Counted from the stretch's first letter, positions 1 to 64,000 are shown. The stretch is 64,000 nucleotides of DNA from Bryobacteraceae bacterium (GCA_036521975.1 DATDGT010000371.1:702-64701); one strand, 5' to 3'. Notes: generated by a model from the sequence alone, not told the origin. Numbers and translations are program-made.

Positions 1-1
1 A

Positions 2-547
2 TTAGGCACCAACGACCCCCAGGCGCCATCCACCATGGGGATCAATGCGCGCCCCGGAGCATCCCTTCGAGGATGGCGGGAGTTGTTTCCCCAGGCGTCG
101 ATTTACGGCGCTGACATCGACCGCTCCGTCCTTTTCCGGGAGGATCGGATTTCCACCTTCTACTGCGATCAATGCGATCCTGCGGCCATCCAGGAGCTTT
201 GGTCCCAACCTGAGCTGCGGGAGGGTATGGACTTCATTATCGAAGACGGTCTGCATACATTTGAAGCGAATGTCTCGTTCCTGGAGGGCTCTCTGCAGCG
301 GCTTCGTCCGGGTGGAGTCTATGTAGTTGAGGACGTCGCCGACGCGACGATAGCGAAATGGCGGGAGCGATTGCACGGGATGTACGCGAAGCTGCACGAC
401 TACGAGTTCGTGCTCGTGAAACTCCCGCACGCCTCGGAGCGCCACAACAATCTTTTGATCGTTCGCCGGGCACCTGAGAGTGGCCTATCGCAGAGCGTCG
501 GCCCCGCCGCAGCGCCCGTGATCGCCCCGTCAAGGAAGGCGCACTGA
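2..547 (+). CDS. class I SAM-dependent methyltransferase (5' end runs off the window)
   Basis: The frame is open from base 2 to the TGA at 545-547. IYGADID, DFIIEDGLH and LRPGGVYVVEDV resemble Rossmann-fold SAM-MTase motifs. Confidence 0.6.
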   Translation, partial: LGTNDPQAPSTMGINARPGASLRGWRELFPQASIYGADIDRSVLFREDRISTFYCDQCDPAAIQELWSQPELREGMDFIIEDGLHTFEANVSFLEGSLQRLRPGGVYVVEDVADATIAKWRERLHGMYAKLHDYEFVLVKLPHASERHNNLLIVRRAPESGLSQSVGPAAAPVIAPSRKAH

Positions 548-588
548 AGTGGATGCCGGTTTTGCGAGCCGTCAACGACGAGTTGAAG

Positions 589-1326
589 TTACCGCCGCTG
601 ACAAACTCCAAGAACCATCCCGGCGAAAAGGCGTGATCCAGGAAGACCTCTTAACATCGAATCAGCCCTCCGGAGGCAGCGATCAGCGGCCGGTAAAACG
701 CGGTTTAGTCGGTTAAGCGTTCGAAAATGGACCCGTCTGGCGCTCTTGAAATGTTGTTCAAGCAAGCCCAGGTCGCGCCCCGTCAACTTGCGTTCACCCG
801 GGTCCAGCGGGTCATACGATACGCCCGAACGATATCGCACCCATTCGAGTACAGGCAAATAACAAACAGGCTCACAATAGATGAAAAAACCCCCTGGTTT
901 CAGCCACCGCAAGACGGCAGGAATGACTTGGTGGATTCGGTCGGGTAGATGATGAAGGACAGCATAGGACAAAACGATGTCAACGGGTTCCGGTTCAAGC
1001 GCCGTCAGGTCTCCACAAACCGCCTTTACTCTATCTGACACTTGATCGATCTCCGCCCGACGCCTCGCGATCTCTACCAGCCCGGGTGTAACATCGACCG
1101 CGACGACACCAGACGCGCCGAGTAGTGCAAGCTGGGTTGTAATCTCGCCTGTTCCACAACCGAAATCCAACCATGTCTTACCACCAGGCGGAAACTTGCG
1201 GAAGATCCATTCTTTTTCGTACAGCCGCCAGTGCGCGTTCCTGCTATAGCGATCGATCTCGCTAGCCGGCGTCGGACAAACGGGCTGGCTAAGCTGAACG
1301 CCCGTGGCCGAGATTCGATCCGACAC
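589..1326 (-). CDS. class I SAM-dependent methyltransferase
   Basis: 245-aa ORF with a GTG start. It has LDFGCGTGEIT (motif I), VVAVDV and LKPGGFFIY. Confidence 0.75.
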   Translation of the reverse strand: MSDRISATGVQLSQPVCPTPASEIDRYSRNAHWRLYEKEWIFRKFPPGGKTWLDFGCGTGEITTQLALLGASGVVAVDVTPGLVEIARRRAEIDQVSDRVKAVCGDLTALEPEPVDIVLSYAVLHHLPDRIHQVIPAVLRWLKPGGFFIYCEPVCYLPVLEWVRYRSGVSYDPLDPGERKLTGRDLGLLEQHFKSARRVHFRTLNRLNRVLPAADRCLRRADSMLRGLPGSRLFAGMVLGVCQRR

Positions 1327-1330
1327 CTTC

Positions 1331-1690
1331 CTAGCTTAATACACACCAACCCATATTTCCGCTCGGGAGCCGACCCTCGCCCCACCATGTCTGACATCGC
1401 CGGTAGTTCGATGCGCTACACACGAGTTCATACCAGTAGCCCGTTTTCACGCCCAATCCCGTTACCGCAACCGAACGGCCCGGAACTCCTCCACGGCCGC
1501 CGGACCTATTGATGGAGAAGCTGTAGCCGCTGATACTGGCAACGGTCCGCGCGCAAACGGTGTATCCTCCGGTGCTGCTTGCCGGAGCGCCGTGATAATC
1601 TGGGGCTGAGTTGACTTCAGTCAGCTTAGTCTTGTCCGCCGCCGACGCCCAGCGGACGGCTTCGCCAGCGTTCAGGGGTCGGGGTGCCGC
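1331..1690 (-). pseudogene. start-less relic of an FN3-like C-terminal domain, paralogous to the C-terminus of the 914-aa protein at 2547-5291
   Basis: The minus frame ending at TAG 1331-1333 reads ...SGYSFSINRSGGRGGVPGRSVAVTGLGVKTGYWYELVCSASNYRR. Compare ...SGGNPDRSVAVTGLSPNTRYWYKLVCGASNYRR at 2547-2700. The DNA similarity is visible by eye. No ATG/GTG/TTG gives an ORF of 60 aa or more. Confidence 0.55.
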
Positions 1691-1699
1691 AACAAGGAA

Positions 1700-2440
1700 G
1701 TGCTGACCAATCTTCAGTGCCGGATTTTGAAAAGGATTTCGCCGGGCGAGCCCGGCTGTTGCAGCGGGGGATATTACAAAGGCCGGTCAAAACTTGCGGT
1801 TCTCCTAGGGGATGAGTTCCTGGCCAGGATTCACGGGAAGGTTGTGCTCGACTTTGGTTGCGGCGAAGGAACCGAGGCCGTGGAGATGGCCCTGCGGGGC
1901 GCCAGACGTGTGATAGGCGTCGATATCCGTCAAGATGCCCTCCGGGTGGCACGGCAAAAGGCCGCTGCCGCCGGCGTGGAGAACGCCTGCTGCTTTGCAA
2001 CTTCCGCCCAGGAAGCGGCGGACGTCATCGTGTCTCTAGACGCCTTTGAGCATTACCAAGACCCCCTCTCTATCTTGCGCACCATGAGCGGCGTCTTGAA
2101 GCCCGACGGTGAAGTGTTGGTCAGCTTTGGGCCCACCTGGCGCCACCCCTTGGGCGGGCATTTGTTCTCTGTATTCCCCTGGGCTCACTTACTGTTCAGT
2201 GAAGAGGCACTCCTACGTTGGCGCGCCACGTTCAAACAAGACGGGGCGACGCGGTTCCACGAAGTGGCTGGGGGGCTGAACCAGATGACAATCAGGAGAT
2301 TTGAGAAGATGATTGCGGACAGTCCTTTCCAGTTCGCCCACTTTCAGTTGACGCCCATTCGAAGACTCCGGGCTTTCCACAACCGTTGGACGCGCGAGTT
2401 CACCACCTCACTTATCGCTTGCCGTTTGGTGAGGAGGTGA
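1700..2440 (+). CDS. class I SAM-dependent methyltransferase
   Basis: 246-aa ORF with VLDFGCGEGTEAVEMA, VIGVDI and LKPDGEVLV. The start codon is uncertain (GTG at 1700). Confidence 0.75.
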   Translation: MLTNLQCRILKRISPGEPGCCSGGYYKGRSKLAVLLGDEFLARIHGKVVLDFGCGEGTEAVEMALRGARRVIGVDIRQDALRVARQKAAAAGVENACCFATSAQEAADVIVSLDAFEHYQDPLSILRTMSGVLKPDGEVLVSFGPTWRHPLGGHLFSVFPWAHLLFSEEALLRWRATFKQDGATRFHEVAGGLNQMTIRRFEKMIADSPFQFAHFQLTPIRRLRAFHNRWTREFTTSLIACRLVRR

Positions 2441-2546
2441 ACCCAAGCGCACATTAGAACCTCCAACCCACTCTGGTCAGCGTAATCGTGTCCCGGCTAG
2501 AATGTAGCGGGGTACGATGTTGAGACGCTCCGGCCCTCACTGGCCC

Positions 2547-5291
2547 TCACGGGCCTTCAGTGATAAACACATCCGAACGTCGGTAATTCGATGCTCCACA
2601 GACGAGTTTATACCAGTAGCGGGTATTCGGACTCAAGCCGGTGACGGCCACGGAGCGGTCCGGATTTCCTCCACTATCGCTCGAATTGTACACCGGAGAG
2701 TTGTAGCCGCTGTTATTGGCGACGCTCAGCGTGCAAGTACCCGTGTCCGGTGCGGTGTAGTAATACATAGCGGTGCTGCCAGTGACCGACAGCGACCGCA
2801 CGCGGAAGTCCAAATACGGGTTCGGCGACCCACTGACCGCGCCCTGCGTGCTCCAATTCACCACGGGGATATCCGCGCCGGGATCAGTCCCGAGGTATCC
2901 TGTCCCCTGATACGTCGAAGACACCGCAAGATTTGTCGGATAGCTCTGGAAGACGGAAGACATCGACATGGGGAATTGGCAGCCGTTGCATAGGTTTATG
3001 GGCGGATTCGGCACGCCGGGGGCAGTGGCGAATTGGTACTGCCCGCAGTTCCCCGAATCGCCGTTCGGGATACATGGAGATTGGTTCGTGATGATGATGT
3101 CGCCGGAAAAATTCGATGTGGGCGCCTGGTAATAGAGCGCGTAAGGGTTGAAGCCGTTGCCGAAATAGCCGTTTCCACAAGACGCTTCCCACACGCCATT
3201 TCCCGAGTTAGTGATGCTGTTTGTCCATGAGATGAAAGAGGGGATACCTGTTCCGCCGCAATACCACGTCCCGCTTCCCATAGATCCCTCATTGACTGAG
3301 TTATTCAACAGCATTGTGTTGTGATCGAATGCCGTGTCAGAGTAGATACCTAGGGCGAACATTTGAGAGGAAAATGTGATTCCCGTGAGACCTGGGCCGG
3401 TGATTTGCGGCAAGCCGATGTTTGTAAAGAGGTTGTTTTTAACCTGCAATCCTCGATCCGTCCAACTATAGTTGCTCCCCACGCTGCCCTCGATGAAGCC
3501 TGTGCTGGTTGAATCGCAGCGATTATTCGTGAACCTCGCATAACTCTCCACTTCGTCTGGCACGTAATACTGGCCCAGTGGGGGGTCATTATCCGCCTGA
3601 TTGAGGAGGGTGCATTGTCCGCCCTGGCCAAGCATCGTGGGCTGCCAGCTATTTTGCATCCAGTTCCCATCGACGATCGGGCCGAAACAGTTTTTGCACT
3701 CCCATTGAGTCTTGTCAATGGAACAGCCAACAGTACAGTAGAGAGTAATCGCACTGGCAGCCGCCGCGTAGGTATAGAAACTGTAGCTCATGGTCTCACT
3801 CGATAGCGCGGCGGCAGATGCGGTTAACGTGGTTCCGTTGACGACTTGCGCTACGGTGGCTCCTACCCCCGAAAATGGCGTTCCCGCTATGAACATTCCC
3901 ACCTGCACACCTGTGGTGTCGTTACACGTCAACGTTGTATTGTTCGCCGTCGACGTGCATACCAAATTCGTCGAGGCTGCCGCCCCGCAAGTCGTACAGT
4001 AGGGAACGTTGGGCGTGCCTGCGCCTTGATCTGTCCAGGTGCCGCTTTCGCAGAGGTACCAATGGCTGTTCGTAGAATCGATGTACGACTCACCCCCGTT
4101 CGAGTCGTACATGCAAGTCGAAGGGTAGAACGTGTTCGTGGGAAGCGCTGTTCCGCTTGTGACGCGCCACGACCACGGTCGATAGTAGTAATTGCCGAGA
4201 TATTGCGCTCCGGTGGCTTTGATTCCGATGATGCCGGGAGTCTGGCCACCGGTCAATGTACCGGATTGACTTGTCTCGAATTCATTGTTGCGAAGGTAGA
4301 TCGGCCCGCGCACAGTCGGGCTACTGTAGGCGTGACCCTCTAGAGAAGTGTGAAACGCCATCAATGTGGAGTTGGTTATCTCCAAATAACCGGAGTTGGC
4401 GGTAACCGCGTTGTAGATTCTGCTGTTGGCATAATGCTCCAAATAGTGATGAATATAATCCCGGTCGAAGACAATGTGATGAACCAGGTCAGATACCTGA
4501 TGCTCAATCGCGCCAGGAGAGCCTGCGGGTTGGTAATATAGCGCGACGATATAATATGGCTCGTTTCCGGGTGTCGTGTTCGAGGCGATCTCGACGCACT
4601 CGAAGCGATGGTAGCTGGCCCCAACGGAGTTCTCGACAATTGCGGGCGGCGAACTGTAAGTTTGAGAAATAAGCTTAGCCATCCCCGGATAGACACCAGT
4701 GCCGGTCGTCGTGTTTACCGGGCCCGCACGAGTGCCGGGAGGGAACTCGTAGCACTGGTTGGAGCGGTGGACTATCCAGTGCGCACTACCGAAGTAGAGC
4801 GTGACCATCTGGGTACAGGTTTGCGATCCGGTCGAGAGCGTGCATAGCGGGGAGGGGGGCGTTGGGGCGCTGGAAAGCGTCAGGGTGTAGGGGCCTGAGC
4901 CACTGACCGAACTGACGGTGACGCCTGAGCCGACGCCGGGGCCGCTCACCGGCATACCAGCCGTGATGGTAACGCCTGAGACGGGATCGTAGTAATGAGA
5001 GCACGAGAGATTCGCGCTCCCCTGGGTTTCCTTGCAGGCCAGGTAAATCTGGCCATTGTTAGGAGAGGGAAGCCCGATAGTCGTGGTAAAGCTCTGGCCG
5101 GCCTGCCATTCGAAGATGTAGGTGTCGTTCAGGACGGGCCACGTAGGAACAATGGATGGCAGCGCGGCTTCTGCCGTGCCGGGATCGGGGTAGTCGCAAC
5201 CGCTCGGGCAAACCGAATGGATAACCACTGCCTGCGATGGAACACTCCAGCATACTAAGGCGGCGAACAGGACGGAGATCTTGGTCATCAT
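2547..5291 (-). CDS. large secreted protein, probable right-handed beta-helix with a C-terminal FN3-like domain
   Basis: 914-aa ORF. The signal peptide is MMTKISVLFAALVCWSVPSQA. It has N/G/T-rich repeats (NNLFTNIG, NNSVNEGS, WTNSITNSGNG) and a C-terminal ...NTRYWYKLVCG. Confidence 0.6.
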   Translation of the reverse strand: MMTKISVLFAALVCWSVPSQAVVIHSVCPSGCDYPDPGTAEAALPSIVPTWPVLNDTYIFEWQAGQSFTTTIGLPSPNNGQIYLACKETQGSANLSCSHYYDPVSGVTITAGMPVSGPGVGSGVTVSSVSGSGPYTLTLSSAPTPPSPLCTLSTGSQTCTQMVTLYFGSAHWIVHRSNQCYEFPPGTRAGPVNTTTGTGVYPGMAKLISQTYSSPPAIVENSVGASYHRFECVEIASNTTPGNEPYYIVALYYQPAGSPGAIEHQVSDLVHHIVFDRDYIHHYLEHYANSRIYNAVTANSGYLEITNSTLMAFHTSLEGHAYSSPTVRGPIYLRNNEFETSQSGTLTGGQTPGIIGIKATGAQYLGNYYYRPWSWRVTSGTALPTNTFYPSTCMYDSNGGESYIDSTNSHWYLCESGTWTDQGAGTPNVPYCTTCGAAASTNLVCTSTANNTTLTCNDTTGVQVGMFIAGTPFSGVGATVAQVVNGTTLTASAAALSSETMSYSFYTYAAAASAITLYCTVGCSIDKTQWECKNCFGPIVDGNWMQNSWQPTMLGQGGQCTLLNQADNDPPLGQYYVPDEVESYARFTNNRCDSTSTGFIEGSVGSNYSWTDRGLQVKNNLFTNIGLPQITGPGLTGITFSSQMFALGIYSDTAFDHNTMLLNNSVNEGSMGSGTWYCGGTGIPSFISWTNSITNSGNGVWEASCGNGYFGNGFNPYALYYQAPTSNFSGDIIITNQSPCIPNGDSGNCGQYQFATAPGVPNPPINLCNGCQFPMSMSSVFQSYPTNLAVSSTYQGTGYLGTDPGADIPVVNWSTQGAVSGSPNPYLDFRVRSLSVTGSTAMYYYTAPDTGTCTLSVANNSGYNSPVYNSSDSGGNPDRSVAVTGLSPNTRYWYKLVCGASNYRRSDVFITEGP

Positions 5292-5298
5292 CGTTGCC

Positions 5299-7296
5299 TC
5301 AAAGATTCCTTACTATGGTCAGGTAGACGCCGAAAATCAAGTCCGCGGCATTAGTACTCGTCTTGGTGAGCAGAATGTCCAGTATGCTTCCAGCGGAACA
5401 GCCGGTCATGGTAAGATTCGACAGTTGCGTAATGAAGGGACCGTTCGACTGCGGCGTCGTGGTCAACGTCTGTGCCGTATTGTATGCGCCAGGGAAAGCC
5501 GGCATGTACCCATTTGACGGGCTATAGCACTGCGTCTGCACGCTGTATGTGGAGGCGCTGGATCCGCCAGCGCCGTTATATCCGTAAAGATAAAGGTTCA
5601 CCGTTCCACTGGCCCATCCGAACGGGACAATTAAGTGCGGCCGCCCTGTGGCCGTACCAGAGGCCCCGAAGACGATGATAGGGACAGCGCTTGCCGTCTC
5701 GATACTAAAGCAACCAGCCGCCGAGGTATAAGACGTACTCCACCAAAGCGTGTGCCCCGCACCGCCGTAATCGCAAGTTCCCACCGGCAGATCGATTGTT
5801 TCGGTCGTGGTCGTGGCGACCGCTCCACCGCCGCCCCCTCCACCGCTGCCTCCGCCATCCACCTGGCTCCAGGTGTTCGAGGCTGTGCACGCGTAGGTAT
5901 GGGAATTCGCGCTGTTGAAGTAATACTGCCCCACCGAGCATGTTGCCGGCGCGCTGGCGGACACTTTCAACGGCGAAGTGCTGTTTGCGGCGCTGAAATC
6001 GTTGGCTCCGGTCCAGGTATTCCCGGCACCCAGTTCCGGCACGACGCTGGGATCGATCCCCAGCGTCCAAATTCCTCCGGCTTCGTTGGCCAACAGTCCA
6101 GCGCCAGCAAGAATCCCAGTCGTGCTCATAAAAGCCCGCGCATCGGTAACGGCGTTCCAGTTTCCATTCCCAGCGGATGAAAGCGTGATTTGGGCAATAG
6201 GGACACTTCCCGCTCCGAATCCAGGCGTGGAAGATTGGATCGTGATGGGCGTCGGAGTTCCGCTGGGTGCTGTTCCGGACAGGAGAAGGCCAACAGAGGC
6301 GGGCATCATAAGGGTGAGGTTGCCCTGGTTGTCACCGTAAATGTAGCCGGTTCCCGTCGCGCCTGGGTTTGCGCCAAACGTGGCGCCACCAGCATACGTG
6401 CACCCCGTGCTGTTCCAATTGATAATGACTGTGTTCGCTGACGGTACGTTAACTATCGTCTGAAGGCCGTTCAATCCGCTACAACCGGTCCCCGTCGCCC
6501 CGCTCACATAGAACGTGTCCCCGAGATGCATTGTCCCTAGAGGGGGCAACGCGGAGGTCGTCAGCACCGCCTGACTCGCGCTCGAAACTGCCGTGACGGT
6601 GAACTGTGCCAGGGTGAAAGTCGTGGTGCCCGCGTAGGCGTAGGAGGCATATCCAACGCGGTAGATGCCAGGATTTACCGTCAGCGCCGTACCGCTGGTT
6701 TTAGTGGTAACGAAGTCGGTAAGCTGGTTGCTTTCAACGGGATCGCCGCCCCCCCCTCCGCCGCCTCCGCTCGCGCCGAGCATCGCGTTCACCTGAGCCG
6801 GCGTGCAGGCGATGGGAGTCGCCGCCGAGGCCGTGTTGTTGCAGATGATAGAGCCAGCCGCAAGATTTGCCATCTTGCTGAGGGTTACGGCGCCAGGTTG
6901 GATCGTTGCAGTCTGCGCGCCCGAGCCCGGTCCCGCCGCGACATCCCCGGTCAACTGCGTAATTCCTCCGCTGCCCGTTCCGGCCCCCGACTGAACCGCC
7001 CAAACATTGGCGGCTACGCAGCCGTACCAGTTGGCGCCGGCCGCGGCGCTGGTGTTAAAAAATGTTTCTCCAACTTCGCAGGTGGCCGGCAATGTCGCCC
7101 CTACCTTGAACGGCTTCGTCGAGGGAGCTTGCGAAAAATCGACATTCTTGCCTTGAGTCTGGAGATTGACCTGGGTTTGAGCCTGGCAGATGAGTCCCGC
7201 GACGGCGGCGGGCAACAATAAGCGGCTTGTTCGATTCAAGTGTCCTATCCTCCTTAGTTGTATCGGAGCTGGGTGAGAGCGCTCACCACGGCCCAT
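5299..7296 (-). CDS. secreted tail-fibre-like protein with two Cys-motif modules and poly-Gly linkers
   Basis: The ORF runs 5299-7404. The likely start is the ATG at 7296 (MGRGERS...), upstream of the signal-like LLLPAAVAGLICQAQT. PATCEVGETFFNT..WYGC..NVW recurs as PATCSVGQYYFNS..YAC..NTW. There are two G8-10 runs. Confidence 0.6.
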   Translation of the reverse strand: MGRGERSHPAPIQLRRIGHLNRTSRLLLPAAVAGLICQAQTQVNLQTQGKNVDFSQAPSTKPFKVGATLPATCEVGETFFNTSAAAGANWYGCVAANVWAVQSGAGTGSGGITQLTGDVAAGPGSGAQTATIQPGAVTLSKMANLAAGSIICNNTASAATPIACTPAQVNAMLGASGGGGGGGGDPVESNQLTDFVTTKTSGTALTVNPGIYRVGYASYAYAGTTTFTLAQFTVTAVSSASQAVLTTSALPPLGTMHLGDTFYVSGATGTGCSGLNGLQTIVNVPSANTVIINWNSTGCTYAGGATFGANPGATGTGYIYGDNQGNLTLMMPASVGLLLSGTAPSGTPTPITIQSSTPGFGAGSVPIAQITLSSAGNGNWNAVTDARAFMSTTGILAGAGLLANEAGGIWTLGIDPSVVPELGAGNTWTGANDFSAANSTSPLKVSASAPATCSVGQYYFNSANSHTYACTASNTWSQVDGGGSGGGGGGGAVATTTTETIDLPVGTCDYGGAGHTLWWSTSYTSAAGCFSIETASAVPIIVFGASGTATGRPHLIVPFGWASGTVNLYLYGYNGAGGSSASTYSVQTQCYSPSNGYMPAFPGAYNTAQTLTTTPQSNGPFITQLSNLTMTGCSAGSILDILLTKTSTNAADLIFGVYLTIVRNL

Positions 7297-7396
7297 GATG
7301 AAACCCTGGCGCTGGAATACCCAGCGGAATGAAACTTTAATGCGTGAAAAATCAAGACCTCCTGCCAAACAATCGATTGTGAACGAACGATCGGAG

Positions 7397-9430
7397 TTAG
7401 TCATGGATCAGGTTAAACCAGATCTCCCGCCGCAATCTACCCGTGAGCTTGAACCCAACTTGGCCGGTTTCCGTGACCATGGCAAAGTCGACAGCTTCCG
7501 CATCGCTTGTTGCCACCAACGCGGCGCCCAGAAAAACGGGTGTCTCCGCCTGCAGGGCGGCCAAGATCGCCGGAGCGGATTCTTTCTGGCCATAGGCGCG
7601 AGAACGCCAACTGTTTTCCCCACCTTCTTCCAAGCTGGCAGGATGGGTCAACACCAATTGCGCGCGGCTGCCGATGCGGAACGCCCGCTCCGACAACTGC
7701 TGGACGGCCCCGCCCGGATGCCAGAACTGCTCACACGTTGCGCGCCGAGGCCCGCGGATTTCGTCCAACACGAACAAGACATCCTCGCCGGACAGTGCAA
7801 AATACCGGCGATGCCGTACCTCCGCTCCATGGTAGCGGCAACAGGCCGCCAGCCGAGGCTCACGGGGGCTCGGTTGCCAGAGTTCAATCGCCACGGCCGG
7901 TTTCCCCGTCCAGGAGAAAGGACCGCTCTGGGGAGCCTGATCCAGGCCGTTCACACGGACCGTATTGTGGGCGGCGGAGCTGCGAAACCAACGGCGCCAG
8001 CGAGGCTCGCCGGTGTAGGTGAAGGTTCCGGGGTCAATCAGCAGGTCCTCATCGCCCAGCCGCGCGATCACCGAAAGCGCGTGAGAATGGCTGTGCCCAG
8101 CTCGCAGCGCGCCGAATCCGCCCGCCTGGATGAGCACCCAAAACTCTCCGCGCGACCAAACCACGGTTCCCGAATCGGAAAACAGGCGTGTTTCGTTGAC
8201 GCCTCGAACATGCCCCTCGAGAGACTCGCGCACAACGAACTCACCGCGCGCGATCACTTCGCCCGAGTCTCTCATTCGTTTGGCGCCGCGCCCGGCGGTC
8301 TGTAAGCTTTCCGCCTGCGTCGCCGGCCCCAGCCACCAGATCGCCTGCCGCTGCGCGTCCCCGGGATCCTTCGCCCACTCAGGCCGGCCCAGCAGTTGCC
8401 CGCACGTCGCAAGCGTCGCCCTCCCATAGTGCTCCGGCAAAACGCATGGAAAGAATAGCCGCCCGCCGTCGTCGTCGCCGATCAGCGGAAGACGGCACTG
8501 CGGACCAATTGTGGCGTCCAGATACTCCGCCATTAGCTCCAGTATCCGATGAAGCTCCTGCCCGCGCCGGTCCAGGATGTAATGCAATAGAAACAGATCG
8601 AGCGCGTAGACGTGATAGTAGACGGATTGCTCAAAATGCGCGCCATCCGCCTGCACCTGTCGCCTCAATTCGTTCCGGACCACCCGCCCGCCTAATTCGG
8701 CCCAGCGAGCCGAACGGGGAAGCACCGGCAAAAGCGTCCCCAGGCAATGCAACGCTACCGCTTCGCCCAACAAGTGAGTGTTGGGTGAAAAATAGACCGA
8801 AAGATTGATTTCCAGGTGCCTCCCATGCCAGTATAGTTCCTCCAGGAACCGGCGGCGCTGTAGCGCGGTCATGCGATCGCCCGTCAGGTGATAAATCCAA
8901 ATCCACGCGAGCGCCCGAATGCTGACTTCCAACGCGCTGGCCCAATTGATGCCGCGTTGGAACGGATTCTGATCTACCCAGCTTTCCCACTGTCGAAGCA
9001 ACTCCTCGAAAAAGTCCTTCCGTTCGCACACCACGAACGCCTGCGCAAGAAGCGTCAGGTGCTGATGGCGATTCAACTCCCACACAAATTTGTGATCGCC
9101 CACGCGGGAAGCATCCAGAAAAGGTACGCGCCGAAAGTAGGGAAGGCCGGTTTCCACTCCCGACACAGGATCCTTGCGCCACCTCGGCTCACGCTCCAAC
9201 TCCAAATTCAACCCGAGCAGCCGGTACCGGCCATGTAGAATCTCCTCGGCCCTCTGCTCGAGTTCAACGGCGAAAGGCGTTCCCCGGAGCGTCGCAGCGA
9301 TACATCGCGGCTCGGGCAGGCCAGCCAGCGGCGCTAGGGCGTCCGCGGTCAGACGCGGAGGCGCTAGCCATAGCTTCAGGTTGGCGGCTTCCTGCCGCAC
9401 GCGGTACGCGATTTCCGCGGGACTCCTCAC
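7397..9430 (-). CDS. heparinase II/III family protein (polysaccharide lyase-like)
   Basis: 677-aa ORF. DHKFVWELNRHQHL and GHSHSHALS..LLIDPGTFTY match the recalled heparinase II/III N- and C-domain signatures. Confidence 0.7.
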   Translation of the reverse strand: MRSPAEIAYRVRQEAANLKLWLAPPRLTADALAPLAGLPEPRCIAATLRGTPFAVELEQRAEEILHGRYRLLGLNLELEREPRWRKDPVSGVETGLPYFRRVPFLDASRVGDHKFVWELNRHQHLTLLAQAFVVCERKDFFEELLRQWESWVDQNPFQRGINWASALEVSIRALAWIWIYHLTGDRMTALQRRRFLEELYWHGRHLEINLSVYFSPNTHLLGEAVALHCLGTLLPVLPRSARWAELGGRVVRNELRRQVQADGAHFEQSVYYHVYALDLFLLHYILDRRGQELHRILELMAEYLDATIGPQCRLPLIGDDDGGRLFFPCVLPEHYGRATLATCGQLLGRPEWAKDPGDAQRQAIWWLGPATQAESLQTAGRGAKRMRDSGEVIARGEFVVRESLEGHVRGVNETRLFSDSGTVVWSRGEFWVLIQAGGFGALRAGHSHSHALSVIARLGDEDLLIDPGTFTYTGEPRWRRWFRSSAAHNTVRVNGLDQAPQSGPFSWTGKPAVAIELWQPSPREPRLAACCRYHGAEVRHRRYFALSGEDVLFVLDEIRGPRRATCEQFWHPGGAVQQLSERAFRIGSRAQLVLTHPASLEEGGENSWRSRAYGQKESAPAILAALQAETPVFLGAALVATSDAEAVDFAMVTETGQVGFKLTGRLRREIWFNLIHD

Positions 9431-9488
9431 CGGCTACGCATTCCAATTCTTGTGGCGCCCACGCGGCGCCGATTACCATGGTAGGACG

Positions 9489-10805
9489 ATGATGAGGGAT
9501 TCACCGAAGAACGTCGCGGTGTTTGGCCTGGGTTATGTCGGATGCGTGACGGCCGCTTGCCTGGCTGAATTGGGGCACCGCGTCACCGGGGTCGACCGCG
9601 ACGAGGGAAAGGTCCACAGCATTTCTCAATCCCAGGCGCCTTTCTACGAACCGGGTTTGGGCGAAATCGTGGGCGAGGCCGTACGTTCCGGCCGGCTTCG
9701 AGCCACTCAATCACCCGCTGAGGCCCTCCATCAGGCGGACATCGCGCTGATCTGCGTGGGCACTCCCTCGGAGCGAAACGGAAACCTGGGCCTGGAGCAG
9801 TTGCGCCGCGTCCTGCAAGATATTCGGGACACCGTGGCGCGCTCCTCTCCCGCTCGGCCGCCGATTGTGGCCGTGCGCAGCACGGTCTTCCCCGGCACCT
9901 GCGAGGAAGTTGTCATCCCGGCTCTGGCCGCTTGCCCCGGTGTCCGGGTGGTCTCGAATCCTGAATTTTTGCGCGAGGGCTCCGCCGTACGCGACTTTCG
10001 TGAGCCCTCCCTGATCGTCGTGGGCGGATCGGATGCCGATGCCGTCCGTCAGACCGCGGATCTATACCAAGCGCTGGGGGTCGCCGCTCAACTGGTCTCC
10101 CTGCGTACGGCCGAAATGATCAAGTACGCCTGTAACGCTTTCCATGCCGTGAAAATCTCCTTCGCTAACGAGATGGGCGCGCTCGCGGCCCCGTTGGGCG
10201 TCGATCCTGCCGAGGTGATGCGGACGCTCTGTCAGGACGTACGCCTTAACATTTCGCCAGCTTATCTGCAGCCCGGTTTCGCTTTCGGCGGATCGTGCCT
10301 GCCCAAGGATCTACGGGCCTTGACCTATCGCGCCTCCCGCCTGGATTTGAATCTGCCGTTCTTGGAATCTGTGCTCGCGAGCAACCAGGAGCATCTCCGC
10401 CGCGCCATCCAGGACGTCTTCGATCTCGGCCCTCAACGTCTGGGCGTCGTCGGCTTGGCTTTCAAAGAGAATACCGACGATCTTCGCGAAAGTCCCGTTG
10501 TGACGCTGCTGGAATTTTTGATCGGCAAGGGCCGCGACGTGCGGGTGTACGATCCGCACATCCGTCTGGACCGCATTTACGGTTCCAATCGCGACTACAT
10601 CCTGAACGCGATCCCGCATATCGGCCGCCTGCTCACCGCGAATTTCCTGGAATTGACTAGCTGGGCCACGCACTTGGTGGTGGCACAGAACCCCGGCGCG
10701 GAACTAGCCCTGCAGATCCGTGCCAGTGGCCTTCCCGTGTTTAACCTCACCGCTCCTGGGCCGCCCCTAATGCATCATGCAGTCCACTATCGTAATCTGC
10801 CTTGA
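9489..10805 (+). CDS. nucleotide-sugar 6-dehydrogenase (GDP-mannose/UDP-glucose dehydrogenase family)
   Basis: The start is set at the ATG at 9489 (MMRDSPKNVAVFGLGYVGCVTAACLAELGH, a Rossmann fold). The catalytic motif is FGGSCLPKDLRAL. The upstream ORF extension 9174-9488 is antisense to the heparinase gene. Confidence 0.85.
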   Translation: MMRDSPKNVAVFGLGYVGCVTAACLAELGHRVTGVDRDEGKVHSISQSQAPFYEPGLGEIVGEAVRSGRLRATQSPAEALHQADIALICVGTPSERNGNLGLEQLRRVLQDIRDTVARSSPARPPIVAVRSTVFPGTCEEVVIPALAACPGVRVVSNPEFLREGSAVRDFREPSLIVVGGSDADAVRQTADLYQALGVAAQLVSLRTAEMIKYACNAFHAVKISFANEMGALAAPLGVDPAEVMRTLCQDVRLNISPAYLQPGFAFGGSCLPKDLRALTYRASRLDLNLPFLESVLASNQEHLRRAIQDVFDLGPQRLGVVGLAFKENTDDLRESPVVTLLEFLIGKGRDVRVYDPHIRLDRIYGSNRDYILNAIPHIGRLLTANFLELTSWATHLVVAQNPGAELALQIRASGLPVFNLTAPGPPLMHHAVHYRNLP

Positions 10806-10827
10806 CATGCTTGGACGGCTGCTCTCG

Positions 10828-11691
10828 CTAACGGGTCTTTCGCCAGTAGACGCCGCTTGTATCCACGGGAACGATTTCCTCCGTTATGCCCTCGCGATCC
10901 CGATAGTCACGCACCGCCTGTGCGCACGCTGAAATTCCGCCGTAATCGTCGATCAGGCAGTAACCTCCGGGCGAGAGCTTGGGGTAAAGATTGGAAAGCG
11001 CATCCCATGTCGACTCATACAAATCGCCGTCCAGCCGCATCAATGCCAATCTACCGATGGGCGCGACGGGGAGGGTATCGCAAAACCAACCCTTGATAAA
11101 TCGCACCCGATCGTCCAGAAGCCCGTAGCGGCGAAAGTTTTCCTGCACATCCTCCAGCGATACGGCGAGCTGCGGAAATTTGTAGAACGCCTCTTTGCGC
11201 TCCTCGGCGGCATCCGCCGGATAACGGTCGGGTTTCGGCTTTGGAACGCCCTCAAAGGAATCGGCGATCCATAGCGTCTTATCGGAAGCAGAGGCCATCA
11301 GAATTGCCTTTGCAAAAATGCAGGCCCCGCCGCGCCAGACGCCCGTCTCAATCACATCGCCAGGGATTTCATCCCGTAGAACGGCCTCAAGACACGTCCG
11401 AATGTTGGCGAGCCGCTTGCGTCCAATCATGGTCTGGCCCTGAGCGGGCCAATAAAGGCCTAATTCCCTGTCCTGGCTGGTAGGCCGCAGCCGCTTAAAA
11501 ACATAATAGTCTTTTTTACTCAGCAATCGTTTGATTGGCTGAAACAGGCGAGCCTGCCAACTGTCGGCGCGAAATTGAAGGATCGCGTACTCGTCTGGAT
11601 AAATCGCCCCCGTCAAGCAAGTGATGAGCAACTCGATGTATCGCTCGTATAACTCGTCACGACTGATTACGTTCTGGGCGGCGGCCCCCAT
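10828..11691 (-). CDS. TylF/MycF-type (macrocin-O-methyltransferase family) SAM methyltransferase
   Basis: 287-aa ORF with GDVIETGVWRGGACIF, ADSFEGVP and LMRLDGDLYESTWDAL..LSPGGYCLIDDYG. Confidence 0.8.
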   Translation of the reverse strand: MGAAAQNVISRDELYERYIELLITCLTGAIYPDEYAILQFRADSWQARLFQPIKRLLSKKDYYVFKRLRPTSQDRELGLYWPAQGQTMIGRKRLANIRTCLEAVLRDEIPGDVIETGVWRGGACIFAKAILMASASDKTLWIADSFEGVPKPKPDRYPADAAEERKEAFYKFPQLAVSLEDVQENFRRYGLLDDRVRFIKGWFCDTLPVAPIGRLALMRLDGDLYESTWDALSNLYPKLSPGGYCLIDDYGGISACAQAVRDYRDREGITEEIVPVDTSGVYWRKTR

Positions 11692-11826
11692 GCGGTCACG
11701 CTACCGGTAGTCTAACACTTTCGCCGGTCCGCGATATTCGAACCACGTGACGCTGAGCCCGCGCTGTTGGCGACCTTACCTGAATCTCGCCTGATATCGC
11801 GGAACTTTGGATTCGGCAAGCGGCCT

Positions 11827-12792
11827 TTAAATTTGAAGAATTAACTTTCCGCGGGTCTTCCGGTCCTCCAGGTACTGCTGCGCCTGCGCGGCGTCGGCGA
11901 GTTTAAAGCTCTGGTCGATGCGCACCTTCAGCCTCCCCTGTTGGAGCCAGGCAAACAGATCCGAACTGCCGCGGGCCAGTTCCTCCGGGCCAAGGTGGTT
12001 GCCCAAAGTGGGCCGCGTGACGTATAGCGATCCTTTCGTGAGCAGGAGCAGGATGTCGAAGGCTTCCACGGGTCCGCTGGATTGGCCGAAGCTGACCATC
12101 ATGCCGCAAGGTTTTAGGCAGTCCAGTCCTTTTAGAAACGTCGCGCGGCCCACCGAATCGTAGACCACGTCCACGCCCGCGGCGCCGTTCGCCTTCTTCA
12201 CTTCCGCCACCCAGTCATCGTGATCGTAAAGAATGACATGATCGGCACCGGCCTCGCGGGCGATTTCCGCCTTTTCCGGCGAGCCAGCCGTGCCGATCAC
12301 GCGCGCGCCTGCCATCTTCGCTATCTGCACCAGCAGTCCGCCCGTGCCTCCCGCCGCCGCGTGAATCAACGCCGTATGACCGGGCTTCAAGGGAAAGGTC
12401 GAGTGCGAAAGATAATAGGCCGTCATCCCTTGCAGCATGACGGCCGCGGCGTCGCGCAGCTCGACGCGTTCGGGAACACGCACCAGAAATTTTGCGGGAA
12501 CCGATTGATACTCCGCATAGGAACCGCGCGCCATGGAGTACGCGACGCGATCCCCGGCTTGGAACGCGTGGACGCCCTCGCCCGTTTTCTCCACTACCCC
12601 TGCCCCTTCGGAGCCCAAAATCGCAGGCAGAGGCATCGGATACAGCCCCTTGCGATGGTAGGTATCGACCATATTCACGCCCGAGAAGGCGATCTTCACC
12701 AGCGCTTCGCCGGGACCCGGCGCGGGCACGGGACGCTCGCCGTATTGGAGAACCTCGATACCGCCATTCTTTTCGATATAGACAGCATTCAT
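11827..12792 (-). CDS. qor: NADPH:quinone oxidoreductase (zinc-type ADH/MDR superfamily)
   Basis: The start is set at the ATG at 12792 (MNAVYIEKNGG...). It has AAAGGTGGLLVQIAKMAGARVIGTAGS. The ATGA overlaps the stop of the upstream ORF. Confidence 0.8.
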   Translation of the reverse strand: MNAVYIEKNGGIEVLQYGERPVPAPGPGEALVKIAFSGVNMVDTYHRKGLYPMPLPAILGSEGAGVVEKTGEGVHAFQAGDRVAYSMARGSYAEYQSVPAKFLVRVPERVELRDAAAVMLQGMTAYYLSHSTFPLKPGHTALIHAAAGGTGGLLVQIAKMAGARVIGTAGSPEKAEIAREAGADHVILYDHDDWVAEVKKANGAAGVDVVYDSVGRATFLKGLDCLKPCGMMVSFGQSSGPVEAFDILLLLTKGSLYVTRPTLGNHLGPEELARGSSDLFAWLQQGRLKVRIDQSFKLADAAQAQQYLEDRKTRGKLILQI

Positions 12793-13355
12793 AGCATTCG
12801 TATCCTTCTTCGCAGGTGTATTGTGCAAGCGTAAAGGATCAGATAGGTGAGCGTCAACGGGAACAGAAAGAAGCGCACCAGCGCCGGCACGGCCGCCGAT
12901 CCGGTCAAGCCCGCGCGGTAGGCGACGAAGCGCCGGATGAGTCCGCGATGCGCCCAATCCAGCCAGAAATAATCGGCGTTCTCATTAATCACGAAAATCT
13001 TCGCGGGAAGTTTGCCGGCGAGCCACCATTTCCACTTGGTCATGATCGGCTCGGCCGAGCAGATCATTCCGGCCACCGTATACTCGCGCGGGCCAAGATC
13101 CGCCCACAATCGCCCGCGCCCGCCCGGACCGTAGGCGGTGACCCGCAGGATTCGGCCGTTCACGCCTTGGGGCTCGCCAGGGTAGCACGTAACCAGATCG
13201 AACTCCGTATCTTCGCCGAGCATCGCGCGCAGCGACGGAATAGCCGCTTCGATCAATTTCCGGGAACCGCTTTCAATCAGCAGCACTCGCTTTGAAGCCG
13301 GGAAATGGCGTCGGAAGAAATAGCGCAAGACCGATCTTAACAACATGCGCCACAA
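12789..13355 (-). CDS. hypothetical protein with a C-terminal hydrophobic segment
   Basis: 188-aa ORF with a 4-bp overlap onto qor. I recognise no family. Confidence 0.45.
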   Translation of the reverse strand: MWRMLLRSVLRYFFRRHFPASKRVLLIESGSRKLIEAAIPSLRAMLGEDTEFDLVTCYPGEPQGVNGRILRVTAYGPGGRGRLWADLGPREYTVAGMICSAEPIMTKWKWWLAGKLPAKIFVINENADYFWLDWAHRGLIRRFVAYRAGLTGSAAVPALVRFFLFPLTLTYLILYACTIHLRRRIRML

Positions 13356-13381
13356 GCCGTTATAATTTAGCTGGAGGCACT

Positions 13382-13999
13382 ATGACCCGATCATCGGCGT
13401 GGGGGGTAGCTTCGGCCATTGCAGTGGCGGCTATTTGCGGCGCGACCTGGTATGCGCGGCATCGCGTGGTTGTCAATGAAACGAAGTCCGCCGTTCAGGA
13501 GCAATTCGACCGCAGCGAATTGATTTCCAAGCCCGCTCCGGATTTCAGCTTAACCGACGCCACGGGTGAGACCGTCAAGCTCTCGGACCAAAAGGGCAAA
13601 GTCGTTCTGCTGAATTTCTGGGCTACGTGGTGCGGACCGTGCAAGGTCGAGATCCCCTGGTTCATCAGTTTCCAGCAGCAATACAAAGACCGCAATTTCA
13701 CCGTTCTGGGCGTGGCTTTCGACGACGACGGTTGGACTTCGGTGAAACCGTACCTGGCCGAACATAAAATCAATTACCGCGTCGTCGTCGGCAACGACGC
13801 TTTGGATAAAGCCTACGGTGGAGTCGAATCGCTTCCCACCACCTTCCTCATTGGCCGCGACGGACGAATCGCCAGCAAGCACGTCGGACTGATCAGCAAG
13901 CCGGCCTATCAGGAAGAGATCTCGCGGCTGCTCCAGGCGCCCGCGACGGGAAGCGAAAATCTCGGCCTTCTGCATCCGCCTTCCGTGCCGCGCCCGTGA
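13382..13999 (+). CDS. TlpA-family thiol:disulfide oxidoreductase (membrane-anchored thioredoxin fold)
   Basis: The start is at ATG 13382 with a TM anchor (AWGVASAIAVAAICGATWY). It has the WATWCGPC active site. Confidence 0.8.
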   Translation: MTRSSAWGVASAIAVAAICGATWYARHRVVVNETKSAVQEQFDRSELISKPAPDFSLTDATGETVKLSDQKGKVVLLNFWATWCGPCKVEIPWFISFQQQYKDRNFTVLGVAFDDDGWTSVKPYLAEHKINYRVVVGNDALDKAYGGVESLPTTFLIGRDGRIASKHVGLISKPAYQEEISRLLQAPATGSENLGLLHPPSVPRP

Positions 14000-14008
14000 G
14001 GTTTTAAC

Positions 14009-14998
14009 TTGACGAAACCCGCTCTCTGGATCGGAGCCGCAGCGATCGCCGCGTATCTATCATTCGCCACGTTTGAAGAACCGGACAGGCCCTATCTCCA
14101 GCCCGAGCGGGATCGCAAACCAGCGCCGGATTTTATTTTGAAGGACTCGAGCGGAGCGGCGACCAAGCTTTCCGATTATCGCGGGCAGGTGGTGCTGCTG
14201 AATTTCTGGGCGAGCTGGTGCGGACCCTGCCGGGAAGAAATCCCCTGGTTCACCGAGTTCGAGCGGCAATTCAAGGATCGCGGCTTCACCGTGCTGGGCG
14301 TGGCCTTTGACGAACGAGGCTGGACTACCGTCAAGCCCTACATGAAGTGGAGCAACATCGATTATTCCGTATCGTTGGGTGGCGCAGATCTGATGACGCT
14401 TTACGGCGGTGTGGACGCCTTACCCGAGACGTTCATGATCGACCGCCAGGGCCGGATCGCGAGGATGCACATCGGAGCGGCTGGGAAAAGCACGTACCGG
14501 AAAGAAATTTTGGACCTTCTTAGCTCTGAGTCGTCAGTTGTCAGTTATCAGTTGTCGGTTATCCGTGGTCAGTTCACGGCATTTGCCCAATCCGCAGTCG
14601 TGCTCGCGGTTACCGCTTCAATGCCCGTGCAGGCGAAAATCGGAGCGACCGTGGACGCCAAACTTCCTCTCGAACTGCGTTCCGGTTATCATGTCCAGAG
14701 CAACACTCCCACGGACAAGTACCTGATCCCTTTGAAGCTCACCTGGAATCCTGGACCGCTTCAGCCCGCGGCCGTAGTCTATCCCAAACCCCTCATGGAA
14801 AAATACAGCTTTTCGCCGCAGCCTCAGTCGGTGTTCTCAGGTAATTTCGAGCTGACCACGAAATTCAAAGTCCCCGCCGGCGCTATCGCCGGACCCACGG
14901 CCATGACCGGCAAGCTACGCTATCAGGCCTGCAACGACACCATGTGCCTGCCCCCCAGGAACATGGATGTGAGCCTGCAAGTGGACATCATCAGGTAG
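14009..14998 (+). CDS. TlpA-like thioredoxin domain fused to a DsbD-N/DsbC-like domain
   Basis: TTG start. WASWCGPC lies in the N-terminal half. The C-terminal half (KLPLELRSGYHVQSN...KLRYQACNDTMCLPP) resembles the DsbD N-terminal domain. The linker is encoded by a heptamer repeat. Confidence 0.7.
   Translation: MTKPALWIGAAAIAAYLSFATFEEPDRPYLQPERDRKPAPDFILKDSSGAATKLSDYRGQVVLLNFWASWCGPCREEIPWFTEFERQFKDRGFTVLGVAFDERGWTTVKPYMKWSNIDYSVSLGGADLMTLYGGVDALPETFMIDRQGRIARMHIGAAGKSTYRKEILDLLSSESSVVSYQLSVIRGQFTAFAQSAVVLAVTASMPVQAKIGATVDAKLPLELRSGYHVQSNTPTDKYLIPLKLTWNPGPLQPAAVVYPKPLMEKYSFSPQPQSVFSGNFELTTKFKVPAGAIAGPTAMTGKLRYQACNDTMCLPPRNMDVSLQVDIIR
14528..14576 (+). repeat. degenerate heptanucleotide tandem array (CAGTTRT x6-7) inside a CDS
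   Basis: The units are gagtcgt/cagttgt/cagttat/cagttgt/cggttat/ccgtggt/cagttca. They are translated as SSVVSYQLSVIRGQF between two domains. Confidence 0.75.
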
Positions 14999-15075
14999 CC
15001 GGACGCTCCGGCGCCCGCTAATCTTTGGAGAAACTCGCGCACAACGGACTCGCCGGGCCCGGCGGCCTGTGCGCT

Positions 15076-16749
15076 TTACAGCGCGCTCCGGAGATCGCCT
15101 CTCTTAGCACTCCGGATAAGATTGTCCGCCGCGCGGAACGAAAGCGCCTGAATGGTCATGGTCGGGTGATTGCGACCGCCGGTGACGAAGCTGCTGCCGT
15201 CCACGATGAACAGATTGGGCACGTCGTGGGCTTTGTGATATTTGTCCACCACCGACGTCTTCGGATCGTTGCCCATCCGGCAGGTGCCGCGATTATGAGC
15301 GCCTCCGCGCGTGTCGTTGACCGGGGGTGCCCAAACCTTCTTGGCCCCGGCTGCTTGCAGAATCTCGATGGATTTCTGCCGGAAAAATTCCATGTTCTTG
15401 ATGTCGTCGGGATGACTCGTCGAGGTGATCCGCATGGCCGGCAGACCCCAATCGTCTTTCACGTCGGGGTCCAAATCCACACGATTGGTTTCCAGCGGCA
15501 TCTGCGTGACGAAGCAGTTGATGGTCATTCTGTGGTTGGCTTCTTCGCGGAGAGCCTTTTTGTATCCGGCGCCCCAACGCGGCGCGTCCGGAGACAACCC
15601 ATCCAATCCAAGATCGAGAGGCGTAAGATAGCCGCGAGCTGTCAGCCGTCCGCCGCCATAGAAGCCGCGCTTGGGATCCGAACCGACGTAGTCTACGATG
15701 GCCGCGCCGGAGATGACGCCCTTATATTCGTTGAGCGGATGCTCGAACAGCGCGCTCGCGCCAGCCCCGTTTCCGACCATGAAATACCTTCCCACCAGGC
15801 CGCTGGAATTGGCGAGGCCGTTGGGGAATCGCGCGGATTTCGACAGCAGCAGAAGACGCGCCGATTCCGAACCGTTGGCGGACAACACCACGGCCTTCGC
15901 CTTTTGCTGAACCTCTCGCCTTTGCGCATCGAAATAGATTACGCCCGTCACTCGACCGGCATTGTCAACGGAAATTTCCCGCACATAGCTCCGCGGTCGA
16001 ATTTCGCAGCGGCCTGTCTTTTCGGCGAGCGGAAGCATGGTCACCGCGGAACTGGATCGCGCTCGTACCTGGCACCCATAGCCCGAGCAGATTCCGCAGT
16101 TGACGCATGCGGCCCGCCCCATATAGGGCTTGGTAATAATGGCTAAAGGTCCGGGAACGACGGTCAATCCGAGCTTGGCCGCGGCGACGTTGAACAGCGC
16201 GCCCGAACTTTTCAGCGGTACGGGCGGTACGGGATATTCCTTCGACATCGGCGCGACAAACGGTGAATTCACCCTAAGACCGGAGATGCCCATTTCCCAT
16301 TCGGCTTGCGTATAGTAGGGTTCGAGTTCCTCGTACGTAACGGGCCAATCGGCCATGCCGGTGCCCGACGGAATGGTGGGATCGCGCGAAGCTTCGTTGA
16401 ACTCCCACGGCAGATGGCGCCAACTGCTGCCGCCGTATGTGACCGTGCCCCCGCCCACCACGCAGCCATAACTGTGCGTGCCGGCAACTGTTTTCTCTTT
16501 GTCGTTCCGGCGGAAAGTGTTGCGCTGGCGCGAGGGGTCGCTCATGAGCCGGTCGTCTTCGCTCAAGTTGCGATTCAGCCACTCGTCTTTGTTGTACTCG
16601 TGTTCGCGGCCATATTTGCCCCAGCCTCCCTGCTCCAGGACCACGACCGAAAAACCGGCCGTGGATAATTGCTTGGCCATGATGCCGCCGGCGGCGCCCG
16701 ATCCGATGACCACGAAATCGACTGCGGTAGATGGCGAATACTGTTTCAT
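15076..16749 (-). CDS. GMC-family FAD oxidoreductase (gluconate 2-dehydrogenase flavoprotein-like)
   Basis: 557-aa ORF with DFVVIGSGAAGGIMAKQL (the FAD GxGxxG motif) and a C-terminal HPTMTIQAL. Confidence 0.8.
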   Translation of the reverse strand: MKQYSPSTAVDFVVIGSGAAGGIMAKQLSTAGFSVVVLEQGGWGKYGREHEYNKDEWLNRNLSEDDRLMSDPSRQRNTFRRNDKEKTVAGTHSYGCVVGGGTVTYGGSSWRHLPWEFNEASRDPTIPSGTGMADWPVTYEELEPYYTQAEWEMGISGLRVNSPFVAPMSKEYPVPPVPLKSSGALFNVAAAKLGLTVVPGPLAIITKPYMGRAACVNCGICSGYGCQVRARSSSAVTMLPLAEKTGRCEIRPRSYVREISVDNAGRVTGVIYFDAQRREVQQKAKAVVLSANGSESARLLLLSKSARFPNGLANSSGLVGRYFMVGNGAGASALFEHPLNEYKGVISGAAIVDYVGSDPKRGFYGGGRLTARGYLTPLDLGLDGLSPDAPRWGAGYKKALREEANHRMTINCFVTQMPLETNRVDLDPDVKDDWGLPAMRITSTSHPDDIKNMEFFRQKSIEILQAAGAKKVWAPPVNDTRGGAHNRGTCRMGNDPKTSVVDKYHKAHDVPNLFIVDGSSFVTGGRNHPTMTIQALSFRAADNLIRSAKRGDLRSAL

Positions 16750-17369
16750 GCTCGTTTCTCCTTCCGGCCTTTCTCACTTCCGAATGGCGCCGGCTGCGGC
16801 TGCGCGTCGTAGTAGCCGAATGGCGGTTTGTGGTTCAGCGAATCGTTGTACCCGATCAATTTCCAGCCGATCTTGTCGTAGTTGCCTTCGTGCACCGGGC
16901 GCGCGAAAAACCCGATGACGGTATGCGTGCGCACCATGTTGAAGAACGGCGTCTTCTCGACGGCGGTGAGCGTTTTGATCTGCTGCTCGGAAGTCAGCGA
17001 CGAAAATTTTTGGGCGCCCGGATAAAGCTGCTGCACTTTCGCTTGAAGATCGCGCAAGCCCTGGACATAGGCGGGCTGGCTGGTCTTAAGGAAAGTCGCG
17101 AGCGCACGATCGATGAAGTACACGCAGTGCGCTTCCCGCGCGCCGGGTGTTTCATCGGTGGGAATGATCTGCGCCGTTATGGCCTCGATCTCCACGGCCT
17201 GGTCCTGAGTGAAGACCTGGAGGCGCGGAAGCTGCCCCGACTTCGCGGCCTGCTGCACGTGATCCTGCGCGGCAAGGATGCTGTGGTAATTCGCCGCGAC
17301 CCACGCCGCGTTCAAACCCGCCATGGATTGGGCCAAAAACGATCGCCGCGATTTCTTTTTGACGCTCAT
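16746..17369 (-). CDS. gluconate 2-dehydrogenase subunit 3-family protein (Tat-exported)
   Basis: 207-aa ORF with the Tat motif SRRSFLAQSMAG. It has a 4-bp overlap with the downstream GMC gene. Confidence 0.7.
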   Translation of the reverse strand: MSVKKKSRRSFLAQSMAGLNAAWVAANYHSILAAQDHVQQAAKSGQLPRLQVFTQDQAVEIEAITAQIIPTDETPGAREAHCVYFIDRALATFLKTSQPAYVQGLRDLQAKVQQLYPGAQKFSSLTSEQQIKTLTAVEKTPFFNMVRTHTVIGFFARPVHEGNYDKIGWKLIGYNDSLNHKPPFGYYDAQPQPAPFGSEKGRKEKRA

Positions 17370-17925
17370 GCGCCCTCCTGTTTCTGTAGTCGGCTACACC
17401 ACTCGATTCTACTCTTCTGTGGCGCTGGGTGGAATCGCGATTCAGTGCCGCGTGCCCTGATCTGTCGCTAAGCCCGGAAGGTTCAGCGGACCGCTCCCTT
17501 CGGTCGCGGCTCTGTTTGAGCTCCGATTGGCTCTCTGCTCCCTGCACCGGGAAAACACTCCGATCATCATCTGAATCAGTAATTTGGCGTTCATCCCAGG
17601 CGGCAAAAATATGCGCGAATAGATGTCAAATTTCGACCGATTTTCGATGGACACAGTGCTTTCCCCGTTGATCTCAAGAGGTTACAGCCCTTGCTAATCG
17701 AGGTTCGTCACGAGAACCGCTGAGCGGTTTGTGCGATGTATCCGCCTTGCATCTACGGCTTCGTTCAACTCAGCCGCAGAGCACGGGGCTCGGTTATCCC
17801 GAAGGTTTCCGTACCAGAGGATCTCATTGACGCTGCATTTGTCGAGACCGGGGATGCCGCATGAACGCTATGGCGTCACCGGATTCGGGGGGCGAAGCGC
17901 TGGATGCAGCGAATCCAGAATTGAT

Positions 17926-18003
17926 TGGCGTCCCCAGGGGGATTCGAACCCCCGTTACCGCCGTGAAAGGGCGATGTCCTAGGCCGGGCTAGACGATGGG
18001 GAC
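17926..18003 (-). tRNA. tRNA-Glu (anticodon TTC), CCA encoded
   Basis: The reverse complement is GTCCCCATCGTCTAGCCCGGCCTAGGACATCGCCCTTTCACGGCGGTAACGGGGGTTCGAATCCCCCTGGGGACGCCA. It folds as a cloverleaf and is close to E. coli tRNA-Glu. The anticodon loop is CTTTCAC. Confidence 0.93.
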
Positions 18004-18010
18004 GCGGGCA

Positions 18011-18337
18011 CTACAAAGTCTTCAGGTACGCGATCAGGTCTGACTTTTCCTGATCGTTTAACTGATCGGCAAAACCCGGCATGCCCTTTTCCGGGCTGCC
18101 GTTATTGATGAACTCCAGCACGTTCGTGTCGCTGACTTTCTTCTTGTTCGCTAGTTCCGTCTTCTTAAACAAACCCTTGAGACCTGGGCCGATCTTCTGT
18201 TCCACGCTATCGGGGTTGTGGCACACCGAGCAGTTTTGCTCGAAGACATCCTTGCCTTTGCCCGCGTCGCCCGCGGCCCACGCGGCCGCGCCCGCCGATA
18301 GTATTCCCGCCGCCACAGCCATCTTGCTCTTATTCAT
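18011..18337 (-). CDS. class I c-type cytochrome (exported)
   Basis: 108-aa ORF with a signal peptide, the CSVCHN heme motif and a distal Met (GMPGF). Confidence 0.85.
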   Translation of the reverse strand: MNKSKMAVAAGILSAGAAAWAAGDAGKGKDVFEQNCSVCHNPDSVEQKIGPGLKGLFKKTELANKKKVSDTNVLEFINNGSPEKGMPGFADQLNDQEKSDLIAYLKTL

Positions 18338-18430
18338 CGGAGTCTCTTTTCCTGGAAGACCGCTCCATGGCGGTCGCGGCTCGGTTATCAGCCGCGATCG
18401 GCCTCTCCATCTAGTCTACAATCACCAAAT

Positions 18431-18901
18431 ATGAGCCTCCAAACCGGCGACCCGGCGCCGGATATTCGCTCGGGCGCGTTTCAGCTTTCGAAACTCCGCG
18501 GCAAGACCGTGGTTGTCTATTTTTTCCCGAAGGCGGACACGCCCGGATGCACCAAGGAGTCGTGCGAATTCCGTGATGCCTCCAAGCGCTTTACCCATCT
18601 GAACGCGGAGATTGTGGGAGTTTCGCCGGACAAAGCGCCGGCACAAGAACGCTTCGCGGCGAAGTATGGATTGCCCTTTACATTGGTTCCGGATCCCGAT
18701 CACGCCATCGCCGAAGCTTACGGCGTCTGGAAGGAGAAGAGCATGTACGGGCGCAGCTACATGGGAATCGAGCGGAGCACCTTCATCGTGAACCCACAGG
18801 GCAAGATCGCGAAAATTTTTCCCAACGTCAAGGTTACCGATCATGTGGCCGCTGTCCTCGAATCGCTTTCCGGGAAAGGGTCGCTTTCCGGGAAAGCATG
18901 A
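18431..18901 (+). CDS. bcp: thioredoxin-dependent peroxiredoxin Bcp
   Basis: 156-aa ORF with FFPKADTPGCTKESCEFRD. The 3' end carries an 18-bp tandem duplication. Confidence 0.85.
   Translation: MSLQTGDPAPDIRSGAFQLSKLRGKTVVVYFFPKADTPGCTKESCEFRDASKRFTHLNAEIVGVSPDKAPAQERFAAKYGLPFTLVPDPDHAIAEAYGVWKEKSMYGRSYMGIERSTFIVNPQGKIAKIFPNVKVTDHVAAVLESLSGKGSLSGKA
18863..18896 (+). repeat. 18-bp tandem duplication, each unit containing the palindrome CTTTCCGGGAAAG
   Basis: TCGCTTTCCGGGAAAGGG is followed by TCGCTTTCCGGGAAAG. This encodes SLSGKG-SLSGKA at the bcp C-terminus and ends 1 nt before the SDR start codon. Confidence 0.9.
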
Positions 18902-19698
18902 GCCGCCCGTTCGAGAACCAAGTCGCGATTGTGACCGGCGCGAGCAAAGGCATCGGCCAGGCCATCGCTCTGCGCCTGGCTCGGAAGGGCGCACAAGTGG
19001 CCATGTGCGCGCGCGACGAGGAAGCTCTCGAGCGGGTGATTCGGCAAATCGAATCGTCGCCTGAACCGCACAGAGCGGGCGGAGCGGCCGCGGCGTTCGC
19101 TTGCGACCTTCGAGTCCCGGAAAACCCAGCGCGGCTCGCCGACTTCGCGCGGGAGCGCTTTGGCCGGATCGATATTGTAGTGAACAATGCCGGCGCCACC
19201 AAACGCGGCGAACTGGAGGCGCTGACCGACGATGACTGGGCCGACGGCTTCGCCTTGAAATTTTTCGCGTCGGTGCGCCTCACGCGCGCCGCATGGCCGC
19301 ATTTGAAGGCGAACCGCGGCTCGGTGATTTTTATCTCCGGCGTGGGCGGACGAACTCCGGGCGGGCAGTTCGCCATCGGCGGATCGGTGAACGCCGCGCT
19401 GCTTTCCTTCACGAAGGCGTTGGCGGAAACGGGTCTGCGCGACGGCGTGCAAGTCAACGCGATCAATCCCGGCACGATCCGCACGGACAGATTCGCAGCG
19501 CGCCTAAAAGCCTTCGCCGCCGGTCGAAACATCGATTTATCCGAGGCCGAACGCGAGTACGTGAAGGAGGAGGAGATTGCGCGAATCGGCGAGCCATCGG
19601 AGATCGCCGCGCTGGTGGCTTTCATTGCAGGACCGGAAGGCAGGCTTCTGCACGGATCGCTGATCGATATCGATGCTGGAGCCACCAAAACCATATGA
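18898..19698 (+). CDS. SDR-family oxidoreductase
   Basis: 266-aa ORF with VAIVTGASKGIGQAIA, NNAG and S..Y...K-type residues. Its ATGA overlaps bcp. Confidence 0.8.
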   Translation: MSRPFENQVAIVTGASKGIGQAIALRLARKGAQVAMCARDEEALERVIRQIESSPEPHRAGGAAAAFACDLRVPENPARLADFARERFGRIDIVVNNAGATKRGELEALTDDDWADGFALKFFASVRLTRAAWPHLKANRGSVIFISGVGGRTPGGQFAIGGSVNAALLSFTKALAETGLRDGVQVNAINPGTIRTDRFAARLKAFAAGRNIDLSEAEREYVKEEEIARIGEPSEIAALVAFIAGPEGRLLHGSLIDIDAGATKTI

Positions 19699-19743
19699 AG
19701 ACCCGTGGCCCGGGCGGATGCGAGCGATAGAATGGAGGGGATT

Positions 19744-19819
19744 GGGCCGGTAGCTCAGTTGGTAGAGCATCGCACTTTTAATGCGGTGGTCGCGGGTTCG
19801 ACTCCCGCCCGGCTCACCA
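19744..19819 (+). tRNA. tRNA-Lys (anticodon TTT), CCA encoded
   Basis: The sequence is GGGCCGGTAGCTCAGTTGGTAGAGCATCGCACTTTTAATGCGGTGGTCGCGGGTTCGACTCCCGCCCGGCTCACCA. The anticodon loop is CTTTTAA. Confidence 0.93.
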
Positions 19820-20290
19820 TTCATTCCAAGGGCTTTCAGGTGGGCTCACTTTCTGTCTTGCCCCCGCCGTCTTGCCCCATTTCCGGACCCAGTGCGGCCT
19901 CTTTTGGCCTTCAGGTGCGCCGCGAGCTTGTCCGCAGTTTGGATCATTCTGCGTATCGGGGCAGCAGATCGCGCACGGACCGATACACTTCATGGGCGAT
20001 GATCCCCTCGCGAGCGTGGTCAACGGGAAGCATCTCGAACGCTGGTACGCGCAGCACTAGCGGTGGCCCATTCCTTGCCCCGCGGTTCATCGCCCGGTGC
20101 AACCACGCAGGTGGAGCGGTCAGTCGCGGCTTTTGAACCGCCGATCTTCCGAATCGACGTCGACATTCTGAGTTTCCTGCCACAGCGGCGCGCCACCTCG
20201 TTAGTCGCGATGGATGGACAGAGTGACGCCTTCCGAATCCGCGTGATAGCATTGGCCCCAGGGAGCTGATCGGTAGCGGAACTTTGCAAA

Positions 20291-20485
20291 ATGCGAAATC
20301 CACGGACAAGTGTGGTCGTGGCGCTCGCCAGGGTCGCTGTGGCGCAGTCCCCCGCTACGGATGGCGGCCGGCCTACGCTCTTCGTGACCGGCGATTCTAC
20401 GGCGAGCAGTGGTGATCGCCTGTTGGCAGCAGGTATTCCAGCGCTCAAAGAAATACTCCTGGCGCTATTCCTTTCCGAACGATGA
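20291..20485 (+). pseudogene. possible N-terminal relic of an SGNH/GDSL esterase (rhamnogalacturonan acetylesterase-like)
   Basis: A signal-like VVVALARVAVAQS is followed by RPTLFVTGDSTAS (block I, GDS). The ORF stops after 64 aa, where the next gene starts. Confidence 0.3.
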
Positions 20486-22803
20486 GACTACAACTTTTTA
20501 CTCTCCTGTTTGCCGCACTCACACTGCTTCGACCCGCGGCCGCCATGACCGAGCAGGAACGCCGCGAATACCTCGACCAACTGCTCAAGATCCTGCCTAA
20601 CGCTCCGCAGTTCAAGCAATGGCTCGACAAAACGGGCGAACTGCCTCCGGACTTCGACACGTTTCCGCGCGTGAACGGTCTACCGGATCCGCTGAAGTTT
20701 CTGGACGGCAGACCTGTGCGGAACGCTACTGAGTGGAAAGCGCGCCGCCAGGAGATCGGGCATTTGTACCAGAAGTACGACCTGGGCACATTCCCGCCGA
20801 AACCCAAACTGGATCGCGTTGTGTCGCTCGACGAGACGCGCGGCCCGGGCTATCTGATCCGCAACGTGCGCCTGGAATTCGGGCCTGAGGGCAAAGGCTC
20901 GATGCGGGTGCAGGTGATGATTCCCGATGGTAAGGGTCCGTTCCCCGTTTTGATCAGCCCCAATCTGGCGGGTTGGGGGCCGGCTCTGTTGCGCCGGGGT
21001 TACATCTCTTGCGGATATGCGGCGAATGACGGCATGGACGATGCGGCCGCATTAGGACAGCTCTACCCCGATTACGATTTTGCGCTCCTGCCGCGCCGCG
21101 CCTGGGCCGCCGGACTGGTGTTGGACTATTTGGAAACGCTCCCAGCAGTCGACAAAAGGCACATCGCGATGTTCGGATACTCACGCGATGGAAAAATGGC
21201 GGCCATCGCCACTGCGTTCGATGAACGCATCGCGGCTGTAATCGCCGGCAGCACAGGAGTGGGCGGCGTGCTGCCCTGGCGCCTCTCTGGGGAACGCAAC
21301 TTCGGAGAGGGCATCGAGAGCACTACGCGGTCGTTCCCGACGTGGTTCGTTCCGCGTCTGCGCTTTTTCTCCGGACGTGAAGATCGCCTGCCGATCGACG
21401 CGAATCTGCTGGTGGCGATGATTGCTCCACGATCGATCCTCATGGAGTGGGGCCATAACGACGAAGTTTCGAACACCTGGGGGCTCGAGCAAACCTATCA
21501 TTCCGCGCTGAAGGTTTATAAGATGCTGGGTCAGCCCGAGCGGATCGACATCCTGCGTGTGCCCGGCTTCCATGGAGCGAATGACCAGGAGGCATGCCTG
21601 GATTGGCTGGACATTCAATTCGGCCGCTCCGCGCGCACCTGGAACAACAATTTCCTGCTTTCTTGGGATTGGGACAAATGGCGGGCCGATAGCAAGGAGA
21701 GTCTCGACCTCGCCCGCTATTCACCGGCGCTTTCTCGCACGAGTTCTGTCTCCTCGGCGAACGACTGGGAAAAGACTGCGGCCGGGATCCGTGAGTCCCT
21801 CAAATGGATGCTCGGCGAGGAACCGCCGAGGATGCCTCCAGCCGTGGGGCGCGGAGGCAGGGGACCCGCTCCTGCTCCGCAAGTTGCGGCGCCGGGCGCG
21901 CGTGGAATCACCAACCCCGGACAGACCGCTCCGGACCTTGTCTCATGGGTTATCCAGCGGGGCGGGAACTCCTTCGGCTGGCTGGAACCGCAACGGAACC
22001 AGACCGTCTCTCGCCCCATAAACTTCGGATACAACGTTCGCGGTGACCTTTACTATCCGGTCAACACGCCGGCCAATGCCAAACTGCCCGCGGTGATCTG
22101 GCTGCACGGCTACAGCTATCAGTTGGGGTACATGTGGGTTTATCACAACGACCTGCATCCGATCCTGGCTCTGGTTCGAGCAGGCTACGCAGTGCTGGCC
22201 TACGATCAAAGCGGCTTCGGGAGCCGGATGAACGAGTCGGCGCCGTTCTATGACCGCTATCCGCACTGGTCGCGGATGGGCCGCATGGTAGAGGACGCTA
22301 GCGCGGCAATCGATGCCTTAGAGAAGGACCCACTCGTCGATCCGCGGCGCATCTCGCTGTTTGGGTATTCGATGGGTGGAACGGTGGGACTTTACGCCGC
22401 GGCCTTGGATGCGCGGGTCAAGGGAGTGGTGTCGATCGCCGGATTCACTCCCATGCGCACAGACGCCGCAGCCCGGGGAACGGGAGGCGTGGCGCGCTAC
22501 AGTAATGAACGCGGACTGATCCCGCGGCTCGGTTTCTTTGTTGGCCGCGAAGATCGGATTCCTTATGACTTCGACGAGCTGATCGCGACGATCGCGCCGC
22601 GGCCGGTCTTGGTAGTGGAGGCGCAGTTGGATCGCGACGCAACCACGGCGGATGTGCATACCGCTGTGGACCAGGCAAAGAAGATCTACGGCCTCTACGG
22701 CGCAGCCGAGAAGCTTGCCATTCAAGAACCCTGGGACTATAACCGTCTGCCGGATCGTACGCAGGATGAGATCGTGAAGTGGATGGACGCGACTCTTCGG
22801 TGA
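20482..22803 (+). CDS. secreted two-domain alpha/beta hydrolase: CE15 glucuronoyl-esterase-like N-domain plus a second esterase domain
   Basis: 773-aa ORF with a signal peptide. LPDPLKFLDGRPVRNATEWKARRQEI and GYSRDGK resemble the CE15 GCSRxGK motif. The C-terminal domain has GYSMGG. Confidence 0.65.
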   Translation: MRLQLFTLLFAALTLLRPAAAMTEQERREYLDQLLKILPNAPQFKQWLDKTGELPPDFDTFPRVNGLPDPLKFLDGRPVRNATEWKARRQEIGHLYQKYDLGTFPPKPKLDRVVSLDETRGPGYLIRNVRLEFGPEGKGSMRVQVMIPDGKGPFPVLISPNLAGWGPALLRRGYISCGYAANDGMDDAAALGQLYPDYDFALLPRRAWAAGLVLDYLETLPAVDKRHIAMFGYSRDGKMAAIATAFDERIAAVIAGSTGVGGVLPWRLSGERNFGEGIESTTRSFPTWFVPRLRFFSGREDRLPIDANLLVAMIAPRSILMEWGHNDEVSNTWGLEQTYHSALKVYKMLGQPERIDILRVPGFHGANDQEACLDWLDIQFGRSARTWNNNFLLSWDWDKWRADSKESLDLARYSPALSRTSSVSSANDWEKTAAGIRESLKWMLGEEPPRMPPAVGRGGRGPAPAPQVAAPGARGITNPGQTAPDLVSWVIQRGGNSFGWLEPQRNQTVSRPINFGYNVRGDLYYPVNTPANAKLPAVIWLHGYSYQLGYMWVYHNDLHPILALVRAGYAVLAYDQSGFGSRMNESAPFYDRYPHWSRMGRMVEDASAAIDALEKDPLVDPRRISLFGYSMGGTVGLYAAALDARVKGVVSIAGFTPMRTDAAARGTGGVARYSNERGLIPRLGFFVGREDRIPYDFDELIATIAPRPVLVVEAQLDRDATTADVHTAVDQAKKIYGLYGAAEKLAIQEPWDYNRLPDRTQDEIVKWMDATLR

Positions 22804-22814
22804 CGGAATAGCGA

Positions 22815-23078
22815 TCAATCACCAATATCGATAATCTGATTGAGCGCCTTACAAGCAAGCGCAAAAACACCTTCGGGCACTTGTTTCAACGGGTGCGGCT
22901 TCGCATCTCGAGCCTGCCAGTCGAAGGATTTCGGCTGGTGCACAAGGATATAGCTCGTCTTCTTCCCGGGGCGATCGATCTTCAGCGCGAAGGGATTGGT
23001 CTCGTTGTACTCCGCCGCGGCGGCTGCGCGTGCAAGGTGTCGTATTTGGCGTTTTGCACGATGCCGACGATCCGGCAC
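22815..23078 (-). pseudogene. MazF/PemK-family toxin relic (C-terminal half only)
   Basis: NPFALKIDRPGKKTSYILVHQPKSFDWQARDAKPHPLKQVPEGVFALACKALNQII aligns by eye with E. coli MazF YPFEVVLSG..VALADQVKSIAWRARGATKKGTVAPEELQLIKAKINVLI. The N-terminal half is not recognisable, and there is no antitoxin ORF upstream. Confidence 0.5.
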
Positions 23079-23219
23079 ACGATGGGGCCAGGCTCGCGCT
23101 GACGGTCCGCAGTCATTTCAGTTCCTTTGCAGTTCTCTCCACCGTCCCTTAACTAACCGACTCACTAACTAGCCGGCTGCAAAGCGAAGAACGGAGGAAG
23201 AATGATGGTGAGTACCTCA

Positions 23220-24959
23220 TCAATTCTCCGTCGGCTTCTCGATGTGATCGATCACGTACACGTCTACTTTGTCCTTCGTGGATTCCATCTTCAACCCGAG
23301 TTTCCCGAACACCGTGAAGATCGTCGGCAGGTCGGCAATATCCACTCCGTCTTGCTTCTGTCCAGGCGCGAACGGAGCCACCTGCATAGGCTGCCAACCA
23401 GACGTCTCGATGTGGTGAAGGCCCTTGATCCCGGTCTTATCCAGCAGTGGGCGATCGGTATAATTCTCCATGCCCTTCGCCAAATCCTGCATACTCACCG
23501 CGCGCGCATGGAGCCCTCGTCCCCGGCCGCCACCAAGATCGTGGCAGAAGGTGTTGGGAGCCGGAGCGGGAGTTGCGTCTGGATCTGGACAGTCTTTTTC
23601 CTCAATGTCCGCCTTCTGAAGCTTCGGCCCGCCCTTCTCCACGGTCAGCGCGTACACCGCCATTTCCCTCGTCACACGGTGAATCTTCAATTTGAATCGG
23701 TCGGCCAGCAGCGTCTGAAGCATCAATCTCTGTCTGTCCTCGCGGGCCTTCTTCGATAATCCGGCCGGGAACGCGCCCGTTGCTTGAATCTCGTACACCC
23801 CATCCCGCGAGCGGATCCACTCCGGGCCTCCCGTAAGCCGCTCACTCGGATTGAAGGGCAAGTCGTAGGCAACGGAAATTAAAAACTGGATCGGCACAGT
23901 TGAGACAAATCTCCCGCCCGGCTCAAACCCGAAGCGAGGGTTACCGCCTCCCGGCGCGACCGGCTTCACCGACGCGACCTCGAACGTCACTGCCTCCTTG
24001 GACTGCGCCTGCGCCCGAATCGGCGGCGCGTTCACGATCCCGATAGCAATCGGCCCCACCACCGCCAGCACGCCCGCGCCGGCTAACAGCAATTTTCTGA
24101 CGGTGTTCAACTTGAATACGATGCGATTCGTCATAATGTCCTCGATTCGTTTGTTAAGGTTCGCTCCACTCACTCCCGCGACGCACCCCAGTGGCGATTG
24201 CAGATACAGCTCGCACACCTTGAGAATGCCTTCCGCGTATGTCTGCGCCTCGTTGCCCGCGTGCAGTACCTCTTCGTCGCAAGCCCGCTCCCGCTCCTCC
24301 ATCAGCCGAGCTCCGATCCACCACACCAGCGGATGAAACCAGAACACCGCCTCGACAACCATGTGCATCGCCGTCGCCAGATTGTCGCGCCGACGAACAT
24401 GGCACAGCTCATGCGAGAGGATCGCCTCCAACTGCGCCTCCGTCAGCCGGTCCGTAATTCCCTCGGGCAATAGCAAGACGGGTCGAAAGACCCCGAACAC
24501 GCCCGGCTCGAGCAGCGCCGTTGACGACCTCACCGGCACTGGCAACCCCAGATCCAGCGGCGTCGCCCTCCGAACATTCGCATGCATTCGCGTCCATTCG
24601 CGGCCCCAGCTAATCCCGATGGCAACGAATCCCGCCGCCCACACCAGCAGCAGCAACTCCGGAACCAGATTCGTCCTCACAGGTGCTGTCTCCCGCACGG
24701 CAACCAGGGGAGCCGCGGCTCCGAACGGCCGCACGACCTCCTCGACCGCGGTTGGCGCCGAAAGTGGCGTAGCCACCCTCCAGCTCACTTGGCTTCCCGC
24801 AACGACCAACAGCGCCAGAGGTCCCAGAAACTTCATCGACGCCGCGAACCACAGCCAGTATCGTGTCTGCGCCCGGTTCCTCTTGAGCGTCAGCGTCAGC
24901 AACCACGCGATGCCCGCAAACACCGTCGATTGCCACAAATGATTAAGTATTGCCTGCAT
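23220..24959 (-). CDS. BlaR1/MecR1-type M56 sensor peptidase fused to a TIGR03435-type C-terminal domain
   Basis: 579-aa ORF with TM segments and HELCHVRRRDN (HExxH). The C-terminal FEVASVKP...GGPEWIRS...LLADRFKLKIH...VYVIDHIEKPTEN matches the recalled TIGR03435 signature. Confidence 0.8.
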   Translation of the reverse strand: MQAILNHLWQSTVFAGIAWLLTLTLKRNRAQTRYWLWFAASMKFLGPLALLVVAGSQVSWRVATPLSAPTAVEEVVRPFGAAAPLVAVRETAPVRTNLVPELLLLVWAAGFVAIGISWGREWTRMHANVRRATPLDLGLPVPVRSSTALLEPGVFGVFRPVLLLPEGITDRLTEAQLEAILSHELCHVRRRDNLATAMHMVVEAVFWFHPLVWWIGARLMEERERACDEEVLHAGNEAQTYAEGILKVCELYLQSPLGCVAGVSGANLNKRIEDIMTNRIVFKLNTVRKLLLAGAGVLAVVGPIAIGIVNAPPIRAQAQSKEAVTFEVASVKPVAPGGGNPRFGFEPGGRFVSTVPIQFLISVAYDLPFNPSERLTGGPEWIRSRDGVYEIQATGAFPAGLSKKAREDRQRLMLQTLLADRFKLKIHRVTREMAVYALTVEKGGPKLQKADIEEKDCPDPDATPAPAPNTFCHDLGGGRGRGLHARAVSMQDLAKGMENYTDRPLLDKTGIKGLHHIETSGWQPMQVAPFAPGQKQDGVDIADLPTIFTVFGKLGLKMESTKDKVDVYVIDHIEKPTEN

Positions 24960-25335
24960 GCTTCCTCCCCAGCGTTCGCAGCGTTTTCGTTGCTTGCTCC
25001 AAATCCTCCAGCGTCAGATCGCCGGAGTCGATCAAGTGCGCCATGATAGGCTGCGCCCGTCCTCCGAACATTCCCAGCAGATCGTCGATCAATCGCCGCT
25101 CGGCCGATCCGCGCGAAACCACCGGCTCGAAAATGTGCGCGGCGCCATCCCTCTTAGCGCGCCGCACCGCTTTCTTGAACTCCAGCCGGTACACCGTGGT
25201 CTGGATGGTCGTGTAGGCCGGCCTGTCAGCCTCGAGGAACGTCTCTTGAATCTCTCGAATCGATGCCGAGCCCTTGTCCCACAGTGCCTTCATGATCTGC
25301 ATTTCGAGGTTGGTCAGCTTCTTCGGTTTGCCCAC
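24943..25335 (-). CDS. BlaI/MecI/CopY-family transcriptional repressor
   Basis: 130-aa ORF with LTNLEMQIMKALWDKGSASIREIQ...TTIQTTVYRLEFK. It overlaps the downstream blaR1-like gene. Confidence 0.85.
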   Translation of the reverse strand: MGKPKKLTNLEMQIMKALWDKGSASIREIQETFLEADRPAYTTIQTTVYRLEFKKAVRRAKRDGAAHIFEPVVSRGSAERRLIDDLLGMFGGRAQPIMAHLIDSGDLTLEDLEQATKTLRTLGRKHAGNT

Positions 25336-25344
25336 GTATCGACA

Positions 25345-25366
25345 CTACTACATTTGTATGTAGTAG
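25345..25366. promoter_or_regulatory. putative BlaI operator palindrome
   Basis: CTACTACAT-TTGT-ATGTAGTAG has perfect 9-bp arms and lies 10 bp upstream of the blaI-like start. It contains the TACA/TGTA half-sites typical of BlaI/MecI operators. Confidence 0.55.
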
Positions 25367-26001
25367 GCAAGAGTTTTTTGTCCCACAAAACCAGCACACG
25401 CTACTTCATACATGCTTTCAATGGCTTACCGCGCGGTTCGCTAGATCGGGAGCGCTACAATCGATGGCGTGAGTAGGTTTTCTTCCTGGCCATGGAAGCG
25501 TCGCATGTTAGGTGGTACTGAACTTTCGCCGTCTCGGTTGTGCCACAAATTTCTCAGGAGTAGGTCCGATGAAAATCGATCGTGGGGTATGAGCGAAGCG
25601 TTGATGGAGACGCCTGGAGAAACTCCGCGCTTCTCTCCGTGACCTTCATTCTGGTTCATTCTGGCTTCATCTGCCTCCATCGCAGAACGGGCTCGCCGGG
25701 TGCGGCCAAATCTGCAGAGTTGCTCAGTGGCATAGGCTTCAGCATAAACAGCTTGGGCCGTCACTAGGATCAGAAACCCACGCAGGGGCAGATCCCACAG
25801 AATCAGCAACTTGCTGTGAGTTTCTCCAAAGCCCGTGAAGAGTCGGTTCGTTTGAAGGCGCGCCCGGCGGCCTGCGCGCTCTCCACTGGCTGGAGCGCAA
25901 GCTGCGCGTGCGCTCTCTCCTTCCAGCGCATACGGCTCGGCAGCGCCTCGATTCCCGTGATCACGATAAGGCCTAGGTCCAGGTCCTCCGACCCCGGGCA
26001 A

Positions 26002-26030
26002 GCGCACAGCGAATGCGTTGTGCGCGTTAA
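26002..26030 (+). repeat. 29-bp hairpin element, copy A (intergenic)
   Basis: The sequence is GCGCACAGCGAATGCGTTGTGCGC+GTTAA. It forms a 10-bp stem (one G-T pair) with an AATG loop. Confidence 0.85.
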
Positions 26031-26421
26031 CGGCAAGAGATGTGAGTCATTTTACCTTCCGCCTCGTCGGGCGCGGCATTGGCATCTGGCTTCTTCACAT
26101 TCCCGCGAAACTTTCTCACGCATTTTCTACCGGTTCCCGCTCAGGGCGATGGGAAATCCCCCGAACCGTGTTTCATTATGAGTAGGCAGGAAAGCGCCGC
26201 GGGGACCTCCTCACCGGGGATCGCGGTCACCGATCAGAAATCCTAGGCTGCTGGAAGAGGTCTGCCGCAGTGGGCGAGGCTGTATCGAAATCAGCCCTCA
26301 TTTCCCGGAGTTGAGGTTAAATAAACCGGGCCCTGGTCAGGGTAATAGCCTAGAGGGAGCTCCTTCGAATTATCAAGGTTGCGCGAGGAGAAGTTTCATG
26401 GCGGCGGCCCCAGGCCGGCCA

Positions 26422-26463
26422 CAAGCCAACAACTGATGACTGATAACTCACAGCTGATAGCTT
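26422..26463 (-). repeat. degenerate heptanucleotide tandem array (CAGYYRT-type), intergenic
   Basis: Plus-strand units are acaactg/atgactg/ataactc/acagctg/atagctt. The period and consensus are the same as the array at 14528-14576. Confidence 0.6.
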
Positions 26464-26567
26464 TTTCAGTCTGCGAAAGTCCTTGATAACTTTGGGAATG
26501 CTCCCCAAATGGGTTCGTCTTTTCAACTTGCGTGGTCAGTGGGATAGAGTGGATGAGACGTGAGGAA

Positions 26568-27938
26568 ATGAAGAACGCTGGCTTTGTGCTCGGGATCATC
26601 TTTATCTCAGCCGCCGTGCGTGCGGCGGAGTTTCGCGCGAACGATTTTGGGGCGAAGGGCGACGGCGTGACCCCGAACACTACCGCGATCCAAAGCACCA
26701 TTGATGCCGCCGCCAAGGCGGGCGGCACTATCGTGTTTGCGCCGGGTGTTTACCTGACCGGATCCATATTTCCAAAATCGGGAACGCATTTGCGCGTCGA
26801 CAAAGGCGTGGAAATCCGGGGTATCCAGGATCAGGCGGCCTATCCCGTGATGCCCACTCGCATTGCGGGCATCGAGATGCGTTGGCCTGCCGCGCTGATC
26901 AACGTCTACGAACAATCGGGCGTCCGCATTTCCGGTCAGGGCATCATCGACGGTGACGGGAAAATGTGGTGGGACAAGTACTGGCAGATGCGCCGGGACT
27001 ACGAACCCAAAGGATTGCGGTGGGCCGCGGACTACGATGCACAGCGGCCCCGGCTCATTCAGATCTATAAATCGGATAACGTGGATCTGCAGGGATTGAC
27101 CCTGCGCCGCTCCGGCTTTTGGACTGTGCATATCTGCTACTCGCACAAGGTCACCGTCGATGGCGTGACCATCCGCAACAATATCGGCCGCAACAATATC
27201 GGCGGCCGCGGCCCTAGCACGGATGGGATCGACGTGGATTCCTCCTCGGACGTGCTAGTCGAGAACGCCGATATCGACGGCAATGACGATGCGGTGGTGA
27301 TGAAGGCCGGCCGGGATGCCGACGGGTTGCGCGTCAATCGCCCCACCGAAAATGTGGTGGTTCGGGATATCACGGTTCGAGACGGGGCGGCCGGCATTAC
27401 GTTTGGGAGCGAAACGTCGGGTGGCATCCGCCATGTGGAGGCCTACCGGATTCACGTCATGGCTCCATCTCCTATCGGCATCCTGTTCAAGTCGGCCGCG
27501 ACGCGCGGTGGAACCATAGAAGATATTTCGATCCACGATATCGACATGCGCGGCGTGCCCACAGCCTTCAGCATCGCGTTCAATTGGAATCCGAGCTACA
27601 GCTACGCGAAGATCCCGGAGGGCCTGGCTAGCATTCCCGAGCATTATTCGGTGCTGGCCCAGGAGGTCCCTCGGCAAAAAGGCATCCCGCACCTTAGGAA
27701 TGTAAAGATCTACAATCTCAAGGCATCTGGCACCCGCGAGGCGTTTTCTGTGGCCTCCTACGCAGACTCTCCCCTGCAAAACGTAACCTTCCGGAACATC
27801 GATATCCAAGCGCAGCGAGGCGGCCAGATTCTGAATGCGGAGAACTGGAACTTCGAGAACACGCGCATCCACACGGCGGACGGCAGTCACGTCGCGGTGA
27901 AAGACTCTCGCGCCGTTAAGGGATTGCCAGGAGAGTAG
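26568..27938 (+). CDS. GH28-family glycoside hydrolase (polygalacturonase/rhamnogalacturonase-like), secreted
   Basis: ATG at 26568 follows GAGGA, and there is a signal peptide. It has [32 protein letters not shown] and [11 protein letters not shown]. Confidence 0.8.
27173..27202 (+). repeat. perfect 15-bp tandem duplication inside the GH28 CDS
   Basis: CCGCAACAATATCGG occurs twice, encoding [10 protein letters not shown] just upstream of the STDGID motif. Confidence 0.9.
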
Positions 27939-27942
27939 AGCC

Positions 27943-30534
27943 ATGCGCTCCGCGGTCACGGTCGGGTCGATAATTCTGCTGGCGATGTTTCTGGCCGGCG
28001 ACCGGGCTAGGACGGCCGCGCAATCCCCGACGGTAGCCCAATTGAAACGCTCCTTCGAACATCCGCCCGACGATTCGCGGATCATGATGCGCTGGTGGTG
28101 GTTCGGTCCGGCGGTCACTGAGCCGGAACTGGAGCGCGAGATGAGACTCATGAAGGAGGGCGGCATCGGCGGATTCGAGGTCCAGCCTGTCTATCCGCTT
28201 ACGCTGGATGGGAATCTCACCTATCTCTCTCCGGAATTCCTCGACGCCTTGCGATTCACGGGGGCAAAGGCTCGCGAGCTTGGGTTGCGCATGGACCTGA
28301 CGCTCGCGAGTGGCTGGCCATACGGCGGGCCGCACATCCCAATAACGAAGGCCGCGGGTCGGCTGCGCGTGGAACGCAGCGCCCCGCAGCTAGCCGCGGG
28401 CGAAACACTTATCGCGCGTGCGGGAGATCTCTCGTTCATCGCAAGCCGCACGCGGCAAACAGTCAAGCGGCCGGCCGTGGGCGCCGAAGGTTTCGTGCTG
28501 GATCATTATGATCGTTCCGCACTGGAAGCCCATCTGAAGGCGGTCGGCGAGCCGATGCTTGATGCGTTGAAAAATACTCCTCCGTATGCGATTTTCAGCG
28601 ACAGTCTCGAGGTGTACAACTCGGATTGGACGCCCGATTTTCTGGAGGAGTTCAAGCAGAGGCGCGGATATGATCTGACGCCCTATTTGCCCGCGCTGGC
28701 GGGCAACGCGGACGAGCGCACTCGCGGCGTCGTTGCTTCCATCCGGCATGATTGGGCGCGCACGCTTACCGAACTGCTGGATGAGCACTACCTGGCTCCG
28801 CTCCGCGAATGGGCGCACAGCCACAATACCCGGTTTCGTTCTCAGAGTTACGGAACGCCTCCCGCGTCGCTTTCCAGCAACGCGCTGGTCGATTTGCCGG
28901 AAGGAGAAGGCTCCGACTGGCGCGGGTTCTCGATGACGCGCTGGGCGTCATCGGCGAGTCACCTATACGGCCGCCCGGTAACGTCTTCGGAGACCTGGAC
29001 CTGGCTGAACTCGCCCGCATTTCGCGCAACGCCGTTGGATATGAAGGCGGAGGCGGATCGGCATTTCCTTCAGGGGATCAACCAACTTATCGGGCACGGC
29101 TGGCCCTACTCGCCTCCGAGCGCCGGTCAACCGGGCTGGAGCTTTTATGCCGCGGCAGTATTCAGCGAACACAACCCCTGGTGGATTGCAATGCCGGATA
29201 TCGCGGCATACTTTCAGCGCATTAGTTTCCTATTGCGTCAAGGGCTCCCATCCAACGACGTGGCCCTGTATCTACCTACTGACGATGCATGGGCGAGTTT
29301 CACGTTAGGAAACGCATCTCTCAGCATCTCTGAGTCAGGCGCGATCGCGAAGCTTCTGGGCACAAGCCTTATTCCGCGGATTCTGGATGCCGGGTATAAT
29401 TTCGACTTCATCGACGACGGGGCGATCGCCCGAGTCCGGGTGCAGCATCCAGTGCTGATCCTTCCGAATATCGAGCGGATTCCGTGGGCGACCTACCAAA
29501 AGATTGCGGAATACGAGCGGCGCGGCGGCATCGTGATCGCCGTCGGCCGGAAGCCTTCGCAGGCGCCGGGATTGATGGAAGCCGAAACCGATACGCCGCG
29601 CATCCGGGAGTTGTCACGCACGCTGTTTGAATCCAGAGACAGCCGCAGCCGGTTCATAGAAGACGAGTCGCAATTGGGAGAAGCCCTGCATCGCGCGATG
29701 ACGCCGGATGCCGAGCTGCCGCGCGATGTCGGCTTCGTTCATCGCAAGCTGGATTCCGCCGACATTTACTTCGTGGCGAACACCAGCAATCATCCGGTCC
29801 GGGGGCCGGCGACGTTCCGCGATGGGCGGCGGACATCGCAATGGTGGGATCCGTTCAGCGGAAACGCGACCCGAGCAGGCGATCGGCGCCTAGAGTTGGC
29901 GCTGGCTCCGTATGAATCGCGGGTGCTGGTGTTCTCGGACGATCGTCTCCCAGATCCCAGCCAGGGCAAGCGTCCGGCAACTCGCAACACGGCCGCGCCC
30001 ATCGATATCAGCTCGAGCTGGACGGTGACCTTCCCAGGTTCGCAGCCCGCCGCGTTGGCCCGGCTCCAATCCTGGACGGACCTGCTTGATCGCAAATACT
30101 TTTCTGGCGTGGCGGTGTACGAGAAGACCGTAAACATCGACCGCACAATTCTGGCCGCAGGGCGCGACGTCTATTTGAACTTCGGCGAGGGCACACCTGT
30201 CACGGCGGTCGAGCGTCGCTCCGGCAACGGCATGCGTGCGATGTTCGAAGGGCCCGTGCGGGAAGCCGCGGTGGTGTACGTAAATGGTACGCGGGCTGGC
30301 TCGGTTTGGCGGCCTCCCTATGAAGTTCCCGTGGGCCATCTGCTACAACCAGGTCAGAATATGCTGCGGGTCCTTGTGGCGAATCTCGCCATAAACTCAC
30401 TTGCCAAGGGTCCGCCCGCGGACTACCGGGAATTGAACGCTCGTTTCGGTGAACGGTTCCAGCCGCAGGACATGGCGAATCTCCAGCCACTGCCTTCGGG
30501 ACTGCTAGGACCGATACGGTTGATTCCACGGTAA
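27943..30534 (+). CDS. GH106-like glycoside hydrolase (candidate alpha-L-rhamnosidase) with a C-terminal galactose-binding-like domain
   Basis: 863-aa ORF with a signal peptide. [19 protein letters not shown]...[16 protein letters not shown] matches the recalled GH106 N-terminal signature. The rhamnose-catabolic context supports the call. Confidence 0.55.
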
Positions 30535-30686
30535 CCTGGTGTAGCTGCGCTTGGCGATTCCCTTAGAAATCGAGGCAGTGGCTCGCTTTTGAAGATCTAA
30601 CGCGTTTGGACAGACCTTCGTCAGGGCGGGCGGTTCCGCGGCTTGCGCGTTTGCCGCAAGTTGATGTGGAGGGGGAGTTCACGGGA

Positions 30687-30986
30687 TTAACTTTGCCGGA
30701 TCGCTGTGATCCCGCTCGGCTTCTGGACGACCCATCTCAAAAAGTTTTGAGAATGCCGTTTTTCCCTATCCAAAGGCGCGGCACTGTGGACGCATACATG
30801 CCGGGCTGTGATGATCCCTAAATTTCCCACATCAGTCGCAGACACAGCCTGCGTGCCGGCCTTCGGTTCGGCCACAGTCTGGGCACTGACGCTGCTTCGC
30901 GTGCCCGCCACGACGATGGCACCTCGGACATAGGCACTCAGAGGTGTGATTACCGCCAAACTTGTACTCCACAACCTATATTTCAC
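30687..30986 (-). CDS. hypothetical small protein
   Basis: 99-aa ORF with a GTG start in an AT-richer cassette. I recognise no family. Confidence 0.3.
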   Translation of the reverse strand: MKYRLWSTSLAVITPLSAYVRGAIVVAGTRSSVSAQTVAEPKAGTQAVSATDVGNLGIITARHVCVHSAAPLDREKRHSQNFLRWVVQKPSGITAIRQS

Positions 30987-31001
30987 TCTCTGTGGCTTTC
31001 T

Positions 31002-31370
31002 CTACACGTACTCGCCGACCACTAGGCGCGGGGCGCGAGGAGCCTTACTTTTCTGAATATAAATGCAGTCGTTGCCGCTGTGAACGAACTGCACTTCAAA
31101 CCCGTTTGTTCTGCCGTTGCTGGCAGGCCGACTGTTCCTCCGAATGTATCCCGCCTTGGCTAGTTCCGTAAGGTTCAACCTGTAAGTTCCGATGTAATGA
31201 AGCGGTGCCGACTTGCTAGTTTGCCAGTGGAGGGTTATGTGCGTCGGATCTTCTTCCTCTGGTATGAATCCATGCCATGTTCTTCCAGCCTTTTCGTCGT
31301 CGCCGTTCCAAGAGCGGCCATGACTAGTTCCGTTGGGTAGGCGAATGAATAGAAACGGTGTATTCTCCAA
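31002..31370 (-). CDS. hypothetical protein
   Basis: 122-aa ORF in the AT-richer cassette, divergent from 31482-32075. I recognise no family. Confidence 0.4.
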   Translation of the reverse strand: MENTPFLFIRLPNGTSHGRSWNGDDEKAGRTWHGFIPEEEDPTHITLHWQTSKSAPLHYIGTYRLNLTELAKAGYIRRNSRPASNGRTNGFEVQFVHSGNDCIYIQKSKAPRAPRLVVGEYV

Positions 31371-31481
31371 AGATTTCTCCTTTCAGTGAGATTGTATAAC
31401 AGCCATGAATTAGCGTCCCCCGCCGTTCGACGTCCCGCGCTATTGTCGTAGCTTGACAAAGTTTCTCAGGAGAAACACCAC

Positions 31482-32075
31482 ATGGCACTACTAGCAGAGG
31501 GCCTCGTTGAAGAGTGGCTGAACCGCAGCGGGTTCTTCACCATGCGGGGGATTAAGCACGGTCGTGTAAATCGTCGCGCTGCACAGGCTCGGCGCGGTGT
31601 CAATGAACTCGACCTTTTGGGTATCCGGTGCGAGCCGGGGGGAGCAGTCACTGGCTGGCACGTCGAGGTGCAGGGCAGTTTCCGCCCAATCGGATACATC
31701 GCCAAGTTGACGGAGGAAATCGCAGGAGGGCGGGCGCTAACGTCGGCTAAGAAACGCACTCAGCACGAAGTAGAGGTGTGCGCTCGGAAGTGGGTACGGG
31801 CAAAATTCACTTCCGACGATAAGAACCGTGTCCGGGAAAAACTGTGGCCGGGCGTGCGGTGGTCGCATCACCTCGTTCATGCCGTTGTACGGGAGCCGGC
31901 CGAGCTACGCGTGTTTGCGGACGAAGGCGTCAAATGTCACCCCTTCCATGAAGTGTTGACCGAACTATTGAGTGGGGGAGACGCGGGTTTCTCCGGGTCA
32001 GCGGGCGGTGACCTCGCGGAGATTGTTGGCTACTATACTGGCCAAGCCGCAGAGGCGAAATCTCCCAATGGGTAG
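31482..32075 (+). CDS. hypothetical protein with a PD-(D/E)xK nuclease-like N-terminal signature
   Basis: ATG is preceded by AGGAGA. EGLVEEWLNRSGFF...NELDLLGI...GWHVEVQGS resembles the YraN/endonuclease core (E...D...ExK, here ExQ). Confidence 0.45.
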   Translation: MALLAEGLVEEWLNRSGFFTMRGIKHGRVNRRAAQARRGVNELDLLGIRCEPGGAVTGWHVEVQGSFRPIGYIAKLTEEIAGGRALTSAKKRTQHEVEVCARKWVRAKFTSDDKNRVREKLWPGVRWSHHLVHAVVREPAELRVFADEGVKCHPFHEVLTELLSGGDAGFSGSAGGDLAEIVGYYTGQAAEAKSPNG

Positions 32076-32423
32076 TTTTGAGAGCGCCTGGGCCCCGCGA
32101 AAGTCGGGGGTCCGCATTCTCAAAAGTCTCTCGCAAAACGAAAACGAGGTTCGGGGCTTCCGGAGGGCCGAGCCTCGGGCCGGCGCTGTAGCTGTAAAAG
32201 ATGCTTTGCGACAGTCGGTCGAGTTCGCAAATGCCTCTCTCGCAACTGCGAACGGGCAGAGCCTCGACTCGCCCGGACCCCAGCGTGGCTAGGCCGCAGG
32301 CGCGTTGTTCGGAAGCACCGTTCCGGGTTGATCCCGTGAAGAAGTGGACGGCAGTGCCGCCGGCTCGTCGATCCGTTTTTCCGTCGGGTGAACCGGCCCA
32401 CTGAAGTCTCGATTCCGCGTCGC

Positions 32424-34025
32424 TCAAAAAACCTTCCGTTCGTCAGCGCGATCGACCTGCGCGTCCGCCAAGGGCTTACTTTGGTTGACGTTGAAGTCCT
32501 CCACGTTACTGAGGACGAAAGCCGGAACGTCTGAGGCATGCGCCGGAATCTTGATGTGGGAGAAGCTTGCGCCCTGGACATCGCCGAGGACAAACGCCGG
32601 CCGGGCGTCTTCCTTCAGAGCGGAGATCTCGATGTCCCTCATCTCGATGTTCCTCGCGTGCCGGATATAGCAGCCATGGGAGGGCATCGCGCCGAACATC
32701 GTCGGTTCCGGATAGGCGGTCTCATTCTCCGGCGGTTTAATAGCGGCGGTCTCCTTCGTGCCGCCGCCGCGGTGCTGCACGTAAATGTTGCTCAGTTTCA
32801 CATCCTCAATCGGATGAGCCGGAATGCCGCTGATGATCGACGAAATCCGCGAAGCCGAATTCGAACAGACTATATCGCTAATCAGCACGCGCCGCAGGAC
32901 CCCCACAGGCACGCCTTCCGGGCCGCGCATTCGGCGTCCCAAACGGAGAAACAACGGCGCCGTGATGATATCGCGCATGGTGATGTTGCTGATGGTTACG
33001 TCTTCCAGCACTCCGCCATCAACTGTCTCCAGCGCCAGCCCCTGGCACCCATCGAACACGATATTCGAAATGGTGATGTTCTTGAACCCGCCATTGGATT
33101 CCGTGCCGAACTTGATTCGGCCTGTTCGGGGAACCGTAAAGTCGGGGGCGAAACGCTTATAGGAGCCATCCAGTAGCGTGCCCTCCTCGAAGTTGCCGCT
33201 TACAAAACAGTTGGTGATGGTGACCATCTCCGTGGGCCGCGCGAAGCCCAACCCGAACGAACTTTTGAGACAAATGGCGTCGTCCCATGGCGAGTTGACG
33301 CTAGTGTTGGAGACGCGCACGTTACGGCAGCAGTCAATGTCGATCCCATCGCGGTTGGTGTCGATTTTCAGGTTGTCGATCGTGAAGTTGTCCACTCCAG
33401 TGGCTAGGATGCCGAAATGCCCGCCATGCAGGATCGAGAAATCCCGCAGCGTCACATTGCGGCAATTCTTCAGGCTGATGGCCTTGTTGGCGACTCCCGG
33501 CTGCTCGGCTACGGGTCCCGGACCGTAGCCTTTGCTTAAGCCCTTGCCCCATATGAGTCCCGGTCCGAGGATGGAGATATCGTGCAGATCTTCGCCCCAG
33601 ATCAAACTGTTGCGCCAGTGGCTGTGTCCAAAATCCTGATATTGGCTCCATTGGTTTGGCTCGGGCAGATCGTAGCCGCCGCCCGTGCTTGAAGGAGTTC
33701 CTTGCGGGAGCGGATCGGCAGCCACCAGCGATGCGCCTTCGCCAAGGTACAGCGTCACATCGCTCTTGAGATGGATCGAGTGAGATAAATAGCTGCCCGC
33801 CGGAAATATCACGCTGCCTCCGCCGGCGGATGCCGCGGCGTCGATCGCCTTGTTGATGGAGGAGGTATCGAGCGACTTGCCATCCCCCTTGGCGCCGAAC
33901 GCCTTCACGTCGAATGCGCGCGCTTCTTGCTGCGCAAACGCGGCAACCGCGCCCACGCCGGCTAGCTGGGCGAGCTGCGCAACGACGCGACGGCGCGTTG
34001 GGTGCAGATGATTCCCTGTATCCAT
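32424..34025 (-). CDS. GH28-family glycoside hydrolase, Tat-exported
   Basis: 533-aa ORF with RRRVVAQLAQLAG, FGAKGDGKSLDTSSINKAIDAA, NRDGIDIDCC and WDDAICLKSS. Confidence 0.8.
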   Translation of the reverse strand: MDTGNHLHPTRRRVVAQLAQLAGVGAVAAFAQQEARAFDVKAFGAKGDGKSLDTSSINKAIDAAASAGGGSVIFPAGSYLSHSIHLKSDVTLYLGEGASLVAADPLPQGTPSSTGGGYDLPEPNQWSQYQDFGHSHWRNSLIWGEDLHDISILGPGLIWGKGLSKGYGPGPVAEQPGVANKAISLKNCRNVTLRDFSILHGGHFGILATGVDNFTIDNLKIDTNRDGIDIDCCRNVRVSNTSVNSPWDDAICLKSSFGLGFARPTEMVTITNCFVSGNFEEGTLLDGSYKRFAPDFTVPRTGRIKFGTESNGGFKNITISNIVFDGCQGLALETVDGGVLEDVTISNITMRDIITAPLFLRLGRRMRGPEGVPVGVLRRVLISDIVCSNSASRISSIISGIPAHPIEDVKLSNIYVQHRGGGTKETAAIKPPENETAYPEPTMFGAMPSHGCYIRHARNIEMRDIEISALKEDARPAFVLGDVQGASFSHIKIPAHASDVPAFVLSNVEDFNVNQSKPLADAQVDRADERKVF

Positions 34026-34034
34026 GGAGTGATT

Positions 34035-35606
34035 CTACGCGAGTGCAACTCGCGCGTTCGCCCGGAGCGCGATCTTTTGCATCTCGCGGCCCGCTAACTG
34101 GATTGTCACCGTCTGCGGCTGCTCGCTGATGCCGGTCAATGCCCTGGGTACGCCGGCGTCATCGGTGACCAGCCTTGCCGTCCCGGAGCCGATACGGCCG
34201 AGCACTTTACCCCCAAGGCGAAGCTCCGCGCCGTTTCGATCGTATTTCATTTCCGCCGTCCGGCCCGCATCGGTTCGTATGCTGAAGAGCGCTGATTGCG
34301 CGGCGGGATGGCCCGGCCGCACATTCCATTCGAGCGAATCGCCTTCTTCCCGCACGCCGGCCAAGCGCCACGTGTAATCGAGCATCACGAGCGCCGCCGG
34401 CGAATAGTTGCCCGCGCCCTGCTTCGTGAATTCCCCGCTTAGCGGATCTAATTGTTGCCGGAAACTCATATCGGCTTGGATCGCATCGCACCAGCGGTCC
34501 ATCATGACGCTGAATTCCGCGGGACGCCCGTAGTATTCCAACCAGCGGCCGGCTCGTAGCGCCGTCAAGGCTTGCGAAGCTCCTCCCCAGGAATTCCGTG
34601 GAATGGGACGCACAAACATCGGATCGTCCAGCGCCACGGAAGGCAGCGGCCAGGGCGCCCAAAATGCCTTCGGGTTATGAAGCTGACGAGCCCAGAGGTT
34701 GTCGAAAAGCGCCTGGTCCGGAATGTGCTCGCCGCAGACCCGGCTGAGGATGTCGCAACGGATCTTGACAAAGCGATTCCGAGCATCCAAGTCATAGAAC
34801 GCCGCATCCTCTTGGACGTATAGACGCGAAAGAATCAGATTGCGAATCTCTTCGGCTCGCGCAGTCCAGCGATCCGCTTCCGCAGTTTTTCCCAGCGCCT
34901 TGGCCATCGCGGATAGCGCGACACGCCCCCCGTAGACGGTCGCGGAAAGGTCGGGACAAAGCCGGGGCAGCGATGGTATTGGCGCATGTTTTTTCGCATC
35001 CTTATCCGGACACTGCGGAGGGATGCCGTCCCATCGCGGGCTGTTGTCATGTCCCGTGTCGTAGGTGCAGAATCCTTCGACGAGTCCAGTTCCGCGAGTA
35101 TTTCGGTAGCGCACGAGCCAATCGTCCCAGGCGGAACACGCCCGATACGCCATGCGCAGAAACTCGTCGTCGCCGGTCGACCGGCTAAGCTCCCAGGCTG
35201 TCGCGGCGATAGGCACGACCATCTGAATCTGTCCAAAGCCGGTCTCGGATACTTTGTTGTTAGCGGGGAACTGTCCGTCGGACCGTTGGAGCGCGAAGAA
35301 AATCAGGTGGCTGTTTCGAGCAGCGTCAGGCCCGAATTTCCGGTACACCAGCGCCTCATGCGGTCCGCACTCCATCCAGATTCCCGCGTAGTTCGCGCCT
35401 TCGATCAGCACGGGTTTACTGTAGCGGGGCAAAACTTGAACATTTGCGGCAAGAACTGCGAGCGCGCGATCGTAAGCGGTCTGCCAGCGGGAGTTCGCTG
35501 TGCGGAATTCCGGCCGTTGCGGATCGGGCTCAGGAGAAGCGGAAACGAAGCGATCTCCCAGTCCTGCCGCTGCTGCCTGCCATATAAACTCGCGCCGACG
35601 CATCAT
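34035..35606 (-). CDS. six-hairpin glycoside hydrolase (GH63/MGH1-like), Tat-exported
   Basis: 523-aa ORF with MMRRREFIWQAAAAGLG. YDTGHDNSPRWD resembles the GH63/MGH1 acid-residue motif. Confidence 0.5.
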   Translation of the reverse strand: MMRRREFIWQAAAAGLGDRFVSASPEPDPQRPEFRTANSRWQTAYDRALAVLAANVQVLPRYSKPVLIEGANYAGIWMECGPHEALVYRKFGPDAARNSHLIFFALQRSDGQFPANNKVSETGFGQIQMVVPIAATAWELSRSTGDDEFLRMAYRACSAWDDWLVRYRNTRGTGLVEGFCTYDTGHDNSPRWDGIPPQCPDKDAKKHAPIPSLPRLCPDLSATVYGGRVALSAMAKALGKTAEADRWTARAEEIRNLILSRLYVQEDAAFYDLDARNRFVKIRCDILSRVCGEHIPDQALFDNLWARQLHNPKAFWAPWPLPSVALDDPMFVRPIPRNSWGGASQALTALRAGRWLEYYGRPAEFSVMMDRWCDAIQADMSFRQQLDPLSGEFTKQGAGNYSPAALVMLDYTWRLAGVREEGDSLEWNVRPGHPAAQSALFSIRTDAGRTAEMKYDRNGAELRLGGKVLGRIGSGTARLVTDDAGVPRALTGISEQPQTVTIQLAGREMQKIALRANARVALA

Positions 35607-35782
35607 TCAATGAGTAGCAGATCGCGCACTCCTCGCCGAGCGGACCGGACGGTCCGGATATCCCAAATTCCGATCTGAGTTGATGGCCGTAGATAAGCGC
35701 TCGCGGACCTGCGCGGCTGCATTGGTTAGCCGATCGCGTCCGTTGGGTTCAAGAGCGTGACTTGCCGGGGTGCTGGAGCATG

Positions 35783-36115
35783 CTATGCAGCCCGGCTCTT
35801 GCGGCGTTTTGAACCCGTCACCTGAACGGCGAGTCGCATTCCGAACGCCTTCAATACGGCCGCCAGACTGTCCAGCGATGGATTGCCGGACTTGGAGAGC
35901 ATGCGATAAAGGCTTTCCCGATTCAGTCTTCCATCTCGGGACAAAGCTCTAATTCCGCCGTGCGCGTCGGCAACATCGCGAAGAGCGAGCAGGAAGACCC
36001 GCGTGTCTTCGTCGTCGAGACAGGCGCTGAGATAAGAGGCTGCCTCGTCCGGGTTTCGTAGCGATTCCAGGAGATTCTCCCGATAGGAATCAGTTGTGAC
36101 CGCGGCTTTTCGCAT
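35783..36115 (-). CDS. addiction-module antidote protein, HigA family (TIGR02684-like)
   Basis: 110-aa ORF. NPDEAASYLSACLDDEDTRVFLLALRDVADAHGG...LNRESLYRMLSKSGNPSLDSLAAVLKAFGMRLAV closely matches the recalled family consensus. Confidence 0.75.
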   Translation of the reverse strand: MRKAAVTTDSYRENLLESLRNPDEAASYLSACLDDEDTRVFLLALRDVADAHGGIRALSRDGRLNRESLYRMLSKSGNPSLDSLAAVLKAFGMRLAVQVTGSKRRKSRAA

Positions 36116-36171
36116 TCAGGTACTCCTTCCAGTATCTCTTTTGGACCCGATGCGTCGTTTCTACGGCTCGC

Positions 36172-37410
36172 CTACGCATAATTCGACCCCGGAGCCATCT
36201 CCCTCTGGCTTCGCTCCGCGGTGATGCGCTCAAGATACCCGCTTTGGCGAAACGCGTCCATGGGATCGGACGGAAGGCTTCTGGAAAGCGCCCATTCGCG
36301 AATGACCGGCCGCACATCGGTGGAGAACGCTTCCTTGAGACAGGTCTCCGCGTCTATCAACGCACACTTTGCCTGACAAACGGCGAGTCTCTCGTGATCA
36401 ACCAGAGCCGCCTTCGCGAACAGCTCTAGCGCGGACATCACTGTCTGGATCATGGCCTCTATCTTGCCTTTCAGGTTGTGGCTCTGATCGATCATATAGG
36501 CGATATCGGCCCGCTTGCCGGACTCCCATTCGAAAAAGAGAATCTCGTGAAAAATGCGAAAGATCTGATAGGGATCGATCGAACCAAGCGTCAGGTCGTC
36601 ATCGGCGTAGCGCCGGTCGTTCAAATGGAACCCTCCCAGCATGTCGAGATCCAGCAGCCATGCCACAATCTGTTCGATGTTCTGACCTTGATAGTGGTGG
36701 CCGGTGTCGACGAGCACCTTCGCGCTTGGTCCCGCGGCCTGCGCGTGCCACAGCGCCATGCCCCAATCGGCGATGTCGGTGTGATAGAAGGCGGGCTCGA
36801 ACGGTTTGTATTCCACCAGCAGGCGCTGAGCATATCCAAAAACATCTGGCCCAAGAACGTTCTTCGCCAGGCGCGCGTGAGCAGCCTGGAGCGCTTCGGC
36901 GAACCATTGCCTCCGCCGGCGAATATTCTGCGTGCCGGGATAGTTCGACCCGTCGGCGAACCACAGGGAAACATCGCGGCTGCCCAGCCGTCTGGCGATT
37001 TCGATACTGTCCAGGATGTGATCGAGTGCCTGTTTGCGCACGCCCAAGTCGGGATTACCGAGCGAGCCATATTTGTAGATTTGGTCCTGGAACGTATTCG
37101 GATTGATGGAACCTGGCCGCAACCCGTGCTGCGCGGCCAACGCCTGCACCTTTGCTACATCGCCGGTTCCACTGGGCATGTCCCACAGTACGTGTAGCGC
37201 AAGAGTGGGGCACACTCCGGTCCAGCGGTGGACCTCGCCGGCATCGCTGAATTCTTCTTCAATGGTGGAGGCCGCGGCCGGTTGGAGAAATTTACCAAAA
37301 CGTGTTCCGGTATTGGCGAAACCCCAAGACGGCAGTTCGATGCGAAACGCGTCTAGCGCTTTATAGATGGAATCGGCCTGGGCGGTTGTCAAACGGCTAT
37401 TGAAACACAT
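36172..37410 (-). CDS. rhaI: L-rhamnose isomerase (Pseudomonas stutzeri/Rhizobium type, TIM barrel)
   Basis: 412-aa ORF. PSWGFANTGTRFGKF, YKYGSL, EYKPFEPAFY, DTGHH, GGFHLNDRRYADDDL and MIDQSHN parallel P. stutzeri L-RhI. Confidence 0.88.
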   Translation of the reverse strand: MCFNSRLTTAQADSIYKALDAFRIELPSWGFANTGTRFGKFLQPAAASTIEEEFSDAGEVHRWTGVCPTLALHVLWDMPSGTGDVAKVQALAAQHGLRPGSINPNTFQDQIYKYGSLGNPDLGVRKQALDHILDSIEIARRLGSRDVSLWFADGSNYPGTQNIRRRRQWFAEALQAAHARLAKNVLGPDVFGYAQRLLVEYKPFEPAFYHTDIADWGMALWHAQAAGPSAKVLVDTGHHYQGQNIEQIVAWLLDLDMLGGFHLNDRRYADDDLTLGSIDPYQIFRIFHEILFFEWESGKRADIAYMIDQSHNLKGKIEAMIQTVMSALELFAKAALVDHERLAVCQAKCALIDAETCLKEAFSTDVRPVIREWALSRSLPSDPMDAFRQSGYLERITAERSQREMAPGSNYA

Positions 37411-37454
37411 CGTGGTGTGATGGCGGGTAAACGCGACAGTAAGCGATCGCTAAA

Positions 37455-37637
37455 CTACAAAACTTCTCGTCCCTTGGGAACCATTTCAGGCGTGAGAAAA
37501 GTCTTTGGCAGCTCGCCCTCGCCGGCCAGGGTAAACTTGCTAAAGCGCTTATACCACATCCCTTCCGGCACGTCGGGTTCAGATTCCAGCCAGTGTTTCA
37601 GCTCGAGGAAGTCGGGAGAGGAGATTCGGTCGTTCAA
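37455..37637 (-). CDS. hypothetical small protein
   Basis: 60-aa ORF at the edge of the AT-richer cassette. I recognise no family. Confidence 0.3.
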   Translation of the reverse strand: MNDRISSPDFLELKHWLESEPDVPEGMWYKRFSKFTLAGEGELPKTFLTPEMVPKGREVL

Positions 37638-37737
37638 CCCCTGCGCAGCGTCCGCGGTTTACGTGGACCCAATGCCAGACAGGTCAAAAAGGGGCAAAGC
37701 AACTCGCGGGCACGCATTGGCACGCGAAGATGGGAGT

Positions 37738-38313
37738 TCAGAGCTGAAGCTTAAGTCTGTAGTAATCGGGCTGGCGAACGATGCGCTTGATGGGCGTGCC
37801 GGGAGCGTATTGTGTGATCATCCCGCTGATCTCGTCATACTCGCGGTTTTCACAACCCAGTACTATGGCGGTTATGGCGCCGTCGGGCAGCTTGACGTAG
37901 TTGCTGTCAAGTTTGGCGGGTCCGTTCGCGGTGCACGAGCCGATGATCCGAAACTCTCGTTCGTAACACCAGTCCGCAGACTTGGCCAAGATGAGGCGCA
38001 GCGGGTTCCCCTGCCAAATGCCCGCGGAGGTCCACTCGGGATATTCTTTGCTGTACCTCACGGGTCGAGCCTTCGAAATGAGCGGGTTACCTTTGCCAAG
38101 CTCTATACAGATTCCGCGATGTCGGTCGGCGTAATGTGACCACATGAGGGTATTTTCGGGAAAGGGCGTCAGGCAGTAAATTCGCCGCTTGACGACCTCG
38201 GCCTGCAGGAGGCGGCTTGCCGATTCTGGTGCGCCTTTTAAAAACGGCTTGCAGTCCCACGGGTCATTAACGTCGAGCGGGTCCGAAAAGAAAATGCGCC
38301 GGTCTCGCAACAT
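37738..38313 (-). CDS. DUF2971-family protein (paralogue 1; the conserved N-terminus lies upstream of the first canonical start)
   Basis: FFSDPLDVNDPWDCKP, RRIYCLTPFPENTLMWSHYADRHRGICIE, AKSADWCYEREFR and LPDGAITAIVLGC. The frame stays open to 38427 and encodes FEKFYHYQPF. Confidence 0.65.
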   Translation of the reverse strand: MLRDRRIFFSDPLDVNDPWDCKPFLKGAPESASRLLQAEVVKRRIYCLTPFPENTLMWSHYADRHRGICIELGKGNPLISKARPVRYSKEYPEWTSAGIWQGNPLRLILAKSADWCYEREFRIIGSCTANGPAKLDSNYVKLPDGAITAIVLGCENREYDEISGMITQYAPGTPIKRIVRQPDYYRLKLQL

Positions 38314-38417
38314 GTCCCGAAGATAGTCCTTATACTTCCCAGAAAATGGCTGGTAGTGATAAAACTTCTCAAAGTCACATTGCTTCGCGGTGGGATCGAT
38401 GAGGGGCTCTGGATGCG

Positions 38418-38816
38418 TTATGGGTTGTCATCCTCCATTAGTTCTGCGATTTGTTTTTGCAGTTTCTTGTGCTCGGAGCTCTCGTTCGCGGCCCTATCGT
38501 CGCCGGTCACGACTGTGACCAGGGGGAATTTGGTCGTTCCAGAGAGAGCGTCGTATACGGTTTCAAAGGCCAGTTCCGAGTGTCCGAAGTAGACGAGGGA
38601 ATAGCACTTTCCCTGTGGGAAGTTGTAATGGTGGCGAAAGAACAGAGTTTCAAAATCGGTGCCGTTGTCTTTTCGCCATGCGGTTTCAAATTCGCGGGCT
38701 TCGTCAGCGCACTTCGCTTCCAACTGGAAACGCTCTGACGCGGACATTTTGCCACTCGTCAGTTTGTCACACGACGCGAGCGGGATAATTAACACAATGG
38801 CCAGTACGGGCCGCAT
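38418..38816 (-). CDS. lipoprotein, unknown function
   Basis: The start is set at the ATG at 38816. MRPVLAIVLIIPLASC contains the lipobox LASC. Confidence 0.55.
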   Translation of the reverse strand: MRPVLAIVLIIPLASCDKLTSGKMSASERFQLEAKCADEAREFETAWRKDNGTDFETLFFRHHYNFPQGKCYSLVYFGHSELAFETVYDALSGTTKFPLVTVVTGDDRAANESSEHKKLQKQIAELMEDDNP

Positions 38817-39251
38817 CACATTGACTTGTAGCTGGACATTTAACGCGTGGGTTTGATGCAAAAGAATTGCCACATGGCGGAATGCAGACGGCGCTCTTCA
38901 ACTTGCCGTTTTAGGACACATTATCATCCACATGTTGGCGAGCGTTACGGGTTTAAAATCGCAGTTCCTGAATGCCGCGGGGCTGCCGGCCGATCCAATC
39001 GCGATCGGGTTGGCCCTAGCTGTCGGCGTCATATTCGGAAATCAGCGCGTATTTGCATGTGTGCGTCGCGATCCGGTCGGCTTAGGTCGTTGAGGATGGC
39101 TGACGAAGCCTGATATGGCGCTGACCGAGCAGGAAGCAGCGGATTGGAAGAGTGGCGAGCTCGCTACTCGCGAAGCTGAAGAAGGTGGTGCTCGATTGGC
39201 AGAAGCAGCAGACGACCATGCCAATGGTACGGACCACGATTCAGGACGTTC

Positions 39252-39305
39252 TGGAGGACGGCTTGCCGAGGGCATAGTTTTGGAGGACGGCTTGCCGAGG
39301 GCATA
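39252..39305. repeat. 25-bp perfect direct repeat x2 (4-bp spacer)
   Basis: TGGAGGACGGCTTGCCGAGGGCATA occurs at 39252-39276 and 39281-39305, in the 670-bp gap between the protease and lipoprotein genes. Confidence 0.9.
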
Positions 39306-39484
39306 TACGAAGGAATTCTGGGAGGAAAGTGCAGCGCCGTCCGCCAGCGCTTCTATGAGATGTAGACCGGCGGGTACCGTCTCCGACGTTCATGATGCCG
39401 CATCGTAAGCTGAAACCTTAGGATTCGGCACCGCTCCGTTTTCGGGGACGAAGAACTTGCTCAGCGGTTGCAAGGATCAAAAAA

Positions 39485-40615
39485 TCACGGCAGATACAGC
39501 CCCAGCGAGATTACAGCACCATTCCCGTCCGCGAGCAAGACGAGGCGACGATTCTGATAATAGAAGAGGCGCGTGCCATTTGGGTTCTTCACCTCTCTGT
39601 AGTTGCGACCCCAGGCGGCCTGCGCCTCTCGCAGCGTGAGGCGTACGGGATATACGAAAATCCTACGAAGACGGCTCGTCTCGTTCGAGAAGTCTAATTC
39701 AAACTCCCTCACGGCACCCGTAGGATCGGGAAAGGCGTAGATCAACCCGTCAACTGCCTTGCCATCCAGAGCATCTCGTTGGCGAAGAGGCTCACCCAGT
39801 ACACGCTTTGCGTCTACAAGGCCCCATACCCCCAACTGCTTCTCAAGAAATGCCATGCTACCTTTACGCATTTCATCAGGTATCACCAGTGCCGTTGATG
39901 TTAACTGCGCTTTTCCAGGTGTCGTTTCTGGCGGCTGTTCCGGTTCGTAGATCGAAGCAAGTGATTGCGTTTGGGTGATTCCAAGCATCCCCCGAGCGTA
40001 GTCAATAGGGATCGCGAAATTGAGGTTCTGGCCGCCCTCCACGCTTAGAACAGCGATTCCGATCACCTCTCCGCTCCCATTGAAGACCGGGCCCCCGGAA
40101 CTTCCTGGGCTAATGGGTGCACTCATTTGGAAAAGCCGGTATCCATCCATTTCACGAATGCCGCTGACTAGTCCCTGCGAAAGCGTATTCTGCAAACCTA
40201 AAGGGCTGCCGATTGAATAAACCGTCTGTCCGATCTCGACAGAGTTTGATCTGCCCAACCGCGCCGGGTGCAAATCGACAGCCGGGATCTTTAGGAACGC
40301 GATGTCCTTCCGTTTGTCTACCGCCAACACTTCAACCAAGTCATAAGCATCGCCGTTCGCCAACTTGACAGTCGCCTGCTTCGCGTGAGACACGACGTGG
40401 TAGTTGGTAAGAAGCTTTCCGTCTGGACTCACCAGCAGCCCGCTTCCCGTTTTCACCGGTTTGCCATCGGATCCTATCGCCTCAATCAGGACGACCGACG
40501 GAGATGCCTGTTTGTACAGCGTTCCGGCGTCGAGAACTGATTGCGCCTCAAGTCCGAATGCAGCCGAGAATAGAAATGTGAAACAAAGTGAGGCACTGGC
40601 AGTGGTCCGTGTCAT
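39485..40615 (-). CDS. secreted trypsin-like (S1/HtrA-like) serine protease with an unassigned ~150-aa C-terminal domain and no recognisable PDZ
   Basis: The start is at ATG 40615, with a signal peptide. The catalytic triad context is TNYHVV, KDIAFLK and GSSGGPVF. Confidence 0.75.
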   Translation of the reverse strand: MTRTTASASLCFTFLFSAAFGLEAQSVLDAGTLYKQASPSVVLIEAIGSDGKPVKTGSGLLVSPDGKLLTNYHVVSHAKQATVKLANGDAYDLVEVLAVDKRKDIAFLKIPAVDLHPARLGRSNSVEIGQTVYSIGSPLGLQNTLSQGLVSGIREMDGYRLFQMSAPISPGSSGGPVFNGSGEVIGIAVLSVEGGQNLNFAIPIDYARGMLGITQTQSLASIYEPEQPPETTPGKAQLTSTALVIPDEMRKGSMAFLEKQLGVWGLVDAKRVLGEPLRQRDALDGKAVDGLIYAFPDPTGAVREFELDFSNETSRLRRIFVYPVRLTLREAQAAWGRNYREVKNPNGTRLFYYQNRRLVLLADGNGAVISLGLYLP

Positions 40616-40711
40616 CCTTCTTCTCCGATGATGAGCGAGTCTAGCGCGAATGCCTCGGCCCGTCAATACTACCCAAAGCGGAGAGGTCCTACGTCCCTCG
40701 GGCGGCAAGGG

Positions 40712-41500
40712 CTAAGAGTAGTCAGCGATGGTGAGTGTGTAGAGGTTACCAGTACGGACTGCTTGTTTGATTGGCAGGCTCGGAGCGCATTTTCTAACGA
40801 CTTCGGCGATGGTGCGCTGATCGGCCTCGCACCCTATGATGACCGATTTCAGTGCTCCATCCGGCAAGCGAAAGAAATCGCCAATAGGGTAAAGAAAGTC
40901 GGGGGCTGGGGTCTCGATGCTTACAAGCCGATACTCCTGCTCGTACAGCCAGTCAGACGACTTAGTAAGGATCAACTCCATGACTCTTCCCGGATTTTCG
41001 TGGATGTCACACGGCGCCCACCGAGGGTATTCCTTCTGATAGATGACCTCACAGGCGCGCCGGAATAGAGGGTTCGACGTGCTAAATTCCAGACAGATAC
41101 CTCGATGGTTTTCGGCATAGTGTGACCATATGAGAGTGGAGTCTGGTTTTGGGGTAAGGCAATAAATTCGTCTTCTGGCGAGCATAGCCTCAATCGGTGG
41201 TGAGGCATTAATCATAAAGGAGACGCGAAACTCTGGATCGGAGCGCATCTTGGCCGCCCAAAGATGTTTGTCTGGGTGCTCTTGACGCCACGCGATTTCA
41301 CGCTCCAAAATTTCGGGGTCGTCGAGCGCATGCGGGTCGAACACCGGCTTACAGTCCCAGGGATCGTTCAGGTTCTTCGGGTCCGAGCAGTGAATGATGT
41401 TCTTCTGAAGAATGGTGGCGAGATACTCAAGATTGAATTTCTCGTAGTGGTATAGGAGGGCGATGTCGTTCTGGAATGCGGTTCGGTGAAGTTGTTCCAT
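40712..41500 (-). CDS. DUF2971-family protein (paralogue 2, full length)
   Basis: 262-aa ORF with LLYHYEKF, HCSDPKNLNDPWDCKP, RRIYCLTPKPDSTLIWSHYAENHRGICLE, TKSSDWLYEQEYR and LPDGALKSVIIGC. Confidence 0.7.
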   Translation of the reverse strand: MEQLHRTAFQNDIALLYHYEKFNLEYLATILQKNIIHCSDPKNLNDPWDCKPVFDPHALDDPEILEREIAWRQEHPDKHLWAAKMRSDPEFRVSFMINASPPIEAMLARRRIYCLTPKPDSTLIWSHYAENHRGICLEFSTSNPLFRRACEVIYQKEYPRWAPCDIHENPGRVMELILTKSSDWLYEQEYRLVSIETPAPDFLYPIGDFFRLPDGALKSVIIGCEADQRTIAEVVRKCAPSLPIKQAVRTGNLYTLTIADYS

Positions 41501-41690
41501 TCGATGGAACTTCGTTATAAAACCAATTGTAGTCGATTTTGTATTAACAGCCGCTTCATCAATTCAATGGTCCGAGGTGACGGCTTGCGCTTTCCCGTCC
41601 CCCATCGCCGGATCGTGATCCGGGCGCTCCTCCTGCCGAAGCCAAAGCGGACGGCGAACTGGAATGCCGCGCGGCGGCGGCCTCCGGAGG

Positions 41691-41933
41691 TTAGGCATTT
41701 CTGAACTGTCTATGGAAAACTATACGTTCGATGTGATCAGAGAGGAGACGGATCTCCTGTGGGTCCGAAGCCGCCTTAAGGCGCTTTAGCAAATTCAGCA
41801 AAGATTTGTCCGAGGTGTCGAATTGGCTCTTGCCGGCCGTTCCACGCCGGCCAGGTACGGGCTTAGAACCTTTCGACGCTCCTTTCGCTTTCGCGCGCGT
41901 GGAACTGGTCGAATTAGCGAACTTCGAGGGCAC
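41691..41933 (-). CDS. hypothetical small basic protein
   Basis: 80-aa ORF with a Lys/Ser-rich N-terminus. I recognise no family. Confidence 0.3.
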   Translation of the reverse strand: MPSKFANSTSSTRAKAKGASKGSKPVPGRRGTAGKSQFDTSDKSLLNLLKRLKAASDPQEIRLLSDHIERIVFHRQFRNA

Positions 41934-41980
41934 GACCTAATTATAAACGTGGCGCCGGGACTGTATGATAGACGGTTCCA

Positions 41981-43507
41981 ATGTCTACACTGCTGTTGCG
42001 AGCAACCGGGATCACCAAGACCTTTGCCGGAGTGCGAGCGCTCCACGCAGCGAGTTTCGACCTTGAGCCTTGGGAAGTCCACGCGCTGGTGGGCGAGAAC
42101 GGAGCCGGAAAGTCCACGCTCATTCGAATCATCACCGGCGCGGAGACGCCCGATGCAGGATTGCTCCAAGTGGAAGGCCGCGTGGTTACGGACCATCGGC
42201 CCAAGGTTTCGAAAAGCCTGGGAATCGCGGCGATTTACCAGCAGCCTGCTCTGTTCCCGGACCTGAGCGTGGCTGAGAATATCGCCCTGGCGCTCGAAAC
42301 GGGCGGCCTCGTCGCCCGACATGAGGGGACGTGGCGCAAGGTGGATTGGCGCGCGCGGAACCAGCGCGCCAGAGAACTGTTGGAGCAGGTCGGGGCCGCC
42401 ATCGATCCGGACCGCCCGGCTTCCTCGCTCAGCTTGCCGGAGCAGCAGTTGGTGGAAATCTCCAAGGCGATCGGGGCGAAGGCTCGAATCCTGATCATGG
42501 ATGAGCCCACGGCTTCGCTTACGGAATCCGAAGTGGAACGCTTGTTTCGGCTGATCGCTGCGTTTCGCGCGGAAGGCCGCGGAATCGTATATATCTCGCA
42601 CAGGTTGGAGGAGATCTTCTCGATCGCGGACCGCATCACGGTCCTGCGTGACGGCGAAACGGTGGGGACGCAGTACAAAAACCAAATCACGAAGGAAGAA
42701 GTCATCCGGCAGATGGCCGGGCGGGAACTATCGGCCGCGTTCCCGAAACCGCGGGTTCCTGTCGGAGAAATCGCGCTGGAGGTACGGAGGCTATCGAATA
42801 AGAGAGCGGGTCTTAGCCACATTTCCTTGCATGTCAGGTGCGGAGAGATTTTGGGTTTGGCCGGTTTGCTGGGCGCCGGGCGGACCGAGTTGGCGGAGAC
42901 GATCTTCGGCCTCACGCCTGCCGATTCAGGAGAGGTTCTGGTGCGCGGCAAACCGGTGCGGATCGCATCGCCTTCGCAGGCGATCGGGTACGGCATCGGC
43001 TACGTGCCTGAAGATCGCCGCCGGCACGGAGTGGTGATCGAGATGCCTATTGCCTCGAATGTGAGCCTCGCCAGTTTGCGGGCAGTCGCGCCCGCCGGCT
43101 TGATCGATCGCAAGGCTGAGCGCGAACTCGCGCTTCGTTATATGGGTCAGTTGCGCATTAGGGCTGAATCGGTCCAGTCGAGCGCCGGAACGCTTTCCGG
43201 CGGCAATCAGCAAAAGGTCGCGCTGGCGCGATGGTTGGCTACCGGCCCCGCGGTGCTGATCCTGAACGAACCGGCGCAGGGAGTGGATGTAGCCTCTAAG
43301 CAGGAGATTCACAAGCTGATGGTGGATTTGGCCGGACGCGGAATGGCGATCGTCATGATTTCGTCGGAGCTTCCGGAAATTATCGCGATGAGTGACCGCA
43401 TCGTGGTGATGCGGGCGGGCCGCATCCGCGGAGAGCTTTCGAACCACGTTTCCAATCAGGAGACAACGCCCGAGAAGATCCTTTCGCTGGCGCTGGGACA
43501 CGAATAG
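41981..43507 (+). CDS. sugar ABC transporter ATP-binding protein (duplicated ABC domains; rhamnose transporter by context)
   Basis: 508-aa ORF with GENGAGKST, LSLPEQQLVEI and a second LSGGNQQKVALA. It ends with TAG at 43505-43507. Confidence 0.85.
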   Translation: MSTLLLRATGITKTFAGVRALHAASFDLEPWEVHALVGENGAGKSTLIRIITGAETPDAGLLQVEGRVVTDHRPKVSKSLGIAAIYQQPALFPDLSVAENIALALETGGLVARHEGTWRKVDWRARNQRARELLEQVGAAIDPDRPASSLSLPEQQLVEISKAIGAKARILIMDEPTASLTESEVERLFRLIAAFRAEGRGIVYISHRLEEIFSIADRITVLRDGETVGTQYKNQITKEEVIRQMAGRELSAAFPKPRVPVGEIALEVRRLSNKRAGLSHISLHVRCGEILGLAGLLGAGRTELAETIFGLTPADSGEVLVRGKPVRIASPSQAIGYGIGYVPEDRRRHGVVIEMPIASNVSLASLRAVAPAGLIDRKAERELALRYMGQLRIRAESVQSSAGTLSGGNQQKVALARWLATGPAVLILNEPAQGVDVASKQEIHKLMVDLAGRGMAIVMISSELPEIIAMSDRIVVMRAGRIRGELSNHVSNQETTPEKILSLALGHE

Positions 43508-44470
43508 ATGGCGGCCAAACATCGCAGGGAGATCTCGATCGCGATCACCATCGTGGCGCTCTAGATCGTGATGGCGTTTGCCGCCCCGAGTTTTTTCACG
43601 CTTGCGAATCAGCGCGACGTATTGATGGCCAACATGCCGGTATTGATCGCTGCGCTGGGGATGACGTTGATCGTTCTCACCGGACAAATCGACATTTCGA
43701 TCGGTTCGCAATTCGCCATCTGCTCGGTCGCAGCCGGACTGGCAGCGAAGTCCGGGCTTCCTCTGCCGGCGGTGGCCTTGGCCGTCTTGCTGTCGGGCGC
43801 CCTGCTCGGCGCGATCAACGGGGCCTTGGTAGCCTGGGCTCGAATTCCATCAATCGTCGTAACCCTGGCTGCGATGGTGGCTCTTCGCGACGCATTGCGG
43901 TGGGCAACGCAAGGCGCCTGGGTCCAGGAGTTACCGCGCAGTTTTCAATGGCTTGGCCTGACGCTGTCGGCCTTTCAGATGGTGACTGCAGGTATCGCGG
44001 CGATCCTGTTCGCCGGTGCCGCCTGGGGATTGCGAAACATGCCAGCAGGACGGGCCGTGTACGCGGTTGGGTCCAACGAGAACACCGCGCGCCTGGCGGG
44101 AATCGACGCCGCACGGGTGACGTTCTGGGCATTTACGGCCGCTGGAGCGCTCACGGCCTGCGCGGCGCTGCTGAATTCGGCGCGCTTCAATCAGATTCCA
44201 AGCAACGCGGGGTTGGGAATGGAGCTGAGGGTGATCGCGGCGGTGGTCGTGGGCGGAACGGCGATCCGCGGTGGCCGCGGCACTGTGGTGGGAACGCTAC
44301 TCGGCGTGATTCTGCTCGGGGCCATCGGACCGGCGCTGACCTTCCTAGGCATTAGCGCTTATTGGGAGAAGGCAATCCAGGGAGCGATTATCCTGATGGC
44401 CGTCGCCACCGAGGCGTGGCCCTCGCAGGCGAGGACATGGGAAGACGGGCTTGTCCGTGACTATAACTAA
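43508..44470 (+). CDS. sugar ABC transporter permease, interrupted by an in-frame TAG at 43562-43564 (intact from GTG 43568)
   Basis: ATG 43508 abuts the ATPase stop and encodes MAAKHRREISIAITIVAL*IVMAFAAPSFFTLANQRD. The stop falls inside predicted TM1. The downstream sequence is the RbsC-like GQIDIS... Confidence 0.7.
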
Positions 44471-44519
44471 GTACTCCGTTTCCAGAGAGCAATGTGGGGC
44501 AGCGCTCTGCGCTGCGGCG

Positions 44520-44574
44520 GGCCCTCGGCCCGCCCCGTGCAGGCGGCCTGAGAGGCCGCCGCAGGCCGAGGGCC
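44520..44574 (+). other. nested GC-rich intercistronic stem-loop
   Basis: GGCCCTCGGCC (44520-30) pairs with GGCCGAGGGCC (44564-74). Inside it, GGCGGCC-TGAGA-GGCCGCC (44542-60) forms a second stem. Confidence 0.7.
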
Positions 44575-44589
44575 TGCGCCACCGTACAT

Positions 44590-46623
44590 ATGAAACCGCG
44601 TACTGAGCGCTGGTTCCCCAATAGCGAGTGGATCTTGCCGCTCGCGCTGCTGGCCGAAATCGTGGTGTTCTCGACACTAGCGGACAACTTCTTCACTCTG
44701 CGAAATTTCTTCGAGATCGTTCGCACCAGCGTCGAAGTCGGATTGCTGGCGCTCGCCTTGACCCCGGTAATCGTATCCGGCGGGATCGATCTCTCGGTGG
44801 GCTCGATGATGGGCCTTGCGGCGGTGGTCTTCGGAGCCGCCTGGGAAAATTGGCATGCGCCGCTGGTTGTTGCCGCCGGTCTGGCTCTTCTTGTGGGCTG
44901 CGCGGGCGGCGCGCTGAATGCGCTCCTGATTGCGCGCTTCGGCATTCCGGCGCTGATCGTGACCCTGGGCTCTTTCTCTTTGTTTCGCGGAATCGCGGAA
45001 GGCATCACGCATGGCGCGGTGAACTACAGCGGGTTTCCGCGGGGCTGGCTTTTTCTTGGCCAAGGCTACCTGGGCGGCGTGGTTCCGGCGCAAATCCCGA
45101 TATTTCTGACGGCGCTCGCCGGCTACGCTGTGCTCCTGCACCGCTCCTCAATTGGGCGGGCGCTCTACGCGATCGGATTTTCCGCAGGGAACACGCGTTA
45201 TGCGGGCATTCCCGTCGCGAAACGGATTGGCTTGGTATACCTGCTTTCCGGCGTGGCGGCGAGCCTCGCCGCCATTGTCTACGTCGCGCATCTGGGGCAG
45301 GCGAAATCGGATGCCGGAACCGGGTACGAACTGGATGCGATTACCGCTGTAGTTCTCGGGGGCGCCTCCGTATTCGGCGGACGCGGGACTATTGGCGGAA
45401 CGCTGCTCGGGGTCCTTTCACTAGCGGTGTTGCAGAATGGCGTGCACCTGGCGGCGTTGCCTTCCGAATTGACCGGTGTGCTGACTGGAACGCTTCTGGT
45501 GGCCTCCATAGGCATCGACCGCTTCCGCGTCCGCAATTCGGGAGCGTTGATTCAGAGCCGCGACGGGGCGCCCTCTCGGCCGCGTGCGGTCGCCGTTTTG
45601 TGCAGCGCGATTCTCGCTGGAGCGTTGATCATCGCGGGCACGAATACACGGCTGGTGCGCTCTATTAGATCCGCGGCGGATCTTCCAATTTCGAACGGCG
45701 CGCGGCGCCCTCCGGTGATCGCCGTGATGCCCAAGGCTAAAGGCGATCCGTATTTCATAAGCTGCCGCAAGGGCGCCGAGGAAGCCGCGCGCGAACTGGG
45801 AGTGGATCTGATTTGGGATGGTCCCACCAGCCTGGACGCGGCCAAGCAGAATGAGATCGTCGAGAGCTGGATTACCCGCCAGGTTGACGTAATCGCTGTG
45901 TCTGTTGAGAATCAGGCCGGCATCTCGACGGTTCTCCGCAAAGCGCGCGCGCACGGCATCCGCGTGCTGACCTGGGACGCTGACGCAGCGCCCGACGCGC
46001 GCGATTTCTTCGTCAACCAGGCCACCGCACAGGCCATCGGCGAGACGCTAGCGGACGAGGCCGCGCGCCTGCTAAACGGCGCCGGTGAATTCGCGATCGT
46101 CACGGGCGCGCTCAGCGCCGCCAATCAAAACGAATGGATCAAATTCATTCGCCGGCGTGTCGCACAGGAGCATCCACTTCTGAAACTAGATACCATTCAG
46201 CCGAGCGATGACGATCGCGACAAGGCTTTCTCCGAGACCCAGACCATCGTCAAAGTGTTTCCAGGAGTGAAGCTGGTGATGGCAATCTCGGCTCCGGCCG
46301 TTCCCGGAGCCGCCGAAGCGATTCGCCAGATGGATCTCCAAGCCGGAAGCAAGGCCGTAGACGTCATCGGGCTTTCGCTTCCGAACATCTCCAAACCCTA
46401 TATTCACTCGGGGCTGGTTCAAGAGATCGTTCTATGGAACACTACGGATCTCGGGTACTTGACGGTCTATGCCGGCTCGCTTCTGGCGGAAAACAAGATG
46501 GTCAACGGAGCCAAATCGATCCAAGCCGGAAGACTTGGGAACCTGGAGATTCGCGGCAGTGACATCATCCTGGGCACTCCCCTGATCATTAACAATTCCA
46601 ACGCGGACCAGTTCGATTTTTAA
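44590..46623 (+). CDS. ABC permease fused in frame to a periplasmic sugar-binding protein (no stop between the two)
   Basis: The start is at ATG 44590 (MKPRTERWF...). The permease runs to ~GIDRFRVRN. A signal/anchor-like RPRAVAVLCSAILAGALIIAG follows, then a type-I PBP domain (VIAVMPKAKGDPYF...DVIAVSVEN...). Confidence 0.65.
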   Translation: MKPRTERWFPNSEWILPLALLAEIVVFSTLADNFFTLRNFFEIVRTSVEVGLLALALTPVIVSGGIDLSVGSMMGLAAVVFGAAWENWHAPLVVAAGLALLVGCAGGALNALLIARFGIPALIVTLGSFSLFRGIAEGITHGAVNYSGFPRGWLFLGQGYLGGVVPAQIPIFLTALAGYAVLLHRSSIGRALYAIGFSAGNTRYAGIPVAKRIGLVYLLSGVAASLAAIVYVAHLGQAKSDAGTGYELDAITAVVLGGASVFGGRGTIGGTLLGVLSLAVLQNGVHLAALPSELTGVLTGTLLVASIGIDRFRVRNSGALIQSRDGAPSRPRAVAVLCSAILAGALIIAGTNTRLVRSIRSAADLPISNGARRPPVIAVMPKAKGDPYFISCRKGAEEAARELGVDLIWDGPTSLDAAKQNEIVESWITRQVDVIAVSVENQAGISTVLRKARAHGIRVLTWDADAAPDARDFFVNQATAQAIGETLADEAARLLNGAGEFAIVTGALSAANQNEWIKFIRRRVAQEHPLLKLDTIQPSDDDRDKAFSETQTIVKVFPGVKLVMAISAPAVPGAAEAIRQMDLQAGSKAVDVIGLSLPNISKPYIHSGLVQEIVLWNTTDLGYLTVYAGSLLAENKMVNGAKSIQAGRLGNLEIRGSDIILGTPLIINNSNADQFDF

Positions 46624-46683
46624 CTACCTCCGGCTTCGGTAGAATCGGGGAGAAGACAGGGTCGGCATTTATTACATATCGCA

Positions 46684-46984
46684 ATGAAGTCACACGAATC
46701 ATCTCGGTCCGCCGGGCGCGTGAGGAAGAAGAAGCGCTCTACCTCGTCGGCTAGAGCACTGTCTGCTTCCAAGTTGGATGCGATGCACGATGGGGGACGA
46801 AACCTGACGGCATACCTCGACTTGAGCAAGGCCACACGTCCGGGGCATAAGATCCAGCGCGTCAACGTGGATTTTCCCATTGACCTGCTGCGCGTCATCG
46901 ACCGCGAGGCGAGACGAGTGGGCGTTAAGCCGCCAAGCCTTCATCAAATTGAGGCTGGCCGACACGCTTCCCAAATCTCGCTGA
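46684..46984 (+). pseudogene. CopG/ribbon-helix-helix-type antitoxin relic with a frameshift
   Basis: Frame 1 reads KIQRVNVDFPIDLLRVIDREARRVG. After a shift near 46920, the next frame continues LSRQAFIKLRLADTLPKSR* with its stop at 46982-84. No partner toxin is present. Confidence 0.45.
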
Positions 46985-47019
46985 GCGGCAACGTCGCTAA
47001 GGCTAACTTATTGCCAGTA

Positions 47020-48489
47020 ATGAATGCCGACTACCTTGCGTTCGATCTGGGCGCGGAAAGCGGGCGGGCCATGCTCGGGCGGCTGCGCTCGGGAATCCTG
47101 GATCTAACGGAGATCCACCGCTTCCCCAACCAGCCTCTCAGGGAAAACGGCTCGTTGCGCTGGAACGTTCGCGGCCTGTGGACCGAAATGCGGCGTAGTC
47201 TGGATGGTCTCGGAGATGTAGCCCTGGCGAGCATTGGTGTGGACGCGTGGGGCGTCGATTACGCTCTGATCGACGAGCGCGGCGAGCTGGTCGAGAATCC
47301 ATATCACTACCGCGATGCTCGCACTGAAGGAACAATGGAAGCGGTGTTCGAGCGCGTGCCGCGGGAGGCAATTTATTCGGCCACCGGCATCCAGTTTCTG
47401 CCGTTCAACACGCTCTACCAGCTTTACGCCGCTTGCCGGCTCGCGCCCGCGCTGATCCAGAAAGCAACAGCGCTCGAGACCATTCCAGATTTGATGAACT
47501 ACTGGCTCACGGGCAGATTGGCGTCCGAGTACACCAACGCAACCACTACTCAACTGGTGGAGGCGAGTACCCATTCTTGGGCTGCGGGCCTGCTCGCCAC
47601 CCTCGACCTTCCCGCCCGTTTATTGACTCCCATTGTGGAGCCGGGTACGGTGATCGGAACACTCTCACGCGAGGTTTCGGAAGCACGAACAGGCACGCCG
47701 GTCATCGCGCCGGCCTGCCACGATACTGGATCGGCGGTCGCGGCTGTTTCGCTAACCGGCAAGATCGCTTTCCTGAGCTCCGGCACGTGGTCGCTGTTGG
47801 GAGCCGAACTGCCCGGCCCCGTGATCACGCCGAAGGCTCGCGACTTGAACTTCACCAACGAAGGCGGAGTTTGCGGAACCACGCGGTTGCTGAAAAACAT
47901 CATGGGCCTGTGGCTGTTACAGTCGTGCCGAAACTGTTGGGCCGCCGAAGGACGCGCCTTCACCTACGAAGAGCTGCTGGAAGGAGCCCGCGGCCAAAAG
48001 GATGTGTTTCGATCGCTGTTCGATCCGGACGATCCCGCGTTCTTGAATCCCGGCGACATGCCGCTCGCCATCGCCCAGTACTGCATCCGCACCGGACAAC
48101 CAGCTCCTGATAGCGCCGCGCAGTTCACTCGGGCCATTCTCGAAAGTCTCGCGTTCAAGTATCGCGCTGTGCTCGAGTCGCTGGAAGATCTGACGGGAAT
48201 CCGCTTCGAGGAAATTCGCGTGATCGGCGGCGGATCCAAAAACCGCCTGCTCAATCAGCTCACCGCGGATGCCACCGGGCGTCGAGTGATCGCCGGGCCC
48301 GCGGAAGCCACCGCTCTCGGGAATATCGCGGTGCAAATGCTCGCAACCGGCGCGGTGCCCACGCTAGCAGAGGCGCGTGAAGCAATCGGCCGGTCGTTCG
48401 CGACGGAGCGCTTTAACCCTGGGGAAACGGATCGCTGGGACGCACACTATCCCCGTTTTCGAGATTATATGAGATATGCCCGTACTTGA
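47020..48489 (+). CDS. rhaB: rhamnulokinase (FGGY family)
   Basis: The start is set at the ATG at 47020. It has MNADYLAFDLGAESGRAMLG...EIHRFPN...WNV and GVDAWGVDY. Confidence 0.8.
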   Translation: MNADYLAFDLGAESGRAMLGRLRSGILDLTEIHRFPNQPLRENGSLRWNVRGLWTEMRRSLDGLGDVALASIGVDAWGVDYALIDERGELVENPYHYRDARTEGTMEAVFERVPREAIYSATGIQFLPFNTLYQLYAACRLAPALIQKATALETIPDLMNYWLTGRLASEYTNATTTQLVEASTHSWAAGLLATLDLPARLLTPIVEPGTVIGTLSREVSEARTGTPVIAPACHDTGSAVAAVSLTGKIAFLSSGTWSLLGAELPGPVITPKARDLNFTNEGGVCGTTRLLKNIMGLWLLQSCRNCWAAEGRAFTYEELLEGARGQKDVFRSLFDPDDPAFLNPGDMPLAIAQYCIRTGQPAPDSAAQFTRAILESLAFKYRAVLESLEDLTGIRFEEIRVIGGGSKNRLLNQLTADATGRRVIAGPAEATALGNIAVQMLATGAVPTLAEAREAIGRSFATERFNPGETDRWDAHYPRFRDYMRYART

Positions 48490-50764
48490 AAACCCGACGG
48501 CCGAAACCAAGCTGCTCAAAAACCTGTGGGACTTGGCTGTCGCGGACGGGCTCGACGGCAAGCCGCTAGAATACCTGCAATATCGATCGAACCTGCTGGG
48601 CGCGGATCTCCGCATTACTAACTTCGGCGGCGGCAATACTAGCTCGAAATTCGAGCTGCCCGATCCGCTTACGGGAAAACCCGTCCGGGTTTTGGCCGTC
48701 AAAGGAAGCGGCGGCGACTTGCGCTCGATCGGCCCGGGTGGGTTCGCGCTTCTTTACCTGGAAAAGCTCGAACAGCTCGCCGCGCGCTACCGGGGCGAGG
48801 AGCACGAAAAGCGCACAGCGAATGCGTTGTGCGCTTTAGAGGAAGATGAAATGGTAGCGTACTATCCTCTGTGTGCCTTCGGCGAGAATCGCGTGGCGGC
48901 TTCCATCGATACGCCGCTTCACGCCTTTCTGCCGTTTCCCCACGTGGATCATTTGCATCCCGATTGGTGCATCGCGCTGGCGGCCAGCGCCAATGGCAAG
49001 AGGAAGCTGAACGAGTTCAACACGCTTTACGGACGGCGTATCGTCTGGCTGCCTTGGCAGCGGCCCGGCTTCGAGCTTGCGATGATGCTCGGTCGCGCGG
49101 TGAAGGAAAATCCGGATTGCGACGGAATTCTGCTCGGAAGCCATGGATTGTTTACCTGGGGCGGAACGCAGCGCCAATGCTACGAGAACAGCATTCTGAC
49201 TATCGATCAGATGGGCGCGTTTATTCAGGAGCACACGCGCGGCCGGCCCGCATTCGGCGGCCCAGCCGTATTGAGCGCCGCTAATCGTGACGATTCCGTC
49301 GCGGCGATTCTTCCATATCTCCGAGGCGCCGTATCATCCAATCGCAGGGTGATCGCGCATTACGAGGATTCGGAAGACGCTCTCGAGTTTGCGAATTCAA
49401 ATTGGGCCGAGCCGTTATGCGCACTGGGTACAAGCTGTCCCGATCATTTCCTGCGCACCCGCATCTGCCCGCTGTTCGTCCCCTGGGATCCGGCGAGCGA
49501 TGGACTACACCAGCTCGAAGAGCGCATTCGCGACGGCGTTATCCAATATCGCGGGGCCTACCAGGATTACTACCGGGCGAACGCGCTCCCCGGTTCACCT
49601 CCCCTGCGAGACTCGAATCCATCCGTGGTGGTGATCGCGGGGTTGGGCATCTTCGGGTTTGGAAAGGATAAACGAGAGGCGCGCATCACTACCGAATTTT
49701 TTCTCAACGCGATCCACGTAATGGCCGGAGCGAACGCCCTGGAAGACGCGGAATCTTCTGCCGATACCGCGGAACATGCTACCAATGCCGTCGGCATACC
49801 GCAGGCCCGCCGGCCCGGGCAGGCTCGCCATTTTTTCAGCTTCCACAACTACGTCGCGCTCCCCCGGCCCGAGGCGTTTCGCATCGAGTATTGGGCGCTC
49901 GAAGACGCCAAACTCCGGCGGATGCCTCCTGAGCGCGAGTTCAGCCGCAGGACCTTCGTCGTGGTCGGCGGCGGCAGCGGCATTGGCCGCGAGGTCGCGC
50001 TGTTAGTCGCACGCAAGGGCGGCCATGTGGTGATTGCGGATCGGGACCTCGCGAGCGCCGAGGCGGTCTCGAAGGAAGCCGCCGCTCTCAGTTCTCGGGA
50101 AATGACACTCGCGCGTGCCGTGGATCTCGCATCCCAACAGAGCATCTCCGCGGCGCTCCGAGCCGCGGTCCTGGAATTCGGTGGTGTCGACGCCATCGTC
50201 AATACAGCCGCCATTTATCCCACTCCTCAAGCAGGCGTGCCGGTCGAGGCGACGTGGACCTACGCCTTCGACATTAATGTAACGGGCAATTTCCTTCTCG
50301 CAGAGGAAGCAGCCGCAATTCTGAAGTCGCAGAACCTGCCGGCATCGATGGTGTTCACCAGCTCCGCCAACGCGGTCGTGCCCAAGCACGGCAGCGAGCT
50401 CTACGATTCGAGCAAAGCAGCCGTCAGTCACCTGATACGGGAGCTCGCCATCGGCCTGGGCCCCTTGGTGCGCGTAAACGGTATCGCTCCGGCCACCGTC
50501 GTCGCAGGCTCGTCCATGTTTCCGCGCGATCGCGTGATCGCTTCACTGCGCAAGTACGGAATCGAATTCGCCGAATCGGATTCCACCGAGGCACTGCGCG
50601 ACAAGCTCGCGGAATTCTACGCCCGGCGCACGATTACACGCCTGCCGATCCTCCCCTCCGATTGCGCCAACGCCATCTGCTGGCTCGCGAGCGATGAGAG
50701 TGCGAAGACCACCGGCCATATTATTCCGGTGGATGGAGGATTGCCGGAGGCATTTCTCAGATGA
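48476..50764 (+). CDS. bifunctional rhamnulose-1-phosphate aldolase / short-chain dehydrogenase
   Basis: 762-aa ORF with YRSNLLGADLRITNFGGGNTS, SIDTPLHAFLPFPHVDHLHPD and a C-terminal SDR domain (VVGGGSGIGREVA). It carries hairpin element copy B in frame. Confidence 0.8.
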   Translation: MPVLENPTAETKLLKNLWDLAVADGLDGKPLEYLQYRSNLLGADLRITNFGGGNTSSKFELPDPLTGKPVRVLAVKGSGGDLRSIGPGGFALLYLEKLEQLAARYRGEEHEKRTANALCALEEDEMVAYYPLCAFGENRVAASIDTPLHAFLPFPHVDHLHPDWCIALAASANGKRKLNEFNTLYGRRIVWLPWQRPGFELAMMLGRAVKENPDCDGILLGSHGLFTWGGTQRQCYENSILTIDQMGAFIQEHTRGRPAFGGPAVLSAANRDDSVAAILPYLRGAVSSNRRVIAHYEDSEDALEFANSNWAEPLCALGTSCPDHFLRTRICPLFVPWDPASDGLHQLEERIRDGVIQYRGAYQDYYRANALPGSPPLRDSNPSVVVIAGLGIFGFGKDKREARITTEFFLNAIHVMAGANALEDAESSADTAEHATNAVGIPQARRPGQARHFFSFHNYVALPRPEAFRIEYWALEDAKLRRMPPEREFSRRTFVVVGGGSGIGREVALLVARKGGHVVIADRDLASAEAVSKEAAALSSREMTLARAVDLASQQSISAALRAAVLEFGGVDAIVNTAAIYPTPQAGVPVEATWTYAFDINVTGNFLLAEEAAAILKSQNLPASMVFTSSANAVVPKHGSELYDSSKAAVSHLIRELAIGLGPLVRVNGIAPATVVAGSSMFPRDRVIASLRKYGIEFAESDSTEALRDKLAEFYARRTITRLPILPSDCANAICWLASDESAKTTGHIIPVDGGLPEAFLR
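48811..48839 (+). repeat. 29-bp hairpin element, copy B (inside a CDS, in frame)
   Basis: The sequence is GCGCACAGCGAATGCGTTGTGCGC+TTTAG. It is translated as K-RTANALCAL-E. Confidence 0.85.
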
Positions 50765-50788
50765 GGTGCCCGAGATGAGGTGCTCGAC

Positions 50789-53130
50789 ATGATACAGAAG
50801 CTTCCGATCCCGATGCTCCTGCTGGCTCCCCTGCTGGCCCAGCCCCAGCCCGCGGACTTCGACCCTGCCGTCTTCAAGACTCCACCGGCGCAATACCGCG
50901 GACACGCCATGTGGAGCTTCCCCCTGAGCACTCTGAACGAGAACTACGTGACTTCCGGCATCGATGAAATGGCCCGGTTAAATTACGGCGGATTCTTTAT
51001 CGAGGCGGGAGGCGGCCCCACCACCGGTCTTTCGGACGCGTATCTCAAACTGTTCCGGCGCGGGCCTGCCGACGACCGGGGTGTCGTGTTCCTTAGCGAC
51101 GAATACTTCCGCTTTTACAAGCTGGCGATGGAAGAGGCGAAAAAGCACGGAATGCAGGTGGTGCTGTACGACGATTATGCGTTCCCCACCGGAACCGTCG
51201 GCGGACAGATGTACTCGAAGTATCCACAGCACATGGCGAAAAGCCTGGAAATGACCGAGCGGGATGTCACCGGCCCCACAAAAGTGGAACTGCTTATTCC
51301 GGAGGGGATTACCATCGGCGCCGTCATGATGAACCGCGACACATTCGAGCTGGTGGATATCAGCGGGCACACCAGCCAGCCGCAGGGGACGCAGAATCGC
51401 ATCGTCACCCAGACGCCCAAGGGGAACTGGAAGGTGATGGCTTTTTACCTCACCGAGGGCAAATCGCGCGTCGTCGATTATCTGGATGAGAAGGCCATGG
51501 AAGCGTTCATGTCCCTGACCTACCAGAAATACGAAGCGAACTTGGAAAGCTATTTCGGGAACCTGATTAAAGAAACGTTCTACGACGAGCCCGCCCTGCA
51601 CCATGCCGACCGCATGTGGACACCCACGTTCAACGCCACGTTCCAGAAGCTTCACGGCTACTCCCCGATGAAGTATTATCCGGCGCTGTGGTACGACATC
51701 GGGCCTCAGACCGCCGCCGCGCGAAACGCGCTGTGGGGACATCGAGCCGAGCTTTTCGCCACGAATTTTATTAAGCGCCTGAACGATTGGTGCGCCGCGC
51801 GCGGTCTCCAATTCGGCGGACATCTGGATCAGGAAGAGCCGGTCAATCCGGTTTCTGTTACCGGGGATCTGATGAAGGTTTTCGAACACCAGACGCTTCC
51901 TACAATCGATGACATCTGGTGGTACGGGCGCTCCAATGTATCGTACAAAATCGTAACGTCCGCGGCCTTCAACTATGACCACCCGATCGCGCGGGCGGAG
52001 ACCTACGCTGCCTATCGCGGTCTCACCGACAAGATGGCGTTCCAGGTGGCCATGGATCAGTATGCGATGGGCATCAACGAACGATTCCGGCTCGCACCGA
52101 GCAGCCCAAGCGCGCCGAACTGAACGATTATGTCGGCCGTCTGAGCTATCTGCTTCAGCACGGGCGCCACGTGGCGGATGTGGCAGTGCTGTATCCGATC
52201 GCGTCGCTCGAGGCCGCCTACCATAATGTTGGGGGCCGTCAGTTCCCGCTCGCACCTAATGAACAGCCCCCGCAGATCACCGAAATCGCTTACGCCCGAG
52301 AGGGCGGCCCCTGGCCTCCCGAGGCGAACTACCAGGACGTCGGAGAAGCTCTGTTCCGCGGTCTGCGCGTCGACTATACGTATCTGCACCCCGAAGTTTT
52401 TGTCAGCCGAACCACGATCGAGAACAAGCGTCTGATCTTGAACAACCGCGAAAATCGTGAGGAATTCCGCGTGCTGATTCTGCCGGGAGGCCGCGTGTTG
52501 CCGGCCGCCGCCGCCTCGAAGATCAAGGATTTCTACGATCAGGGCGGCATGGTGATCGCCACCGGCATGTTGCCCACGCAAGCGGCGGAGTTTGGGAAGG
52601 ATAAGGAAGTGCAGCGGGCGATGTCTGACGTATTCGGGGTTTCCCCGGACGGCGCGGTGAACGCCGACGTGCGGCGAGCGCAGGATCGCCAGAATTACTA
52701 CGTCTTCTGGTACTTGATCAAGAAGAATCAGGCAGGCGGGACGGCCATGTTCATCCAGCAGCCCCATCCTTGGCTGTTGGATTTCGCGTTCAAGCAAGTC
52801 CTCCCGGTGCGCGACGTCGGTTTTGACGCGGACTTTCAGGGGGCGATGACACCGCCCAAACACGGACCGGATTACGATGGCGCGGTCACTTATATTCACA
52901 AGGTGAAAGGCGGCCGGGATATTTATTTCTTCGCCAACTCGACGGCGAAATCGATCGATACGAGGGTGGTCCTGCGAGGCGACAAAACACTGACGATCTG
53001 GAATCCTCATACCGGCGAGCAGGAGCGGGCGGAATTCGCCCCTGGGGAGACAAACGGGCAACAGATCACAACGCTGCGCGTGGTGCTGCCGCCCGTCTCT
53101 TCCCTTTTCTTCGTGGGGACGGGGAACTAA
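50789..53130 (+). pseudogene. secreted glycoside hydrolase (GH106-like?) split by a frameshift near 52075-52100
   Basis: ORF 50780-52123 ends ...AMGINERFRLAPSSPSAPN*. The frame of ORF 52171-53130 is already open from ~52063 and reads ...IPARTEQPKRAELNDYVGRLSYLLQHGRHVADVAVLYP. Confidence 0.6.
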
Positions 53131-53265
53131 AGGACGCGCTGGGGCGCAGATTCTTGAGCGGACGATTTGTAGCCCCAGCCGAACAGAAGACGATGATGGC
53201 ACATAACGGCGAGATTCCTTCCCCTGTGAGACGAAACGTTCGTCGTTGCTGCATATACTAAATGA

Positions 53266-53460
53266 CTTGAGTGCGCCCACCGGGAGACGGATGCGGCTCG
53301 GGTAGCACGGAACCGCGAAGCGCTTTTCGATGTGCATGCCCGCGCGCTGGCTTGGCTGGAAGACTACACAGAGATCCCCTATCCCTGGGGCAAATTCGAT
53401 TTCGCGCTCATCCCTTCATTTGGGCCGTCCATGGCGCAACCAGAACTCGGCCGTTTTTGA
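53266..53460 (+). pseudogene. relic fragment of an M1-family aminopeptidase
   Basis: ALFDVHARALAWLEDYTEIPYPWGKFDFALIPSFG resembles the region just upstream of the GAMEN motif in aminopeptidase N. It is only ~60 codons between stops. Confidence 0.4.
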
Positions 53461-53508
53461 AATAGTCCGGCAACTCGAGAGAAGTGAGTCCACGGAGATC
53501 CTGAGGTT

Positions 53509-54768
53509 CTATTTCCGGGCTCCGGCCGCTGTGCTCGATTTTCTGTTTATCGCGGCGCGGCATTCAGTCTCGCCCGTTTCGATCCGGTCCCGCAGGTACC
53601 GAATGATCCCCGAGTCACCGTGTCTCCGATTAAGGTGCACGCGCATCGCGGTCCAGTGCGCCAGGGCACCTTCGTAGCGGCCTTCAATCATCGCGACCCG
53701 AGCCTCGATGCCTTCTGTGCTTTCCACCGCGGTTGGTCTGCCAAACTTACGCGCGCGTTCCATCCACACCCGAGCCTGCGCCGGGTTATTTCGCGTGCTC
53801 GCGCTCGCCGCGGCCGCGACCTGGCAGGCTGAACGTTTCAGCGCTTTGCTCCGTCCATACCCCGCGGACGCGAGGAATTTCTCCAAATACTCCAGGGCTC
53901 CAATCTCATTACCTTCGTCCACGCGCCAATACCACGCATAAATCTGAACCAAGGTGTAGAACGCCTCACGCTCTGTTGTGTCCAAGGTCTCGTGCATCAG
54001 CTTCCCATCCCAGTCGCGCGGCCTGATTCCTTTCATCTCGGCTGCCCTTAAGGCCAGAAAGTTCATCAACCGCCGGGCGAATTCCGGCTTTCGCCAGAGC
54101 TGCCAAAGCACTAAACCGTCCGACATCATGCCCTGTACCGAATATGGCGTCACGGAAGCAACAATGAACACCATCGACGCCCACAGCAAGGTGCGGCTCC
54201 AATCTCCTGCCCCATCGCCCGAGCGATGTACAGCCAGCCAGCACACTGCTGTCAGCAGGAAGCTAGCGATAGGGCCGCCCGCGACGGACCAGGCCAACCG
54301 GGATTGTGGAAACTCGTGCGATGCCGGCAGCGGCACCACGAATCCGCCGAGATTCAGCAGCCACCGGAGGCTGAATCGGAACATCCAGCGACCGCCGGAC
54401 CGGATCAGCATGAATCCCCCGATACACAACCCGCCAACATCTAGTCCGGCTAGCTTCCCCGTCACGGCATGCCCCAGCTCGTGGATGACCAGCCCCAGGT
54501 ACAGCGCAGGCAGTAGATACGCGAGCTCATTGTGCGAAGGTGGCGGGCCCCAGTAAGAAAACAGCAAGCCCACTGAGCCCAGCAGCGCATAGTTACGCCA
54601 AACGCTCCACGGCCGCGAACGAGGTTTTGGCAGATCCTGTTCCAGGTCGAAGATCGGAGTGGCGGACACGCCCAGAAGTATATCGCTATCCCAAAGATGA
54701 ATCAGCAGCGCGCCGCCATCACGCCGGCCGTGGTACAGCGTTCGCGGCCCTACGCCCCATTGCGACAA
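53509..54768 (-). CDS. membrane metallopeptidase-like protein (HELGH; M50-like) with a helical-repeat C-terminal region
   Basis: 419-aa ORF with LGLVIHELGHAVTG in a TM context. The start is uncertain because it overlaps the upstream gene. Confidence 0.45.
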   Translation of the reverse strand: MSQWGVGPRTLYHGRRDGGALLIHLWDSDILLGVSATPIFDLEQDLPKPRSRPWSVWRNYALLGSVGLLFSYWGPPPSHNELAYLLPALYLGLVIHELGHAVTGKLAGLDVGGLCIGGFMLIRSGGRWMFRFSLRWLLNLGGFVVPLPASHEFPQSRLAWSVAGGPIASFLLTAVCWLAVHRSGDGAGDWSRTLLWASMVFIVASVTPYSVQGMMSDGLVLWQLWRKPEFARRLMNFLALRAAEMKGIRPRDWDGKLMHETLDTTEREAFYTLVQIYAWYWRVDEGNEIGALEYLEKFLASAGYGRSKALKRSACQVAAAASASTRNNPAQARVWMERARKFGRPTAVESTEGIEARVAMIEGRYEGALAHWTAMRVHLNRRHGDSGIIRYLRDRIETGETECRAAINRKSSTAAGARK

Positions 54769-55086
54769 AGCCGCCCGCTGCCCCGCCGAGCACTTTTAGT
54801 ACGTGGGCAACGAGGTAGGCAAGCGGCTCGGGCCGCCCAAAGCTCATTCCGAGATAAATCAGCATCGCCACCACGCCAACGAGCGTGCCGCGAAGCACAC
54901 GCCGCTGTAATGCTTTCCGAGCGACGAGCATTCCGAACACGAACGTTGCCGCGAACGACGCTGGCGCGCACTGTAGAGAAGACTCTCTTGTCCGGCCAGC
55001 AAACTCAGCGGTATGACGATCAAGAAAACTGCGAGCTCCGCGAGAAAGCCACCCAACAAAATGCAGCCCCAACGAATGCCTTTCAT
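54719..55086 (-). pseudogene. small four-TM membrane protein with an apparent frameshift near 54955-54975
   Basis: The frame from ATG 55086 gives MKGIRWGCILLGGFLAELAVFLIVIPLSLLAGQESLLYSA. A second frame continues PASFAATFVFGMLVARKAL...LAYLVAHVLKVLGGAAGGF. Confidence 0.4.
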
Positions 55087-55331
55087 TCCATCCTCCCGTG
55101 CCCACGCGCGGAAAAGCGCCCGGCGGAAAGCCCCGGATGGCGCATCCTTCCAGGTCCCCCACTCCTTAGGGGGCATTGTAACGCCGCAGACGTGGCCACT
55201 AGGGATTACGAAAACGTTCGAGGCAGACGTCGGCCTTCAGGGCTCCAAAACCAGCATGCGACATGGGGGTGCTCCACGGGGTTGACTTCGCGCGAGGATT
55301 TGATCGATAATCGATATATCGATCTTCGCCT

Positions 55332-55682
55332 ATGCCAAAACGGAAACTCGATCCTTTACCTTCGGCTGCCTTTCACATTTTGCTCGCGCTCGCCGGTGAA
55401 GACCTTCACGGTTACGCAATTATGCGCCAAGTAGAGCAACAGACAAACGGTCGCGTGCGCTTGGGGCCGGGAACGTTGTACGGTTCTCTCAGATCTTTAC
55501 TCGAAGCGCGTCTCATTGAGGAGCTTGATGACCGCCCGGATGAGGGCGGGAACGGCGAACGCCGCCGGTATTACCATCTAACGTCGGCCGGGCTGAAAAT
55601 CGCGCGGTCGGAGGCTGAAAAACTGGCGGAGACGCTCCGAATTGCGCGAGCTAAACGGGTCCTGAAAGGAGTCCATGTCTGA
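55332..55682 (+). CDS. PadR-family transcriptional regulator
   Basis: 116-aa ORF with FHILLALAGEDLHGYAIMRQVEQQTNGRVRLGPGTLYGSLRSL. Confidence 0.85.
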   Translation: MPKRKLDPLPSAAFHILLALAGEDLHGYAIMRQVEQQTNGRVRLGPGTLYGSLRSLLEARLIEELDDRPDEGGNGERRRYYHLTSAGLKIARSEAEKLAETLRIARAKRVLKGVHV

Positions 55683-56334
55683 GAAGATCTACGCCTGGAT
55701 GCTGAAGCTGTATCCGGCCCAGTTTCGCCAGAAATACGAAGTGTCCGCGATGCAACTGTTCCGCGACCGGCTCAGGGCGGAACGCGGCTTCTCCCGAAGG
55801 TTGCGGTTCTGGCTCGATGTGATCGCCGACCTTATCGTCTCCCTTCCACGGGAGCACTGGCGTCAAACGACCCTTCGTCCCTCCGCAGCGGTCGTCATGA
55901 CGAGAAGCGGATTTAAGCGATATATTACGCAATCGCGGAGGGCCATCTTTTTCGCCCGATATGAAGCCAGCCATGCCGGCAGCGTCTTCATCGAGCCCGA
56001 GCATCTTCTGCTCGGGATACTTCGCTCAGACGAGGACTTGGCGATACGCCTCTTCAAGACTAAGGAGAACATCGAATCGATTGTGAGGCAGGTCCGGGCG
56101 ACGTTCTCACTTCGAAGGAAGGTCCCCACCTCGGGGGATCTCCCTCTTAGCTTCGAGTGCAAGAGGATACTCGCCTACGGCGCTGACGAAGCCGAGCGTC
56201 GACACGCCCGGCATATCGAACCCCAGCACATTCTGTTGGGACTGCTACGGGACGAAAGAAGCGCAACTGCGAAGATCATGCTTGAGCATGGAGTTGTACC
56301 GTCGTTTCTGGAGAATAGATCCGATCAAAGTTAG
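55675..56334 (+). CDS. protein with a 'permease-prefix'-type N-terminus and a double Clp_N repeat
   Basis: It overlaps padR by 8 bp. The N-terminus is LKLYPAQFRQKYEVSAMQLFRD. It then has EPEHLLLGILRSD and EPQHILLGLLRDE (Clp N-domain repeats). Confidence 0.6.
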   Translation: MSEKIYAWMLKLYPAQFRQKYEVSAMQLFRDRLRAERGFSRRLRFWLDVIADLIVSLPREHWRQTTLRPSAAVVMTRSGFKRYITQSRRAIFFARYEASHAGSVFIEPEHLLLGILRSDEDLAIRLFKTKENIESIVRQVRATFSLRRKVPTSGDLPLSFECKRILAYGADEAERRHARHIEPQHILLGLLRDERSATAKIMLEHGVVPSFLENRSDQS

Positions 56335-56457
56335 AACCGTTGACAATGCGGCAGCCTAGTCCGAAGTTCCCAATACAAAGGTCGCGGCTTCGAGGCCCAA
56401 GCCAGGTAGTTCGGGATCGTGGGTTCGATGTAGACCTTGGCTGGCACTCGCATGGAA

Positions 56458-57996
56458 TTACGATGGTGAGTGCGCGGCGTTGCGGCTCATCTCGCGCAGC
56501 TTGTATCGCAGCACCTTCCCGGCGGGCGTCTTGGGCAGCTCGGGCAAGAATTCGATGCGCCGCGGATATTTGTATGGCGTGATGCGCTGCTTCACGAAAT
56601 CCTGGAGTTCCCTGGCCAATTCGGTGCTTCCCGCATAACCTTCACACAGCACGACAAACGCCTTGGGAGTGTGCAGCCCGATCTCTTCCTCATACACAAT
56701 CACGGCCGCTTCCAGAACACAGGCGTGCTCAATCAGCGCGCACTCGACTTCAATCGGCGAGACCCATTGCCCAGAGACCCGGAACATATCGTCCGATCTT
56801 CTGGCGTACCAATAATAGCCGTCTTCGTCGACCCTGTACTTATCGCCGGTGAAAAACCATCGGCCGCGCATGCGGTCCGCGCTAAGCTTCCGCCGGTTCC
56901 AGTAGCATAGCGCGGTGCTGGGGCCCGCGACCAATAAATCGCCGATCGCGCCCGGCTGCGCGGGCTGTCCGGATTCGTCAACCAGCGCAAGCTCGTAGCC
57001 CGGCACGGCCTAGCCGGTGCTGCCCGGCCGCACCTGTCCCGCTCGCGCGGAAAGATAAATGTGCAGCACTTCGGTGGATCCGATGCCGTCCAGAATCTCG
57101 ACTCCGAAGCGCTGCTTCCACCGGCGGAAAATATCGGCGGGTAGAGGTTCGGCGGCCGAAACGGCCAGCCGGACTGGGTCCAAGTGGTAAGGCGTTCCTT
57201 GTTCCACTTCCTGAAGCATTGCCGCGTAAATCGTGGGCACGGAAAAGAAAAGCGTCGGCCGGTTCTCTTGTGCCGTCTCCAGAATGGCCTTCGCGTGCGG
57301 CTTGCCCGGATACAGAACTGTGGTTGCGCCCACTTGGAACGGGAACATCAATGAGTTCCCAAGCCCGTAGGCGTGAAAGAGCTTGGACGAGGAAAACATC
57401 ACATCGCTCGCCTGGATGTCCAGCACCCCGCGAGCGTAGTGTTCGCAACAGTGGACCCAATCCTGCTGCAAGTGAACCGCGGCCTTGGGCCGCCCGGTAC
57501 TGCCGGAGGTCCACAACCAGAAGGCCGCATCGTCCTTGCTCGTGGGCGCCGCCTCCAACTTCGGCGAACCGCTCTTCAGGAATTGATCCCAAGGGATGTA
57601 GCCAGCTTGATCCCAAGGGGGCGGCTCGCCGCATACGATGACGTTTTTGCAGGAACAGCGCTCCGAGAGAGCCGGTGCTAATTCGGCGAGAAGGCTCGAA
57701 TGGACGACGGCGATTCTGGCCCGGCTTTCCTGAAGAAAGTAGGCGTAGTCGGTGGACCGCAAGGCCGTGCTCGTCGGCACGGCTACAGCTCCAGCTTTCA
57801 TTGCGCCGAGATACGCGGCGGCGACCTCTGGACCGTCCGGCGGAACCAGCAATACTCGCTGTTCTTCCTGCAGTCCAAGTTGGAGCAATCCATTGCCCGC
57901 GCGATTGACCTGCTGAGCGAGCTCGGCGTAGCTCATCCGCCTATCAGTGATTATCGCTGTGGCGCCGCCGCGCCCCTCCCGGGTATGGCGATCCAC
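56458..57996 (-). pseudogene. AMP-forming aryl/acyl-CoA ligase (benzoate-CoA ligase-like) with an in-frame TAG at 57010-57012
   Basis: ORFs 57010-57996 and 56458-57006 are in the same frame: ...VRPGSTG*AVPGYELALVDESG. The stop is where this family has GS(S/T)GK/RxVPGY. Also present are WTSGSTGRPK and, at the C-terminus, GKVLRYKLRE. Confidence 0.7.
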
Positions 57997-58046
57997 GAAA
58001 TGGTCTAGAGATTGTATCTGTCGGGAATTTCAAGCCGGGCGGGCAC

Positions 58047-58075
58047 GCGCACAGCGAATGCGTTGTGCGCGTTAA
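58047..58075 (+). repeat. 29-bp hairpin element, copy C (intergenic, divergent promoter region)
   Basis: The sequence is GCGCACAGCGAATGCGTTGTGCGC+GTTAA, identical to copy A. Confidence 0.85.
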
Positions 58076-58169
58076 GCAAAGAGTCCATCCGGGTGGGCGG
58101 CCAGACAGCATTATACTGCCGGTTAGAGAGCACCCCGGGAGCGCGAGCGGAGGGTGATATCCTTGCGCC

Positions 58170-58610
58170 ATGAATTCCCAGCGTCTCCTCGAGTTCATGC
58201 GCCTGCACCGATTGGCGGTGCAGACCTCGGTCTCGTCCGCGGGCACGCCGCAAGCCGCAATCGTTGGCTTTGCGGTCACGGATCGATTCGAAATCGTGTT
58301 CGACACGCTTCAGAACACGCGCAAGGTCCAGAACTTGCGGGGCAACTCACGCGCGGCGCTGGTCATCGGAGGCTGGGATGCGAGCGACGAGCGTACGGTC
58401 CAATACGAAGGCGAAGCCGACGAACCCGCGGGCTCGGAACTGGAACGGCTCAAACAAGCCTACTTCGCCGTGTACCCCGATGGCGTCAGCCGCGCGCTCT
58501 GGCCCGGCTTGACCTACGTTCGCGTAAAACCCGAATGGATCCGCTACAGCGACTATAATCGAAATCCGCCGGAGATTGTGGAGTTCACTCGCGAGGATTT
58601 CGCCGAATGA
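58170..58610 (+). CDS. pyridoxamine 5'-phosphate oxidase-family (FMN-binding split barrel) protein
   Basis: 146-aa ORF with LAVQTSVSSAGTPQAAIVGFAV...FDTLQNTRKVQNL..NSRAALVIG. Confidence 0.6.
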   Translation: MNSQRLLEFMRLHRLAVQTSVSSAGTPQAAIVGFAVTDRFEIVFDTLQNTRKVQNLRGNSRAALVIGGWDASDERTVQYEGEADEPAGSELERLKQAYFAVYPDGVSRALWPGLTYVRVKPEWIRYSDYNRNPPEIVEFTREDFAE

Positions 58611-58972
58611 AGAAACTCGATTTCGCCGCGGTGCGCGCTATCGCGCGGGAATTCCCGGACGTGGAGGAGAGCACGATTCACGGAAAGCCATCTTTGAAAG
58701 TGCGAGGGAAGCTGTTTGCCTGCCCGCCGATTCATAAATCGGCCGAGCCGGATTCCCTCGCCGTCCGCATCGACGTGGAGCAGCGCGCCGCGCTATTAGC
58801 GGAAGCTCCCGAGACTTACTACGTCACCGATCACTACATCCCTTACCCGATGGTGCTGGTCCGGCTGAACCGCATCGGCCATGAGGCTCTGCGCGATCTG
58901 TTGGCGGCATCGTGGCGTTTTGTGACTTCAAGAAAGGGCAGGGCCGGGCGAACACGCCGGCGGTTCGCTTGA
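58607..58972 (+). CDS. MmcQ/YjbR-family protein
   Basis: 121-aa ORF with an ATGA overlap. It has FPDVEESTIHGKPSLKVRGKLFA. Confidence 0.6.
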   Translation: MKKLDFAAVRAIAREFPDVEESTIHGKPSLKVRGKLFACPPIHKSAEPDSLAVRIDVEQRAALLAEAPETYYVTDHYIPYPMVLVRLNRIGHEALRDLLAASWRFVTSRKGRAGRTRRRFA

Positions 58973-59138
58973 TACCTGAAACTATGACAGGAAAGCGATC
59001 AATTCGTTGAGGTTACGGAATTGGTGCTAATGCCGGACACCCCTGCGGACTTATAGACTGAGGACCAGATGTCGGCCGCAGCGGTGTTCAGGGTGACCGG
59101 CCGAGAAGCAGCGGCGGTTCATCGCCGACGATCGCGCG

Positions 59139-59435
59139 GTGGCCAACATCATTATCGGCGATCCCAAGACGCAGAGGCCGGCTGCGGAGAACGACAAGGG
59201 TCATTTTCATGAAGAATCGCAGGAATTTTGGATCATTCTGCTCGGAAAGATGGAGTATAAGATCGGATCGGTTCCGATCTTCATCGCGGACCAGGGCGAT
59301 ATCGTCTATACACCGGCGCAGACCTGGCATCGTGCGCGCTTTGCTGGAACGGAGCTGGCCTGCCGCCTGGCGATGAACGGCTATCAGGATTTACTGCACG
59401 ACTACCAGCCGCTCGAGGAGTTGCAGGGACGCTGA
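59139..59435 (+). CDS. cupin-domain protein (possibly N-terminally truncated)
   Basis: GHFHEESQEFWIILLGKMEY...GDIVYTPAQTWHRA is a cupin motif 1/2 pattern. The frame is open upstream only to a TGA at ~59093. Confidence 0.5.
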   Translation: MANIIIGDPKTQRPAAENDKGHFHEESQEFWIILLGKMEYKIGSVPIFIADQGDIVYTPAQTWHRARFAGTELACRLAMNGYQDLLHDYQPLEELQGR

Positions 59436-59463
59436 GTTGCAGGGACGCTGAGAGTACGATTCC

Positions 59464-59492
59464 TTAACGCGCACAATGCATTCGCTGTGCGC
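59464..59492 (-). repeat. 29-bp hairpin element, copy D (between the convergent cupin and ku genes)
   Basis: TTAAC+GCGCACAATGCATTCGCTGTGCGC is the reverse orientation with 1-2 substitutions. It starts 7 nt after the ku stop. Confidence 0.8.
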
Positions 59493-59498
59493 TTATTT

Positions 59499-60356
59499 CT
59501 AGCCGCCGCCCGCGCGCCGCCGGCGGACCGGTTTTGCGGCTTCTTCGGCTTCTTCGGCCTCGGGTTGCGCGGTGGCCGCCGACGCCGCCGGCTTTTTCGC
59601 CGCCGCCAGGCTCGCTCGCAGCGCGTCCATGATGTCGATCACTTTGGCTTCCTTCGGCTCCGGCGTCGCCACCACTTCCTGGCCCTTCTTCTTCGCCTCG
59701 ATCATGTGCAGAAGATTGTCAAGATAGTTGTCCTTGTACTTATCCGGCTCGAAGCCCGCGACCAGCGCTTCAATCAGGCTGGTGGCCAGCGTCAGTTCCT
59801 TCTCCTTCACCAGACTCAAATCCGTGCGGAATTCGTCCACTTTGCGGATTTCGTGGGCGTAATACATCGTGTGCAGCAATACTCCGTTCTTGCCGGGGCG
59901 CAGAATCACGATGTGCTCGCGATTATGCATGGCGATCTTGGCCACGCCGTAATAGCCCGTCTTGCGCAGCGCGTCGAACAGCAGCGCGTAAGGGCGCTCG
60001 CCGGCTTCGTCCGGCGCCATGTAATACGAAGTCTCCAGATAGATAGGATCCACCTCGTCCGCTTTGACGAATTCGAGAATCTCCATCACCTTGGCGGTGG
60101 CGGGCGCGACCTTCTTGACCTCCTCGTCCTCGATCACGACGTAGTGGTCCTTTTCGTATTCGTAGCCCTTGACGATTTCGCTGCGCGGAATCGGCTTATC
60201 CTCGGCCGCGCAATAAATCACCTGCTTGATCCGCGAGCCGTCGGACTTATGCAATTGATTGAAGCTGATCGTATCGCTGCGCGCGGCGCTGTACAAGCGC
60301 ACCGGAAACGAGACCAGCCCGAAAGTGAGATGCCCCCTCCAAACGGTAGCTGCCAT
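59499..60356 (-). CDS. ku: Ku protein (bacterial NHEJ)
   Basis: 285-aa ORF with WRGHLTFGLVSFPVRLYSA and a basic Lys/Ala-rich C-terminal tail. Confidence 0.88.
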   Translation of the reverse strand: MAATVWRGHLTFGLVSFPVRLYSAARSDTISFNQLHKSDGSRIKQVIYCAAEDKPIPRSEIVKGYEYEKDHYVVIEDEEVKKVAPATAKVMEILEFVKADEVDPIYLETSYYMAPDEAGERPYALLFDALRKTGYYGVAKIAMHNREHIVILRPGKNGVLLHTMYYAHEIRKVDEFRTDLSLVKEKELTLATSLIEALVAGFEPDKYKDNYLDNLLHMIEAKKKGQEVVATPEPKEAKVIDIMDALRASLAAAKKPAASAATAQPEAEEAEEAAKPVRRRRAGGG

Positions 60357-60851
60357 CCTTTCACCTCAGTCATACATGGTAACGCAAAACATCCTGCCTC
60401 AATTTTGTTTCCCGAGTCTACGATGCCTACAGGTCCCACAGCGGCCTTTTCACGTCCAAGAAAGCGTCCAGTCAACCGGTCATCGTGAACCCTCCTCGAG
60501 GACTGGATGACCAACAAGCGGCGCGCGGTACCACCCGGGATGTTGAGGTCAAAGAGGACGCGCATCAGGCTCGGCAGTGCATTGTCGAGCGTCAGCAGGA
60601 ATTCCGCGCGCGCCGCTCCCGCTCTTCCCACAAGGCGAGCGCCTCCCCCACGGCGTCCTGTTCCGAGTGGAGCCCTCCGCTTTCAATCGCTCAGCGGGCG
60701 AAAGCCCTTTGGTCCGGGGTAAGCTCTACGCCCGTCGCCTTCAGATTACGCGAGAGCACGTTTTGGTTCAACTGGCCGGCTGCCGTTGCGCGGTATTTCA
60801 GCCTCTGGCTACAACCTCCCTCGGCTATAATCCCCCTCCGGCTATAATCCA

Positions 60852-62264
60852 ATGATGCGATCCGGCGGGGTGAGCGAATTCGTATCCCCTTTCGGGATGA
60901 AGACCTGGCTCGCGGGATTAGCTGCCATCCTGTTGCAGGCGGCTCTGCGTTTCACCGACGACGCCGATCTGGCCGCGAAGCTGCGAGCCCGCGATCCGCG
61001 CGTAATAGCTAGGTTATATAAGCGATACGGAAGGGCGGCGTATTCCCTGATCTTGCGCATGGTTCGCGATCGAGCCGCGGCGGAAGATCTGGTCCAGGAG
61101 ACGTTCTTGTGCATTTGGAATCGCGCCCGTTCGTTCGACCGGCAGAGCGGTACCCTGGGGCCGTGGATTCTGGCGGTGGCCCGCAACCGGGCGATCGATC
61201 ATCTGCGGTCGGCCAGTGGCCGCAGGGCCGCGGGCGCGGTGGAGCTGAGCCAGCCGGAGCCAACCGGGCTCTTCACCCAAATCGAAGGCAGTGCTCTCTC
61301 TATCCACCGGTCGCGGCGGCTGAAAGCGGCCTTTGAAAGGCTCCCTCCTCATCAGCGAACGGCGATCGAGCTCGCGTATTTTGAGGGCCTATCGCACACC
61401 GAGATGGCCGAGCGAATCGAGCAACCGCTGGACACGGTGAAGACCTGGGTTCGCACGGCGCTAAAAACTTTGCGGCAAGAGCTCGACCAGTTTAACGCGC
61501 ACAACGCTTCGCTGTGCGCTTTCAACGGCGATGGCGTGAATTGCAAGGACATGGCCGATACGTTCGAGCTGTATGCGCTGGGTCTCGCCGAAAACGAAGA
61601 GAGAGGCGAAATCGAAGCTCATCTGGCGCGCGGGTGCGAGACGTGCCAGGCCAATTTACGGGAAGCTTTGGCGGTGAACGCGCTCATGCTGGCTTCGGTC
61701 ACGCAAGCTAAGCCGCGCGCGCGATTAAGGCGACGGATTCTTGCCGGCTTTGGAATCGAACCAATGGGTTGGGGATGGCTGGGAGCGCTTGCGACGGCGT
61801 GCCTGGCGGCTCTCGCCGCGTGGTTGAGCATTCAGGAGCGCCATCGGTCGGATGAGTTGGCCCGGGCGCGGCAGAATCTTCTCGCTGTGAGAGCGGAGCG
61901 GGATCGCCTGCAACAGATTTTCGGATTCCTGAATCAACCCGATACCCAGCAGGTGAATTTCGGCCAAGGGCAGACGCGTCTTCCGCGCGGAACGGTTTTT
62001 GTGAATCCCAAACTGGGCGTGCTGCTGATCGCGGGCAATCTTCCGCCGCTAGCCTCTGGCTGGACTTACGAGATGTGGCTAATTCCGAAGGGAGGCGCGC
62101 CCCGGCCGGCCGGATTGTTTGACGCGGCACCGGACGGCTCGGCTTTGCACATGCTTCCCGGGCCTCTGGATGCGGCGTCGCTGGGGGCCGTCGCGGTATC
62201 GGTCGAGCCGCGGAACGGCTCGCCGGCGCTGACGGCGACACCGACTATTGTCGCGATGCTCTGA
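60852..62264 (+). CDS. ECF sigma factor and zf-HC2/RskA-type anti-sigma factor in one uninterrupted reading frame
   Basis: Sigma region 2 is DLVQETFLCIWNRARSF, and region 4 is LPPHQRTAIELAYFEGLSHTEMA...ALKTLRQEL. The hairpin-element peptide follows, then (V)NCKDMADTFELYALG...HLARGCETC, a TM segment, and the RskA-like YEMWLIPKGG...VAVSVEPRNGS. Confidence 0.7.
   Translation: MMRSGGVSEFVSPFGMKTWLAGLAAILLQAALRFTDDADLAAKLRARDPRVIARLYKRYGRAAYSLILRMVRDRAAAEDLVQETFLCIWNRARSFDRQSGTLGPWILAVARNRAIDHLRSASGRRAAGAVELSQPEPTGLFTQIEGSALSIHRSRRLKAAFERLPPHQRTAIELAYFEGLSHTEMAERIEQPLDTVKTWVRTALKTLRQELDQFNAHNASLCAFNGDGVNCKDMADTFELYALGLAENEERGEIEAHLARGCETCQANLREALAVNALMLASVTQAKPRARLRRRILAGFGIEPMGWGWLGALATACLAALAAWLSIQERHRSDELARARQNLLAVRAERDRLQQIFGFLNQPDTQQVNFGQGQTRLPRGTVFVNPKLGVLLIAGNLPPLASGWTYEMWLIPKGGAPRPAGLFDAAPDGSALHMLPGPLDAASLGAVAVSVEPRNGSPALTATPTIVAML
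61492..61519 (-). repeat. 29-bp hairpin element, copy E (inside the ORF at the sigma/anti-sigma junction)
   Basis: TTAAC+GCGCACAACGC-TTCGCTGTGCGC is the reverse orientation with a 1-nt deletion. It is translated as FNAHNASLCA. Confidence 0.8.
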
Positions 62265-62294
62265 GCCCAGAAATGTGCATTAAACCGGTGTGGA

Positions 62295-62753
62295 TCAGGC
62301 CGGATTGTTGGCGCTAATCTGCACCGGAAACCCATCCGGATCCAGTATATGAAATCCGAAATCGCCCCCTTGCTGGCTGATCGGATTGACACCCCGCGTC
62401 TTGAGATCCGCAGTCACGGAATTCTGGTTGAAGTTGTCGACTCCGATAGCGAAGTGATCCACCTTGCCGGCCGGATTCCCTGGCCGCAGTACTAAAAAGT
62501 TCTTCCCAAAGACGAGCTGGTTGTTCCCGTCCCGTTTGTTGACCGGACAACCGAATGCGCGCTGATAGAAATCGGTGGATCGTTGCAGATCGCTGACATA
62601 CAGCGAAATGTGATTGATGCTGTTGCCTTGGAATCCCGCAGCCTGCGCGGCGCCAGCGCCAGCCGCCAAAACAGCCAGTCCTTGGACCAAATCTCGCCGT
62701 GAAATTTTTCCCTTCTCGTAGCCTTCCAACAGTCTTGAAATCGTGGTCTTCAT
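62295..62753 (-). CDS. VOC/glyoxalase-family protein, probably Tat-exported
   Basis: 152-aa ORF with SRRDLVQGLAVLAAGAGAAQA and INHISLYVSDLQRSTDFYQRAFG. Confidence 0.7.
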   Translation of the reverse strand: MKTTISRLLEGYEKGKISRRDLVQGLAVLAAGAGAAQAAGFQGNSINHISLYVSDLQRSTDFYQRAFGCPVNKRDGNNQLVFGKNFLVLRPGNPAGKVDHFAIGVDNFNQNSVTADLKTRGVNPISQQGGDFGFHILDPDGFPVQISANNPA

Positions 62754-62798
62754 CGAATTCTCCTTCTAACCGCAATCAATCCAACCGGGCGTTGCGAG

Positions 62799-63470
62799 TT
62801 GGCAAGCCGCCCAAAAACTCCCGTTCTCCATGAGTTTACTCTCTTGCCCCATGAGCCGGTTCCGAGCCGCGCGTGTCGTGTCAGCAAGCGGGGTCCGGTC
62901 CAAGCCCGGAACCCGATGCAGCCTTGGGCGAAGGCGCTATACGAAGCGCGCATCGCAACGGCATATAAGGAAGACCCCGAGGGGCGCTGCCTGCCTCCCG
63001 GCATTCCGCGCATGTACGCCACTCCTTTTCCATTCCAAATTTTTCAGCTTCCCGATCGTGTGCTGTTCATGTTCGAAGGGGGCGCGCATGTCTGGCGTGA
63101 GGTTTTCAGCGATGGCTGCGGCCATCCCCCCGATCCGAATCCCACTTTTCTCGGCGACGCCATCGGCAGATGGGAGGGAGACACGCTCGTTGTGGATACG
63201 ATTGGATTCAACGAAGAATCCTAATTCGATCAAGACGGTCATCCTCACACTGACGCGCTTCACACCACCGAACGCTTTACGCGGATCAACGAGCTGAGGC
63301 TGCGCTATGAGGTGACTATCGACGATCCGAAGGCATACACGAAGCCCTGGACCACCTCTTATCTCATCCCGTTCGTGCCCGGCGCGGAATTGATGGAGTA
63401 CATCTGCCAGGAAAACAATCGGGACGTTTACCACTTGATAGGGCCGGGCGCCGGAAAACCTCAACCCTGA
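62799..63470 (+). pseudogene. conserved hypothetical protein interrupted by an in-frame TAA at 63222-63224
   Basis: ...WEGDTLVVDTIGFNEES*FDQDGHPHTDALHTTERFTRINELRLRYEVTIDDPKAYTKPW... stays in the same frame across the stop. Confidence 0.55.
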
Positions 63471-63544
63471 GAAGCGCGATGCGCGAAACCGCTTGCTCAC
63501 GCGCACGGCTCAGTAAGTCCGCAACGGTCACTGGCGAACTTCTA

Positions 63545-64000
63545 CTAGAACTGAAAGCGGCCAACGATCGTGCCGGCGCGCTGGCCGGAGGTGCCTGCCT
63601 CCGGAACGATGGTGCCGTAGCCGCCGCTGTACAACCCCTTGCTGGGGCCCGAAGTGAATACCGTGGGAGCGGTCGCGAAGTTCCCCAGGGTAATCACGGG
63701 CAATTGCATCCGATTAAAGATATTGGTGAATTCCAGGCGGATATTCAGGCTCGCGCGTTCCTAATGCGGAAGTTGCGGCCGAAATTGGCATTCTCCACCG
63801 GTATGCGGACGCCCCGGAAGGAGCGAATGGAGCTTTGATCCGCCGCGAACTGTCCGTTGGGAACGTTCGTAAATGCGGCCGGGTTCAGCACCACGGTCTT
63901 GGTCGGGTCGAAGCAGTGGCAGTTGATATCGAGCGGCGTGGTGTGATGGACGCCATTGTAGTCGGTCCAATTCACGGACCAGGGGCTCATGCCCGGAACC
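63545..64000 (-). pseudogene. C-terminal part of a TonB-dependent-receptor-like outer-membrane protein (5' off-window) with a frameshift near 63760-63775
   Basis: The frame with ...VENANFGRNFRIRN stops at 63745. Another frame continues RASLNIRLEFTNIFNR...GTIVGRFQF* to the TAG at 63545-47. Confidence 0.55.

Follow-up and report, generated by a model that had tools for sequence, protein, structure and literature searches.

The window, a stretch of 64,000 nucleotides from a Bryobacteraceae bacterium, contains a gene for an L-rhamnose isomerase-like protein (rhaI) and a rhamnose-type sugar ABC transporter ATPase gene, the latter followed downstream by genes for a permease and a RhaS-type binding protein. 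Between rhaI and the ATPase gene lies a small insert coding for two DUF2971 proteins, an exported serine protease and a small lipoprotein, together with a decayed fragment of a type I restriction gene (Table 1). Every reading frame listed for this interval in the original prediction is present on the minus strand at the coordinates given there; the frames share a single orientation and are separated by short gaps, and for that reason they may be co-transcribed and hence functionally coupled to some extent. An orphan HigA-like antidote gene is located just past rhaI.

Table 1. Features of the insert and its flanks; positions are counted from the first nucleotide of the window.
Feature	Coordinates	Strand	Remarks
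rhaI, L-rhamnose isomerase-like	36172..37410	-	AP_endonuc_2 TIM barrel; same orientation as the cassette genes
Inserted segment, ~4.55 kb	37411..41964		Boundaries within about 10 bp, from junction alignment and junction sequences, collinearity with L002, and GC
Edge ORF, rhaI side, 60 aa	37455..37637	-	Gene status unsupported
Short DUF2971 paralogue	37738..38421	-	Lacks a ~48-residue helical insert; ancestral start codon lost
Small lipoprotein, 132-aa precursor	38418..38816	-	Lipobox LASC; rare family without a Pfam entry
hsdR relic (type I restriction), final ~85 codons	39100..39362	+	Three frames, frameshifted
Exported HtrA-like (S1C) serine protease, 376 aa	39485..40615	-	Signal peptide, no PDZ
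Long DUF2971 protein, 262 aa, intact	40712..41500	-	PF11185; PDC-S31/Aristaios-type family
Edge ORF, ABC side, 80 aa	41691..41933	-	Gene status unsupported
Sugar (rhamnose-type) ABC transporter ATPase gene	41981..43507	+	ABC_tran x2; divergent from rhaI

The insert is horizontally acquired foreign DNA placed in the short divergent rhaI/ABC spacer of a soil acidobacterium. As predicted, it is AT-richer than its surroundings, with a GC content of 0.546 for positions 37417–41950 compared with 0.59–0.61 in the flanks; this is the minimum among 4.5-kb stretches of the window (mean 0.594, sd 0.015), with 0.17% of sliding windows equally low. A search for rhaI relatives gave 577 confirmed sequences, of which the best 80 were kept, the closest being 85% identical. 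In the locus of this closest relative, a Bryobacteraceae MAG (L002; RhaI 85% and ABC ATPase 78% identical), the two genes are divergent with starts ~21 bp apart and the cassette is absent. The L002 locus is collinear with the window from 52.7k to 41.99k and then jumps to 37.40k, continuing to 36.15k, and the cassette is the sole break in more than 10 kb of collinearity. The cassette is also missing from all other loci with rhaI–ABC linkage among these best 80 of the 577 relatives, including L044, where the spacing is 65 bp, and L065, where only a sugar-type regulator lies between the genes. The predicted insertion is therefore borne out, but not the conserved operon that it was said to interrupt: with rhaI on the minus and the ABC ATPase gene on the plus strand, the two genes diverge, and the site is the spacer between them and not the inside of one transcription unit. 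No integrase, transposase or terminal repeats that would account for its arrival were found in the insert.

The long DUF2971 protein matches PF11185 with 32.0 bits (gathering cut-off 22) and four PADLOC models of PDC-S31 with E values of 7e-43, 5e-35, 2e-24 and 1e-9, the best match being end to end (residues 12–259 on positions 5–256 of the 259 in PDLC04990). All family-invariant residues are kept in an alignment of 26 sequences, all matching PF11185, and the AF2 model has a pLDDT of 91.5. The homologue P0122 is 84% identical, and homologues at 84%, 69% and 66% identity each stand alone in surroundings unrelated to one another: core metabolic genes on either side, a neighbouring RelB/YafQ pair, and an element carrying an integrase and a T4SS. 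More distant members of the family are solitary as well, one on a conjugative Burkholderia plasmid and another on an E. coli phage-plasmid.

The short DUF2971 gene codes for a member of the same family (PF11185, 29.3 bits against the same cut-off; PDC-S31, E 2e-32, 5e-25, 4e-20 and 8e-8), and it is 85% identical to its L104 counterpart over the first 66 residues and 76% identical to P0241. Its first canonical start, the ATG at 38313, gives a product of 191 aa that excludes the YHY strand, and the frame is open back to 38427 without any ATG, GTG or TTG. Full-length relatives begin MPLIDPTAKQ, and comparison with L104 locates the loss, with ccATGATGcag there and ccATAACGcat in the window (ATGATG to ATAACG). 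With its start codon destroyed, the gene is probably silenced, N-terminally truncated or weakly translated from ATA; DUF2971 gene calls with a truncated N-terminus turn up often on long contigs, as in P0161, P0164, P0278, P0281 and P0285. P0241, at 76% identity, is also called at 191 aa, the length of the short copy, so that selection may have kept this form as a functional variant, which would then be no casualty. Downstream of its ATG the dN/dS is about 0.07 (31 codons).

The two DUF2971 copies are 3.1 kb apart and are paralogues, as proposed (BLASTP, 37% identity, E 6e-53). Of the shared motifs listed in support of this, the YHY of the short copy lies upstream of ORF 37738–38313, in the same frame. 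Since each copy is 84–85% identical to genes elsewhere and only 37% identical to its neighbour, the two were acquired separately, and are not a duplicated or co-evolving pair.

Membership of DUF2971 was anticipated correctly, but the accompanying view that this family has no assigned function is outdated, as both proteins belong to the already named PDC-S31 (best E 7e-43 and 2e-32). Aristaios, a 316-aa DUF2971 protein of a Lactococcus plasmid, is an experimentally validated single-gene Abi-like system that protects via an abortive-infection-like block of phage transcription and has structural resemblance to ADP-ribosyltransferases (PMC11381338, PMC13064643). The family is predicted to be an ADP-ribosyltransferase that has a conserved Tyr together with an ExE motif and sequence similarity to DarT and AbiGi (PMC12522546). 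Across the 26 aligned sequences Y113, E187 and E189 never vary and H18 hardly does, and each of the four lies at a predicted strand; mapping of the ADP-ribosyltransferase motif after PMC12522546 makes these four the candidate catalytic residues. Foldseek and profile searches recovered no solved ADP-ribosyltransferase.

The resemblance to each of these systems is partial. PDC-S31 is a computational single-gene candidate, and the likeness consists of strong HMM matches of both copies and solitary close homologues in variable or mobile contexts; here there are two diverged copies, one without the helical insert and start codon, and while the homologues of the long copy have the stand-alone organization, the short lineage is at times paired with a lipoprotein gene. 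With Aristaios the DUF2971 proteins of the cassette share PF11185, and the single-gene organization and location on mobile DNA are also alike, a likeness known at the Pfam-domain level only, but Aristaios differs in phylum and size; a tblastn search against plasmids gave no Lactococcus record among the matches listed (30 of 335). The H-Y-ExE-type residues of DarT, the ssDNA ADP-ribosyltransferase toxin of DarTG, are conserved here as H18, Y113 and E187xE189, but the macrodomain (DarG-like) antitoxin that adjoins DarT has no counterpart in the cassette, where Pfam hits are to DUF2971 and Trypsin only.

The lipoprotein gene, most likely starting at the ATG at 38816, belongs to a rare family with only 19 representative clusters (E<1e-3) among 1.84 billion. 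The lipobox Cys, which agrees with the predicted LASC lipobox, is invariant in 14 family members, as are two further Cys residues, and these together with a dN/dS of 0.11 relative to the L104 orthologue indicate that it is a real gene. In L104 the start of a short-type DUF2971 gene overlaps the lipoprotein stop (ATGA), which suggests translational coupling of the two, and the pair has a different context there, with a tRNA-Ser and a ParE/RHH pair. On the P0241 contig, a gene of 132 aa, putatively for a lipoprotein, lies 109 bp upstream of the 191-aa DUF2971 gene. In L111, by contrast with these pairs, an 82% identical lipoprotein has no DUF2971 gene downstream, and full-length relatives of the short DUF2971 lineage at 41–51% identity have no lipoprotein neighbour. 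The pairing is thus recurring but non-obligate, and is the sole mildly novel element of the insert. Llp and Cor are phage superinfection-exclusion lipoproteins; the lipoprotein here, which also occurs without DUF2971, compares with them and with Fliodhais by arrangement only. Fliodhais, a lipoprotein plus a 255-aa partner reported in the same Lactococcus study as Aristaios, is similar in that a small lipoprotein gene adjoins a defence-type gene and may be translated together with it.

The protease frame extends to a TTG at 40708, but the internal ATG at 40615 is the most likely start because the resulting 376 aa fits homologues of ~380 aa. The predicted secreted S1 protease is confirmed by a Trypsin_2 match (Pfam, E 2e-32) and by a triad, H73/D104/S173, that is invariant in 32 homologues. 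Foldseek retrieves the catalytic domains of HtrA1, DegS and MucD (E ~1e-17, target-normalised TM ~0.8), with 38% identity to HtrA1 over the catalytic domain; HtrA/DegP subfamily models are matched by the catalytic domain alone and far under the NCBIfam cut-off (degP_htrA_DO, 134.8 vs 416 bits). The C-terminal 155 aa match no Pfam family and no PDZ, in keeping with the unassigned domain noted earlier, and a confidently predicted alpha/beta domain of ~130 residues, which is novel, takes the place of the PDZ. The likeness to HtrA, DegP and DegS (S1C) thus extends to the catalytic domain, in sequence and predicted structure, and to the signal peptide, but those are housekeeping proteins with one or two PDZ domains, whereas this protease lacks PDZ, is accessory and is associated with mobile elements. 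Its homologues lie beside a DUF433/DUF5615 pair, in a resolvase and VapE element in the MAG of L002, in an element with an integrase, a resolvase and TIR, and in one uninformative context. No DUF2971 or lipoprotein gene is near the homologues in these four independent contexts (0/4) and no protease gene is near DUF2971 in the ~12 DUF2971 loci with usable flanks (0/~12), small samples that nonetheless contradict the expectation that DUF2971 and the S1 protease co-occur as neighbours.

The seemingly empty ~600 bp between the lipoprotein and protease genes (38874–39484) holds the hsdR relic, which covers residues ~962–1046 of a 1054-aa HsdR and includes a 29-bp tandem duplication (39248–39305). 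The frame-repaired peptide matches 'type I restriction endonuclease subunit R' (tblastn, E 2e-10, 41% identity), and in reverse tblastn HsdR residues 962–1021 align to 39100–39274 in two frames. Neither an intact hsdR frame nor further hsdR fragments were found in the window; the frameshifted relic shows that a type I restriction gene was formerly present in this DNA and has since decayed. The small ORFs noted at both edges exist as reading frames, but their status as genes is unsupported: searches of Pfam, NCBIfam, PHROG and PADLOC gave no match for the 80-aa ORF, which among the related loci compared has a counterpart only in the identical contig L001, and the 60-aa ORF likewise has no family match or homologue in related loci.

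These features bear on how the insert should be read. The original prediction saw a new architecture, in which a paralogue pair flanks exported genes, and one could propose that the four main genes form a single multi-component system, such as an effector activated by the protease or a defence that senses the envelope. The co-orientation and close spacing of the genes, the uniformly low GC across the cassette, the recurrence of the protease family in mobile or defence-type neighbourhoods, and domain-level matches of the trypsin-like domain to protease-containing PADLOC models would all fit. We nevertheless regard a single system as very improbable, as the neighbourhoods described above largely refute it. 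No other locus surveyed has a second DUF2971 copy, the paralogues come from different lineages and one is start-less, the opposite-strand hsdR relic interrupts the supposed operon, and the protease and lipoprotein are exported while neither DUF2971 protein carries a signal peptide. A named family and the lack of conserved co-localisation in the loci surveyed are both outcomes that the original prediction had itself named as refuting it, and with a pair of separate origin as well the proposed architecture is not supported. A narrower coupling, in which the lipoprotein and the DUF2971 protein lacking the helical insert form a two-gene variant of the PDC-S31/Aristaios type whose copy here was recently inactivated, is unlikely but has more in its favour. 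The lipoprotein would then be an envelope sensor, a superinfection-exclusion factor or a modulator, and the coupled DUF2971 protein the cytoplasmic effector. The adjacency with ATGA overlap in the different context of L104, the similar arrangement in P0241, the purifying selection on the lipoprotein and the Fliodhais precedent argue for it; the unpaired lipoprotein of L111, the full-length short-lineage relatives with no lipoprotein neighbour and the small number of known instances (2–3) argue against.

The segment could also be mostly decaying debris of a larger island that no longer has a function, either neutral or kept since read-through transcribes rhaI. The frameshifted and duplicated hsdR relic, the lost start of the short DUF2971 gene, the unsupported edge ORFs, the frequency of truncated DUF2971 calls and the disappearance of all mobility genes are what such decay would leave. 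However, the long DUF2971, protease and lipoprotein genes are of full length and have kept all residues that are invariant in their families, and the dN/dS values of the lipoprotein gene and of the short DUF2971 gene after its ATG are low, and we consider this reading rather improbable.

The insert is mosaic in origin, and we think it probable that it is a mini-island in which separately mobile accessory modules have accreted with no single system among them. In this the mobile accessory or defence biology suggested earlier survives, in an accessory insertion of deviant GC with PDC-S31 genes, but a single new system does not. It resembles defence islands and hotspots with decaying restriction-modification genes in being a low-GC insert between core flanks with defence candidates and a restriction-modification relic; it differs in its very small size (4.5 kb), in having no integrase or transposase, and in its position in a divergent sugar-catabolism promoter spacer, at neither a known hotspot nor a tRNA site. 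The short DUF2971 gene, from a different lineage, would have travelled with the small lipoprotein gene, and the protease would be an independent cargo gene acting outside the cytoplasm without a demonstrable link to DUF2971, of a family that in relatives is found in integrative elements and in defence-type neighbourhoods. The long DUF2971 gene is most likely the sole fully functional defence gene of the insert and a candidate anti-phage gene. Judging from published predictions, its product would be an H-Y-ExE ADP-ribosyltransferase related to DarT, which upon infection may attach ADP-ribose from NAD+ to nucleic acid or to an essential protein.

The insert in the rhamnose locus contains six ORFs lying between rhaI and a rhamnose-type ABC ATPase gene, and ORF listing bears out the arrangement described in the original prediction. 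The two flanking genes are on opposite strands and are therefore divergent, with the cassette upstream of both. The interval is AT-richer than its surroundings, as had been noted by eye: its GC content of 0.546 is the lowest among 4.5-kb stretches of the window (mean 0.594, s.d. 0.015), and the GC3 of the cassette genes is 0.58–0.68, compared with 0.69–0.74 for the flanking genes.

Positions of the cassette ORFs and flanking genes in the window
Feature	Coordinates	Strand	Basis
rhaI	36172-37410	-	cassette flank
60-aa ORF	37455-37637	-	ORF listing
191-aa ORF (short DUF2971)	37738-38313	-	ORF listing
151-aa ORF from GTG (lipoprotein)	38418-38873	-	ORF listing
407-aa ORF from TTG (protease)	39485-40708	-	ORF listing
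262-aa ORF (long DUF2971)	40712-41500	-	ORF listing
80-aa ORF	41691-41933	-	ORF listing
ABC ATPase gene	41981-43507	+	cassette flank

A RhaI search over 185,579 species genomes returned MAGs of Bryobacteraceae and other Acidobacteriota, and cassette genes adjoin rhaI in none of the 80 loci examined (the best 80 of 577 relatives). In the closest of these, the Bryobacteraceae MAG locus L002 (RhaI 85% and ABC ATPase 78% identical), about 21 bp separate the start codons of the two genes; by tblastx it is collinear with the window from 52.7 to 41.99 kb, with the next match running directly from 37.40 to 36.15 kb, and in an alignment of the junctions the break falls at 41964 and 37411, give or take about 10 bp. 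The predicted insertion into the rhamnose locus is thus seen as a jump across the cassette only. Elsewhere the spacer is 65 bp (L044), or 1.2 kb and filled by a sugar-type regulator (L065 and L066). The identity of the transporter is confirmed downstream by a permease and by another permease joined to a rhamnose-binding protein of the RhaS type, the latter apparent fusion being a 709-aa ORF (44494–46623, plus strand; permease at residues ~45–345, RhaS-type protein at 409–709) across which L002 is collinear. A short Logan-assembly contig (L001) is identical to part of the window.

No terminal repeats, integrase or tRNA were found with the insert; the junctions share only an imperfect TATCATA/TTCAATA similarity, which is not convincing as a terminal repeat or target-site duplication. 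Rfam gave no match at E ≤ 0.1 over 35500–42500. Promoter- and terminator-like sites occur in the cassette region at chance level, and the consensus-level promoter match at the ABC-side junction (41987–41960) is of a kind found regionally at chance frequency. Since all cassette genes share the orientation of rhaI, read-through from the cassette into rhaI is possible. On the other side of rhaI the synteny with L002 ends right after the stop codon, which is therefore a second breakpoint. On this side, 56 bp downstream of rhaI, is a HigA-like gene for an 'addiction module antidote' (35783–36115, minus strand; PF21716/TIGR02684, above cut-off), an orphan with no partner toxin; a HigB-like toxin remnant between the two genes found no support.

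Both DUF2971 proteins pass the Pfam threshold and are 37% identical (E 6e-53), in keeping with their description as paralogues; the remaining four ORFs match no Pfam family. The architecture had been thought to correspond to no named system, but both proteins match PDC-S31, a single-gene phage defence candidate in PADLOC (E 7e-43 and 2e-32). PHROGs places DUF2971 and the protease in unnamed families. A survey of ADP-ribosyltransferase (ART) families places DUF2971 in the H-Y-E clade and reports similarity to DarT and AbiGi, a conserved Tyr together with an ExE motif, and strands separated by large helical inserts (PMC12522546). Among 26 aligned relatives H18 is all but invariant, and Y113, W125-S-H-Y128, E187, E189 and R191 are invariant and kept in both window copies. 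An AF2 model (pLDDT 91.5) gave no significant Foldseek match in PDB or BFVD, the family profile matched no PDB sequence, and permissive Pfam scans of the 26 members showed no weak match to any ART family. With fold searches failing to reproduce the assignment, we infer ART chemistry from the literature together with motif conservation.

Three homologues of the long copy (84%, 69% and 66% identical) are all solitary, one flanked by a glucose/sorbosone-dehydrogenase-like gene and an aldehyde dehydrogenase gene, one beside a RelB/YafQ pair and one inside an integrase/T4SS-coupling-protein element; no protease, lipoprotein or second DUF2971 gene is near any of them. More distant members are also found alone, adjoining a recombinase on a conjugative Burkholderia plasmid and a GNAT/DUF1778 pair on E. 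coli phage-plasmids. Five database members (P0161, P0164, P0278, P0281 and P0285, on contigs of 29–647 kb) have called starts that fall within the helical insert or beyond it, and the YHY and NDPWDCKP regions are missing from them. The family thus seems often to be 5'-truncated or inactivated, as a toxic gene might be.

The exported protease is a Trypsin_2 member (Pfam E 2e-32) that gives only domain-level matches to protease-containing PADLOC models, and in NCBIfam its domain groups with HtrA/DegP/DegS, at scores far below the cut-offs of those families; no PDZ domain is present. It has more than 5000 homologues; those at 60–73% identity are about 380 aa long and keep the C-terminal domain, implying a start at ATG 40615. 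In the AF2 model (pLDDT 85) the catalytic domain resembles that of HtrA (Foldseek E ~1e-17), and residues ~245–376 form a confidently predicted, unassigned alpha/beta domain. The latter has no Pfam family, and Foldseek matches fall mostly on the catalytic domain; a likeness to the RsgI9 S1C-NTF2 bi-domain was not accepted (rmsd ~18 Å). Whether DUF2971 and the protease are conserved neighbours had been put forward as a check, and no such co-localisation is seen: neither DUF2971 nor the lipoprotein gene occurs in any of four independent protease contexts, one of them uninformative. One adjoins a DUF433/DUF5615 pair, one, in the same MAG as L002, is a resolvase and VapE-like element, and another is an integrase, resolvase and pentapeptide-TIR element. 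In two relatives (L086, 8001–9206; L088, 8001–9143) an integrative element ends with the orthologue and core genes resume beyond it, one element with a resolvase and VapE-like primase and the other with an integrase, resolvase, AAA_25 and pentapeptide-TIR genes, suggesting that such elements regularly carry the protease at one of their ends. The locus of a protease homologue (L084) was suspected of synteny with the window through 190-aa and 773-aa genes; tblastx showed none.

The lipoprotein is encoded by a real gene, with a dN/dS of 0.11 against its orthologue in metagenome contig L104 and an invariant lipobox Cys and two other invariant Cys. The family is rare (19 representative clusters), and none was found in viral contigs. 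In L104 (274–1094) an intact lipoprotein-DUF2971 pair has tRNA-Ser(TGA) and a ParE/RHH toxin-antitoxin pair as immediate neighbours, a setting typical of islands beside tRNA genes. In L111 (1091–1573 and 4057–4461) a third orthologue, 82% identical, is clustered with small genes of unknown function and one with a TIR_2 domain, and no DUF2971 gene follows it downstream, so that the pairing is recurrent and not obligate. Defence islands may be where the lipoprotein family itself resides.

The short DUF2971 belongs to a lineage without the ~48-residue helical insert. The reading frame stays open as far as 38427 and covers the conserved FYHY strand, and ATG 38313 is the first canonical start in it; full-length relatives begin MPLIDPTAKQ. 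The L104 gene (85% identical) starts ATGATG, and this start shares bases with the stop codon of a lipoprotein gene that is 81% identical (ccATGAtg); the window has ccATAAcg there. An ATA (38419–38421, minus strand) thus replaces the ancestral ATG, and a GGAGGA Shine-Dalgarno-like motif (38431–38436, minus strand) lies 9 nt upstream, inside the last codons of the lipoprotein gene. The 36 codons upstream of ATG 38313 have a dN/dS of 0.92, compared with 0.07 downstream, a comparison that is not decisive given tiny counts (2 synonymous, 8 non-synonymous) in a naturally variable N-terminal tail. A 76% identical protein (P0241), also called at 191 aa, has a 132-aa gene 109 bp upstream, yet another context. 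The short copy has lost its start in the window, and the reading we favor is that it arrived with the lipoprotein gene; weak non-canonical initiation at the ATA is possible.

On the plus strand, the gap at 38874–39484 carries the 3' end of a type I hsdR gene, about 85 codons split over three frames. It is assigned from tblastn searches run both ways, the relic peptide matching an annotated 'type I restriction endonuclease subunit R' (E 2e-10) and mapping reciprocally to HsdR residues 962–1021; the frame-repaired peptide has no Pfam match. A 29-bp tandem duplication (GTTCTGGAGGACGGCTTGCCGAGGGCATA twice, perfect but one; 39248–39305, plus strand) repeats the 'LEDGLPRA' codons and shifts the frame. 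The fragment documents decay in the cassette.

Taken together, the cassette is best read as a small, compositionally foreign island built from independently mobile accessory genes, a mosaic and not a system, in which the long DUF2971 (of the PDC-S31 type, as in the Lactococcus single-gene Abi-like system Aristaios) is the one clearly intact defence-type gene. It would be expected to work by itself, as a modifying enzyme that depends on NAD+, is triggered by infection and brings about abortive infection, and the protease would be separate cargo acting outside the cytoplasm. The small lipoprotein and the insert-less DUF2971 gene might also form an undescribed two-component variant of the DUF2971 (PDC-S31/Aristaios) defence type, in which an exported, disulfide-bonded lipoprotein would be translationally coupled to a cytoplasmic ART-like effector whose start codon was recently knocked out in the window; we regard this as rather unlikely. 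If true, an event at the envelope, such as the adsorption of a phage or its injection, would be connected with an abortive response inside the cell. On the mosaic reading, what remains of the original prediction is an acidobacterial mini defence island with PDC-S31 genes, of known kind.

Two leads are of specialist interest. One is a rare family of lipoproteins whose genes recur beside those of defence type, in some cases with start/stop coupling to DUF2971; the other is an exported protease, HtrA-like and with a new C-terminal domain, that integrative elements carry in Bryobacteraceae. Unless function is shown, they leave current understanding unchanged. The locus is a clean case of an accessory insert that has no recognisable mobility gene and lies in a ~21-bp spacer between divergent genes of sugar catabolism, and it extends the DUF2971/PDC-S31 gene catalogue to Acidobacteriota. 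It also illustrates how an eye-catching layout, with paralogues bracketing exported proteins, can result from accretion of unrelated modules.
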